Part shown: in pieces, positions 1 to 64,000 of the stretch
How the letters are laid out: each line of letters starts with the position of its first letter
Numbering within the stretch: position 1 is the first letter of the stretch
Source of the DNA: Syncephalis fuscata S228
Taxonomy: Eukaryota > Fungi > Zoopagomycota
Direction of reading: 5' to 3'
Assembly (NCBI GenBank): GCA_025786725.1
Contig: JAHLTZ010000004.1
Coordinates: 744,001 to 808,000 of the forward strand
Length of the DNA: 64,000 nucleotides
Position numbers and translations under genes: made by a program
Notes under the pieces: model-generated
The model's input: only the letters and a program-made list of their open reading frames with translations
What the model was told of the DNA's origin: nothing
Database searches by the model: none

Positions 1-3000
1 TGATGCCAAATTAGCTTGAGCCATGACTGCTTGACGTTGAGCCATAGCTGCTTGTACTTGAGCGGCTAATGTAGCAGCTAATGCAGGATTATTATTAGCT
101 GCTGCTGCTAATGCAGCCTGTGCATTAAGTATATTTGTTGCAGTAGTAGCGTTCATTGATTGTTGTTGTTGTTGTTGTTGCTGCTGCTGCTGCTGTCGCA
201 TTTGAATAAGATGTTGTCGATGTAACATATTAATTACATCCGGTGGTAACTAATAAACTATTAGTAATGTAAAATAAAATCTGCTTTAATCAATTAAATA
301 CCTGCTGTAAATTAATCATAGCATTAGCATTATTATTGGGATTGACATTCATGGCCGAGGCTTGAAGTTGTCGTATACGCTGTGCATATTGCAGCTGGGC
401 TAGACTTAATGGTAAATTACCTTGACCTTGTCGCTGTAATTGCTGGAGTTGGAGTTGTTGTAACTGCTGTAATTGCTGTGGTGTAGGTTGAATTTGTGGC
501 ATAGACTGTTGTTGTTGTTGTTGCTGTTGCTGTTGTTGCTGTTGTTGCTGCTGTCGTTGTTGCTGCTGCTGTGTTAATAAGGCAAAGGCAGCAGCAGCAG
601 CAGCATTTTGTGCTTGAACATTCATCGGTAATGGTGGGCCAGGTCGACCAGGTGTTTGCATCATTGACAAAGCAGATAGCGTAGGTGATTGTGCCCCTGC
701 AGTAACCGATGAAGGTGTACCAGCAGTATTGGCAGTATTGTTAGCATTACCGGCAGCATTGGCAGCATTATTAGCATTGGCATTAACTGTAGCCGTAGAA
801 GCAGGTGGTGTTGGAGCCGAGGTACGATTACCACGTGGTGTTGCATTAGCAGATTGTGGTGTTTGAATAATGGTGGGCTGTGCATTAGCTATGGTCGGTG
901 TCGTGTTGTCCACTGTTTCTACATCATTGCCATTGCTAGTATTACTCGTATTGCCATAGGTGTCGCTGATGTATTGGCTGCCGGCATAGCTGTTACACCT
1001 CGTGCTGCTAAAAGTGCTTGTAGTTGTTGTTGTTGCAACCAAAGCTGATTGGCTTGATTTGGTAATGCACCAGATTGAGCGGGTAGTGTTTGGCCAGGTG
1101 CCGAAACAGTCGCCGCAGCTGCTGCAATACGAGCTTGATTGGCTAGTTGATTGGCCGTCATAATCTGTGATTGACGAATAAGATTAGCGCGTAGTGCAGG
1201 ATTATTGGCATAAACATTTTGTAATGTTTGTAAAGGTAATTGCTAACCAATTCATTATTAATTGAGTATAGTAATATACTATCTACTTACTGCTCGTACA
1301 TGTGCCTGCTGCGCTAATAAACGGGTAAGTTGCAGTTCACGTGTAATACGTAACTGTCCTAGAATACGCGGTGTAGGTGCTTGGCTATTAACATCAATAC
1401 CTGGTACTTGTTGGCCAGCCAGCACACGCTCCTTCTCTTCCGTAACTGTAATGGCTTGTGATACTAATAAAAAATAAAGCCATTAGCCATTAAATTTAAA
1501 TTAAATAAATATTTTACCATTTTTACGTAATTGTTCCCGTCGTTTAGATGCTTTACGGAATGCATCTTGCAGTGAAATGGCCTTGGGTGCACGTTTCTTA
1601 CTATCTTTTATCGCTTTTTGTTTCGTATCTTTGCGTTGCTTATTCATGACAGCCGTGTCAAGTAAATGCTCTGCTTCTGAGAACATACTTGAATGGCCGA
1701 CTGGGTGCGGTACAGGAATCAATGTTGGCTGGTCAGATTTACCTTGATTCTGGAATAGCCATCGATCACAGCAAGATTGTGCACTGTAGCCGCCTTTTGA
1801 CAAATTACGGTGACCATTCATACATTCAGCGATAAGTTGCCAGTTAAATCCATATTGTTCCACGAGTAGATTAAGCATACGATCCTGTTCCGGTGTCCAT
1901 GTCTCAAGTGTCTTTACATAATGATCGATCTTGCCAGAGGGTAGTACCACTTCAACCGGCCCTAAATCCTTAGCTTTACGTGTTGTAAATAGTTCTAAAA
2001 ATGGAATCCAGTGTTAATATAGATGATTAATATTCATAATCTACATATTAATACTTCTATAAACTTACCACAAGCTGAAGGTGAATATCGGTTTCGGCTA
2101 ACAAAATTGGGCATACTTGAACGAATACGATCATTAAAGCGTCGTGATGAGTTTTGTTTGTTAAATAACTCTTTGGCTGGTGGTCCATTTGATAGCAGCT
2201 TTGAGATAGGCACTACTTGACCCATATCTACATCATCCAAGTAGGCATCTGCATCACCAGGTTCTGGAATAGTGTACATAGGCAATGCATGTAAATTACT
2301 TAAAGCTTGTTTAGCATCAAATAAAAATGGTAAACTTGTTTCCACGCCTATATTATATTATATTATATTAATATATATATATATATATAATAGCAATGCT
2401 ACTTACTATCATCAAGGAATGGAGATGCCTCATTTACTTCACCGTCATATTGTTTAGTTAACATAAGATTGCCTGGATTTGCTACAGATCCTTGGTCATT
2501 TGTAATCTCTTTATGAATAAATGGAGATGGTCAGTTATGTTCATTGACTCTAAATGCTGTCTTGTTCTTTATCTGTTAATACAGATGTATCTGAATCTAT
2601 TTGCATCTTTACTGCAGATGGACTATTCAATAATTAGTTTATTGAACTATATATATACATATATATATAATCACTTACGTAGTTTCTTCTTTAGTCTCTG
2701 ACGTAGCTGTAGCTGACCAATCAGTCATTTCATTTGGCTCTACCATAGGTAGAAAGCGTGGTGGTCTTGTTTTCACCTGTAATGATTGCTTATCCTCACT
2801 ATGATGCCATTCCCGAATCCAATTGGCAAAATGAAATGCCATTGCTTGTTTCCATTTACGCTCTTCTTTAAAATCAATTCTGAGCCATTTCTAATTATAT
2901 ATTAATAAATATATGTATATACTGATAAATTTTATTAATATAGTCACCATTTCATCCAATACATAATCCCAATGAGTTTTAGTTCTTGGTGGGGCCTTAT

Positions 3001-4285
3001 GTCTCTTGGGCTGTCGGAAACTCCACATACTAGCCTCTTTCAGCTGTTCTACGCGTTGTATAGCACGTAATAGGCGTACTTCATTACGGCATATCTATAA
3101 TTTATAGGTTATATTTAATGATTCATAATACTCTAGCTGATTACCTTCCATTCTTGTGAGCTGACAACTTTCTTCGCCGATTGTACTTGTTTATAGAGTG
3201 GCTGATGTTCTGCTCGAATCTGCCAGGCTAGCATATTGGCGCGCATTCGTTCAATTGCCGAGCTTTTAGCCCGTGTCTGAACACTAATACTTGGTCGCTT
3301 GGTGGGTGTAGTTGTTCGTTGCGGTGCCTGTTTAATACGAATACGTACTGAAGGTTGGCGTGAGTGTTTCCTTTGTGGTGGTCGTGGCCGTTGATTCTCC
3401 AACGATTGAAGTGGTTGACTTGATCGAAATGGATCAATATCCGAGTCTGGTCTCAGTTCTGGTGACAATACACCTGGACTATTTTGACGTGGTCCATCAA
3501 GAAACCCGCCTGTTAATTCACTGATATGTTTATGTCGAATAGCACCGCTAACTCCACGTGTTACCATACGTTCAACAGGTGCAGCAACACGTAATCTTTT
3601 TGATGGAATATTGCTATTAATAGCAGATCGAGAATTTTCTAATAAGCTGTCTTCTAATAAAGGTGACAAACCGTCATCTAGAATATTAGATTATGATAAT
3701 AGTAATAGTAATAAATTAGTATTAATAATATATATATACTATATACTATATACTATATAACGTAAAATACTTACCATCACCAGTTAATGTAGATTCATCA
3801 AGTTCTCCCTAACATACGTATCCAACATTAACATGTCATTTACTATTTATTAATTAAACTTACTTGTCTAAAATACACCAATTAATGAGTAATGAGTAAT
3901 AACTAGTATACCAAGTACTTACATTAGAGGTGGGCTTTGGATAAATCGATCGAAAGCATCGGGTGAAGTATCAGCCAACGAGGCCAATGCAGCACTTTGT
4001 GTGTAGGATTTCGCGTTAACTAAGAAAGAAAGCTCTTCTAGTGCGTTCTTTCTACGTTCTGTCACAGATCTATAGTAGTATGAGACGTTAGATAAACACT
4101 ATTAGTAAAGGTAAATAGTGTATATAAATCAATATGACGTACTCGATCTCGTTGGTGCGTGCCAGTTCCACTGCTTTACGTAATTCAAGCAATGCTGATT
4201 CCGCCACTCCCTATATACGATCAATATTTGTTTCTATTACTAGTAATATGAGATAACTTACTTGTAAAGGAGGATCGCCTACCAT
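1..4285 (-). CDS. EAF1: NuA4 scaffold subunit Eaf1/Vid21 (HSA + SANT/Myb, Q/A/N-rich C-terminus); multi-exon, 3' end runs off the window
   Basis: Spliced HSA-like segment (THWDYVLDEMKWLRIDFKEERKWKQAMAFHFANWIREWH, ~2800-2980); SANT-like WTPEQDRMLNLLVEQYGFNWQLIAECMN (ORF 1501-1950); poly-Q tail; ATG at 4285 followed by a GTAAGT donor. Confidence 0.85.
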
Positions 4286-4420
4286 CTTGTTGAATTACGA
4301 TCGTTGATGAAGTAGATTAGGACAATAAGCTGTAAAGGAGGAAAAATGGTAAATAGATATTGTTATTAGAATTGTTATTACAACTATTGCAACTATTACA
4401 AAAATCTTTTATTTAACATT

Positions 4421-6520
4421 ATGCCCACTGAGAGTAAAGAAGTTTTTACACCACGACGATCAGCGAGGAAGCGTACGCAAGTTCATGAAATAGAAGTAAG
4501 TTAACTATTGGACCATCTATTGTTGATTTCTATGTAAATAACCGTATTAATACTTATTGTATGACTGGTACTTATGACTATAGAATGAAAGTGGCAATGA
4601 TACAGATCAGTCTGAGGAATTTAAGTTAAACGCGAGAGGCCAGACGAGCGACAGTAACGAAGAGGGCAATATAAGTGGAGAAGAGAGCGATTCAGCGTCT
4701 GTAAGAACGCCACGACGTCAAACACGTACCTCTTCTCATGTTACTCCGTCGCGTTCTCGGCAAGTAGTTACACCACGCAGTCGTGGACGTGGTCGTAGCC
4801 GAGGTCGTGGAGCACATACACCTACGCCGCGATCCATTCGGTATAGTACATATATATATATATATTAATAACAAACTGTTAATTTCTGTATTCATATTTG
4901 TATACATCTAGTGTAAAGACTGCTGTTATCTCAAATGCTTTACCAAGTCGTGCTACACCGCGTCGACCACAGCGGGACATCTACGAAGAGGCACGGGAAC
5001 GCTTGCATACCGCGGCTGTCCCTAGTAGTCTACCGGGCCGTGAAATGGAAGCTATAGAAATTGAAGCCGTTTTAGAAACTGCCATCACCGAAAAGACCGG
5101 CTGCTGTCTATGCAAGTAAAATAAGCAAGAAATCAATTAAACTAATTGCTGCTCCACCTATAGATGTGTCAGGCGTGCCGGGCACAGGCAAGACGGCTAC
5201 AGTACACGAGTGTGTAAAACGGCTACAAGAGAAGGTTGCTCAACAGGTAATAAGTGTTGTTAAGTGTATTGTTTAAACTTAAGTGGCCAAGGAACTTGAA
5301 CCATTTAGATTTGTAGAAATCAACGGTATGAAGATTACTGACCCGGGGCAGGCCTATTCAATGCTTTGGGAAGAGTTGGAAGGTATACGAGTTACGCCTA
5401 AACATGCAGCCGATCTTTTAGAAAAGAGATTTAGTCACGACATGCCGACGATGAACCGCCATGGTAATGTTAATAGGCATACCATGAGCAGTTGATTAAT
5501 ATAGTTATATACATATACACACATATATATAGTGTTGTATTAATGGATGAACTAGACTGGCTAGTGACTAAGCGGCAAACAGTGATGTATAACTTTTTTG
5601 ATTGGCCTAATAGACCAAATTCACAATTGATAGTCATTGCGGTGGCTAATACAATGGATTTGCCTGAGCGTGCGCTTAGTAATAAAGTGTCATCACGACT
5701 TGGTAAGTAATCGGTTAATGATTAGATGGTTAGATATTAGATTAGAAAGTTAATGGCTATTTATTAGGATTATCACGAATCAATTTCCAGCCATACACTC
5801 ATGAACAGTTGTGTGAAATTGTAGCATCACGTCTGGCTGGCTGTAAAGCATTCGACCCAGATGCTATAGAGTTGTGTGGTCGAAAAGTAAGTGCCGTGTC
5901 AGGTGATGCACGGCGGGCACTGGATATCTGTCGGTAAGTATAGGCAAATGTTAATGTAAATGTAATATATAATATATAATACATAATATACGCTATAATT
6001 ACAGTCTGGCCGTTGAAATTATGGAACGTGACCATGGTAATGCTGCATCTTCTTTAGATGCTGCACCCATACAAGAGAATTCGCAAGTAACAGTCGGTGT
6101 TATTGCTCGTGCTATTCGTGAAATGTATGCATCAGGACCCGTAGCATTTGTACGTCAAGCATCATTACATCAGAAAATGTTCTTGGCCTGTGTTGTACTA
6201 CAATTGCGTAAATCTGGCCAGAACGAAGTATCATTGGCCGAGGTAAGTCAATAGCACTACTACAATGGAAAGACAGCCAAGCATGAAGTAACACAAGTAA
6301 CTAGATTGTACCTGCACACCAACAGTTATGCCAACTTCGGCAAATCACTATGCCCACCGATTCGGATTTAGCCGCCGTTTGCGCAAGTCTTGGCGCAAGC
6401 CGTTGCTTGCTCGTCGAGTCAACTCGGCTCGATTTACACCAACGACTGCGTCTTAATATCGGCGTTGAAGACATTGTAATGGCTTTAAAGAATGATACGC
6501 TGTTCGAGCAATTATTGTGA
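4421..6520 (+). CDS. ORC1: Origin recognition complex subunit 1 (AAA+ and winged helix), multi-exon
   Basis: [18 protein letters not shown], Walker [20 protein letters not shown], Walker [49 protein letters not shown]. Confidence 0.93.
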
Positions 6521-7033
6521 ATTGTTGGTTTATTTAATTTTCACAACTTGTGCTTAATAAACTATTTTAGCTTTTTAAACAATCCATGGTACTGTTTATA
6601 ATGGGAGAAAGAGAAAGTTGAAGAAACGATTGAAACTGAAGTGTAGAAACGAAACGGACAAGAACGAGAAAACAAAGAGAGCAAAAAATCTGAAGCATTA
6701 ATGCATAAGGAAGAAAGCTTCCAAATGCAACGAATCGAAAGAATGAAGCGCAAAACAAGGAAATAGAAATGCTGCCAATGGCCGGACTGGCACGCAACTT
6801 AATGGAGTGGTACGCCAGATAGTAAAAGGGCGTCAAGAGACTGCTTTCTGCCAGACTCTTTAATCGGTTTAGCATCAATCATTAAGAGATGATAGTATAT
6901 CAATTTCAAATTATGATATTTATAGCAAGTCTCGCTGTGGTAATAGATCTACATAAGAATTATGAATTTTGGTAGAGAATAATCGGATAATAAAGCACAG
7001 GATAACAATAGTGTGTCGGATTAATGTTGTTGT

Positions 7034-8369
7034 TTAGACTTGGTTCATGACACCCGTGTCGACCATGTTGAATAGAAGTGACGTGTATTGGTCGTCATTG
7101 TTGTTTTGTGCAAGGGCCGACAAGTTGTTTAGGTAGTCGGCGTTGAACATTTGGTTTTCGGGTAACACGCCATTGAAGTTATTGATATTGGTGGGGTGCA
7201 TGGGAGGTGTAAGCTGACCGCAGGCTTGGAGTTCCGGTGACCAGTTAGCAAATGATGTGAATTGCTCTTGAGCGACAGTGGTGGCAGCAGGGAGAGTGGA
7301 GAAGGCAATATCAGTGACATCATGCTGAACACAGGCAGGTGGCAGGGCATACATGGCCGATAAGTCAGTCCTGGCCATGGGTACTGGTGTGCCGGCAAGT
7401 GAGCTTGATTGGCTTGTCAATGAAGGCGTAGGCGTTGGTACGCTGAATGTGGCTGCCGACAAATCAACCAAGGGAAGGTGTGTAATGTCGTCGTGGAATA
7501 GTGTTTCCATGAAAGAAGAGCTGCTCGGCAACACCGGCAATGGAGCTGCGTTGCTTGTGGCATGGGTAACATTGGGCCAGTCCATGTAGCATTGCTCATT
7601 TTGGACGCTGTTACACACGTTAAAGGTTGATGCAATGTTGGTGGCAGCATTGTTGGCAGCCATTGGATGTGGCAGAGAAATAGCGTTGTCGTTGGCCATC
7701 GAGTTCATGTAGAAAGGCATATCGTTGGTGTTATATGTTAGCAACGATTGAACAGATGGGATTGAAGCAACTGAATTCGACATCATGTAGGCATTTGATC
7801 GTGGTTTTTGTTGATATGGGTGGGCGTGCATGTGCTTGGAGCGTTGCGCCACGCGGCGGTTAGCCTCTGATTCGCGACGTTGGCGGAGACGTTCTTGCTT
7901 GCTGCGTGGGCGGTACTTGTAGTCGGGGAAGGCTAGCTCGTGTTGTTTAGCACCTTCGGCAGCCTTGCGTTTGTAAGCAGCCTTCACCTCCTCAGGCTCC
8001 AACTTCCACATATCACCAATAATCTTGGAGATGAATTTGTTGTTGCAGCGATGGCCTTGTTCGCGCATTACTTGGGCGTGTTTGTCGCGACGGTAGGTCA
8101 TGAAGCAGTTGAGTGGGCGAGGTGCGCGACCATCTCTGGTCATTGAAGGGACGGGCATGTTGTCATCGGTTGCCGATGGCTCAGGCGACGCAGCTGGTGA
8201 TGGAACACCAAGAATGGAAGGAGCAGCAATGGGATTTTCCTCCAAAGCAATAGCCTTAGTTTGCACATTAGAGTAATTTCCAGATGCATGCTGCTGCATC
8301 TGGTAGTCGTATTGGTTGCTGCACATGATGTTGTTGTTGTTGCTAATGTTGTTAACAGTTGAGCTCATG
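7034..8369 (-). CDS. HMG-box transcription factor (MATA_HMG/SOX-type), intronless
   Basis: RAPRPLNCFMTYRRDKH...ISKIIGDMWKLEPEEVKAAYKRKA...HELAFPDYKYRPR, followed by a S/P/N/M-rich tail; first ATG at 8369. Confidence 0.9.
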
Positions 8370-11300
8370 TTGTAGCACAAGAATAAAATCAAGTGTAATA
8401 GTTAGAACGATAGTACGGAATAGGATAAGTGGCGTTGAAAGCGGCGATATTTAGCAATATATATATATATAATTGTTGCTGACAATTAATAAACACTTTC
8501 GATTAAGGGAGAGACTCAAAGGGAATTAGTACCAATGTATGGGGCAATGCACGACGATGTATCACTCTACTGGGTACCGAGCAATACAGATCGGGGACAA
8601 TGATAAATGAATAAAAACTTGCTTCAAGCACGTTTAAGTTGCTGAAACAAAAAATGAGAAACGCTATTACAACGTACGCAGAAGGTAGAGATGTCGAATA
8701 GGAATTGCTCAACGAAAAGACGGAGCAGATAGTAGTTATATAAAATAAAAAGAATTGGCAGTGTTCTTGTTAAGCGCAAAGAAAAGGCGAGAAGAGTTGC
8801 AATCTGGAATTGGTTACAACAAGCGAGGATCAGCGAAGACCGGAATATAAATGTGTGTTCTCAGAGAGAGGTGCTTGGTATGGTGCTGATGAAATATTAT
8901 GACTTCAGTGGTAGAATGGCGTGGTGAGTCAGGACAGTTGTACCATATGGTTTCAATGGTCCACGAAACAAGGTAGAGGGAATCAGATTGTTTAACGAAT
9001 CAACGGAAGATACCAAATTGAGACAAAGAATAAGAATTAGGCTAGAGAATAGCACTTGAACAAGCACTGTAATGTGTTTTCTGGGATAGCTTCGTATATA
9101 GGGAACTAAAGCCACCGAAGGAAGGAATGGCGGGGTAATGAACAGAGAGTGTGTTTCAGTATTAGCACGGGACGAGCGTGAATGGCACTTTCGTCTTATT
9201 CAGTGCTAAGAACAAGGCGTGATGTATTCAAGGAATAGAAATCACACTGTCACACAATCTAAAAAGTAATATTTCTCTTTAGAAGCAACGCCAACGATAG
9301 TAGGAATTGGTTTGAGCTTAAGAAAGGCACAAAGTAAAGAAGATACAGATTTGAATAAAAATGTTCGATTTTACGAGTAAAGGGCTTGTAATATCGACTT
9401 TTGCTTAAGTAGATGCAGTAAGCTGTGATTGTTATGCTAATAAGTTTTGATGCGATGATGATGCTTGGAATGGAAATGCGATTCATTGGACTACTTTTAT
9501 ATAAAATAAAACATATCGTGACACTATGCATATGTACATGCGCACAAACCTTTTGGTAGAGTAACCAGTTTTAACACAAAGTCGCATAAAAAATAGCGCA
9601 GACTGCTGCCCTTTGCTGCAGGAATCTATTTTACGACATGGTGTGCTATTTTTATACAAAGAGTGTACAAAATTATTTTAAATTTCCTAAAAAGGTAAGT
9701 CGTCATACTGTTTTTAGTGCATCCCTGCCTATGTGCCAAGTCACTGTAGCTATTTTCATTATGACCATGACAAAGAAACTCGCGTTATTTTTACAATACA
9801 TAGTTCTATTAGTGGCTTTGATATTTACTGAATTAGATATAGTTCTACAAATTGTTAGAAAACTTTGTTTTGCTATTTTCTTTGATCATGGTGCACAAAG
9901 ACGCCTGATAGGTCAAGGCCGTTTGTATGGTGGTGGTGGTGGTGGTGGCTATTTTGCAAACTACTTGCACATGGCTCATAATTGAGTTAGAATGGCAGCG
10001 GAGTTTTATTATTCTGGCTTAGTTGTAGTATGGCATTTCCTTACGAGTCTACACCTCAATCAACTTGCGGTCGGCCGTGGGTTCAGCCGTTGCCCTTGCT
10101 GTAAAAGTGCCCCGGCCACGCGATTCAATAGCATGTGTGTATGAAAGGGAGAGTGCGTGTGGAGTGAAAATGAAAACGACCACTTGGCCAGTGATCACGA
10201 GATGTTTGACGCGCCATTTTGGAAACACATATGTTTCGACTTTGTCGTTTGATAGAGCGTTTACTTTCTGCTAATTGCCATGCTAGCAGTGCAGCACTGT
10301 TCATTTTGCCAAGTATGATCGAAAGCTTGCCAGTCAACTGCTTGGCCTGCGTTATTATCGACCCAGCACCACAGCTAGTCTGCTGATAGCAGTTTATTCA
10401 AGGCCTACATGACTGCATCAATGGCCGGCCGTCCAACTAGTACAACGCTACGCGTGTAACAGTGCCTATTTGTGAGGCCGTCTATCATTAAACAGCCAAT
10501 ACGATATCAAGGTCAAAATACAATAGTCATTTGTGTTGACGTGTGTGTAGAATGTGCGCAACTTGCCCTTGTTCCTCAAACATGATTGGCCAACGAGATA
10601 TGGGCGTTTCTTTGTCTTATGCATACTCATGCATGTCGCCTATTCTCCTGCTCTTCACAGAATCGCCTTAATTGTAATCGTTTTAATACAACAATTCAAT
10701 AGTAAATATACACTATTTTACGCTATGTTGGGATAAAAGTAATAAAACACACCAATTGTCATTTATCTATATATTATGACCGAATTTTGTAATAAAAGTC
10801 AAATAAATAAAAGACTTTAAAACATAATAGTATATGTATGGATCGCCTCAATGCCTTGTCCACCTGACACTCATTCTGTGTCAATTATTCTCGCACCAAT
10901 TATTTGCTTCTATACAATTTCGAACTTCTCTGGAATTCTATATGGTTCCCAGGTATGCTGTTTGAGGATAGCTGAGGCAAGAACATTGCTTTTTCTAATT
11001 TTGTCTATTGGAAAACACATGCTGCTTATGCCATTTTCACTTCTGAAGATAGAATTACGATAAAAAACTAGTTACATGAATAAGCAGCGTTGTTTCTTTA
11101 ATGAATATACATTGTTTGAGATGCAATAAAGAACAATGAACCGTTTTATTTTTGAATAAAAAACTGGAAATAGAAAAGAAATGATACAGATAAAGCGGCA
11201 TAATTTCTTTGTTCCTACTGACATGCATAATTTACAGCGAGTGTTTATTGGTCCAGAACTGTGTAGATAATGGGTTTGTTAGAAAGCCTTTATTGGCACC

Positions 11301-12464
11301 TTTATATCTCAGTAGAAAAAGCTACTGTATCTTTGGTTTGTTTTTGGTTATTCGGTTATTTGGTTATTATTGTTGTTACCGCCATTATTGTTGATTGAGT
11401 TTTAGTATATCAAATATGTATAATGTTTTTTAGATATTTTTTGGTTATTACTTTATTTTTAGACTTTGCTATGTTATGGTAGCTAGCTTGCCTTCTTGTA
11501 GCTTTTAAAAACAGCTTGCACCATATTTAAAGTGAGTAAAAATATTAAATATTATGCTTATGTTAGCTTTAATTAGCTATTTAATATTAGTATAACTAAT
11601 TGGTAACAGTAATTATTTTAATAAACAGAATAGTGGTGCGCTTATTAAAACTAATAATAACAGCAAGAAAAATTATTATTAACGTTAGAAACTATTACAA
11701 TATTTAGATATTTAATTAGCTACAGCGTGTATTTAAACATTAAAATCTTTCTAATAATTGTAATAGAATGCTATTAATATCTATTCCAGTTTAAATGATA
11801 GAGCAAAAAATAAGGCAAAATGTTAAGCAGTAATTTGGCTTTTTAGATGGCTTATTTTAATTTATTTAGACAATTATTTTATAAAATTTATGTTTAAACA
11901 ATAGAAATTGACATCTTATACTGTTTCAAGACAGTTAATGATGATGTTGAAGATAAATATATAGGCGAAATATATACTAGAAAAGTAAAAAATACAAAAC
12001 TATACATGTTGTATTTTATAACTTTCTCGGCCATTTTATCTGTACAGTAATTGCTCTAGTACTATGAGCTATGCGCTAATAATTTTACGTTATAATTAAT
12101 AATTATATACACGCTAACAATAAAATCTATTTAGCAATTACAATCTATGTTATGCCCATACAAGAATTACATTTTAGTATCAAACCATTCATCCATGATG
12201 CTGGATGGTTAGCAAGTGATATCCTTTTTTGATGATCGACCTGTACATGATGCTTTTCTTGTGGGCTCTGCTGTGCGACGCACACGATTGGCTGTTTCTG
12301 GAAGTCACGTGGCTGCTATGGGCTCGAATTTAATGCACCAAACAGGATCCTGCTGCCGTTCGCACCTCAACTTGTTCACCTGCTTCACTTTTGTTATCCA
12401 AGACAACTGACCAATTTTTGTTAATCGTATATTCTAAATTACTACTAATTAAATCCAAGCAAAC

Positions 12465-12722
12465 ATGCAGCTCAAAAACTCCATTATTCTTGCTGTTGCT
12501 TTGTGTACATTTGCACTCGTTCCAGCCACTGAAGCTGAGTCGTTTTTTAATATGTTTTTCCCTGGCTCAAAGCCTTGCACCGATAGTACCAAATGCCAAC
12601 CAGGCTATACGTGCTACGAAACAGAGGGAGGGGCAGCTCATGCCTGTATCTTTACTTCGGGAGATGACAGTAATTCTAATACGAAAATTGATATAAAAGC
12701 TCGTGCTGTATTCAGCTTTTAA
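12465..12722 (+). CDS. Small secreted cysteine-containing protein (85 aa)
   Basis: Signal peptide MQLKNSIILAVALCTFALVPATEA; four Cys in CTDSTKCQPGYTCYETEGGAAHAC. Confidence 0.7.
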   Translation: MQLKNSIILAVALCTFALVPATEAESFFNMFFPGSKPCTDSTKCQPGYTCYETEGGAAHACIFTSGDDSNSNTKIDIKARAVFSF

Positions 12723-12849
12723 ATACATCTGTTAACAGGCTTGCTTGCTATTAACAATCATTTTTAAACTGGGGCATATCAATAACATTTTGATACAACA
12801 CAATTTTATTGATATAACTTTATTTTCTAAATAAATAAGCCAGCTATAT

Positions 12850-13170
12850 CTAAATTGATTTAAACAAAAAATGTAACATGTTATTTGATTTCTTTGAAAA
12901 ATTTAAGACTGATCATTGTTGTTGGCCATGTGTAGAAAGATTGATTGAATATCAATAGAAGCCATATATCGCGATTCCATGTTGTTCCACATTACTCCTG
13001 TTGCCTGTTTGTCATACTGCACACCAAACTGTTATATGATCTATTTCTTTCCTATCTTGTTTCTGTTTACTTGAACCACACTTGTATATTATAATAATCA
13101 TATTTAATAATTGCAATTATTTTATTCTTTTTATAATTGTAAACCATTTCAACAAAAATATTTAACAATT
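12850..13170 (-). mobile_element. Fanzor1/TnpB 3'-end remnant, subtype B
   Basis: Reverse strand reads CGTTWNRD(frameshift)MASIDIQSIFLHMANNND; near-copy of 45317-45630. Confidence 0.7.
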
Positions 13171-13628
13171 TAGTGTAAAAAGCCTTTTATTTTATTAAAT
13201 GTTATTTCAACTTCAACTAATACCGTAATGTGTATATTTAATTACATTATTGTATTGATAATTACACATGAATTGATTAGTGTTGGATGCAATATTATAC
13301 ATGCTATAGTAATGAGTGAATGTTTAATTGTATTTAAATGTTGAGGGGTGAAATGAATAAATAAAAATGTAAGAGTCAAAGCGCAATAGCTTCGAATACG
13401 TAAATACTCTGCATTTCACTTTTAAAGCCAACCGTCTATTTCCACAAGTATTTCTCTATGACGCAATCACTTGTTTCTACCAACACTCCCCAGTTACCAG
13501 TAACACTGGCGTTATTTTTTGTTAGTTTATTGATATTAACGGGGGCTCTACTGCCCTCTTTTCTGCCAACTGGCCTCTGCTTGAATTCTCGGCTTCCTTT
13601 CCTTTCGAAATTCTGTTCATTCTCTAAT

Positions 13629-15883
13629 ATGTGTCGTATTTCAACGCAAGATCCCAATTCATTTGCTAATGTCGAGCAAATTCAAACACGACATATCCAT
13701 CTAGAGCTTGAGGTTGATTTTAAGCGCCACACACTGATCGGGCAAGCCCGTCTTCAGTTAGAAGCCATTACTGATGACGTCACTAAAGTCGTCTTGGATA
13801 CTCGTGCTTTAAAAATTAGTGGCGTTCAGCTTGCTAATCACACGGGACCGATAGAGTACTCTTTGGCGTCAGCTCATCCAATTTACGGCTCGGCTCTTCA
13901 GGCAACTTTACCTAAAGCTTATACAGCCGGAGAAAAGCTTGAATTGATTGTTGCTTATGAAACTACAAAAGAAAGCGGTGCTTTACAATGGCTAGAACCA
14001 AGGTAAATCGCCCAAATTAACCATACATCTTATTTACTAAATATATGGATAGCCAAACAGTTGGAAAGCAACATCCTTATCTTTTTACTCAGTGTCAAGC
14101 GGTAAGTAAAGAATATAGGTATATAATAATTTGCCAATATTTAATAAACTACCAACACTAGATCCATGCTCGTAGTTTAGTACCAATCCAAGATTCGCCT
14201 TCTATTAAGCTTACCTACTCGGCAAGCATCCGTGTACCTAAACCACTCCGTGCCCTTATGAGTGCATTGTCGATTAGTCACTCACCCAGTGACGATGGCC
14301 ATTTAATTACATATCAATTTGAACAGCACACTAAGATGCCATCCTATTTAATTGCACTGGTTGTTGGAAATTTAGAAGGGCGAGAAGTAGGACCGCGCTC
14401 TACCGTCTGGACCGAGCCTGAAGTAATTGAGAAGGCAGCTTGGGAGTTTGCAGAGACGGAAAGCTTTATTGCCACTGGTGAGAAGTTACTTACGCCATAC
14501 GAATGGGCGCTACGACTTGCTTGTCTTGCCGGGCTCTTTCCCTTATGGTGGCATGGAAAATCCATGCCTTACATTTGTAACACCCACCTTGTTGGCAGGT
14601 GATCGATCTCTGGTAGATGTTGTAGCGCATGAAATTGCACATAGCTGGATGGGCAATTTGGTAACTACCAAGAATTGGGAACATTTCTGGCTGAACGAAG
14701 GCTGGACTGTATTTATTGAACGAAAGATTATTGGGCGTCTACGTGGCGAGCCTTCGCGCCAATTTTCAGCCATGCTTGGCTTTTCTTCACTACGTAAAGA
14801 TATTGAGCTTTTTGGCGTTACAAGTCCGCTTACAGCATTGACACCGAATCTTACCGGTATAGACCCGGATGATGCTTTTTCACGTGTGCCTTACGAAAAA
14901 GGATTTAATCTGCTGTATTACCTGGAACAGCTGTTGGGCGGCCCAGAGGTTTTTGAGCCATACATGAAGGCCCATGTACAGCAATTTGCTGGTAAATCCA
15001 TCACGACCGAGGAATGGAAGACATTTTTGTATACATTTATGGAACAACGTCACGGTGCAGAGAAAATTAAGACATTGGAAACTGTCAATTGGCATGCATG
15101 GCTTAAAGAGCCAGGAATGGTAAGTATTTAGTTATTTGGTTATTTTAAATTGTAATTAAAACTAACGATTCATCTTTACTGATATAACCATTATTAGCCA
15201 CCAGTGACAAATCAATTTGATCCTACATTGGCAAATGCATGCATCCGTCTTTGCGCAAGGTATATTGAAAGGGACAAATATATACCATTTCTAACATTGT
15301 CCACAGGTGGGAAGCAGCACGCAATTCAGATAAAACAGATTTCTCTGCCGATGATATAAAGACTTTAATCCTTATCAAAAAGGTAGATGATTTATTTGAT
15401 AACAGCAGCATCATCACCATCAGCTAATTGTTATACTATAATAGTCTTGTTCCTCCATGACTTTCGGAAAAGGAACCGCTATCCAAGGATAAACTTGATC
15501 TTATGGAATTTGTTTATAAATTTAATCAAGTTCAAAATTGTGAAATTCGCTTTTCTTGGCAAATGCTTTGTTTAAAGGCTGCATACCAGCCAATTTATTC
15601 GTTTGTAGTTGCATTTGTCAAGGAACAAGGACGGATGAAATACGTTCGTCCGCTATATCGGTAAATTCGAAAAGAGTGACATAGTTATTACAACTATAAC
15701 TGTTTTTTTTGTTTATTTAGTGCTCTCTACAAAGTAAATCCAACGTTGGCGCGTGATACGTTCACTTCTTTCCGTGATACCTATCATCCTATTGCAGCTC
15801 GTATGATTGCAAGTATTGATACATGCATAATTATTTAAAGCTAATTAGTTGTTTTTATTTAGGAAAAGGATATTATGGGCTAA
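13629..15883 (+). CDS. LAP2: Leukotriene A4 hydrolase / M1 leucyl aminopeptidase, multi-exon; apparent 1-bp indels near 14505 and 15360
   Basis: [37 protein letters not shown]...[28 protein letters not shown]-terminal [11 protein letters not shown]; an alternative in-frame ATG exists at 13458. Confidence 0.93.
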
Positions 15884-16189
15884 TATATTATAGTGGAGTA
15901 TCTACTAATAACAGCAATTAGCTCATTCAACTGTCACCCAATGAATAAAAGTTAACATTTTGCTGATATAATAATAATAATAATTTTAAGAGATTAATGC
16001 ACATTAAAACTCTAATGTATAATATTACATCCAACATTAATTGATTTATGTGTAATTATCAATACAATAATGTAATTAATTAGTTATCTTTATTATTGTT
16101 TTAATATATACATTGTATTATGATAATAATTGTTCAAAATGTCATTTATTTAGTCAGATTAACTATAGGAAAAGTGGTTGTTTAATAAA

Positions 16190-16510
16190 CAACTTTATAA
16201 TAATTATATTAATCTTGATCTTACATCACAAATATGCCCAACATGCAATAGTAGAATATTAGAAAATAGAAAAGATCATTTAGATGCAATAATCCATGCT
16301 GTACATAGATGTAACAACAACAAATGCGGAATAATATGGAATCGCAATCATATGGCTTATATTAATATTCAATCAATCTTTCTATGCATGGCCAACAACA
16401 ATAATAATTGGCCTTAAATGTTTTAATGAAATCAAATAGTATGTTACGTTATTTATTTAAATCAATTTATTAACAGTATTTTAATAAAAAAATAATATAA
16501 TTTATGATGC
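16190..16510 (+). mobile_element. Fanzor1/TnpB 3'-end remnant, subtype A
   Basis: TSQICPTC...HAVHRCNNNKCGIIWNRNHMAYINI is a CxxC...CxxxxC zinc finger plus a RuvC-III-like WNRDxxAxxNI motif (D changed to N); homologous to 45005-45316. Confidence 0.75.
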
Positions 16511-16890
16511 TTGTTAACATTTATCTTAATGCCCAAAATACAATGTGTTGCTTAGTTGTATTAATTTCATAATAAACTTATTCTTTATTGGTTATTAATT
16601 ATCACAGTTTAACTATAGTAAACTGAATAACTTGCATAACATTAAGTAAAAATAAGATAGAATTAGAAACTAGTATACTTTATTGATATGAATAGAGATA
16701 GCATTAAACAGTAAATATGGCTAGTAATAGAACCTGAATGCTTTGTAGTGTTTCATAATTAAAGCAGCGTATTAGTTTATACAATTACCCATACTTCACA
16801 ACTAACAAATGTTTGCTCGTCATATCTTCTTAATAGCTGTTTATTGCTGGTAGTTATTGCTAATACTTTATATATGTGCTATTATTGTAC
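16510..16890 (+). repeat. Diverged direct repeat, copy 1 (copy 2 at ~18795-19175)
   Basis: Shared blocks such as taacat.tatcttaatg..caaaatacaatgtg and tgaataacttgcat...agtaaaaataagata.a.tagaaac. Confidence 0.75.
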
Positions 16891-17190
16891 CCGTTCTACC
16901 ATATAATGTATTTATTTAACATGCTATTATAGCAATATAATCATAATATTGAAATGGTAACAGTAATGCTATTTTGAAAAGTAATATTTTTATTTTGAAT
17001 AGCTACGATTGTAGCAAAGATATTCTGCTATTGTTTATAATAGCTTGAAAATGCCGATAATGCGCTAATTTACAAATTTAAACGTGCAGCTATTATATCA
17101 ATGCTACAGCAGAATAAAACATATTAAAGCAGTTATTTAAGTATAGCTAGGTGGTCAAACACGATGGAGTGGGAATTAAAAAGTAACAGT

Positions 17191-18700
17191 AATATTATTT
17201 AGTAACAAAAAGATGACAATACTATGTATAACTCTGCATAGAATTGATTAAATTACATGATATTTTGCACAAATGTGTGTATAGAATATAGATAGCTATT
17301 GGTAAAGCATACCGTTATTATATTGTGTAATGGTATAATAGTAGTGATAATATGTTAATAAATATGCAAAGATAGCTGTTTTTTACAGATTATGACTTAT
17401 ATAAGTAAAATACAGCAAAATGATTGCTGGATTCGAGTTCTCCGTGCTTAGTTATCCAGATTGGTATGATTTATAGGGCAACGATTTTGCAAAAAATGTT
17501 AGTTAAAAAATGCAATTTACGTATTTTTAATTTACTTAGTAAACGTTGATAAAATCACGTATAACTTTACGTATAGTCAAGCAAATTGTATGATATTTTG
17601 CACAAGTGTGCACATAGCGTATAGGTAGCCATTGGTACAGTATACCGTTATTGCATTGTTTGATGATGCAGTAATTGTAATAGTACATTAATAAATGTAC
17701 AAAAATAACAGTTTTTTACAGATTATAACATATATAAGTAAAATACAGCAAAATGATTGCTGGATTCGAGTTCTCCGTGCTTAGTTATACAGATTGGTAT
17801 GATTTATAGGGCAATGATTTTTGCAACAAAAATAGGCCAAAAATGCCATTTATGTGTAAATCAGTTAACAAAAAATTAATATTATGTATATCTATGAATA
17901 AAATGCACAGTACATTGTATGTCTAATATTGACTTGCTATGTGCTATTTTGCACATAGAGTGGTTTGGACATTTGTTATGTCAAATTTTATTTAATATTA
18001 AATTTAAGCGTAAATTTAATTGTTTTGTTAACCGATTTACACATAAATTGCATTTTTACTAACATTTTTTGTAAAAATCATTGCCCCATAAATCATACCA
18101 ATCTGTATAACTAAGCACGGAGAACTCGAATCCAGCAATCATTTTGCTGTATTTTACTTATATATGTTATAATCTGTAAAAAACTGTTATTTTTGTACAT
18201 TTATTAATGTACTATTACAATTACTGCATCATCAAACAATGCAATAACGGTATACTGTACCAATGGCTACCTATACGCTATGTGCACACTTGTGCAAAAT
18301 ATCATACAATTTGCTTGACTATACGTAAAGTTATACGTGATTTTATCAACGTTTACTAAGTAATTAAAAATACGTAAATTGCATTTTTTAACTAACATTT
18401 TTTGCAAAATCGTTGCCCTATAAATCATACCAATCTGTATAACTAAGCACGGAGAACTCGAATCCAGCAATCATTTTGCTGTATTTTACTTATATAAGTC
18501 ATAATCTGTAAAAAACAGCTATCTTTGCATATTTATTAACATATTATCACTACATTATCCATTACACAATATAATAACGGTATGCTTTACCAATAGCTAT
18601 CTATATTCTATACACATTTGTGCAAAATATCATGTAATTTAATCAATTCTATGCAGAGTTATACATAGTATTGTCATCTTTTTGTTACTAAATAAATATT
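17191..18700. repeat. Large inverted repeat (arms ~17191-17823 and ~18071-18700), each arm made of about two copies of a 333-bp unit; foldback-like
   Basis: Arms are reverse complements with few differences; the core agtaaaatacagcaaaatgattgctggattcgagttctccgtgcttagttat occurs twice on each strand. Confidence 0.93.
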
Positions 18701-18794
18701 TGCTATATTTTTACAATTATGATTAAAAAATCTACAACTTAGATGGCCAAGCAACACTTTATTTTGGCGCTACCTTATAATGCTAGCCTTTGAT

Positions 18795-19175
18795 GTGTGC
18801 TAACATCTATCTTAATGTTCAAAATACAATGTGCTGATTGATTAGTATTACTTTGTGAATAAACTTAGTTTTATTGATCATTAGCCAGCACAGTTTGACT
18901 ATATAAAATGAATAACTTGCATTACAAGAAGTAAAAATAAGATAAACTAGAAACGACTATTCTCATTATTGATATTGAATAAAACCATCATTATAATAAA
19001 TATATTTAATAATAGAATTTAAATGCTTGTACTATATATCATTAATGCAGCACATCAGCTTATATAGCCGCTTATATGTTTACAAGCAACAAGTAGCCAC
19101 TCATTGTATCTTTTTAATAGATATTTGCTACTAGTACTCAGTGCTAATATCCGATATGTATATTACTACTGTAAC
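18795..19175 (+). repeat. Diverged direct repeat, copy 2 (of 16510-16890)
   Basis: Visual alignment with copy 1. Confidence 0.75.
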
Positions 19176-19502
19176 CAATCACATGCAACCTTAACTGGTT
19201 ATCCAATCATACAGTATATTTCATAGCCACATTTTCATAAAATCCCGTTCATAATATCAAATAGTAAAGATACGTTATTTTATAACATTTCAGTTTATGA
19301 ATGAAAGAGTAATAAACGATTTTTAAAATAGTATTTTGATACTATATATTTGAAACAAATAACTGAAATATAGTTTAATATCTAACTGAATATTCAATGC
19401 ATAGTAACTGTGCGTTTAAAAATATGTCTTTTAATTCAGCCGTCATATTTAATAAAATATCAACAATTTAGGCACAAATAATATATTTAAATGCATTCTA
19501 GT

Positions 19503-20780
19503 TTATTGCATATGAGCGGATTTCAATAAATTTATGATAGATTCTGCAATTCCACAGTCAGATTGATTGGTATCATATAATTCCGTCATGAAATTTACAA
19601 GCATTTTCAATGCTTGTGTATGCTTTACATCCAGTTTGGTAGGATACTGCGGAACTCTGTTGTTTTCGTCGGCACATTGGTCGCCAGATTTAATTTGCTG
19701 ATTGTTTAATAGGGCAGACAGGTTGCTTTTTAACAGCTCAAAGGGATCTTGCTCTGAGCTCTTAGCTTCGTCATCATATAAAGCACCGGTGATGGCATGA
19801 TAAATTGTTTCGCTAAACAGTTCATTATTGGAGTCACAAGAATTCAGTAGAATATTTGAATTCATTTTAGCAAGTGATGTAGATGGCGCTAATTTCACAG
19901 TTTCTTCGACACTAGGATACATAAACTGAACAACATCGTAATCAACAACGGTTGCCACGATTTGGTTGGTCACAGGATGAACGCCAGCAACAATATCTAA
20001 ACCAGATAATTAGTTTATTATTTCTAGGCGCCATAAAACTTACTTTTAAGAGCTATATCCTTGTGTATAATGCCGGCGCGACGTAAGTATAATACACCTA
20101 TGTTTGGTATAACATTAGCATTTTGTTGTTTAAATACAAAAAGTACTTACCTTGCAGCGTTTGGTAGAATATTTGAGGCAAGTTTTTAGCTTTATATTCC
20201 CAGCTTTTATCAAAAATAAATTTGTCTAATGCTTTGCCGTATGCAAACGAGTAAATAAAGCATTTTCCGTGTATTTTTTTAGGATCGTTGGGATCTGGAA
20301 TATCAAATGTTTCTAATGGCTGTTGGATATTGTTTTTTCCTGGCGCATTATTCAATTGATTTTTGAGTCCATTTAGTATCTAATAGTATTATATAAGCAG
20401 TTGATTGTTATATAATTATCAAGTCTTACAGCAAAAACTTTAATTTCGTTGCTGATCCATCTGTCCATAAGCATGCATTTAATAAATGCATCATCTTTTC
20501 CCCATTTTGTATAGCCGAAACTTATTTTTTCGTTTGAGGCCTTCCAATCGACCGACTCCAGTTTGGGCTTATTTTGTTTTTTTAAATCATCTAAATATTT
20601 TTTACCAATTCCATCAAGAGCGACCTTGCCTATCAAATATTTACTTATGTTAACACTAATAATCAATATAATGTATAGCTTACCATTGAGATTGCCATTT
20701 ACAGCGGTGCTTGTTGGTGTGCTAGATAGTAGCACAGCAATGCACGCTGCGGCAATAGTAAAAATACTGATCTTGATCAT
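19503..20780 (-). CDS. Secreted atypical protein kinase-like protein (5 exons)
   Basis: Signal peptide; after splicing GT-AG introns the product shows AFIKC (beta3 Lys), NEIKVF (alphaC Glu), QIFYQTLQGVLYLRRAGIIHKDIALKNIV (catalytic loop), VVDYD (DFG position) and IYHAITG (alphaF-like). Confidence 0.8.
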
Positions 20781-22734
20781 ATTGGTAGTAGAGTCTGTTT
20801 TCTATGCGTGTAATTCAAAGCAGGAAATCAATGCGTGTAATCTATTGATATCGCATAAAAAAATTGAGCCACTGAGCTATATAAAATTTTAAAGATAATA
20901 ATTTATTTGTCGTAGAATTTATAACCAATTAAGCACAAATTGATTGAAACTCAGTCGATATTTATCCGATTTAATTGCTTGATTTGTTAATGTAAAAAAA
21001 TATTACATCCAAAACGAACATTGCTTGTTTTAGACTACGAATGGCTACTAAATACAACGCAGACATGAGGTTCAACCAAAAACAGCATGATAGCGCATGC
21101 TTATCGCTTATTCTAATTTTCAAGTGGTGGCTAAATACAGACTTTCATGGTAACTCAATCGAAATAGCGCGATAAAATATTAATAGAATATTCTATCTGT
21201 ATGTGAATTCGCCACTAATTCCACGTGTACAGCTTGAATAGTTTGCAAACTGGAACGTAGAATATGAAATTTTATGCTTTAAATATTTATTAGCTTGCAA
21301 AAAGGTAGTTGTATATAGGATAATCCGCGTAATCTTCTGTATCACGTGTATCAAGCGTGACATAGTTGTATTTGTTGTATGGCCAGTTGTGCTTGATGCG
21401 GGTCGGAAATCGCAGTTTAAAATCGATTATTTGCTAAATTTGATTAAATTGTTAAAATTGGCTGGCAATGTGATAAGGATTGTATATGCACAATATTACA
21501 TATTACTTCAGTATATAGCGACACAAGATCGGTGCTGGTAATATTGCTAAAATGGTAGTACAATAAAAATTTTGCTTCAAAATAACCGCCACTAAACACA
21601 TCGATGATCATTGTAGCTGTTTTTGCAGAATCGTAGGCAATTTGCTAATAATTTGTCATAGTTAGCGGTTCAACGCTTTAAATTGTTTTAAAGAAATGAC
21701 TATTTAAATAGTCATCAACTGCATTGATTTAACATCATCGAAATCTGTATTTTTGGTATTGACACAAGCTTAATAAAATTCGTTGCTAATTATGGCAATT
21801 TAAGCTATACTAAGCTTTGTGTTGTTTTATAAAGTGCCATATCATGATTATTTACAACTTGTGACAATACTATAAGTAAATAATAATTTGCCAGATTATT
21901 TAATTTTTTGTATTAGCTTGTTTATGTTCAATAAAATAAGCAATCAAAAGTCTAACATTGTGACAAGTGGAAACACAATGCTTTTTATAGTTCAATTGAT
22001 TTGTCAAGCTCAAAGCAGAGAACATAAGGGTATATCGATTTATTGTAGTTGAATTCATTTATTTTTATTATACAAAATGGTAAATAAAGCGTAATAATAA
22101 ATACACTATACAACGGCTTATAAATATTAAAGAGTATTATATTGACAACACTAACAAACATAATACGAATTAAACAATGCTTAAGCTAGCGAGCTGTTAG
22201 CGTGAATTCAAAAAATACAACATAGTTCTTGTTGATCACCTTACTATTGTAAAAAAAATTATTGAAATGCGTTTAACAGTGGTGTAATATTCGTAAATAC
22301 AAATTTATGTATTATTTGCTACTAGGTATTTATAATGGCTATCGCTATGTAAACTGTTCATTGTTGTACTATATTTGTACCATTGCAATTTATTACTTAA
22401 AGCTAAAAAGATCAATATAAATCAAGATGTATTTTTGCTAGTATCACTAAAGTTTATGCAAAGGCTACTAAAGAAGACAAGTCCATAAATGGCGCCATTT
22501 TTCGTTGCAAGTTGTTTTTTTCAAATAAATTGAAAACCAGATTCACTGGATCAGAAAGCTGACTGACGACAAACACGTATACAAATTCGTCCAATCCCTT
22601 TACGCCAACTCATACGCACGTCTTCCGCTGTTACTCTTTTAGTTACCTCACCAACTGGCGCGATCGATCGTGTCAACTCTCCAAAGTGTAAAACCGATCA
22701 CTGCTTTGCTATTGTTATTATTAGTATACTCATC

Positions 22735-23669
22735 ATGCTGAGTAGTATTGCGGCGCGTGTGTTCATCACGCTAACTTGTTTGGCAGTATTTGCCAATGCT
22801 TTGAAATTTAACATGGCCGCAGTGCCTTACTCGTCAGGCAAAAAGAAATGCTTCACACAATGGGTTCCTGCAAATACTTTGGTCATGCTTAATTTGAACG
22901 CTTCTCCCGGAGCACATATGCGCGTTGATGTTGAGGTAAGAACGTTACTATGTGTAGATCCAACGAGCTTGTCAGAGTGCGGTCCGTAATATGAATCTAT
23001 ATCTCATGCCGTTAGTTGGTGATTTCTTAACTTTGTCTTGCTATATCTACCCGTAGAAAATAGTCTATACTTATCTAATATTACTATGGTATTTAGGTTT
23101 TTGATATTACGCAGAGCCGTAATGAATACGCTCGTAAGAAGGATATTTTGGACACGAAAATCGCGTTTACTACACACGAGTTTGCCGACATATCTATCTG
23201 CATTATGAACCATCTTGCACAAGGTAGCTATGGGCTTGATTCATATTACATTTCAGTAGCTAATCCAGATATAATAGGCTACACGCCAGGAACCGAGTTT
23301 TATCGCCGTGTTGAGATGCACCTAGATGTTGGTGCCGACACAATCGATTATGAGATGATGGCCAAGCGCGAGAAATTGAAGCCTATGGAAGTTGAGCTGC
23401 GACGACTAGAGAAGATGATTGACGAGGTCGTTAACGAGATAGACTACTTAAAACAACGTGAAGCCAAAATGCGCAACACGAACGGTAAGTTGATGATCGA
23501 CTACTATTCCTCTGTCCTCTAATTGTATTTATGCTCATTTGTTTACATAGAGTCCACCAACGAACGTGTTCAATGGTTTAATATTGCATCTATTCTTGCT
23601 CTTATCGGTCTCGGTCTATGGCAACTTGTGTACTTGCGCCAGTTCTTCCATTCCAAGAAATTGATTTAA
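22735..23669 (+). CDS. ERV25: p24/emp24 delta family GOLD-domain cargo receptor (TMED10/Erv25)
   Basis: Signal peptide, [33 protein letters not shown]-terminal [12 protein letters not shown]. Confidence 0.92.
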
Positions 23670-23849
23670 ATAAGCATGGTTTACTGCTGATTGTTAAACG
23701 AGATTTGGATCAAGTGAATAAATATCGCTATTTTACTTATTATGTGCTATGATCTGATGTGGGCAAGTAGAACCAAATAACCAAATAAATGGTTCATTTA
23801 GTTAATTGAGTTATATGTCTCCATTATTATTAAAGCTAGTATTAAATAA

Positions 23850-25240
23850 TTTATTAACAATTATATTGTGATTTATGCGTTAAATGACTAATATTTAATA
23901 ACGCCCAATCTATTGAACATGATGATGGGTGGTGAGTGACATCAATCATCAAATACTCATCATTGTAGATTCATTATCTAGTATGCATATATCATCACAG
24001 TATGTGTTATTACCATCTATACCCGTCACTTTACTTGATTAACATTAAAATCATATCTAACTGACATGATCTAGTTTATTTATAAATATTCTTAATAAAA
24101 CATAACTCCGTTCCTATTCATATCATTTGTTATATCAATATAATCAGTGAACAGACTAAATACGATATATCAATTTTATTAATAAAAAAGTTGGAATCAT
24201 ACGACAACGGCTATAAACAGCGTATAGTCAATATATAACAGAATGATAAACATTATACTAAATATACAGCATTGAACAAGATTAGCAATCTTAAAGTTAT
24301 TAAGCAGATGACTAATATTAGTTGAATTCTTAATAATAGTGCTATAACAAAATAAAAATAGAATTGGATGAGTAAGACTAGGCGAGTATAGAATGATATG
24401 GAATAAAATGAATATACGATGAAAATAATACAATAAGTAGTATTAAAACTATGGTGTATATAATGTAATGGGGGGAATGAGCATTTGTGCTAAGCATTTG
24501 CATTTTTAACAGCATTCGCGTAACTAACTACATATTCGTTTTATTGAACATGAAACTGAATGCTGAATAGTATCAATCATTAAAATATTTATTATTGTAT
24601 ATTTATTATTTAGTACACATATATCATCATTACAATACTATATTATTGCTGTTTACGCTGTTTTATTTCTAACCTTCTTTATTTGCATACTCATTAATAT
24701 ATCATGTTCCTATTTTGCTTAAACTTGTTATTAGCATGTATACTCATCATTCTGCCCGACTAGCATCAAAGCCATAGTCGACTCGCATTAACTGATTTGT
24801 CTACCAGACAGTTACACGATACATATATGCATGAGTAAGTAAACAAAATAATTTAAATTTATTAGTAATTAAACTAGCATTAAACAAATAACAGTTTCAA
24901 ATAACGTGTTGATATTATATAATAGTAATATATAAAATTATAAATATATGGTAAGAAATTATATAAAACAATGTCAAAGTTATAGTGCATATAACGTAAT
25001 GAACAGAATGAGTGGAGTATATAGGATTATATAAACAATAGAATGTGCCTAGTATATCATAGAATGATATAGATGAATAGAGGATATATGCATACTGGAT
25101 AATGAATTTATGATGATGAGTATTTGATGATTGATGTCGCTCACTATCCATTATCATGTTCAATAGATTGGGTGTTATTAATTGTAGTCATTGACCACCA
25201 AACAAACAGTAAATGTAATGATGTGCTGATTAAATAAAAC
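23850..25240. mobile_element. MITE-like non-coding element with inverted terminal copies of a dispersed repeat (23850-24000 on +, 24960-25240 on -)
   Basis: caatctattgaacatgat.atgg...gtgag.gacatcaatcatcaaatactcatcat occurs on opposite strands at the two ends; a degenerate internal copy lies at ~24535-24635. Confidence 0.6.
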
Positions 25241-25745
25241 TCACCACTTGTCCGCATGTTCAATAGAACAAATTTCTAATTTAGTTTTGTAAATACTATT
25301 GATTGTATTTAGTAATATTAATTATAGTAACAATTGTTAAACTAGTTGCTAATAAATAATGACATATACCTGACTTGTCAAAAAGTCAATACATTATGCA
25401 GTGCAATTCTTTAGTCAATGTTTGCTTCATTAGCTGTGCTGCTTACTTGTAGAGTTTTTGTAACAGTTTTGTAGTCTTAGCAGTAGCAGGTCATATTGTT
25501 GTACCAACATTGTAAACTTGCTTAGCAAACATAGTGACCATATGATCTACATCACTACTATTGTATGTATACGGTTGTCAGTACAATGACTTTAGCAACC
25601 ATTTACATTACTCTAATAGTTGCATATTTATCTACTTGGCGATCGTTCATTCATTTACATTTAAATAATTAATGAAATAGCTATATATATATATGTGCAA
25701 TATTAATAATAATATATCGTAAAAACATCAATATTTAATAATAAA

Positions 25746-28700
25746 CTAGCGCAATGATTCAATAAACTGATCAAGATTGTATTCTTCTTCATATTGTCGC
25801 TCATCCCATAGTGTTTCTAGTCCTTCGAGAGCAGCCTTCATTGATCCAGGTACTGTATCTTGGGCATCTACTCCTGATGCGGCGCCTGAATCGCCACCAC
25901 GTTTCTTTTCATCTGCAACTCCGTCAACAGCAAATAGATCGAGAATTTGATCGGTGCCCATATTTTGTAAGCCGGAATTCTGTTGATTGATAACTGAATT
26001 GGCAATATTCAACTTAAATTTCTGCAATCTATGATCATTGATAAGTTAGACAATGTTGTTTTGTTAATATTTCAGTCTACTTGCCCCATAATCTTTTCTT
26101 CTAACGTGCCACGAGTAATCAGTCGATAAACGTTGACGACACGCTTTTGACCAATACGATGAGCACGGTCCATGGCTTGCAAGTCTTTCATCGGATTCCA
26201 GTCATGTTCAACGAAAATGACCGTATCAGCACCTGTCAAATTAAGACCAAGGCCACCCACGTGTGTAGTTAATAATAAAACATCGATAGAAGGATCGGCA
26301 TTAAACTGTTGAACCATGCCGTGACGACGATCTGCTTCAACGCCACCATCTAAGCGAAGATAGCTAACTGACGGCATATGGCGTTTTAATAGATCCTTTT
26401 CCACAATATCAAGCATTGCCTTTAATTGACAGAAAATAAGAACGCGATGTGGACTGACTGCTGGTGTATCCGTAACAGCATCTTCAGCATTATTGCCACT
26501 GCTTGATGCACCAATACCACAGTCTTGTAATAATTGTCTATAATAATAATAATAATTAATAGCTTATCGTTATAGTAATCATTACTTACTTTAGTGCTTG
26601 TAGTTTTGGCGCATAGTGTAGATCGTGCAACGACGCATTCTCTTGACGTATTTGTTGCATAACTGTGGTATAACGTGGATGCTTTGAATCCAACACAAGA
26701 AGTGGATGATTGCACAGCTTGCGTAGATATTGCAATGCTTGAAATATATGTGTTTTTGTAGCCACGCCAGTCTCAGTCTTTTCGGTAAGTGATACGCGTA
26801 AATTACCAGAAGTTTGACTACGAGCAAAGTCGTCATACAACTTCTTTTGCAAACCGCTAAGTTCACAGTAATAATCTTGGATAATTTTTGGTGGTAGATC
26901 ACTAAGTACGTCCTCTTTAAGACGTCGTAATAAAAAGGGAAGTACTTGTTTGTGTAGTGCCTCCAGTGCTAGTGCACCAGCTTCTTGTTCTTTAGAGGAT
27001 GTTTTACTATCACGACTGGCCAGAATTGCTTTGCCATAACGTTCGTTAAACTGGCGTTCATTGCCTAAGAAGCCAGGCATTAAGAAATCGAATAGCGACC
27101 ATAATTCTAGAACATTATTCTAATATTCATTATATAAATTATTAGCAACAGTATTATTATTATTGTTGTTATCTTTTCTTACCTGTATCGGTGTGCCGGA
27201 TAGAATCACTCGATGATTAGCCTTAATACGTTTGACAGCCATAGTCAGTTTAGCTTTAGCATTTTTAATCATGTGGCCTTCATCGAGAATACAATAGTTC
27301 CAGTTGAATTTTGTCAAGCTTTCGATATCATTACGAACAATATCATATGAAATGATAATAACATCATGATCGGTAAAACTAGGTAACAATCTAACGTGGC
27401 CGTATAAGTATAATAGTTGCTATTTCCATTATCACTTACCGTGCTCGTTCAACTGGCGGTCCACTATAGACCAGTGGCTTTAACGTCGATACATATGACT
27501 GTATTTCATGTTTCCAATGTCCAGTCAATGTAGGCGGACACACGACAAGTGAACATAAACGCTCAAATTCGGGTGCTTTTGTCGCGGCAAATCGTTCAGC
27601 TCGTAAATGATGGTCACTGGCCAGACAGCAAATAGATTGTAGTGTCTTTCCTAGTCCCATATCTATTGTATTTGTGTTAACCTATTACACCATAGTAACC
27701 AATGTACTGCACACACATACCATCACAAAGAATACCATGCAATTGATAACGATTAAGAAAGGCTAGCCAGTTTACACCATCTTGTTGATATTTACGTAAT
27801 TCGGCATTGATTGATACAGGAATGGTAAACTTTTCCAATTTACTGATATCCATCAATTGTTCCAAAAAGCGTCGTTCCTCGCCTCGTTGTGCCATCATTT
27901 CTTTGGAAAAACCTGGAGGATCTGGAATACCCGCCTAATAATATAATTTTCATTATTAGTCGTTTATTAAATCGTTTGCAGCTTATTTAACCTACCTCTA
28001 ATGGTACCAATTTAATTAATTGGGCAAAACAATGAGCAGCCGTCAATCGTGTTGGATCGTTCGAGTCGCTCATTCGACCAAGTACTGGCACAATTAGAAA
28101 TATAACAAACGGAAGAATAGCTTCATCTAATGTTTGTACCAAGACTAGAATAACGCATTAATATTACTGATAAAGCCTACCAATCGTTAGTACTTACGTG
28201 ATACGGCTTCTATCGCACCTTGCCGATGCAGTATGTTACCGGCATCGCCCAGTAGTGGAATGACATGTTTCATAAAAGGTTCAAGTGCCGTATAGCCGAT
28301 GACATCGCATAGAATGGCTAGACAACGGGCCGACATATGACGAATGGCCGCAAATTGGCAGCCCAGTGTACGAATAACGTATTCAACCAAAGTCCCCCAC
28401 TAATAGCACGTCAGTCAATTATACAATTTGCCAATCTTCTCTTACTTGTTCATATAGTGTGGCGTTTAAATGAGGTGATAATGAAATCATAAGCTGAAGT
28501 GCATCAATTATTTCTTGACCAATGACCAAAGATGGCTTTAAATCTCGCTCTTCTGGCTCTAATTCATACAAAGCTAATTAGCTGTAGCTTTATACATTTA
28601 CAATGGCAACTTACCCTTGGGAAATGACGTAGTAAGTCTTACATTGGCACACTCCCACAACTTGGGCAAATCATTAAATAGCCTCTCTTCAAATAGCATG

Positions 28701-31700
28701 GCCATTTCACGTATTGCCAATTCAGCACCTCGTCGAATTAAACGTACTTCTCGTTCTTCGGGCGTCTCGTTAACCGGTGCAGCAACAAGGCACGTCCTCG
28801 TCTTCTGCCACGCGTTGATGGCAATGACGACGATGCCCCAATCGATACTGCTTCTAGCGATAGAATACCTTCTTCTTGTTGCTGAGTTTCAAGTACTGGC
28901 GTATTACTAGCATCGGCACATAGGAAAGCACATATATTCTTAATAATCTTATCAATTGGATTCCCACCTTTGCCTTGTTTGCCTCGTTCGACACATAGCG
29001 ATAATAGACGCGCCATAGCGTGTGCAGATCGTTGCTGTAGATCACCATTTGATTCATGCTACAAACAAGTATAATCAATATGTTATTTTCTTTATATAAA
29101 TGAATATCTGTAGTATTCTGAGCTATAATTACCTTAACTGCATTCATAAGAGCCCGAATAATTGGATTAAGCTTTGTTGGTAAACTGCCGAAGGAAATTG
29201 CTGCTCCAGCCAATGAGGCCTGTGTACTAATGCTTAATGCCTCTTTCTCTGCACTATATCGCTCAAGCGTTGTCGCTAGCAGCTGATGTTTTTCTTTTAG
29301 CGTTACCAGATGATCGCGTGATCTTGGACCGGTCACTTTACTCAGTAACGTAGTGTATTTCGATGTAGACTACATAAGATAGATTAGTTTACGTGAACAT
29401 TACTTATTATTACAATTTATCAAATAAATACCGTACCCATTCATCGGCAATAGCCACTGTAAATACGCCTTGTTCATCATCGGATATAGGACCAATGCTT
29501 AAATGAGGTACTGTTCTCTCAGCCATGGGTACACCGGCATGAATAAACGCCTCTATTAGATTTATACAGTGTAGTCTTAATTGTTGTAATATTGTGTCCA
29601 GTTCAAGATAGTGTGTTGGTCCAGGTTTCTCCAAAAGCACAAGTAGCTCGGCGTAGCATGCTTGGGCCAGCTCCGAGTGCTCTAATGGATTCTAGAAGAT
29701 ACGAGTGAGCAACAGTGTATAATGGTAATTACAGCTGTTCAGTAATTACCTTGACCGCATCGGAAAGCACAAGAGAACCAGTAGATTCTTCTAATAGAAT
29801 GGATATCATGCGACGGGTATGGGCTACTGGTCGATTCAATTCCATTAGTAATCGGTCTTTAAAAATAACAGCATGATGCTAATAATACAAAAGTTGACCC
29901 ATATCAATCTACATCTTTTTAATTTGTATATCTTTCCACCTACCTCAAATGGCCAAGCCGTGAGTAATTGACCCATGGCCGTGGCAGCAGCAATTCGTGC
30001 CGCCAATACAGTGTCATAATTAACTAGAGACAAATCCTGTCTTAACATAGCCGCATCTACATTATGCCATTGCTGTTGTTGTTGTGCTGGAGTCTGCTGA
30101 TAACTAGGCTGTCGATCATTAAACGTGGCTCGACCCGATAAAATCAATGCCACCTCTAATGGTACACCAATAGGCGTTAAAAGCAGATGCATCCACGTAG
30201 CAAGTAATTGTGGATGAACTAGATTTGGCAGGTCGACTCGTCGACATTCTGCCATATGTTGCATTAGTAGTGTCCATACTTTTAGTGAAAGTGCTAGTAT
30301 ATCCTTTAGAAAAGGTCAGCTATTATACTGTATATCAATAAACGATAACTCACACGTTTCTCTTCCAATAGCATATTCTGCCAGGTGAGTTGCAATAGAA
30401 CCGTGTCAATCCACGATTTATCAAGTTGTGGTACATTTAATAGTGTTTGTAGTGTGCGTAAGACTGCCAATCGCACCGATGCAATGGTATGTCGAAAGAA
30501 TGGAAATAGCCGTGGAACTAGTTGTTTTAAAGCAAGTCTAAATATCGATATTGTCAATAATACATCTCCACATCCGTCTATCCAATGACTTACTCGGGTT
30601 CAGTTGATTGGACTCGTTGTAATTCAAGTAGTACAATGTCATAGGAACATAGTTTGGCTATAGTAATTATGCAGTTCTTATTAGGTCGTCTACTGTTATA
30701 TATCATCCGATATTTACTTACCAGCCAGATCCATCATACTAGCAATAGAAGCAGATAGATCGTCTTTAACATCTCTTAGACCATTCCACAGCACGTGGAT
30801 AACCTCTAATAAGCGCTGGGTGCAACTTGCAACCAATGTATCGGTAATTGGAAGAAGCACACCTGCCGCTACTGCTCGGACATCATCGTCAGGATCACGT
30901 AATCTGCGTATAATAATAAGCGATCAATTACTCTACTCAGTCCAAAAACATACCCAGTAATTGCTGCATCCACTGTGCTTTGAATCCAATTGTCAACGCA
31001 ATCACTACGTATTGCCACCGCGTATTTAAGACCAAGTAAACCGGCATGGCGTACCTGCCACACCTTTTGTTCTATCTCTGGTTGTTGTACCAATTTAACT
31101 AGCGTTTCGTAAATCTGGTCAGCGAGTACGACAGGCGTATGTTGTAATAATGCGCCAAGTGTTTGTGCACATGTTTCGCGTACAGGTGCCACTACTTGAT
31201 CTGACACAAAATCACCAAATCTATCCAGTGCAAATACACAAATTAGCCGAATGGCAGCGTCTTCCTGTGCCGCTAGATGCAAGCGTGAATTAACTTCACT
31301 TGATACACCGGCTGTATAATCTTAGTACTAGTAAGTCATTTGACGATTAAATAATACCTATTTGTCCCATGCCGGCAGCGTGTCGTTTGAATATCATTCT
31401 TAAACCAATACCTGCTCCATGACGTATTTCCCATGAAGGACTAATGGTTCAAGTGGTAAATAAAACTCATTAGTTGAATTACTTAACATGCTTACTCAAA
31501 CAAATCATGGGATAGTATATCACATAGCACTTCAAGCGGCCACCGACCATCTTCACCAGGCACAGAACCAACAGCAGGATGAAATTCTACGGCAATTTTA
31601 TCCGAATTTGGCTGTTCTGTAATATCCATGGCGGTGGGTGCTGGTTGTACCAAATACAATAAATAAAAACAGTTAAATCATCTGGTGCACTTACTAGTGT

Positions 31701-32583
31701 TAGCTTTACTTGTATTGCTACTGCCACTGTTTGGCGGCTGAGTGTTGACGATGCGTACTCTATTGATACAGGATTAATGATGCTTCTATTTCACAAGTAT
31801 ACTTACTTGGACTTCGTTTTCTCCTTTTGTTTTAAGCGGCGTTTCAGCGCATTTAATTCTCGCTTACTTAAATTTGGATTATTAAGCGGATTGGTCTCTT
31901 CTAACTTGACGGATGCATTTATTTTATCCTGATCACGGCTACTGCTGCCATCGCCGTTGCCATTACTGGCATCTCGGCTGATGTTTATAGCAGAGGAAAC
32001 ACCAGGCAGATTAAGATCGGTTTCGTCCATAAGATCCATATCCATAAACTGGCTGCCAATACCAAGTGTTCGTTTAAGGTCGCGTCGTTGTGCGGCAAGT
32101 CGCTCCTCCATGTCTAAACCCACCAAATCCACGTCGTATTCTTTGCCTGCCGAAGCAAGTAGACGTCGACCCGAACGCATTACTTCATCCAAGTCAAAAG
32201 TGGCAAACGCTAATCGATCGCGTTTTTCCTCTTCTTGTAATCGCTGTTCGACGATTGCTTTGTCCGGCACGGGGACATCGCTGGCATTGGGCTCCCAAAG
32301 CGCCACGTTGGACACAATCGCCTCGATTGCCTGGCCTGCGGCTACTCGCGTTTCCCAAGATTTACTACGTAGGTGAAGTAATACTCGGGACAGCAGATGT
32401 GGTAATTCATGCGGATACTGCTTCTGGACGTCGCCCAGTTGACGCGCGGCAGTCTGGCGAACAGCAGGCGTCGAGCCAGTGCTCAACAGAAGAACAAGCC
32501 GGTCAAGGCTGTCCCATTACCGATCGTTTAGTATTTTGTCATCGCCGTGTCTATCGCCGTGTATTTGCTTACCGTGACGCCAT
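25746..32583 (-). CDS. MOT1: TATA-binding protein-associated Swi2/Snf2 ATPase Mot1/BTAF1, multi-exon
   Basis: MASRLDRL start, LRSKSWETRVAAG, LDRFGDFVSDQVVAPVRETCAQTLG, DDMGLGKTLQ, ILDEGH, LLTTHVGGLGLNLTGAD, DLQAMDRAHRIGQKR, QYEEEYNLDQFI. Confidence 0.96.
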
Positions 32584-33975
32584 AATCCACGTTTATGCCC
32601 AGCAATAGTGGCTGTAATAGTTACGCTGGCAAGTGAGAATGTTGTTGCTGATTATAAAATTGAAGTACAATGCTAACAAGAGAAAGATCACGTGACAACA
32701 AGGGGAAACATGGTAAATACGTGGCTGAGCCCTCCGCGCTTTTATGTTTTTTCCTAGAATTTCGGAAAAGCAAGGCGGACTAATCACGCTTGCGGGGGAG
32801 AATTTGTTACTGATAGAGTGGCTAGTAATAATGATTTAAAATTTTAATCCATTGCGTCATTTAACCGAATTATCTAATCAAATAAAAGTTTAATCATTTT
32901 AATGTTTGTGTCTATTAAATTACTTTTATGCATTTACAAATAAATACTTGATGTAAAATAAAATTGATGTAAATATTTTAATAATAAAATGTAGCACCAT
33001 AATTGATGTGTTGTTATTCTTCCTCACTCGACCTTTTGAGCCTGTTGTTTATACTTTAACTGTTATATAGTCGTGGTTTTTATTTGGTATATAGATTACT
33101 ATTGACTTGTTTATTAACCTTTCATTAATTAGTTATATATGAATATTACTATCATTATTATCTTGTTAGTAAAAAAGGCGTATTTAGTATTTTATAATTA
33201 TTAAACTAATTTAAAACAATTGGCAAATTATAAACTACTCTCAATTTATATAATGTAGATAATTACTACTGTTAACTTCATTTTAATATTACAGCAGTTT
33301 TCTAAACAACAACAATTTTGTTTATAGCTTTAATTAATTAATCCAAATGATGCAAAGTCAATTTTAACTCGTGCAATTTGCTTTCGCTAATTAATTGATT
33401 TAAGAAAATTCAAGTGGTCCATTGGACTACGTAATGTAAATCTTATAACTGCAGTAATTATTTTTTATTATTAATGTCGAAAAATAAATCTTTATTTTTT
33501 GCACACTATAAATATGTTACCCTTTAGTGCAACCTTACCTATTGTTCATCGATCATTTTTGCTGAGTAGTTACAATTAGATGCGGATTTTGATGAGTGAA
33601 ATACAATAAAGAATGTAAAGATAATTAATATTCAAAGTTAATAAATAATAAATAGTAAAATATAATCAGTATAGCAAAGTTAGTGCGTGTATTTACCCTG
33701 TAAGCTTTTATTATAACAGCATTAAATAGAATTTATGCATTTATATATGCAGATGCAATCATTTCAAAACACTAATTGTTATTTAGTCACATTAAATAAA
33801 ACACAATAGTTTAGCGCTAGAAGGTGCGCGCGCGCGCTTGTTTATATTATTATGACAATAGACACAACAAGAAAGTGTGCACAATTTATGAGTGAAATAT
33901 TAGAGCAGTGTGCAATTAGTTGCGGTGAATGATTGCTTAATTAAGAGGGTATTATTGTTATTAAGGGAAAGTGCC

Positions 33976-35003
33976 TTAGAGATCTACCTTTACGAGGGCT
34001 TTGATGTTAGCCTTGACGATTGCAAGAATAGCAATGCGGATATCGGCAAGAACCTTGACATCGACCTTAACAAGGGCGTTGACCTTAACGGCAACGTCGG
34101 CCTTGATGCTAGCTCTGATGTCAGCGAGAACCTTGATAGCAGCATCGATCTTGACAAGAACGTCGGCATCGACCTTAACTCCAGCATTGATGCGGGCATT
34201 AACTTTAGCCTTGAGATCGACAAGAACCTTGACGGCAGCATCAATGTGAAGATCGATAAGAGCATGAATATCGGCAATAACACGGGCTTTGATGTCTACG
34301 TTAACATCAGCCTTGACAATGATCTTGGCAATAGCATTGAGGAGGACATCGATCTTAGCACTGATGTTGGCCACAATGTTGGCCCGAATGTCAGCAATAA
34401 TCTTGGCAATAACCTTAAGGTCGACATCAACATCGACATCAAGCTTAATTCCGGCACCAATCTTAACATCAACGTCGGCTTTGATGTCAGCAATGACTTT
34501 AAGGTCAACATCAGCGCCAACGCCGACACCAACGCCGACACCGACACCGACACCAACGCCGATATCAATGCCACCACCGTGGCCGCCGTCATGACCACCG
34601 TCGTGGCCGCCATCATGACCACCATCGTGACCGCCATCATGACCACCATCGTGACCGCCATCATGACCACCTCGTGCCCCATCGTGCCGCCATCATGACC
34701 ACCGTCGTGGCCGCCATCATGACCGCCATCGTGACCACCGTCGTGGCCGCCATCGTGACCACCGTCGTGGCCGCCATCATGACCGCCATCATGACCACCG
34801 TCGTGGCCGCCATTATGACCACCGTCGTGGCCGCCATTATGACCACCATCGTGGCCGCCATTATGACCACCACTACCGTAGTCAGAGCCTTTTGAGGGAA
34901 CTGTTCCAGGCTTTGTATTGTAGCCGTAGCTTTCAGTGGTGGCGATGCCTTGACCAGCGATGGCCAACAAGAAAAGAGCCGAAGCGACAAAAGCGAATCT
35001 CAT
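33976..35003 (-). CDS. Secreted protein with GGH(D/N) repeats and a C-terminal Val/Ala/Ile/Asp/Lys-rich domain; apparent frameshift at ~34670-34690
   Basis: Signal peptide MRFAFVASALFLLAIAGQG; 12-bp repeats; downstream frame ...GIDIGVGVGV...ADIKADVDVK...KALVKVDL*; TATAAAG at ~35171-35177 on the minus strand. Confidence 0.8.
34575..34875. repeat. Coding 12-bp tandem repeat (GGHD/GGHN)
   Basis: Iterations of catgaccaccgtcgtggccgccat-type units. Confidence 0.9.
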
Positions 35004-35697
35004 TGTTAAAATAAAATAGATATATTACTAGTAAGTTGACTGTATCTAATATAGCCAATATAAACAACTAGATTGACTATAATCAATGTAAATAGTAGGT
35101 AGTATAAGCAGAAAGGGCACAGTGAATTGAGCGGTTAATCGTAATAATGGATGTGTCTAACTAGACGCCACTTTATAGTTGAACCAACCAGTTCCAAGCT
35201 GTTTCATTTCTGATACATGTGGAAGCCGTTCAATAGGCAGTAGACACCCGCACTATTGCTGTACTGAAGTTACAGCAGGCTGATGTCCAAGCTATCCGCA
35301 TGTATTTCCATCTGCATTCCATGAAAAACCAGTAAAATTTCGCACAGCCACGCTGAACCAATCACAAAATAGAATAAATACAGTCACAATATGTTGTGTA
35401 ACCGCGTGTATAACGCATCAAACAATAGGCATGCTTTTTGCCCGCTATGGTTCTACTCGTTTTCTTCCTTGCCTTCCTTGCTGTGCCGTTTTCAATGGCA
35501 ATAATTTTGTGCTGTGTGTGTACCCCAGAGCTGCCATCCAGATTTGCTTCATGAGCAAAAGGCGTCACAGGCGCCAGTCCATCACCGTCTTTACAACTTG
35601 ATTGTCAGTAATATTAATCTGCCTTTGCTGCTTGACTTGCCAATTGTATGGGTGACTGTGCGGTAAACGGCACATTCTCAAAATTTGTGCTGGATGC

Positions 35698-35843
35698 CAA
35701 GTAAACTAATTTCATCCTACAATGACCGGCGGGTAGTCGTTCCTATTTTTACAAGCGAATAAAATCAAAACAAGTAAACTAATTTCATCCTACAATGACT
35801 GGCAGGTAGTCGTTCCTATTTTTACAAGCGAATAAAATTAAAA
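35698..35843. repeat. 73-bp intergenic tandem duplication
   Basis: caagtaaactaatttcatcctacaatgac.ggc.ggtagtcgttcctatttttacaagcgaataaaat occurs at 35698 and 35771. Confidence 0.92.
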
Positions 35844-36548
35844 TGGATCAGTAGCCCAGTCTTTTTGTCGTAGTTCTGTCGACGCAACTCCGCCTGGCCG
35901 CATGGCTATCATGCAGCCGGTTTAAACCAATGAACACGGATGAACGTCATGCAGGCAATAATCCTGCTTTTTCTTAGAATGAGCAATATTTGTAAAGAAT
36001 CCCGAATATGGTTCCATCATTGTTGAGAAACTGATTGATCATTCCTGGCCCCACATGCGGATTTATGGCGGATGAACTTTTGACAAGCCGTTTTTTTTGT
36101 TACGCGACTCAACATTAAACAAGCGTCATCAATTGAATGCACATGTGGCAGCAGGGACTTTTGAAGTTTCTTGGCATCATACTTTAGTAAAATTCAAGCA
36201 AAATGCAGGAGATAATACTAGAATATTTGTCATCTTTTAAGAATATCGTCCAATTGGACATCACATGTCCTTTAGCTACCTGACAAAACTGATCGCCTAT
36301 CGGTTGCTTATATCACGTGATCCTGTTAAATGTACAATAAGCAGCCGCTCAACAATCGATTCCATTACAATTTAAATAATAATATGAGTAAAAATTGTAT
36401 TGTTTAGTAAATAAATATATAAAACATTAAATACAACGTATAATTGCTAATACAAAAGCTACATGTATAATAACAAATATTTTAAAATTACTATATTACT
36501 AAACGAGTTGACAGTAAAAACGTATAATGGCCTCCATCTAGCAAATTC

Positions 36549-37684
36549 TTAAACTGCTTGCGTAGCTCTGCCATTATCAGACACTCGTCCAAGTGCGTTA
36601 ACATTATTGAGTACGCGTACACCCGATGCGTCGACGTTAATAAGAGAGCTTCCATTATTATTATTGGTACCATTGTCACCAAGATTGTTGCCACCAGGAT
36701 TATTGCCATTGCCATTATTATTGCCACCAGGATTATTGCCATTATTGCCATTATTGCCATTTTGTCCATTTGTCCATTTGTATTTTGTGACAATTGACCA
36801 CTAGACACGCTTCCCAAAGCATTTACATTGTTCAATAGTCGAATTCCCTCAGCATTGATATTAATTAAACCGCTGCCATTATTTGTAGATCCAGGATTAT
36901 TATTACCATTATTTCCGCCACCGTTGTTGTTTAATCCATCAGGATTGCCGCCATTTGTGTTTTGTGATAGCTGACCATTGGATACACTACCAAGAGCATT
37001 TACATTATTGAGAAGACGAATCCCTTCACCATTAATATTGATTAAACCATTATTGCCGTTGCCGTTCCCATTGCCTCCATTGCCGCCAGAATTATTGCCA
37101 TTGCCGCCAGGATTATTGCCATTGCCGCCAGGATTATTGCCATTGCCGCCAGGATTATTGCCATTGCCACCAGGATTATTGCCATTGCCGCCAGGATTAT
37201 TGCCATTGCCGCCAGGATTATTGCCATTGCCGCCAGGATTATTGCCATTGCCGCCAGGATTATTGCCATTGCCGCCAGGATTATTGCCATTGCCACCAGG
37301 ATTATTGCCATTGCCACCAGGATTATTGCCATTGCCGCCAGGATTATTGCCATTGCCGCCAGGATTATTGCCATTGCCGCCAGGATTATTGCCATTGCCA
37401 CCAGGATTATTGCCATTGCCACCAGGATTATTGCCATTGCCACCAGGATTATTGCCATTGCCACCAGGATTGTTTATACCTCCTGGTATACCAGTGTCTG
37501 GATTGTTTGGAATAATTGGAACGCCTGGTGTAGGTACACCCCAAATGGGTGGACCACCATGAACAAATCCATTGGAAGAACCTGGGTGATTTCTTAAATA
37601 ATGGCGATATTTTTGTGGTGCTGCATCGCTTAAATAAGTTAAAAGTATGGCCGCCACAACCAGTTGAGTTAAAAAAGACTTCAT
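36549..37684 (-). CDS. Secreted Gly/Asn-rich repeat protein: (PGGNGNN)n plus three LIN(I/V)xxxG(I/V)R(L/V)LNNVNALG modules; apparent frameshift at ~36770
   Basis: Signal peptide MKSFLTQLVVAAILLTYLSDA; about 18 21-bp repeats (37090-37470); the third module SLINVDASGVRVLNNVNALGRVS is recovered in the shifted frame. Confidence 0.8.
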
Positions 37685-38812
37685 GGTAACTTCTAGCGGT
37701 AGATTGGACTTGAAATTAAACAAGCTGAAGCACAATAGCAAGGATATCTAATGATCAAGTACAAGCAAAAAAGTAGTGATGTAATGCTACTACATGGTTG
37801 TTGTATTTTATATTTTATATTGAACGCCAACTAGCATTAGATGTGCTGTTTTGCAAGTTATAGAAACTCCCGAAACACAAAACATCTGCCCAAGCAAAGA
37901 TTATTCTCCTTTATCTGCGTCGACGATCTTTGGCGGTCATTCGGCACTGCTACCTCAATGTTGATTGCCATAAGGCGTATTCAAACTGACCGTAGATCCA
38001 TGCGTGAGGTGGCTCAAGTATGCTTGCTGCAACTGACACAGCAGTTGCAATTGTATTTGGTCAAATTTATAGATTGTTTTGAGGTCTGATCAGCCGCATT
38101 CAATTACAAATTGGACATTTAATTACAAATAAAATAAAATATCAGCCGTGCATATTAAGCAGCTTATTTAAGTTAAAGCAAATTATATAATTTAACAATG
38201 TTCTCTTAAAACAGCTCTGTGATTGACAAGATGCATTGCAACTCTATATTCGAACATCAGTAAAAATATAATTTTTTATTAGTTTATTATCACTGGTTTA
38301 TGATTAAAGCTACTTTTAAAAAACCAGTTGTTATTTTTTACGTCAAGTAACTATAGCATTTTAATGAATTAAATAACAATTTTAAAGCATATAAATGTGC
38401 GTAAAATAAAAATATTAAAATTTACTTTTTAATGTTAAATTCTTTTGAATAGTTATTTTTCAATATAGATAAAGAGTAATGCTGGAAACATTATACAAAG
38501 TATTTATTTATGGTGCATAACCGTGGAATGGACAGATATTCGTATTACTAAGTATGGTAATACTAATATTTTAAATAATTTAATCACACTTTTACAAGTT
38601 ATTAATGCACTGCAATAATTTGCGGATTACATCGTAATTTATTCTGATGTAAGCATTTTAATGCTGGTTTCAAAAACCGAATTATGCTGCGAAAAACCCG
38701 GTAGTAATTAGGTGACCGAATTTAATTAGAAGGGTACAATTTGCAGAAATAGTTGCACGGATTAACAGCGTGGCTGATGTTGGACAGTATTTATACGTTG
38801 GACAAACGGGAT

Positions 38813-40620
38813 TTAAAGGTCGACAGCAGCGTTGATGTCAAGGTCGATGAGATTACCTTCTTTTTCGTGCTTGGGCTTATCCTTGTCACCACCGCCATAC
38901 TTGCCACCGGTGCTTGGTTTGTCACCGCCACCATACTTGCCGCCGGTGCTTGGCTTGTCACCACCGCCTGGAGCACCAGTGGGGCATGGAGCCTTGTGCT
39001 CAGTGTCTGGCTTGTTACCGCCGGATGGAGTGCTACCATAAGCTGGCTTGTGGTCAGTGTCTGGCTTGTGACCGCCGGAGGAGTGCTACCGTAAGCTGGC
39101 TTGTGGTCACCGCCGGATGGAGTGCTACCGTAAGCTGGCTTGTGTCAGTGTCTGGCTTGTTACCGCCGGATGGAGTGCTACCATAAGCTGGCTTGTGGTC
39201 AGTGTCTGGCTTGTTACCGCCGGATGGAGTGCTACCGTAAGCTGGCTTGTGATCAGTGTCTGGCTTGTTACCGCCGGATGGAGTGCTACCATAAGCTGGC
39301 TTGTGATCAGTGTCTGGCTTGTTACCGCCGGATGGAGTGCTACCATAAGCTGGCTTGTGGTCAGTGTCTGGCTTGTTACCGCCAGTGGTTGGGCATGGTG
39401 CCTTTTGCTCGGTATCTGGCTTGTTACCACCGGATGGAGTGCTACCATAAGCTGGCTTGTGGTCAGTGTCTGGCTTGTTACCGCCGGATGGAGTGCTACC
39501 ATAAGCTGGCTTGTGGTCAGTGTCTGGCTTGTTACCGCCGGATGGAGTGCTACCGTAAGCTGGCTTGTGGTCAGTGTCTGGCTTGTTACCGCCGGATGGA
39601 GTGCTACCATAAGCTGGCTTGTGTTCAGTATCTGGCTTGTTACCGCCAGTGGTTGGGCATGGTGCCTTTTGCTCGGTATCTGGCTTGTTACCACCGGATG
39701 GAGCGCCACTGTAGGCAGTTGAAGGTGGAGCTACATTATAATGACGGCGATACTTCTTGTGGTGTTCGTTATCGCCACCTGGAGCTGGACCTGATGGTGG
39801 GCATGGAGCTTTGCCATTTGAGCTGTCTTCCTTGCCACCAGCGGGTGTGGGCGTGTAGGCTGGCTTGGTTGGTGGAGTGGTAGTCTCACCACCTGGAGCT
39901 GGACCTGATGGTGGGCATGGTGCCTTACCATTTGAGCTGTCTTCCTTGCCACCAGCGGGTGTGGATGTGTAGGCTGGCTTGGTTGGTGGAGTGGTAGTCT
40001 CACCAGCGGGTGTGGGCGTGTAGGCTGGCTTGGTTGGTGGAGTGGTAGTCTCGCCACCTGGAGCTGGACCTGATGGTGGGCATGGAGCCTTGCCATTTGA
40101 GCTGTCTTCCTTGCCACCAGCGGGTGTGGGCGTGTAGGCTGGCTTGGTTGGTGGAGTGGTAGTCTCACCACCTGGAGCTGGACCTGATGGTGGGCATGGT
40201 GCCTTACCATTTGAGCTGTCTTCCTTGCCACCAGCGGGTGTGGATGTGTAGGCTGGCTTGGTTGGTGGAGTGGTAGTCTCACCAGCAGGTGTGGGCGTGT
40301 AGGCTGGCATGGTTGGTGGAGTGGTAGTCTCACCGCCTGGAGCTGGGCCTGCTGGTGGGCATGGTGCCTTACCATTTGAGCTGTCTTCCTTGCCACCATA
40401 ACTGGCAGGTGGAGTTGCATAGTTATTAGTTCCAGCTGGAGCAGTTGTTTCTATGTAATACAAAAATAAAAATGGTAAGTTATCTATTATCAAATCTAAC
40501 ATTGAAATCGACCATCGATCTCTAGTCATTGTGCGGCTACTTACGATAGTGGGGCATAGCCGAGCTGACGCTCAAGGCGGCCAAAAGGAAAAGAGTTGAG
40601 GCAATAACACTGGACTTCAT
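38813..40620 (-). CDS. Secreted Pro/Thr/Gly/Lys/Tyr-rich repeat protein (cell wall or coat-like); 2 exons, with indels in the repeats near 39060-39150
   Basis: Exon 1 MKSSVIASTLFLLAALSVSSAMPHY then a GTAAGT intron; repeats GGKEDSSNGKAPCPPSGPAPGGETTTPPTKPAYTPTPA and PSGGNKPDTDHKPAYGST; ends GNLIDLDINAAVDL*. Confidence 0.8.
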
Positions 40621-42099
40621 CTTGTTTAATCTAGCGATTCAGTTACAGTATAGACAATTAAGTCACTAAGTTTAACTAGGGGGTAAGTAATAACTAAGTT
40701 TGTATATTTACTAGGAAGAAATAGTAGGAGAATAGAGTATGAAGTACAGGGCAAAAGATGGTGCATGTCGGGCTGCACTTATATATTGTAAAATCGATAA
40801 CCGGTAGCAAATGGATAGGTGGTGAGCAACGACATGCACACAGACATATTACGCAGGCGCTGCTGCAATCATCATCAGCAGCATCATCGTCAATAGCACG
40901 GCTACTAGAATTACAGCATTTTGGAAACCAGAATCCAATGAATATTCTTGATGTATTGACGGCCAGTCATGCGGTCAGCAATTCCTCCAATACGAGCTCG
41001 CTAAAGGTATACCATGGAAGGTGAAAACAAGTCACAGGCATGCTGATGAATAGTCCACTGCGGTAATTCTCGTTCTAGCGCCTACGCACTACAGCGGGTC
41101 ATCCACACGCGGCCGATACCTGTACAGCGGCAATGGACGAATGCGGGGAGAGCAAAGACATCTCATGCATAAGTGATGGATGGTGGTACAGCAGCAGCAG
41201 CAACCGCGTGGCCACCATTACACGAATGAAATACCTCCAGAGAAGGCCATTTCAAACAATGATTGGTACTTGTTGCTGAGTCCAATCAAAGGTATTGTGC
41301 AACATCAATTTATAGAGATGCTTCACAAAGGAAAATCCCGACTGACATAGCCTATACGTACACGCGCACATGTATACACACATACACACATACATTTCTA
41401 TGCTATAATGCTCCTTCCTTTATTACCTTTTATACGTACACACACAAATAAACGCACACAGCTATACGCAATTTGCGTGCAGACACAAAGAAAATAGATT
41501 CAATGAGTTATCCCAATGAGTAACAATAAACACGCACTATGCTCCAAAATAAGCAAAGATTGGTGATTCGATAACAAGGGCAGATGAATAGATAGACAGA
41601 TAGAGAGAATCAGTGCATCATGCTGTGACTATTGGACTCAACAAGTATATTTGATGCTAATTGGCAAATATGGTAATTTCTACATTTTCAAGTCGTTAAC
41701 CATCATGGCCACGTGAAGCTCAAAATATAATGGATTTTATTGATGCATTGTTGGCAATTACAAACATGTAAGTTGGCAGTCGTCATTTTTGTGGATGTTG
41801 TCGGTGCTGCTGTTGTTGCAGCCGCCACTATTGCTGTGGCTGCCAATTGTACTACCGCCTCTACTACTACTACTAATACTACTAATACTACTATCCCACC
41901 AATACTCATGCCGTCGTCATGTTCGCTGTAACTTTATACCTGTTATCGACAATATAAACACAAGCGACAATGCCAATAACAGTATCAGATTTAGCTTTTA
42001 GGAGCAAGATAGTCAGTTTCTTTTTATTTAACCAATAAATAACATTTGTGATATTTTATTACAGTTATAGGATAACTAAGTGTAATTTGCTTTGATTTG

Positions 42100-44861
42100 C
42101 TAATCTTGTAAACCAAAGGCACCCACTCGTCGCATGCCCACCGCGCCTCCTTCACGAATTTGCTCGTCCTCTAGCAAGTCACCCATACAATGCCAAGGGT
42201 CACGAGCACCGCCCCATCGTAATATGTCGTTACGCAATCGTTCACCCGCCACTCGACTTAATGGATCCGCGGCAAACCATTGTCGCCAGGTTTGACCGGC
42301 CAACGAGCGACCAAGTAAATAGGCATAATAGCCGGCACCATAGCTGATAAGATGGGTAAAGTCCATCTGCCAGCGAGCACCAGGTACATGCGCAAATAAA
42401 CTGTAGAGTGAATTGTTTTCAGCTTCAGCAAGTAAACGGTCAGATAGCTGGTCGCTAGGCGTTGACTTCCATCTTACGCCGTGATATAATTGATCAACAA
42501 ATGCCAATAGTATTTGATGATGTCTATCTAGCGCAGCCAAATAGGTACGTTGGTCGAGTTGGCGCTGCAGCACACTTGTAGGCAAATGCTCGCCTGTTTG
42601 GTAGTGGCGTGCAAAAAGCCTCAACACACGCGGGTCCGATGCAAATTGTTCAAATAAAATAGAGGGAAATTCGACAAAATCAGTAGCACATCGTGTACCT
42701 AATACAACATAATACAGCATAATGATATTAAATCGTTATTAGTGTATATATTAATATTTTTAATCTATTAATCTATATACTCAACTTACCTGCTACGTTA
42801 TGGAATTCGGTCTGTCCTAGCATAGCTATAACGATTAAGGTCGTTAATTAAATACAAATACTTTAATATACACTTACAATGAACTGCATGTCCCATTTCA
42901 TGAAATAGCGTTTCTAATTCATAAAGCGATAATCCAACCGATTCTCGCGCAAATCCACACACCAAGACTACAACAGGTAATTGACGCATTTGATCACCGC
43001 GTTGTATTGTCGTCTCGGCCGACGTTGGAATGGTTCTTAGCTCATCCGGCCATATACGACGTGCACATTGAACGGTATAGTGTGCAGCACCACTTGGCTT
43101 GCCCGGCCGATCAGCCAAGTCACAGTAAATGGTGCCAATTCGTCCCTGTACATCGTCAATAACTGCTAGTTTACGCACACTAGAATGCCATAATTCGCCT
43201 GATGCTGTGGCGGCCGGTTCTAAACGTATGCCATACAAGTTATTTAAAAGACGTGAGATCCCTTGTATGCATCGACCAATGGATGTATATGCCTGAAACG
43301 AAGCGGTTGCCGATTCAGTAGATACATTATAGTAACTATTACTATTACTGTCGGCAGAATGGCTTTTTGATAAATTTTCTTCTTGTTGTAGTTTTTGTCG
43401 TGCATACTGTTGTCTAACACGATAAGCATAAAAGTCGCGATCCCATGCATTTAATTCTGTAGAATTATGTCCAAGAAATTGCTGCTTTTCTTGTCTAAGT
43501 AGCTGTAAGTCTCTCTGTGCTTGAGGTAGATGCTGTAATGCTAATCCATCAAGAAATGATCGTACACTTTCTACATATCCATACTAGCTAGTTAGTAATA
43601 AATTAAAGTTAACAAGCAATAAGTTACCTGAAGAGCTGGCCATTTTACCGTCAAGTGACATATCAGCAAAGCTATTCCATCCAACAAGTTTGGCCAAAGC
43701 TGCTCGATGCAATAATAGCTCGTCAAGCACTTTTACCTGATCCGTTTGAATAGTATGCATTGCACGATACATCTTTTCGCGAACTGATTCGTCTTGGTAA
43801 AATCGTAGTACCGTACGTGCCGACACATCGCTAGTCGGTAACCGGACTTTATCGCCGTGACGAGTTGCTCCTCTTACAGGTGTATCACAATAACGTGTAA
43901 AATTCGACTGGTCTACCTGAATATACGGAATAGTCACTGTTTTTGTGTCATCGCGATTTATAAATTGACGTGATAAGGCAAGAATCTCATCTGATAAAGC
44001 AACAAATTGACGTCGATGTGTAGACGGTAAATGAATACCTGATCGTTCAAAATCACGTAAAAATAGCTGGGCTACTCGACGTTCTTCCTCGCCTAGTTTA
44101 TTGGCCACATCACGATTGGTTAATAATCGGCGTAGTGTCTAATAAAGCATATAGATAAATATCAATATATACATCAATCCAAAGTTACGTCTGTTCGTTA
44201 TTTGTCATTTAATAAAATGGTACATTATTTAAATTACCTCATAAAGGCCAGTATCAGTATTAAGTGTATTCATAAACGAAAAAAGTCGTTCATAGGCTCT
44301 ATGAGCTTCTTCAACGTATCGACGGTCTGGATGAACATGTCGAACAAACTCAGCAAGATCTAAGACGCTACAAAGCGCGTCTGATAGTTCGTCAAGTCGG
44401 CGTACTGCGTCTTTTAATGCCACATCTGTATCAGCCGATCGAATGATCGCTACAAGTCGACGCGAACGTGCTAAGCTTTCCTCGGTTAGCTGTCGAAAAC
44501 CATCAGGTGTAGCAAGTCGATCATCGCCAAATAAACCAGTGCTTAGAAAGCCGGTCACATTCGATGAAGTGGCGTTAGCAGTTGGCTCGCAATCAAACAG
44601 CTCCCGTAGATCATGATCCAATTCCAGCTCTACTGAAGATCTACCTGTATTAGATAGTGACTTTAGTGCTATTTTTTCTGAAGAAGTAGAAGGGGTTGGT
44701 GTGGAATGCGTAGTCTTTGTAGAGTGTGTTCGTGTATTAAAATGCTTTGTTTTAAAGGGAATCCGCGTCAATAATAAAAACCATGGCCTTATTGCTACTG
44801 TGTGGGATCGTAAAAAGCACGACTTTGTCGGCCTATTAAGCCGTAAAAACAGCAGCGACAT
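42100..44861 (-). CDS. OCT1: Mitochondrial intermediate peptidase (M3 family), multi-exon
   Basis: Basic presequence; LDELSDALCSVLDLAEFVRHVHPD, LNTDTGLY, FERSGIHL, TLFHEMGHAVH (HExxH), GTRCATDFVEFPSILFE, HLISYGAGYYAYL. Confidence 0.95.
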
Positions 44862-45004
44862 GTCAATGACGCTTGCAATTAAAAAGAATAAAACAAGTAC
44901 AAATAAAAATGTAATAAAAATAATTATAACAAATTTCGCTTTAAAGACTCAAAATAGGGGTGCAAGGTAAAATTCAAGCACTCTAAGTCGCACTGTTATG
45001 CACA

Positions 45005-45316
45005 ACATAGTTATATTACTTACTATTAAATGTTATTAATAAATCGATTTAAATAAACAATGTAACATACCATTTAATTTCTTTGAAATATCTGAGGTCG
45101 ATCATTGTTGTTTTTGGCTATATGTAGAAAAACTGATCGAATATTAATAGAAGCCATATGATTGCGATTCCATGTCATTCCACGTTTGTTGTTATTGCAT
45201 CTATGTACAGCATGGATTATTGCATCTAAATGATCTTTTCTATTTTCTAATATTCTACTGTTGCATTTTGGGCATATTTTTGATGTAAACTCAAGATTAA
45301 TATAATTATTAAACAT
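45005..45316 (-). mobile_element. Fanzor1/TnpB 3'-end remnant, subtype A
   Basis: LEFTSKICPKC...HAVHRCNNNKRGMTWNRNHMASINIRSVF...DRPQIFQRN*. Confidence 0.78.
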
Positions 45317-45630
45317 CTTTGTTGAAATGGTTTACAATTATAAAAAAAATAAAAGAATTGCAATTATTAAATATGATTGTTACAATATACAAATGTGGCT
45401 CAAGTAAACAGAAACAAAATAGAAAAGAAATAGATCATATAACAGTTTGGTGTGCAGTATGACAAACAGGCAACAGAGTAATGTGGAACAACATGGAATC
45501 GCGATTATATGGCTTCTATTACTATTCAATCAATCTTTCTACACATGGCCAACAACAACAATAATAATTGGCCTTAAATGTTCCAAAGAAATCAAATAAC
45601 ATGTTACATTCTTTTGTTTAAATGTTTAAA
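45317..45630 (+). mobile_element. Fanzor1/TnpB 3'-end remnant, subtype B, back-to-back with subtype A
   Basis: tgtggaacaacatggaatcgcgattatatggcttct translates to CGTTWNRDYMASITIQSIFLHMANN, with the RuvC-III Asp intact. Confidence 0.75.
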
Positions 45631-45884
45631 TAGCAGCTACTGATACAATGCTCTGTTATATTTAATTCTACTTTATGGAATGATAATGTTATTATATTAC
45701 ATTGATATTTATTGTGAATGATCATTTAAACACAATTAATCCAATCAACTCGTCAACTATTTAAATCGTTACAATTGATTGTGTAAAAAGATTTACTGCC
45801 CCTGGGGGATGAAAGTAAATATTGACCAATTACTGTTTATTCAATAAATCTTAAATAAATGGTTTATTCGTATAATAGAGAAGA

Positions 45885-47622
45885 TTAAACAGAAATGGTC
45901 TTAAAAATGTTAAAGCCGGATGCAGCTGTGCTTACAACACAACCAGGTATTTGTGGATGCCAGTGTAGTTCCTTAATATCCGATTGGCCTTGATGAATAA
46001 ACAATAGCTGAGGTGGCACTGGTACCGTAGTACCTTGTCCATCTGTGGCCATGGCCGCTTCTTCCTCAGGGTCGGGCTCCACCGATAGATCCCATAGTGT
46101 TAGTTGGTCATCAGCACCTGATACGGCAAGCACCGATTCTTCTTGCGGATTCCACTCAATTGACGTAATGGGTGCATGATGCCATTTAAAGCTAGCCACT
46201 GGAGCTGGTGCACCGTGGCCATTAGCGCTACCGGCTGCTGGAGATAGTGCACGCATATCCCACACGCTAAATATACCATCATCCGAACCAGATGCTAGTA
46301 AGTAGGAGACTTGTCGATTCCATGAAATTACATTAACATCGGCAGTATGCGCTTCAAATCCAATCGCTTCTTTTGTACGCTGGGCACGTGTATCCCAGAT
46401 GCGAATAGTGCGATCCGAAGAACACGAAGCAAATACCGTCTTTTCTGTAGGCGACCACTGTAAATCCTCCACAGAACCTTGATGACCTTGAAAGGCGACC
46501 GAATCAGTTTGAAAACCGGCATTATTTGCTGAAGTAGCAAAAATCTTGCCATGGCCATCGCCTGTTAATAGTCTTAGATTTTATTACAATTATCGACAAT
46601 GTTAATATACACGCACTATAACTATATTACTGACTTTACTAGCCACTTTTATAACTTACTTTCCTGCTACCGTAGTAGACCAGTCCATGGCATAACCTTC
46701 GGCAGTGTGACAGGCAACCGTATGAAGCGGACCGTTATTCTTTGGCGGTGCCACGCCCACTTGTGATAATGATGCCACCTGCGATTGAATATGCCAGATA
46801 TGAACCTTGCCTGTATCGGCCCAGGTTGCGGCCATTGCTTCTGGACCTTGCGGCATAACACGGACACGATTAACACCGCCATGATGTGGAATAGAACGAT
46901 GCTCTAAAATAGGATCCTCGTCTAAATCATCTTCCTCTTCTTCGTTATCTGTATCATCTAGTAGAAGTAAACATTAAATAATAGTAATTAATTAGCATAG
47001 ATGCATATAACTATTTTACTACATTATATTATTACCTTCATCGTCATGGCTTGTACGATGAAGTTGACTCATTTTCATGATCATCAACTCGTTATTCTTT
47101 GGCTTATCTGCTTGAGTACCTGCCACCAAATAGGTAGTATGCGGATATTTACTACGATCTTCACCCAAATTATCCTTAAAAATATCAAAGCTAAGACAAG
47201 GCCAGCGTACATTCATACTGTGCAGCATCTCGTAGGCCGAGTTATCGACCTCCAATACTTGGTCCTTTTCTAACTGTTGACCCGGCAAGTACACTCTAAC
47301 TTCCTGTTCCGTTTCATCCACCTCCATATCTATTAATTGATTGGTTTAATTAATTACCGTATATTAATTGCTACTGCTATTTACCATTATCATTCGCTTG
47401 GCCTTCGCCTTCTTCTTCTATAGCATCATGCTCAGTCTCTCCATCAATGATGTCCTCTCCGCTATCGGATTCCAACTCGTCCTCCCATACATCTTCAAAT
47501 TCGCCCATTTCCTCCAAATTGGATGGTAGCTGTTTGCCATTGGTCGAACGATCGTCAAGTACCCGCGACTTGGCCTGGCGTCCCTGCTCATCAGCAGTGG
47601 TAAATTCACGCTTTGTCGACAT
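45885..47622 (-). CDS. RRB1: Ribosome assembly WD40 protein Rrb1/GRWD1, multi-exon
   Basis: DNSAYEMLHSMNVRWPCLSFD, LVAGTQAD, HHGGVNRVR, VEDLQWSPTE, VPPQLLFIHQGQ, GFNIFKTISV. Confidence 0.95.
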
Positions 47623-47921
47623 ACTACGAACAATTTTAGAGGGTCGGCGTAAAAAAGAAGAAAAATGTCAAAAAATTGTATCAATGACTGAGCACAAGAA
47701 AACCGATCTACAGCGCTCGTTAATTTGACAGTTTTAATGGCATTTTAACAGTTATGACTGGTCTACAATGCCATCACTGAATATACCATAGTATATTCTA
47801 TACAGCGTCATATACACACGCAATATATATATTACTATTATTGTTATTGCTATTGCTATTGTTATTGTTATAACCACCACTGCTTGTTTTTATCGTCACT
47901 ACATCAATAGCTGTTGTGGAT

Positions 47922-50900
47922 ATGCGTCTTGATACTACTCCACCCAGAACAGCAGCGAGACAAGTAGGCCAGACACCACCTGCTCTACTGCAATCGCTGC
48001 TGCGTCTGGATGTAGGCAAAACGCCACATGTTCACTCGTTGGTCTGTTCTGCGTCGTCATTTGGCTCGTCGCCGTCCAACAAGCAAAAAGAACCAACGCA
48101 ATTCTATTGTCTAAAGTGCTACTCGATCTATTCGCTGCTTCTTAGCAATGATGCACTACGTTGCCGCGACTCGGGAGGACCCAATATACATCACCTTCAC
48201 CTTGACTCGTCTATCTTATTGGCCGATAACCAAAGCAACCTGCGACTATACTGTTGTCGTTGTCCGTATGAGGCTCATTTTATAAAAACCGCACCAGCTA
48301 TCTCTATGCAACGTATGCGGCTTATTGAGCTGGACAAGCCTAATTATCAAGACCGGATCAAGTTCTATAATCAAATTATCAAAATTACCACTAATATACT
48401 TAATGGTGAAAAACGGCCATTGAAAAAAAGCAATCCATTGGTAGACTTTTTGTTAAAAGGACTGAATAATTCGGGGTAAGTATTTAATCAAAAATAGACG
48501 TCAATAGATCGGTCAATCTATCGGTCAAATGTACTAATCGTTTAATGTAGACAAATGATATTTGACGAATTAGAATTTACAGAAACTAGTGAAGGGTTTA
48601 TGGTGCCACCAAATATCACCGCACCATCACCTTCCACCGGGAGTAAAGATAAAAAGAGTAGAATTGGTCCATTACGTGAACGAATTGAAGATATTCGAAC
48701 TGAAATGTCTCTTGCTATGTACAATCTAAAACTTGAATTTGGTAAGTAAAAACAGAGCTAATTAACGTCAATATAACTGAATATTGGTTATAGGTTTATT
48801 AAACAATAATGATAGTACATTTATAGATGCTCATCTTATTTTGTTACAATTATTGGGCTGTGATACATGTAAGTAATTCATATATATATATAAACAAAAT
48901 AAATTGCTAATCAATATACTTACAGATGAAAAGGATACAAGTTACCAAAATGCAACTGAAAGTGAATTAAAGGCATTGCCACCACCACCACCATATGGTA
49001 TATTAGGATGTACGCCGTAAGTGAACACAATTAGAAATACCATAGTCTAATATCTGATAAATATCATAATAGCGATATGGCTGATTACATTATTGTATGG
49101 GCTTATGAACGATGTAGAGAAGAGGATCCACACCGATCATCAGAATATTTCAACGCATTGATCGATGTGGCTGAAATGCGCAACAGTGACATGTTAGAAG
49201 AGTTTATTAAAATGAACAAGTCTCAAGGTAGTTTATACTTGCATACCAGTAACATTATCTAATACAACTCCCCTCTAATAATATATAGGTGCATATAGCG
49301 CTCATGATGTAAAAGAGGCCTATCAAAAGTTGGAATTACATAATACAACAGTACCAGATGAAACAGTGATATCCATCTATGCATCTCGTGTAAGATAATA
49401 CACATAAACCTATTACGTATTAACGCTATTTTATCTATTACAGGTGGCAGATAAGCCAAAACATAAGAATGATTACAAGAAAGCTTTACGTATTATTGGA
49501 CGTAGTCGAGGCAGTGAAACCATTGCTATGTTTTTGGAAAAGAGCAATAATGAAGGTTTACGTCCATTGAATCGACGTAAGTTTAACATATTTACCACAT
49601 ATTAATATCGCTGTTAATATTAATACTATCCATTTAGTTACAGGTCATAGTCCACAGTCACTCACCGTCAAAGATGCCTATGCCTATTTTGGTATCAATG
49701 AAATGCTATCTGATGAGTTTATCGTTTCAGTCTATGAAGTGGCAGTAAGTAGTACTATTACATAGCAAATAATATAGAATCGATGACTAACAAATAGAAT
49801 TGATGTAGAAAACAGATCGACCCAATCAACAAAACAAACAACGTGAATGTTTAAAACTAATTGCCCAATCACGTAATAGTAATTATTTAATGAATGTACT
49901 TGCTATGGAGGATTCACTCAATGATGGAAATCTATCACCACGTAATAGTGGTAATAATGGTAGTACTGCTTATCGTGTGGGATCACCACCCATACCACCT
50001 CGTCCTATGTTAGCACCACTATTGTCAACACCGTCACCACTATCATCTTCACTTTCTTCTACAAATCAGTATACTGGTCCAGCTATATCAGTAAATGAAG
50101 CCTATCAGGCATTACAGATTGAAGACAAAGGCATTGATGATGATATGTTACTAACCGTTTATCAAATTCATGTAAGTCTACTATATAACAGAATTAACGT
50201 TTATTAATACTATTTTTAGGCGGATGATGGGCTAGTTAATCCTCGGTATAGAGAATGTTTACGAGTAATTGGTCAGAATAGACAGAGTCAGAAAATATTA
50301 AAATATCTGGACCCATCATTTTCAGGATCATTTAGTAAGTTAATTATATTGCATATACTAGCTAATAATTAATAATATTAATGATAATTAGTAGAACAAA
50401 AACAACAGAATGATATAAATATATTTAGGTAGTTTATAAATAATTGCATTTATTATTATTATTATTATTACTTACAATGGATATTATGTGTAGTGATTTG
50501 CCTGTAGGATTGGTTAATATTGGTAATACGTGTTTTCTTAATTCACTACTTCAAGTAAGTATTGTTTGTATTAGATATATAAACTTTATACTAATTAACA
50601 TGATTATTTAGTATTATGCGACTATTACCGATTTAAGAACGGCCGTTATCAATTTCAATGAACATAATGCTCTTTGTTTACTAGAAATGAACGAGACACA
50701 ACAGGATACAGCAAGTGATCAAAATACTTTTAAAACAAGTTCTGCCCATAGAATCAGTCCAGCTCAACAGAAACGAGCTATTCAGTGTAGGTTATGGTTA
50801 TGGTTGTGGTTATTATTATTAAACATCTAGTGGTATTTATTAATTAATGCATATACATATACATATATATATATATACATATACATATATAGTTACTGCT

Positions 50901-53212
50901 TTCCTGGGTCAATTGTATCGAGAAATGATGGTATCATCGGGTGCAGTACGTCCTTCAATCCAACTGGCCCAAATGGCTTTAACAGCAGTAGAATCGGAGG
51001 ATAACAAAGCAATAATAAATAAACAAAAGGAAACTACAGAAATGGTTGAAACAGAAACAAGTAATGCCATGGCCATAACATCTTCAGTAACTACAGTAAA
51101 TACACAAGATAATACAAGTACTCTTCCTCGATTACCGCCTCGTCCAATGTATACTGAACAGGCCCAGTCAACCGGTTCATCACTAGAGAGTATCAATACA
51201 GCTACTGATACCATTATACCGGACACTGTAACCAATATCGATCTATCTAATTCCATTTCAGATTCATCTGTTCCAGATAAAAATGATCCTATGGAAGATA
51301 TAGTTGTATCGCCACCATTTCTATCTAGTAGTAATATGCAAGAAATGGATCATGGATGGAAAACACCGCCCTTGCCATCAACTACTGATTCAGCATGGTT
51401 ACAACCAACCATAGTTAAAGACGACACAATGGCGATATCTGATGTAAAAGATACGACAGTAAAACGACACTCGGCTCCTTCGACACCACAGAATAGAGAG
51501 AATAGCGACAAAGAAGTGATTGTTATATCCGATTATAGTCCAAAACTATCTGGTAAAACAGTACCATCGACAAAAGGAATGACATTTGGTAAACAAGAAG
51601 ATGTTACAGGTAAATAGGACAAATAATTAGATATATTGTAGAGAATTAATGATCTATTGTATATTAGAATGTATGAACAATATGATGGATCTACTTAGTA
51701 TTGCTTTAGCACCCAATATGAAATCTGATAATAGTACGATAGAGAATCATTTGATTAAACAGTAAGTAATATGATAATGAGTATATGATTAATATGACTA
51801 ATGGTTATAAATAGAATATTTTATGGAAAAACAAAGCAATCGTTATCTTATTTGAATAGTCAGACACAGAAATTAGTCAATCATGATAAGGAAGAAGAGT
51901 TTTCGCACATCATATCCTTTAATAATAATAATATAATAGCGATAAATACGTTTTAGAATAGATAACCTTAATATATTACATCTTTGATGCAGAAGAGGGT
52001 AAAGATATCTATGATGGCATGGACAAAACATTTGGTATTGATCTGGATCAGGTGAGATGTGTTAGGTAGTGGTTACTATGTGTTTATAGGTTAATTATTA
52101 GGTAAACTACGAAGGACATGATGCACAACGACAAGTATGGATATCTAGATTGCCACCTGTATTACAGTTCCAACTACAGGTAAGTTAATTTAATTAGATG
52201 TAGTATATACTGCTTATACAATTATTAGCGCGTACAATATGATAGGGAACAGCAAAAGGCGTTTAAATCAAATGCCTATTTAAAGCTGGAACCATCAATT
52301 TATATGGATCGCTACTTGGCATCCAATGCAGAGCGATTGATGCACCAACATCAACAATATTATGAATCGAGAAAGCGAATGGCTTTTTTAAAACAGCGAA
52401 TACAGTTTTTAAGTCAAACAACGGTAAATAGTAGTTATGCCGATGATAACTAGTCTATTAATAATGATATGGAATAGAATGGATTGACTACACTTGATAT
52501 ATTGCATAGGACAATTCAAATTCTTGAACAGGAATTACAAATGACCGCATCTGATTCATCAAGAGCAGCAGCATTACCATTGATTTTAGATGGATTAAGA
52601 CATGAATTAAATCGATTAATGAATGAATTGACTGGTAATTAGATAAATATAGATTGATAGCTATAGATAACTAATGACTATTTTACAACTATAACTATAT
52701 AGCCTCTCAAACAGAGTTGGATCGTTTATCTCAAGAGCTTCGAAATGTTTATCAAGGCTTGGAGCAGGTTGAATATCGATTACATGCTGTATTTATGCAT
52801 CGGGGTAATAAGTTAACTCTTTTATAATATAGATGGTACTAATAAAACGATAGGTCAAGCATCGTATGGTCATTATTGGATTTATATCTATGACTGGGAG
52901 GGTCAACGCTGGCTCAAGTATAATGACGATGTCGTTACTGAGGTGAGTTATATCAATTTGATTATTTAATAGTAATCGTGATAACCCTTATTAATAGGTC
53001 ACAAACGATGAAGTATTCAAGGATACAACAGGCGAGAATGCTAATCCTTATTGTATGGTTTATGTTTGTGCCAAAGGTAAATGACTAATACAATACGATT
53101 GCTATTAGTGATTAGTATTAATGCTTTATATAAAATAGATATTGAACAATTGGTGCATACTGTTCATCGAGGACCGAGTCAGCCCAAAGAAGGCATTTTA
53201 GTCGACTTTTAA
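47922..53212 (+). CDS. UBP2: Ubiquitin-specific protease, Ubp2-like, multi-exon
   Basis: Cys box [42 protein letters not shown], His box [28 protein letters not shown]; N-terminal repeated AYxxL/F...DD..I.VY helical units. Confidence 0.85.
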
Positions 53213-53287
53213 CTATTCTAATATCTAATAATTAAAATAACATTTCATAGCATTGTGCCTCATATGAACCAATGTATTACTATTTAA

Positions 53288-54282
53288 TTAAAGATCATCA
53301 CGAACGCCAAAGCCTGGACCAGTTGGTTCTGTCGTAAGTGATGTCAAGCCTTTAATAGGCTCGCAGTTTTTACGAGAGGATTGCGGACCGGCCGGTGGTG
53401 TTTCACCGCGTTTTAATGCCTCCAGAATCTTGATAGTGCTATCAGACGTGAGATCCTCCTATAAACCATTATTAATTAATCAAGTAATTAGTTAGTTATG
53501 CTATTTTTTTTATGTTCACAAGTTAGCGTACATAGTAATCATCGTTGACAGCCATAACTGGTGCATTAACACAGGCACCGGCACATTCGACTTCAACCAG
53601 AGTGAATTTGCCGTCTTCTGTTGTCTGGCCCAAATCAATGTTGAGGTGTTTACGTATGGTGTTGACGATATCTGTAGAGCCGCATAGCTCACAAGGAGTA
53701 GTCGTACATACTTGTAGGAAATATTTACCTACTGGATTACTATTTAAATTATAATATTAACTATTAATGTTGATACTATTTATATGGCTTACCGATTAAA
53801 CATGGTGTAAAAGGTGGCCACTTCGTAGACGCGCATAGGTGGCACTTCCAATAGACGAGCCACCTCGTTCATAACACTGATACTGGTCCAGCCTAATTGA
53901 CGCTGGCCTAGATGCAAAAGTGGAATTGTAGCTGCCTTTTTGTATTGAGGCGGATACTTGGCCAGAATACTATCGACGATCTTTAGATTCTCGGCCGTGA
54001 ATGTAAATGGAATCTTTGGATTGTTTTTCGACGTATCACGATGCTAGCAAAGAAGAATGGCCATACTAGTGATTAGCGCGTATTATAACATAGATCGCCA
54101 GTAGATTTAGCGTCTAGTATCGCTACTATTGCTATAATTGCACTATTCGCTATTTATTCTACTTACCACGAAAATAGCATCGGATCGTAGTGTAGCTGCC
54201 GCATGTAGATTACGCGTCAGTGCTGATCGTGTCATCAAGCTGGACAAGCCCGCTTTACGAGTAGCAGTACGTAGTGCATACA

Positions 54283-54283
<1 letters not shown>
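53288..54283 (-). CDS. NDUFV2: NADH:ubiquinone oxidoreductase 24-kDa subunit, multi-exon
   Basis: [76 protein letters not shown]. Confidence 0.95.
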
Positions 54284-54331
<48 letters not shown>

Positions 54332-54339
54332 GGTGGTGT
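54284..54339. repeat. Compound microsatellite (TAG)n(TGG)n immediately upstream of the NDUFV2 ATG
   Basis: agtagtagt...gtggtggtg run. Confidence 0.95.
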
Positions 54340-54847
54340 GTTAAATCAAAAGAACTACAATAATCTGATTGACCAAAGGAAAAAAGACCACATAAAAGGA
54401 ACACTTGCTCGCTAGACAGTGATAGGAGAAGAATCGATTGACGATAACTGGCGACTTCATTTGTCGTGTTTGTTTGTTTGCCACTACGATTTGGTTTGAG
54501 TCAATTGACATTGATTGAAATAGACTTCGGTTACTATAGCATGGTAGCCGTGGAGAATGAAAACGGTAATTAAATACATATCAACACACATACAAGCGCA
54601 CATGGCACTGTGACAGCCTCTTCTCGTCTTACCTCCTCAATCCATGTTCAATAGTTAAAAAATAAAGAAACACACGTGCGATCCGTATTCGTGCTTTCTC
54701 TACATTATTAACGAGACTTCAAGGGTCTTTCACAACAAGAATAAGGCTGTCGTGTCGGCATTTCCTGGCCTAGCCCATATTTTACGTTTTTCTTTCTTTT
54801 TGTCATTCTATTCGTAACGGAAACGAATTTTTTTACTCTTAATATCG

Positions 54848-56381
54848 ATGGCTACCGTCGCCATTAAGTTTACGCATCGGTTTATTGAAAAGACATATCA
54901 TCGATGGACCTTTTGTGATCACTGTAATAAAGTGCTATGGGGTATCGTCAAACAAGGTCTAGAATGTATTGGTAAGTAGTGACAGTGTAGATTTAATATG
55001 GCAAAGTTGAAACTAATATAATGTGTTGTTATGTAGAATGTGGCTATATTTGCCATAAACGCTGTCAAGACGAGCTAGCATTTGTGTGCGATCATCGTCT
55101 ACGCAACCATCAAACGGATCATGATTTTGCATCAGAGACATCGGCTCTACTGTTTGATGGTGGACTTGAGATGGAGTCGCCGTCATCGTCACATCCACCC
55201 ACACCACAACCCGAGGAAATAGGCAACAACAATGACCGCAGCAGTCCTAGCGGCAATAATGGCGATGGCGATGACGAGGGAGGCATTTATAGCGATGGTG
55301 ATCTGCCATTAACGCAATCACCTAGCAGTACACCAGCCAATAGCGGCCGGGATTCTATCTTTACAACGGCAACTGAGCGTAGCCGTAATGCTTCAAGACG
55401 CTATGTTAATAACTCGAATGCCTCGTCGTATACAACGCTAGTTGATGGCCAAAGCAATACCTTATCATCATCGTCCTCGCGTCGTTCTAATAGTCGACGT
55501 GTTACGACAAAGACGAGCGTGGATGGTGTGCGAACAGGATCGCATAGTAGCAGCATTATTCAAGATCTTATTGTATCGACAGCGGCGAATCAAATGGCCA
55601 TGGAGCGTTCGATTCAGCCAATGTCGCTTAATCTTGTAACGCGTACACCAAAGAACATGCAGCGGTTTGTTCAACGAGCCGGTGCTCTTGGTTCAGCCGA
55701 AAACACCGTCAAGTATATTATGACCTGGCAAAGCCCATCTACTACTATGCTATGCATGGTTGGTTACGCGCTATTATGTAAGTATTGGGTAGTTAAAATA
55801 TAATACCAATAACAAGTAATATAATTAAATTAATTAATCTAACAAATGCTATGTATATATAAATAGGTCTTTATCCAATACTTATTTCAATTATACCGCA
55901 TCTTATTATACTTAATCTTATTATCAGTAACTACTTCAAACGAGCTCAAGAGATTGCGGCGACTCGTTCAGGCAAACGATCGCCAAAACGTCAGGAAAAA
56001 CACACGCCATTTATCCCACTTTCCGCGTCATCGGCCACATCGGTCTCAGAGTACAAATCGAATATGCAGTATATCCAGAACTTTATGGGTACATTTGCCG
56101 ACATTTACGATATGGTAGCCGCACAGCTTCACCATCTTGACTGGAGCGACCCGATACACACGGCCAATCTCTTCAAAGCTGTCTTTGCGGCTATTATCGG
56201 TACACTCGCCGTATTCTACATCATACCTGTGTATTGGATATTCCTTGCCGTGGGCGAGTTTGCTTTCATTGCGAATACGGCCGTAGTAAAGGCATTTGCC
56301 GATACAGTTGTGCCAGTGCTACTCGAACGGGCCAATATCAAAATGGAAAATGCACAACGCTTCCTTCAAAAGCAAAATTAG
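54848..56381 (+). CDS. C1 (DAG/phorbol-type zinc finger) plus Pex24p/Pex30-like membrane domain protein, 3 exons
   Basis: HRFIEKTYHRWTFCDHCNKVLWGIVKQGLECIECGYICHKRC; IMTWQSPSTTMLCMVGYALLCLYP; NMQYIQNFMG...LDWSDP; hydrophobic hairpins. Confidence 0.75.
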
Positions 56382-57858
56382 TTTATTAGTTCTATTTTCT
56401 CTATTATAATTTTCAATTTTCAATTCACTGGGAAGCTAGTCTATTTCTATGTTTATTCATCGTTTTTATTGATAATATACAAAAAAGATTTCAGTTTTCT
56501 TAATATAAATTGCCCTACTATTACCTATCAATACGCTGCTTTACATGATGTACCTACCAAACTGGCTTGCCTATACGCGCATGCTTATTCAGAATAGATA
56601 TCGATCCTGTTTGTAGAGTGTCGATGCATGTTAACAGCTGTGCCAACCACACGATAATGCTATTGCCAGCGTGTATGACGACTTTAATGATGCCAATGAT
56701 GCTATGGATGATGACGGTCGTTACCAATACAATGTGGATGATGGTCATCAACTTTTCGGTTATTAGTCTACGCTTTAGTACATCGTTGACGTGTAACAGG
56801 TTTTCCTCTTCATCCATGGCCAATGTTGGTTATAAAGCGATGACTACAAATCTGGCAAGCTGCCTATTTGCTCAGAGTAGAAACCTGTTACAGTATTGAA
56901 CATTACGGCGCATGTGTGGATGTAATCGTTTTGGATGGACTGCACCATCCTGCAATGTTAACCAACAGGCCAACAAGCGTTATTGGTGCCTATTGTTGGT
57001 TTTTTGCCATTGCATGACTGTAGCCTGTCACTACATTTTGTACCATTGCACAGCACCTATGTATCACTGGCAATTCTATAGTAGCTAGCAGTACCATTAT
57101 TTACTAATTACGACAAATAAAATATTGCTCTATCATTCTTTTAGAATAGCGCTATTCATAGATTTAACAACAACAACAACATAGCTTCTATGATTTATCT
57201 TTTGGACCAAACTGTTTGTACCAAGGATATGTACTGATTGGTGTTTTGAATTTAACCATGAAGTAGCGCATCTGCAAGTACTGATGCGGCTACTCAGCAC
57301 TTGAAGGGGAAATAGGCACATGTCGCTACTTTTGCTGTTGAACAGGCCGTGATATGCATAGGCGAAAACAGCTGATTGGTTACTCGTCTTGTCCACTGAG
57401 GTACAGTGGATGGTTCCCCAGTCATTCTTCCACGCGTTTGCATGGCATGCGACCTGATGCGCTACCATGTTAGCATCGTTGTCTACAGGTTTATTCGGTG
57501 AGTGGTGGAAAGGCGACGAATCAGCTTTGTTGCTTACTGGCTTTTCCAGCCACTTTCGCTCCGTCTCTCTGTCTTTCCACCTATCTCCACTCTCACACTT
57601 GCCGCCTGTGCATGCGTGTGGCATGTCGATAACGTCTAAACGGCAAAATGGGCCAAATGAACGAACACCACACTGGCTACCCATCGGCAGTCCTATAAAA
57701 CGAACGAACTTTGACGTAGCATCAATCGAACGGTACCACACTGCTCACTTGATATTCACACTATAATTACCTTGCGGTAACAGCTCTAGATAGTATATTT
57801 TTATTTTATACCAACACTTAGTTGTCTTTTTGACTTATAATATTATATTCTATTAACC

Positions 57859-58455
57859 ATGAAGTTCTCCAAGGTTCTCCTCGCTTTTGCCGTCCTTGCC
57901 CTCGCTGCCAGTAGCGCCGTTGCCGCACCTATCGATGCCAATGTCTTGGCCGATGTAAACGTCAATGCCGACGTTCTCGTCAACGCTCTTGTCGACGTCA
58001 AGGCCGATGTCCATGTTAAGCTTCTTGCCCTTGTTTTGGCCGATATCAAAGCCAAGGTCAATGTCAATGCCCACGTCAATGTTGATGTCGTTGCCAGAGT
58101 TGTTGTCAATGCTATTGTCAACCTCAATGCCAGAGTTCTCGCCAAGGTTGACGTTCACGTCGGTGCTCTTCTTGACGTCAAGGTTGCTGCCGACATCAGG
58201 GCCCACATTATTGCCGATCTCGACATCTGGGTTGATGTCCTTGTCCGTGCTTTGATTAAGGCTGACGTTAAGGTTAATGCTAACATCAAGGCTGACATCA
58301 AGGCCGCCGTTATTGCCAAGCTTGATGTGATCATCAAGGCTCTCGTCGACGCTAAGGTCCGCATCACCGCCGACATCAAGGCTAAGATCACTGCGCAAAT
58401 CAAGGCTGACATCCATGCTGATGTTGATGCCATCATTGCTGCCCACATTCACTAA
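57859..58455 (+). CDS. Secreted Val/Ala/Ile/Asp/Lys-rich protein, paralog of the C-terminal domain of 33976-35003
   Basis: Signal peptide MKFSKVLLAFAVLALAASSAVA; ADIKAKV-type units; strong C/T-ending codon bias; TATAAAA at ~57694. Confidence 0.85.
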   Translation: MKFSKVLLAFAVLALAASSAVAAPIDANVLADVNVNADVLVNALVDVKADVHVKLLALVLADIKAKVNVNAHVNVDVVARVVVNAIVNLNARVLAKVDVHVGALLDVKVAADIRAHIIADLDIWVDVLVRALIKADVKVNANIKADIKAAVIAKLDVIIKALVDAKVRITADIKAKITAQIKADIHADVDAIIAAHIH

Positions 58456-58739
58456 GTGGATAAAATATACTAATAATAATACCAATAATAATACGGATTG
58501 GTGTAGATTTTTGCTCTACATGTCTAATAAAGCTGTAATACTGCAAACATTTTGTCTAGTCATTTCTTTATGTATAAATTAGTGTTTTATTTAGGCTAAT
58601 AATCATCAATTCTATCAGTATTAACTATCTAATTATCATTACCATTGTTTATTCATGTTATCATATACTTTAACACAGTTTAACTTATTGCGCTATGGTT
58701 TTAATTTAAGCTATTAACTTTTACTAATAAATTGTTGAT

Positions 58740-59175
58740 GCTTATTAGTCATTCAATGTGATTTTGGTGTTTAAATGACTACAAGTAGAATATTAATATA
58801 TTTAAACTACCATTCTTTCTATTGAACGTAATGAGAAGTGGTGAATGGCATTAGTAATTGGAATACTTATCATCGTAGTTTTATAATGCAATGAGGGGAA
58901 TGAGTAGAGTGTGTTGGTACATGTAAACAATAGAATATGTCTAGTATATTGTAGAACGATATATATTAGTGTGGAATAGAATGGAAATAATATAAGTAAA
59001 TGGTGGGTATGTGTACTGAATATACGCATGCTGGATAATGAATCTATGATGATGAGTATTTGATGGCTAATGTCACTCACCGCCCATCATCATGTTCAAT
59101 AGATTGATGTCATTAAATTTAATTATTTAACCATCAAAGCACAATAAATGTGATGATGTGATGATTAATAAAGTT
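58740..59175 (-). mobile_element. Further copy of the 23.9/25.1-kb repeat family, with partial inverted ends (MITE-like)
   Basis: Reverse strand caatctattgaacatgatgatgggcggtgagtgacattagccatcaaatactcatcatcat; extended similarity to 24960-25240. Confidence 0.65.
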
Positions 59176-59282
59176 TAGCATTAATGTAACACCATTAAAA
59201 CAAAATAGCCAAATAATTTAAATGCGACACAGTAAATATATTTGTACGAGGATTTATTTAGAGTAAACAAAAAGAAATGCGT

Positions 59283-59849
59283 TTAAGCAAGAGTCTTTTG
59301 CTTGACCACGACCTCCTTAACATCACCCCAGATGTTGTGGTCGATTTCGACCTTGGTGACGTAGTTCTTGACCCAGTTGCGTTCAACCTTCATTTCCTTG
59401 ACGTTGCCCTTGATGAGAGTGTGGCTGATGGAGATTTCCTCCTCACGGTCGCGTGGCATCTTGATCTTAATGTTGTTGACGGCACCGAGCAAGTTGCGGC
59501 TCAACTTGACTTCAGCGAGGAAGGCATCGTTGTCGCATGAGTAGAAGGTGATCTTCTTAATACGCTTAAGAATGGAGCTGCGCTCAACCTTGGCCCAACG
59601 GATGCACTTATCGTAGGCGCTGTAGAAGGTGACGGTGTTAGGGCGGGCCACATCAGGCTCCATAACACGCTTCACAGCCTCATCAGGAGTGTTGATGGCG
59701 AACTCTGGGTAGACTTGGACAAAGGTGTTGTCGTTCAAGGAAGCGACGGTGGCGTTATCAATAGGGGCAACCTTGGCGGATGGCATAGCGAAGACGCTGG
59801 CGGCGGTGGCCAACACGCACATGGAGATGGTGGACAAAGAGAAACGCAT
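59283..59849 (-). CDS. Secreted protein of unknown function with C-terminal beta-hairpin-like repeats
   Basis: Signal peptide MRFSLSTISMCVLATAASVFA; intronless; codon-biased; TATAAAT at ~60044-60050 on the minus strand. Confidence 0.8.
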   Translation of the reverse strand: MRFSLSTISMCVLATAASVFAMPSAKVAPIDNATVASLNDNTFVQVYPEFAINTPDEAVKRVMEPDVARPNTVTFYSAYDKCIRWAKVERSSILKRIKKITFYSCDNDAFLAEVKLSRNLLGAVNNIKIKMPRDREEEISISHTLIKGNVKEMKVERNWVKNYVTKVEIDHNIWGDVKEVVVKQKTLA

Positions 59850-60828
59850 GATGAATAGCTTTGAATAATAAATTACCGGAGTAATAGGTGTAGGTGCAGC
59901 GTAGTCTAGCTGAATAATAAAATAAGCGTGACGTTAATAAAGGCTTTAAGTAGCGCTAAAGGTCGTAATAACTAGGTAAATAGTTGAAGTGTAGGAGTAA
60001 TAGCCGGTAAGGAAACATCAGCAAAACATATCGGCTTGTGGATATTTATACTAGGTGGTGTCAACGATTTTTGCAAAGTGTATTTACTATAGAGCAGCAT
60101 TCTAGAATACAAACACGGTATATGTCCAGAAGGTAGAACGTGTATTCATTTCCTTACTTACTCCGCTCCATATGGTGTTTCCGAAATTGGCTATTTTCCT
60201 CGAGATGATGTTTCCCTATGAATCACACTTGGTATGCATTACAACGTGACTGTTAAATGTTGGAGGGGAATGTGGCATTGTGTGGGCTGTAAGTACTGCC
60301 AACCACTCCAAAAATAGGCTCTGCCATATTTTGCACAAGTAACTGGCAAGGTGATATTTTCTATTTTGAGCAGCACGCGTTATTAACATTGCTTACTACC
60401 TTTCTAGTAGAACCGTGGATTGCCTATCCAATAGACCACGTTTGGAGTATGACAGAAAACAGAGCCTTATCTGTGGCCATAGAGCAGATGGTTGGGGATG
60501 GAACATATGCCGAAAACACAATGCACAAGCAAAAGCGGCAAATTAGTAGCTTAAACAGATCCATTTACGATGTTTAATTAGTTTAATCCCAGACGGTAAG
60601 ATAGTATCACGCTGCAATATGACTTTATAAGGTATGGATCATCCATTAGCCGACCCATTATGGCAATTGTGCTAATGATAGTAGACGAGAACGTGGTGGC
60701 AAATTTAGTTTTTTATTTTATTGTATACACGACTGAGATGGGCGGACCATGGTAGAAATGCAATATGGCATGGTGACAAAATAAGATGAAACGGACCTAT
60801 CATCCTTTATTCCGTCCTTTCGTGTTGG

Positions 60829-62455
60829 CTAAACTAGCTTTACATCAAGATGTAACCGGACCATTTTCCTTAATGACTCGGCCAATTTGGCTTCAGCCGT
60901 GTTTTTTACGGACTTAATTAGAAGTCCCTGGCTTCCAATCACCATTCGCTAGACGGAAAGAAGTAGACCGGTAGAATAGGCATTATTACCATACCGATGG
61001 TTAATTAGCTATAGTTTCATTACTTTTGGGCCCCGTGCGGAAATCATTTACCTTTTGGCTTTCATGTTCTACAAGAATCTGAATGTGGGCCACAATGCCG
61101 CTTGTATAAATGTGCTTTTCAAGTGGCTGCTCTGACCAGCTTACAGTTTTCTATTCAATAGTTTGTGATTATGTGTAAATAAGCTGTGTAAATTACTTAC
61201 TAAACGAATAGCATAGGCCATGTATGACCGTAGGTGTTCGTACAATTCGGCACTGACGGCTCGCTCCACACGAACAACATCCGAAGTGTCGGTGGTACAA
61301 TTAGCAGGGAACATCCACGGCTTAGGCGTAGCCGCTGCTAGCAAATTAAACTGATACATCGATTAGTTTAATGGCTGTACAGCTAATAGTACTTACTTTG
61401 ATGTCATCCAATGCATTACCGCCAAGAGCAGATGCAAATATAACAGTATGAATGGTAGAAAGTGCTTTGCTGTATAGCGCTTTTAATTGATCTAAAATCA
61501 GCATTGAATTGCTTAACAAATCAAGCTAGGTAATTGTCAGTTGTAGTTAACAATCATTATTTAATAAAACCACCTTGTTAAAAACTATAGTCACTGGAAG
61601 TGATGATTTTTGTAATTGGCGTAAAATAGTATTATCATCTTCATCGAAATATTGAAACTTTTTGTTTAGTATATCCTGTGCTGATGGAGTATTAACCGGC
61701 GCCGCTATCTTCATTGCCGTTGCTGTTGCTGCTGCCAATTTATTTTCTTTAGCACGTCGTTTTTCAATGCCCTGGCCTCTTATTAGGCTGTCGGCTGCAC
61801 GCTTTGCATCTACTATCAACATGATGTGATCGGCTGCGTCCAACGATCTCCATGAGGCGGTTTGTAACTCGCGACTGACAGACCTTCCAATTCGATCTCC
61901 TGATAGTTTTGCTACACCAGGAGTATCCAAAAACACTAGCTGTGTGTCTTGTTCGGTAAGTATAGCATTAATACGACCACGGGTTGTATGTGCCCTTGCT
62001 GCAACGTCCGAAACTAGCTGTCCAACCAAACCGTTGATTAACGTAGATTTACCGGCATTTGGTCTGCCTATTACTGCAACACGTAAAAGACGAGGCAGCT
62101 CAGGTTGTGGAAATGTCTTTTTTACTTGTGGTAAACGAAGTATAGCGAGCTCACTTTCAGACACCCGACCTGTTTCTGTTACATGCTTTGTAAGATTAAA
62201 TAGTTGCGTTTTTTTAATATCTGACGACAATGAAGCAGCTTTCTCTAGCTGTGGCTGTTCATACTGCTGTTTAGCAGGCTCAGCTTTACGAATGACCAGT
62301 CTTTCGTTAGAAGATACATTTTTACTATTATCATTAACAAGATTACTCATGCCTCCTCTATTTTTGCGTAGGCTTGTAGGCTTTTGCTGCGGGTTGTTTT
62401 CTGCAGCTGAATGCTGCTGGCCGATTAGACCATGCCGCCATTTGAGTCGCGTCAT
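60829..62455 (-). CDS. Era-like GTPase (mitochondrial ERAL1-like), multi-exon
   Basis: RVAVIGRPNAGKSTLIN, HTTR, QLVFLDTPG, VFNK, ASALGG, C-terminal KH-like MVIGSQG...VRLHLDVK. Confidence 0.88.
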
Positions 62456-62787
62456 AATACTATAATTACAGCATTGTGTACGTAACGAATAAAACAACAA
62501 CTTATTTGCTTTAAACGTTACATAAGAGTAGCTTTGAGTGGAATATACGCCGACTAGACGTTTACATGATAGTGACATGGTTAAAAATAGTGTGCATTGA
62601 ATTTTCAATTTTTACAATACAAATTGTGATGAAAATACATTTTTTTTGAAAAAGCAAACAAATTTAGTGGTCTCCGCCAGCGGAATTGTGCACATCAAAT
62701 TCACAAATTTACTGGATTGATAAGCTCAATGGATAGAATAGTAAACCAGAACTGTTGAATGAAAATGCAAAGAGAGAGAAAGAGTGG

Positions 62788-62931
62788 TTAGTAGCGTTCC
62801 ATACGGCGAGGCATAAATCCACGACGAACAAGATAAGGTGAAGGACGTTCGGCAACACCAGCGACAGCTTGACTTGTTTGTAAAGCAATGGCCATAATGG
62901 CGGCAACACCCACGAAGGTAAGGAAACGCAT
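62788..62931 (-). CDS. Small secreted peptide precursor (47 aa), below the ORF-track length cutoff
   Basis: MRFLTFVGVAAIMAIALQTSQAVAGVAERPSPYLVRRGFMPRRMERY*; signal peptide plus two RR sites. Confidence 0.6.
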   Translation of the reverse strand: MRFLTFVGVAAIMAIALQTSQAVAGVAERPSPYLVRRGFMPRRMERY

Positions 62932-64000
62932 GGCAAAGGTTAAATGCGATAGATAGACGGGCTGATGGCGCTTGTTTGTTTATTTGTTTAGTTGCAGTGG
63001 ATAGTAGGTGTTGGCGGGGTAGATGAATCGTATTTTAGTTAGTTATCGTAAGCAAAAATACAGCGATGCTAGGTGCTGTATAGGATATTGCTGGAGCAAG
63101 TAGCGTTAGCGTTAGTGATTCAGACGAGAAAATAAAAAGCAAGTAGCGGCCGGTGGCATAGCTGCTTGGCCTTATAAATAAGTATATAGCTATTTAAAGC
63201 CACGCTGCCTAAATAAGTTATTAGCATACTAAAAGAAGCAGCAAATCAAGCGGAAGTATAATCCGTTTCTACAAGAATAGCCACTGTTCTTTGTCTTTTT
63301 TGGTCTAATTATTTGAGTTAAAAAAGCTAAAAGCCAAAAGCTATATTTCTATACTGAGCGATAACCACTATAATTTATTCTATATCGACAATAATATAAA
63401 ATACTAAGCATAAATACATTATTATTTTATTTATTTATCTATTATTCAAATGGGCTAATAATCCATTTCGCTACCTTTTAGCGTCTATTAATGTTATATT
63501 ATTTTATTAACGGCGTATGCTATGCTTACACTTGCCTTTATTATTTTTATATTATTTTCGCTATTACACTAATAGTACATTTCATTTTAATGGCTTTTGA
63601 TGTCAAATAACTTTATTCCTTTAACGCATTTAATACTTAGTATTCTTATAATAATGACATTTATTTTTTGATGTGTTTACATTTTAATCTGTTCTATGAT
63701 GTGCCATTTGCTGGTTAGATTAGCTTTTATCATTTCACATTGCATTTATTAATCAATTAACTGGCTGTTTATAAATATTGACTGACAGGCTCACATCTCA
63801 CAATCTACATCATCACATTTCCTTTCTCTTTCTTCACACTTGACAGCATATATCCATTGCATATACTTGTACACTCCATATATACTATATAGATAGTTTC
63901 AGTAGTTGGCTGACTACTAGTTAGATACACACACCTTCTACACTATGTACTTGCATTGCTATTTGTAATATTAACTTTTCTATTAATCACTTTTATCACA

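Follow-up and report, generated by a model that had tools for sequence, protein, structure and literature searches.

Two outward-facing Fanzor1-type 3′ remnants flank LTA4H in Syncephalis fuscata and recur joined back to back on the same contig

Results

Organization of the LTA4H locus

We analyzed a window of 64,000 bp of contig JAHLTZ010000004.1 of Syncephalis fuscata (GCA_025786725.1), in which the record position equals the window position + 744000. A contig walk added 39.6 kb, and the results therefore cover 103 kb of one contig. The window contains a gene for LTA4H, which is bracketed by two short pieces, designated B and A, that resemble the 3′ ends of Fanzor1 elements and face outward (Table 1). 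At approximately 45 kb, 29 kb away, the same two pieces are joined directly in the same relative orientation. The A end extends to about 16520 in the 16-kb copy and to about 44994 in the 45-kb copy, beyond the limits given in an earlier sequence-only reading of this DNA. The B arm of the 45-kb copy runs on as repeat to about 45800–45829, a stretch in common with a further copy at 91 kb. Self-comparison of the window also showed a large palindrome nearby.

Table 1. Features of the split (13–16 kb) and fused (45 kb) loci, in window positions.
Feature	Position	Strand	Remarks
Remnant B	12851–13170	minus	Decayed, frameshifted Fanzor1 3′ piece; core in common with A at 12851–12993, diverged zinc-finger part to ~13104, then innermost 65 bp
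Junction 8-mer, left copy, TAACAATT	13163–13170	+	Microhomology or TSD
Inner inverted repeat, left arm	13235–13302	none	68 bp, 91%; flanks LTA4H
LTA4H (M1 aminopeptidase) gene	13629–15883	+	7 introns; annotated 13629–15838
Inner inverted repeat, right arm	16015–16082	none	68 bp, 91%
Hairpin, 8-bp stem	16176–16194		Just inward of the right junction
Junction 8-mer, right copy, TAATAATT	16198–16205	+	
Remnant A	16198–16469	+	Fanzor1 zinc finger and RuvC-III, single open frame; Fanzor homology starts at 16208–16218
Tail T1, past the Fanzor core	16463–16520	+	In common with the 45-kb A arm and the 69.2-kb copy
p24/EMP24 gene	22735–23670	+	Synteny marker: ancestral downstream neighbor of the LTA4H orthologue
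Fused copy, A arm with tail T1	44994–45311	minus	
Fused copy, lone junction 8-mer, TAATAATT	45304–45311	minus	
Fused copy, B arm	45304–45623	+	
Tail T2	45624–45829	+	97–99% to the tail of the 90.7–91.4 kb A-type remnant over most of its length

A and B resemble the 3′ ends of Fanzor1 elements

Piece A corresponds to the C-terminus of Fanzor/TnpB proteins and contains the [TS][TS]xx-C4 zinc finger-RD motif. The A peptide of the 45-kb copy matches Pfam PF07282 at 27.7 bits and that of the 16-kb copy at 24.7 bits (cut-off 26.3), and a local HMM scores A at about 90–100 bits. PF07282 was the only domain returned by a family scan of A, and a word search with the A peptide gave no candidate. A large protein search with the peptide yielded 39 matches (best E 4e-14); among the 20 of these that were looked up, all nine named clusters are from Mucorales. 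A rough tree based on 79 columns places the A copies with Rhizomucor, Thamnidium and Rhizopus (support 98/87), and the best PDB match for A is the Fanzor1 of G. theta, at an E value of just 0.065. Judged by these matches, the remnants are nearer to eukaryotic Fanzor1 than to bacterial TnpB. Neither metagenome nor viral contigs gave a match when scanned with the A peptide, an alignment or the inner inverted repeat described below.

Piece B is frameshifted, and its match to the Fanzor profile is confined to the last ~35 codons. The RuvC-III part of B is recognizable. Three of four comparisons relate its zinc-finger part to A-type DNA with z about 3, a homology at the DNA level only. On the basis of this homology we dropped a candidate interpretation in which B was a left end of non-Fanzor origin bearing a long TIR. 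All four arms agree until about 33 nt past the stop codon, and two Thamnidium copies end at this same distance. The earlier identification of both pieces as Fanzor 3′ remnants was borne out by PF07282 for A, and by profile match and DNA homology for B; on sequence criteria they derive from the 3′ ends of Fanzor1 elements of a Mucorales-like group.

Only C-terminal pieces were found in the 103 kb, where a full-length Fanzor ORF with all three RuvC motifs is absent and the longest Fanzor piece (at 91 kb) is frameshifted. The remnants cannot encode a nuclease. A search for a structured omega RNA gave no folding signal over shuffles (z 0.5 to 1.25; −0.5), and Rfam gave no match. Helitron-type ends were considered as well, for which we saw weak, after-the-fact patterns only.

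The split and fused pairs share descent and a junction

Self-BLAST of the window aligned 12858–13170 with 45623–45304 at 91% identity and 16198–16500 with 45311–45011 at 86% identity, in agreement with the first description of B and A as a pair that flanks LTA4H and recurs joined in the same orientation. A and B resemble each other in their last ~145 bp only (76–85% identity), and together the arms make an inverted repeat of 147 bp and 84% identity. The parts unique to each piece are identical between the two loci at 118/125 positions for A and 165/176 positions for B (~94% in both cases).

The pieces meet at an 8-mer that is present once in the fused form and twice in the split form, where one copy lies on each side of the insert and the two match at 7 of 8 positions. 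The insert between the 8-mers is 3027 bp (13171–16197) and carries LTA4H. A direct match of 7/8 occurs in 0.26% of position pairs in these regions, which argues that the 8-bp overlap, seen earlier as a microhomology at the junction, does not reflect chance. The ~94% identity of the unique parts, combined with one shared 8-bp meeting motif, shows that the split and fused loci share descent. The suggestion that one structure had been split by rearrangement therefore stands. Of the signs that the earlier reading named for a fortuitous bracketing, variable breakpoints and a single-copy, syntenic gene are present (see below), but pure chance is ruled out by a junction that is exactly the same in both forms.

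An assembly artefact produced by chimeric or fold-back reads would be compatible with the probable indel errors in this assembly and with the large palindrome nearby. The arms and copies differ by 6–18%, however, and carry shared-derived patterns, whereas chimeras would be near-identical, which makes an artefact very improbable.

Between the loci, the block of 94% identity extends from 45623 to about 45150, after which identity falls to 70–80% in the outer A arm. Such a profile, high at the center and lower in the outer A arm, resembles a copy tract more than a unit that moved whole. Both loci were inspected for an outer TSD around the whole unit, and none was found in register at either; candidate 9-bp and 10-bp repeats at 45 kb were dropped, as they are out of register with the ends and lie in very AT-rich DNA. 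Longer Fanzor homology inside the bracket would prove that the split form preceded the fused form; our search for it was negative, and neither remnant at the LTA4H locus extends inward beyond the limits of the fused copy. An alignment of tail T1 to 18703–18810 suggests T1 as a candidate native flank of the 16.5-kb locus, and if it is, the direction between the split and fused forms would be fixed.

LTA4H is linked to EMP24 as in related fungi

LTA4H was searched exon by exon; for steps that called for a full sequence we took the annotated protein (P0182, 595 aa). The core exon aligns with LTA4H structures in the PDB (E 1e-84), and the exon-intron layout is that of the S. pseudoplumigaleata orthologue. 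Compared to its orthologues the gene has two indels, of 2 bp at 14507/8 and of 1 bp at 15457/8. Since both fall within or beside short base runs, and a frameshift also affects another gene in the window, they are likely to be assembly errors.

EMP24 is located 7 kb downstream of LTA4H on the same strand. The same order and strand are found in Thamnocephalis and in an environmental Zoopagales contig (JGI L003), with 258 and 175 bp, respectively, between LTA4H and p24/EMP24. In a quick tree of LTA4H with moderate support (SH-aLRT 93 and 81), the syntenic genes of Thamnocephalis and L003 fall in one clade with the window gene, and the LTA4H of S. plumigaleata, which has other neighbors, groups with a second Thamnocephalis copy. 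The S. plumigaleata locus had been a candidate for broken synteny, which was dropped in view of this grouping; its gene is probably a paralogue. The LTA4H protein forms a cluster with one member, from one contig, and no second copy of the gene was found in 103 kb; LTA4H thus appears to be single-copy. The linkage to EMP24, as in two relatives, indicates that the gene still lies in its ancestral neighborhood.

These data bear on the proposal, made with the first description of the locus, that two Fanzor right ends bound a single composite or Pack-like mobile unit that exists in a filled form with LTA4H and in an empty form. The arms do form an inverted repeat, the putative filled and empty forms lie 29 kb apart, and the missing outer TSD is not fatal to the proposal, as Thamnidium relatives lack a TSD as well. 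The cargo, however, is single-copy in the 103 kb and still stands beside its ancestral neighbor. Furthermore, the outer ends are not common to the two forms as a unit (the B tail differs, z 1.9, and the outer A arm has 70–80% identity), the fixed, distinct left end of the relatives is absent from the supposed unit, and both further copies (see below) are single-armed. We consider a composite unit of this kind quite improbable, and hold the same view of the broader notion that two Fanzor right ends alone, in a family acquired from Mucorales hosts, form a unit that moves or captures a whole single-copy host gene and occurs filled and empty throughout the genome.

Further copies reveal a dispersed mosaic family

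Two more copies were found in the contig walk. The copy at window-equivalent 69219–69306 consists of the A tail alone, attached to an unrelated repeat that it meets at a short common motif. The copy at window-equivalent 91370–90676 is a longer, frameshifted Fanzor remnant, in which an A-type zinc finger (81% identical to the 16-kb copy) is combined with a tail that matches the 45-kb B arm at 97–99% identity as far as about 45800. Both copies are single-armed and have in common an upstream module of 83 bp (94% identity), possibly a left end, whose strand is that of the Fanzor tail.

In total, the 103 kb contain six Fanzor pieces with varying breakpoints, one of the copies being a fused A+B, and all are remnants of 90–500 bp only. 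Tail T1 is present in three copies (z 4.4–7.7) and tail T2 in two; for the 12.8-kb B copy, sharing of T2 is not clear (z 1.4–1.9). The A tail is common to the split and fused loci (z 4.4) at about 70% identity, and the outer tails past the core follow sub-lineages. The family to which A and B belong as modules is dispersed and mosaic, and its breakpoints vary. In the Thamnidium relatives, the left end (600 bp) and the right end are fixed and the interiors variable; they have neither TIR nor TSD, and their copies are 3′-overabundant and 5′-truncated.

An inner inverted repeat flanks LTA4H

Within the bracket, LTA4H is flanked by a 68-bp inverted repeat of 91% identity, which is absent from the earlier reading and lies 64 and 115 bp inward of the junctions. 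Its extension out to the junctions is not significant (z 0.2–0.6 for the DNA between), and no further copy of the repeat or of the insert ends was found in 103 kb. The spacers between the inner repeat and the Fanzor core measure 241 and 240 bp and are not alignable (z 0.15), and the homology of the 130-bp spacers is not significant. Measured from the inner repeat to the Fanzor tail, the arms are 455 and 452 bp long and have sharp inner boundaries. The insert starts at its two ends with TAGTG and TAAAG, which both fit (T/C)A(A/G)NG, a start motif of hAT elements (background about 0.011 per position for each). Three of the first five bases match between the ends, and the insert 13171–16197 has no TIR in the range of 5–27 bp by which hAT TIRs are defined.

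The resemblance of both ends to the hAT motif would fit a history in which the fused A+B came first at both sites, and the 3.0-kb segment 13171–16197 with LTA4H was moved over a few kb into the 13-kb seam by a cut-and-paste (hAT-like) transposase, with duplication of 8 bp. Elements of the hAT type make 8-bp TSDs (PMC4316626). An insertion explains the 8-bp direct repeat (7/8) at the insert ends, single in the empty form and indistinguishable from a microhomology, as well as the inner inverted repeat, which is of similar age; it also fits the equal distance of the A and B halves from the fused copy (94% identity each). Nevertheless, there is no TIR beyond the three matching first bases, the inverted repeat lies inward of the ends and is separated from them by DNA that cannot be aligned, and both the repeat and the ends lack a further copy in the 103 kb. 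The segment would also have had to land at most 7 kb from EMP24, in the ancestral orientation and inside a repeat seam of 80 bp, and no footprint is seen between LTA4H and EMP24. We regard an insertion as the main rival to the reading favored below, although on balance we find it unlikely.

The dimensions of the arms allow another interpretation, in which each arm is a complete non-autonomous element of ~455 bp, with the inner repeat as its left end and the Fanzor tail as its right end. Elements of two subfamilies would then lie head to head, and the fused copy would have arisen by an inverted-repeat-stimulated deletion between short direct repeats. The near-equal lengths, the sharp inner boundaries and the equal spacers are in line with this, and the 83-bp, 94% upstream module on the other copies suggests that units with a left end and a right end exist in this genome. 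Against it, the 130-bp spacers are not alignable and the inner repeat is absent from both other copies. We regard this interpretation, a variant of the one favored below that also accounts for the inner repeat, as improbable.

Discussion

The reading that we favor, with a rough probability of 0.45, is that LTA4H, a housekeeping gene, has stayed at its ancestral site and that the fused structure is a microhomology-joined copy of the ends that bracket it. S. fuscata would harbor a dispersed family of decayed Fanzor1 elements, kept as 5′-truncated 3′ ends that exchange parts by recombination, and two such remnants would have come to flank LTA4H, facing outward. The 45-kb structure would then be an internally deleted copy of the LTA4H locus, made when repair copied inward from both arms and the new strands were sealed to each other at the 8-bp microhomology, so that neither the gene nor the inner inverted repeat was included. 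Abortive gap repair, or a template switch plus MMEJ, could have been the route.

The conserved gene linkage, the mosaic family and the identity profile all fit this history, which builds on the Fanzor identity of the pieces, their common descent, the 8-bp overlap and the existence of copies with other breakpoints. Its direction, from split to fused, and its repair mechanism are our inference. The overlap of 8 bp (7/8 matching) falls within the 6–8 bp of breakpoint microhomology expected for MMEJ, and deletion derivatives with 6–8 bp microhomology, mismatches included, have been described (PMC3814204). Likewise, 3′-overabundant, 5′-truncated Fanzor1 families are known (PMC3627910), and the 3′ bias of such families suggests that cutting by a Fanzor may have started the copying. 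An 8-bp repeat that flanks an insert and is single in the empty form is also the signature of a TSD, which speaks against a static gene. Three features are left unexplained by the favored history: the 68-bp inverted repeat within the bracket, the hAT-like start of both insert ends (first five bases) and the equal 240/241 bp spacers. The inner repeat would be accounted for if each arm were a ~455-bp unit.

Pack-type TIR elements and composite transposons carry host genes. The LTA4H locus shares with them a host gene between inverted repeats and a direct repeat of 8 bp that borders the insert; it differs in that LTA4H is single-copy and has kept its ancestral neighbor, the inverted repeats are not terminal and a second filled copy is lacking in the 103 kb. 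Closer parallels exist with the Fanzor1 elements of Mucorales (MCi, ROr, PBl; Bao and Jurka, 2013, PMC3627910), which have the same C-terminal TS-C4 zinc finger-RD motif and include copies that are truncated or deleted but keep the 3′ end intact; the copies of Thamnidium elegans end at the distance from the stop codon given above, without TIR or TSD. In S. fuscata, by contrast, the pieces are remnants of 90–500 bp that are mosaic between subfamilies, and two outward right ends occur fused or split by a host gene, an arrangement that we did not find in the Fanzor literature compared. The Helitron2-Fanzor1 elements CRe-1/2/3 of Chlamydomonas are similar in their 3′ excess, variable 5′ truncation and internal deletions (PMC3627910), but often have TSDs of 7–19 bp and Helitron2 terminal structures, neither of which was found in S. 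fuscata. Fanzor "ghost" loci of Spizellomyces are also non-coding and keep the right-end/omega RNA region (Saito et al., 2023, PMC10432273). These ghosts carry 30-nt inverted repeats on the left and on the right, lack an ORF and have a conserved structured RNA, whereas the S. fuscata pieces have two right ends, ORF remnants and no folding signal. The Ozma-derived MITEs Gnome, Elf and Goblin are comparable as short derivatives with 6–8 bp microhomology in which a mismatch is allowed (PMC3814204); in S. fuscata the transposase TIRs and TSD are missing, and the fused form occurs once in 103 kb. The S. fuscata pieces are thus neither functional nucleases nor ghost elements, and our data do not support their being a Pack element. 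Two right ends fused back to back are a new form of a known kind of transposon decay.

Members of the genus Syncephalis are haustorial parasites, mainly of Mucorales. The presence of Fanzors of the Mucorales type in such a parasite, itself a member of the Zoopagales, is a candidate case of host-to-parasite transfer; a literature search found no paper on Fanzor in Syncephalis or Mucoromycota.

The locus bears on how Fanzor1 elements spread without a transposase of their own. Here, Fanzor 3′ ends persist, swap parts, take flanking tails along and join back to back at microhomologies, and this 3′-end pattern fits break-repair copying from the right end. If LTA4H did move, the locus would offer an uncommon example of such ends relocating an entire single-copy gene in a fungus.

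Genes around LTA4H and in the rest of the window

The annotation of LTA4H spans two frameshifting indels, and a further one lies in a secreted repeat-protein gene; all are probably long-read errors. Two LTA4H paralogues appear to exist in Zoopagales, one represented by P0199 and P0011, the other by P0182 (annotated S. fuscata LTA4H), P0190, P0002 and P0181. Between LTA4H and EMP24 lies a secreted, weakly kinase-like gene, which is missing from this interval in both syntenic relatives (Thamnocephalis and an environmental Zoopagales contig). Elsewhere, a cluster encodes secreted proteins with tandem repeats, of Gly/Asn-rich, Pro/Thr-rich and Val/Ala/Asp-rich types; a paralogue lies at 57.9 kb.

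Repeats downstream of remnant A

A palindromic, fold-back-like element of 1.5 kb was observed, with arms that are 93% identical and each consist of two ~330-bp repeats; no second copy was found in the 103 kb of contig. It is flanked on both sides by a direct repeat (74%), whose first copy begins at the end of the A tail and which, judging from an alignment to 18703-18810, may take in that tail. Another direct repeat (360 bp, 80%) has one copy that runs across the window's right edge. A dispersed repeat family, unrelated to the Fanzor remnants, has some copies arranged as inverted pairs and one joined to the A tail.

Positions of the features (window coordinates unless stated)
Feature	Position	Strand
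LTA4H indels	14507-14508; 15457-15458	
Repeat-protein gene with indel	33976-35003	
Kinase-like gene	19503-20780	
Tandem-repeat protein cluster	33976-40529	
Cluster paralogue	57859-58455	
Palindrome	17191-18700	
Flanking direct repeat	16505-16865; 18791-19149	
360-bp direct repeat	63690-64000 and beyond; window-equivalent 87346-87700	
Dispersed repeat	23864-23997; 24542-24629; 24990-25238; 58882-59172; L009 12162-12255	
Longest Fanzor remnant	L012 12881-11447 (window-equivalent 90676-92110)	Fanzor strand
83-bp module, recurrence	L009 12057-12139	
Thamnidium elegans Fanzor1	L006 6813-8464; L007 5739-8464	

Fanzor ends and relatives

The longest Fanzor remnant seen, on contig stretch L012, is frameshifted and carries upstream an 83-bp module, possibly the left end of the family, that recurs on stretch L009. 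The Thamnidium elegans Fanzor1 family has both left and right ends fixed, and has neither terminal inverted repeats nor target-site duplications. The named relatives of the Fanzor piece (9 clusters among 20 looked up from P0123-P0161, the protein matches to the A peptide) were Mucorales in every case. Mucorales are the host group of Syncephalis. Host-to-parasite transfer is possible, although Zoopagales are thinly sampled and the piece is 80 aa long.

What the first reader, a model, noticed from the sequence alone, without database searches (positions are those of the whole stretch)
45005..45630. Back-to-back Fanzor1 C-terminal fragments: a candidate non-autonomous dual omega-RNA cassette
Seen: all four remnants retain only the last ~70-80 codons (E-x-TSxxCPxC...C....WNR(D/N)xMAxINI...RP.IFQR in subtype A, more degenerate in B) plus a shared downstream tail, AAAT(C/T)AAAT....TGTTAC.TT...TTTAAAT, before the flanks diverge. 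Established: TnpB and Fanzor nucleases use an omega-RNA encoded at or overlapping the 3' end of the gene and element, and the guide comes from flanking DNA. Inference: repeated retention of exactly this segment from two subfamilies could reflect guide-RNA-producing loci that act in trans with a full-length Fanzor, or Fanzor ends recycled as the terminal inverted repeats of a MITE. This copy lies ~150 bp upstream of the OCT1 start.
Basis: partly seen in the sequence, partly recalled or inferred. Interest (0 to 1): 0.8.

Follow-up and report, generated by a model that had tools for sequence, protein, structure and literature searches.

The report
Decayed Fanzor transposon ends, fused back-to-back
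These are two broken tail-pieces of a fungal transposon gene (Fanzor, a CRISPR-like nuclease) joined back to back in a mould-parasitising fungus; they stop short of the part that makes the guide RNA, so they are most likely ordinary fossils, although their intact relatives hint that the guide RNA in this family is made by splicing.

Summary
The remnants are real: two divergent Fanzor1 C-terminal fragments (A1 45077-45310 minus; B1 45304-45633 plus) in Syncephalis fuscata, between OCT1 and a WD40 gene. Their closest named kin are Mucorales Fanzor1.

The dual omega-RNA reading is not supported. In six intact or near-intact relatives the conserved, covarying scaffold (about 55 nt; stem with ATAACA loop, then GGTAAG; like PpFz1 omega-RNA) lies downstream of the retained segment. 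A covariance model that recovers held-out relatives finds no scaffold at any remnant. Only A1 keeps the first stem-loop (44986-45009), without the 3' half. A1 and A2 diverge neutrally and lack both catalytic residues.

The four copies are probably one A/B pair seen twice: at 12.85-16.5 kb the same arms flank an M1 peptidase gene, and the 45 kb junction equals an 8-nt repeat bounding that 3 kb, suggesting a microhomology deletion.

Side finding: in relatives, the scaffold ends in a splice-donor motif and the transposon ends in AG 76-309 nt later, suggesting a spliced guide RNA (untested).

The parts
45077..45310 (-). A1: last 78 codons of a Mucorales-type Fanzor1 (zinc finger/TNB and RuvC-III); open frame, but the RuvC-II Glu is out of register and the RuvC-III Asp is Asn; stop at 45074-45076
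45023..45070 (-).
   Evidence: intron status is inference
44986..45009 (-). Degenerate first stem-loop of the clade's omega-RNA scaffold (ATAACA loop, 7 of 8 pairs, three G-U); the GGTAAG half is missing
   Evidence: best hit of the stem-loop PWM in 69.8 kb on both strands, 14.2 bits vs 17-26 for held-out relatives
44922..44956 (+). Segment X: also follows the fifth copy beyond the window, but there in the opposite orientation relative to the Fanzor tail
   Evidence: 86% over 35 nt
45304..45311 (.). A/B junction: 8-nt overlap that occurs twice (one mismatch) at 13163-13170 and 16198-16205
45304..45479 (+). B1 upstream part: about 60 very degenerate codons with stops; 93% identical to B2, about 50% to type A
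45480..45598 (+). B1 core: last ~40 codons (CGTTWNRD onward) with a premature stop; 77-85% identical to the other three copies
45599..45633 (+). B1 tail: intron-like stretch with the donor changed to AC; homology ends here, with no scaffold downstream
12851..13170 (-). B2: second B-type remnant, left arm of the inverted pair around the M1 peptidase gene
16198..16500 (+). A2: second A-type remnant with three in-frame stops, right arm of that pair
13235..13302 (.). Left copy of a 68-nt inner inverted repeat (91%), 241 nt from the shared core
16015..16082 (.). Right copy of the 68-nt inner inverted repeat, 240 nt from the shared core
13458..15830 (+). Host M1 peptidase gene (leukotriene A4 hydrolase-like, from my own knowledge) between the two arms; 3' end approximate
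   Evidence: Pfam PF17900 and PF01433
44229..44861 (-). First exon of OCT1 (mitochondrial intermediate peptidase); left neighbour
   Evidence: peptidase M3 hits in the following exons
45885..46472 (-). Last exon of a WD40 gene (RRB1/GRWD1-like, from my own knowledge); right neighbour

Best explanation
The locus is inert transposon debris. A Mucorales-type Fanzor1 DNA transposon once multiplied in the Syncephalis fuscata lineage (shown by homology). What survives here is the end of its gene plus the last small intron (coding part shown; intron inferred). Two such pieces, one of them a chimera with a more diverged upstream part, came to flank an M1 peptidase gene as a long inverted repeat (shown at 12.85-16.5 kb). 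A copy of that composite lost its 3,027-nt interior by deletion between 8-nt direct repeats, which fused the arms back to back (inferred). The outer arms were later reshuffled with other dispersed copies (inferred from their mosaic identities). It makes no active nuclease and most likely no loadable omega-RNA: B lacks the scaffold entirely, and A1 has only its first stem-loop.
For: Fanzor1 homology. Both A copies have RN for the RuvC-III RD and no Glu in register; A2 and both B copies have stops. A1 vs A2: 8.5 synonymous changes, against 8.1 +/- 2.2 expected under neutrality. The scaffold in six relatives lies 124-192 nt past the WNRD codon and covaries (score 0.317; 1 of 500 shuffles). A model lacking L003 and L013 finds them at E 1.8e-8 and 5e-5, but nothing at the remnants up to E 10. 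The retained 3' ends have no unusual fold. The orientation switch at 45304-45311 coincides with the 8-mer duplicated around the 3 kb. Inner A and inner B are equally diverged from their 13/16 kb twins, 94% and 93%.
Against: Only 85.7 kb of the genome could be read, so copy number, an intact partner and empty sites are unknown. A1 keeps an unbroken frame and a foldable first stem-loop. The Syncephalis subfamily may have had a different 3' scaffold half; the sequence after A1's stem-loop folds into a hairpin, and the 79-nt stretch folds at -15 kcal/mol (no shuffle control). A deletion between 8-nt repeats and an insertion with an 8-nt duplication leave the same pattern. How the composite was copied to 45 kb is not shown.
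Confidence: 0.68

Rival explanations
1. Dual omega-RNA cassette: both arms are transcribed outward and supply guides in trans to an intact Fanzor elsewhere, like the ghost loci of Spizellomyces.
For: Ghost loci with working omega-RNA scaffolds are published (PMC10432273). A1 keeps the first stem-loop, which PMC11423790 reports as the conserved protein-binding part.
Against: No full scaffold at any remnant, and none of it in B1 or B2. Divergence is neutral. No Syncephalis Fanzor protein appeared among the named hits, though unannotated copies are not excluded. Published ghosts keep the scaffold and drop the ORF; these copies do the reverse.
Confidence: 0.04
2. Only the A1 arm gives a functional omega-RNA, with a subfamily-specific 3' half (stem-loop at 44986-45009 plus the hairpin that follows).
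For: The stem-loop is the top PWM hit in 69.8 kb and sits at the expected distance (173 nt past the W codon); a hairpin follows it.
Against: Segment X is inverted relative to the fifth copy. The stem has three G-U pairs and a changed TATRTC motif. There is no GGTAAG and no TIR-like end downstream.
Confidence: 0.06
3. The B/A unit is a genuine MITE or foldback element that uses Fanzor coding ends as new inverted termini; the 13-16 kb locus is the same element carrying or having received the peptidase gene with an 8-nt duplication.
For: The arms form an inverted repeat in both loci. The 8-mer pattern fits a duplication. The left and right arms at 13-16 kb are colinear in length, 241 vs 240 nt between two patches of 91% and 84% identity. 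This region has other foldback repeats.
Against: An insertion would have had to hit the exact A/B orientation switch, roughly a 1-2% target. The outer ends differ between the two loci and are less alike than the inner parts. The native TIR profile scores at most 12 bits near the remnants vs 22-33 for real ends.
Confidence: 0.2
4. The inverted arrangement is an assembly or amplification chimera.
For: Several inverted repeats occur in the window.
Against: The arms are only 77% identical and differ by many scattered substitutions; chimeras give near-identical arms. The contig is 919 kb.
Confidence: 0.02

Closest known systems
Mucoromycota Fanzor1 (Thamnidium elegans INT48_003713 family, Mucor circinelloides HMPREF1544_02846, Rhizomucor pusillus, Parasitella parasitica; the class of the MCi/ROr/PBl elements of Bao and Jurka, PMC3627910)
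   Same: Zinc finger followed by WNRDHMAS.NIRS.F..MA.N...RP..F.R; 42-50% identity to A1 over 78 residues; an intron-like stretch right after the last conserved Arg in several.
   Different: The window has only 5'-truncated, catalytically broken ends, no TIR and no full scaffold. The host is a zoopagomycete, whereas all named kin are Mucoromycota.
Ghost Spu-1 loci of Spizellomyces punctatus (PMC10432273)
   Same: Non-autonomous, multi-copy derivatives of a fungal Fanzor1 element.
   Different: Ghosts keep both 30-nt IRs and the 75-nt scaffold and lack the ORF. These remnants keep ORF ends and lack the IRs and most of the scaffold.
PpFz1 omega-RNA (PMC11423790, Table S3)
   Same: The relatives' motif has the same layout: a TTATCC-like start, a 7-8 bp first stem with a 6-nt loop, then GGTAAG.
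   Different: Loop and stem sequences differ. PpFz1 RNA recovered from yeast runs on past GGTAAG unspliced. The window keeps only the first stem, in A1.
IStrons (TnpB plus group I intron; bioRxiv 10.1101/2023.11.20.567912, review PMC13565253)
   Same: Relevant only to the side finding: a splice site coincides with the transposon's right end.
   Different: In IStrons self-splicing removes the whole element and competes with guide production. In the relatives here a spliceosomal intron would remove only the right TIR and create the guide junction (inferred).

Membership tests
Fanzor1 (gene origin) | C4 zinc finger/TNB followed by the RuvC-III WNRD region and RP..F.R | tested here: met
   PF07282 above cut-off for A1; clade profile 19-89 bits on all four
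Fanzor1 (gene origin) | Closest relatives are eukaryotic Fanzor1, not bacterial TnpB | tested here: met
   named best hits are Mucorales proteins, with kin up to 863-912 aa; PDB hits led by GtFz1 and PpFz1
Active Fanzor nuclease | RuvC-II Glu just before the zinc finger and RuvC-III Asp | tested here: not met
   A copies read NLEFTS / NLDLTS and WNRN; B copies keep RD but have stops and frameshifts
Active Fanzor nuclease | Full-length ORF with WED, REC and RuvC-I | tested here: not met
   a full-length profile finds nothing else in 85.7 kb
Ghost / trans-acting omega-RNA locus | Complete scaffold of the cognate clade | tested here: not met
   no model hit at any remnant; held-out relatives are recovered; only the first stem-loop at A1
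Ghost / trans-acting omega-RNA locus | Scaffold conserved more than neighbouring sequence, with covariation across copies | tested here: not met
   retained 3' core 77-85% vs 93-94% upstream; fold z-scores not significant
Ghost / trans-acting omega-RNA locus | Discrete expressed small RNA crossing the element end | not testable with these tools
   no RNA data
Ghost / trans-acting omega-RNA locus | Intact cognate Fanzor in the same genome | tested here: inconclusive
   no Syncephalis protein among named hits; unannotated or clustered copies are not excluded and the whole assembly was not searchable
MITE / foldback element | Terminal inverted repeats with the same outer ends in several copies | tested here: inconclusive
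   inverted arms present but outer ends differ, and only two loci were seen
MITE / foldback element | Target-site duplication outside the arms | tested here: inconclusive
   none apparent on inspection of the flanks; outer boundaries are uncertain
TA-duplicating TIR transposon of the relatives | Ends TA|CTGT ... ACAG|TA flanking the Fanzor gene | tested here: not met
   present in L003, L004, L014; near the remnants at most 12 bits vs 22-33 (the 12-bit site at 12816-12839 is a weak hint only)

The most novel reading that the evidence does not exclude
The remnants are fossils of a Fanzor1 transposon family whose omega-RNA is made by spliceosomal splicing. In six relatives the scaffold ends at an invariant G|GTAAG(T/C) donor motif. 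A G-poor, pyrimidine-rich stretch of 82-315 nt then runs through the right TIR to an AG at the element's end. Splicing would drop the TIR and join the scaffold to the target-site TA and the flanking guide. The Syncephalis copies may in addition have come from the Mucorales hosts it parasitises. The probability given is for the spliced guide RNA.
Probability: 0.4. Interest if true: 0.75.

Novelty: new member of a known kind. Interest (0 to 1): 0.33.

Why it matters
As found, little: it adds decayed Fanzor1 pieces in a zoopagomycete mycoparasite and shows that the proposed dual guide cassette lacks its scaffold. Two by-products matter more. First, a defined ~55-nt candidate omega-RNA scaffold with covariation for a Mucorales Fanzor1 clade. 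Second, a testable answer to how a Fanzor inside a long-TIR transposon could get a flank-derived guide: by splicing out the TIR. If true, guides inferred from unspliced RNA in yeast may be misassigned for such elements. My literature searches found no report of this, which is not proof of absence. The match to Mucorales-only kin also makes host-to-parasite transfer worth testing.

Tried and rejected
Word search with A1 alone: no candidates. The large protein search was therefore used once.

Viral contigs: no relatives. Metagenome scan: only three distant loci. Rfam: nothing at 44800-45900.

Folding the retained 3' ends: not better than shuffles.

Bacterial promoter scan: background level and not applicable to a fungus.

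Homology of the middle 240 nt of the two arms at 13-16 kb: not significant (z 0.85), so it is unresolved whether they are ancient homologues.

AG depletion in the putative second intron of the relatives: not beyond low G content in most (P 0.04-0.7), so that argument was dropped; the case rests on the donor motif and the terminal AG.

Purifying selection on the peptide: rejected. Assembly chimera: rejected.

Left out by rule: no joined (spliced) protein model of OCT1, the WD40 gene or the M1 peptidase was searched; exons were scanned separately. Orthologous loci in sister species (empty sites, synteny) could therefore not be fetched. Frames with stops were read only in scripts, with X at the stops. 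No human contig was met.

Full report
SOURCE AND SETTING. The window lies on contig JAHLTZ010000004.1 of GCA_025786725.1. A neighbouring protein is named Syncephalis fuscata, a zoopagomycete that parasitises Mucorales (own knowledge). The feature sits in the 1-kb AT-rich gap between the start of OCT1 (44861, minus; peptidase M3) and the stop of a WD40 gene (45885, minus).

OBSERVATION. Self-comparison finds four related pieces: A1 45028-45311(-), B1 45304-45630(+), A2 16198-16481(+), B2 12851-13170(-). A1 translates as 78 uninterrupted codons and passes the PF07282 cut-off. The word search was blank, so the exhaustive search was run. It returned 70 relatives, and the named best ones are Mucorales Fanzor1 proteins; later searches added only Mucoromycota names. 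A profile of these scores A1 89, A2 88, B1 46 and B2 19 bits and picks GtFz1 and PpFz1 first in the PDB. So the Fanzor1 call is right. B is clear only for its last ~40 codons; upstream it matches a full-length profile at E 0.04. A fifth copy 5 kb beyond the window (L001:544-632) has the tail but no coding sequence.

THE PROTEIN IS DEAD. Fanzor has its RuvC-II Glu six residues before the zinc finger (PMC13565253). Both A copies lack it in register and have Asn for the RuvC-III Asp. A2 has three stops, and both B copies have stops and frameshifts. A1 and A2 differ at 29 sites, of which 8.5 are synonymous, against 8.1 +/- 2.2 expected for neutral change with the same transition bias.

WHERE THE OMEGA-RNA LIES IN THIS CLADE. 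I fetched loci of intact or near-intact relatives. Six of them (L003, L004, L005, L013, L014, L015) share a non-coding motif 124-192 nt past the WNRD codon: TATRTC, an 8-bp stem closing an invariant ATAACA loop, a linker, then GGTAAG. Five of the eight pairs show two-sided changes, and the covariation score is reached by 1 of 500 shuffles (six related sequences, so indicative rather than a probability). The layout matches the measured PpFz1 omega-RNA (PMC11423790 Table S3). I take it as the clade's scaffold; this is inference.

A covariance model finds no hit at any remnant up to E 10. A model built without L003 and L013 still finds them at E 1.8e-8 and 5e-5, so the blank is informative. A PWM of the first stem-loop has its best hit in 69.8 kb at 44986-45009(-), just past A1 (14.2 bits; held-out relatives 17-26); the GGTAAG half is absent next to every copy.

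WHAT THE SHARED TAIL IS. In A1 the tail begins GTATGT at 45070 and reaches its first AG at 45023, 48 nt later. This resembles the short introns seen in the peptidase gene. Relatives L002, L003, L013 and L014 have a GT donor motif at the same point after the last conserved Arg. Removing that stretch leaves 12-34 nt before the stem-loop, as in the intron-less relatives; A1 gives 13 nt (read). The tail is therefore most likely the gene's last intron. In B the donor is AC and homology stops near the acceptor. It is not the element end. In L003, L004 and L014 the true ends are TA|CTGT ... A(C/A)AG|TA, and in L013 a 148-nt TIR, all well beyond the scaffold. No such end scores convincingly near the remnants.

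WHY BACK TO BACK. Read on the minus strand, the 45 kb unit is B2's sequence followed directly by A2's, overlapping by 8 nt. At 12.85-16.5 kb the same arms stand 3,027 nt apart around an M1 peptidase gene and a 68-nt inner inverted repeat, and the 8-mer occurs on both sides. Inner A and inner B are equally diverged from their twins (94% and 93%), so they were duplicated as one unit. A deletion between the 8-mers explains why the junction is exactly the orientation switch; an insertion would have had to hit that spot by chance. The outer cores are mosaic (A2 shares a premature stop and its context with B1), which points to exchange among dispersed copies. How the composite was copied is not shown, and a MITE-like history remains the main rival (0.2).

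COMPARISON. It descends from Fanzor1 but fails the tests for an active nuclease and for a ghost omega-RNA locus. Fanzor1 in fungal TIR elements is known from PMC3627910.

SIDE FINDING IN RELATIVES. In all six relatives the scaffold ends in G|GTAAG followed by T or C, a canonical fungal 5' splice site (own knowledge). Two more distant loci (L010, L016) and PpFz1 have GTAAG at a similar place. A stretch of 82-315 nt with 2-11% G follows. It ends in AG at the right end of the element where that end is defined by a matching left TIR (L003, L004, L014, and L013 where the AG includes the next base); L005 matches L014 there. Without splicing the guide could not come from the flank; with it, scaffold, TA and flank would be joined. 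Against this: PpFz1 RNA from yeast is unspliced and active, AG depletion is not significant beyond low G, and there are no RNA data. I put it at 0.4 and found no report of it.

LIMITS. Only 85.7 kb of this genome was readable. Spliced host proteins were not joined or searched as wholes, so sister-species loci were out of reach. An intact Fanzor elsewhere in S. fuscata is neither shown nor excluded.

VERDICT. Observation partly confirmed; Fanzor1 origin supported; dual omega-RNA cassette not supported. Best reading: neutrally decaying Fanzor1 gene ends fused by a deletion (0.68). New member of a known kind. Interest 0.33, most of it owed to the spliced-guide lead in the relatives.

Noticed in passing
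L003:6303-6662, L004:6960-7175, L005:2340-2486, L013:7131-7373, L014:3988-4112, L015:4345-4533: Conserved candidate omega-RNA scaffold ending in a splice-donor motif, followed by a G-poor stretch that ends in AG at the transposon's right end; possible spliced guide RNA.
   Followed up: partly
L003:1275-6662, L004:4256-7175, L014:422-4112, L013:2657-7373: Complete-looking Fanzor1 TIR elements of about 2.9-5.4 kb with TA at both ends; L013 (Mucor circinelloides) has a 148-nt TIR with internal repeats.
   Followed up: partly
L001:500-632 (about 5.2 kb past the window end): Fifth copy with tail, degenerate stem-loop and segment X in the same sense, no coding part, directly after a copy of another repeat; the most ghost-like copy seen, but no model hit.
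   Followed up: partly
window 12851-16500: An apparently intact M1 peptidase gene enclosed by long, patchily similar inverted arms; two patches (91% and 84%) are separated by dissimilar blocks of almost equal length (241 and 240 nt).
   Followed up: partly
window 17189-18700: Foldback element: arms 98-99% identical, each made of two ~333-nt units about 80% alike; flanked by a 360-nt direct repeat (16505-16865 and 18791-19149, 74%).
   Followed up: no
window 23848-23996, 24542-24629, 25080-25238, 58789-59172: Another dispersed AT-rich repeat of 90-160 nt, including an inverted pair 1.1 kb apart; a further copy abuts the fifth Fanzor tail.
   Followed up: no
window 44979-44990: A 12-nt stretch beside A1's stem-loop is identical to the 3' part of the published GtFz1 omega-RNA; probably chance.
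   Followed up: no
window 12816-12839 (minus): Weak match (12 bits, rank 4 in 85.7 kb) to the relatives' TIR end just past B2's tail.
   Followed up: partly
whole finding: All named relatives are Mucoromycota while the host is a Mucorales parasite from another phylum; possible host-to-parasite transposon transfer, not tested with a tree.
   Followed up: no
window 34296-35003, 36491-37741, 38750-40529, 57859-58455: Cluster of genes for small repetitive proteins, several with signal-peptide-like starts (12-, 21-, 51- and 54-nt repeat units; two with Val/Ile/Asp/Ala-rich repeats).
   Followed up: no
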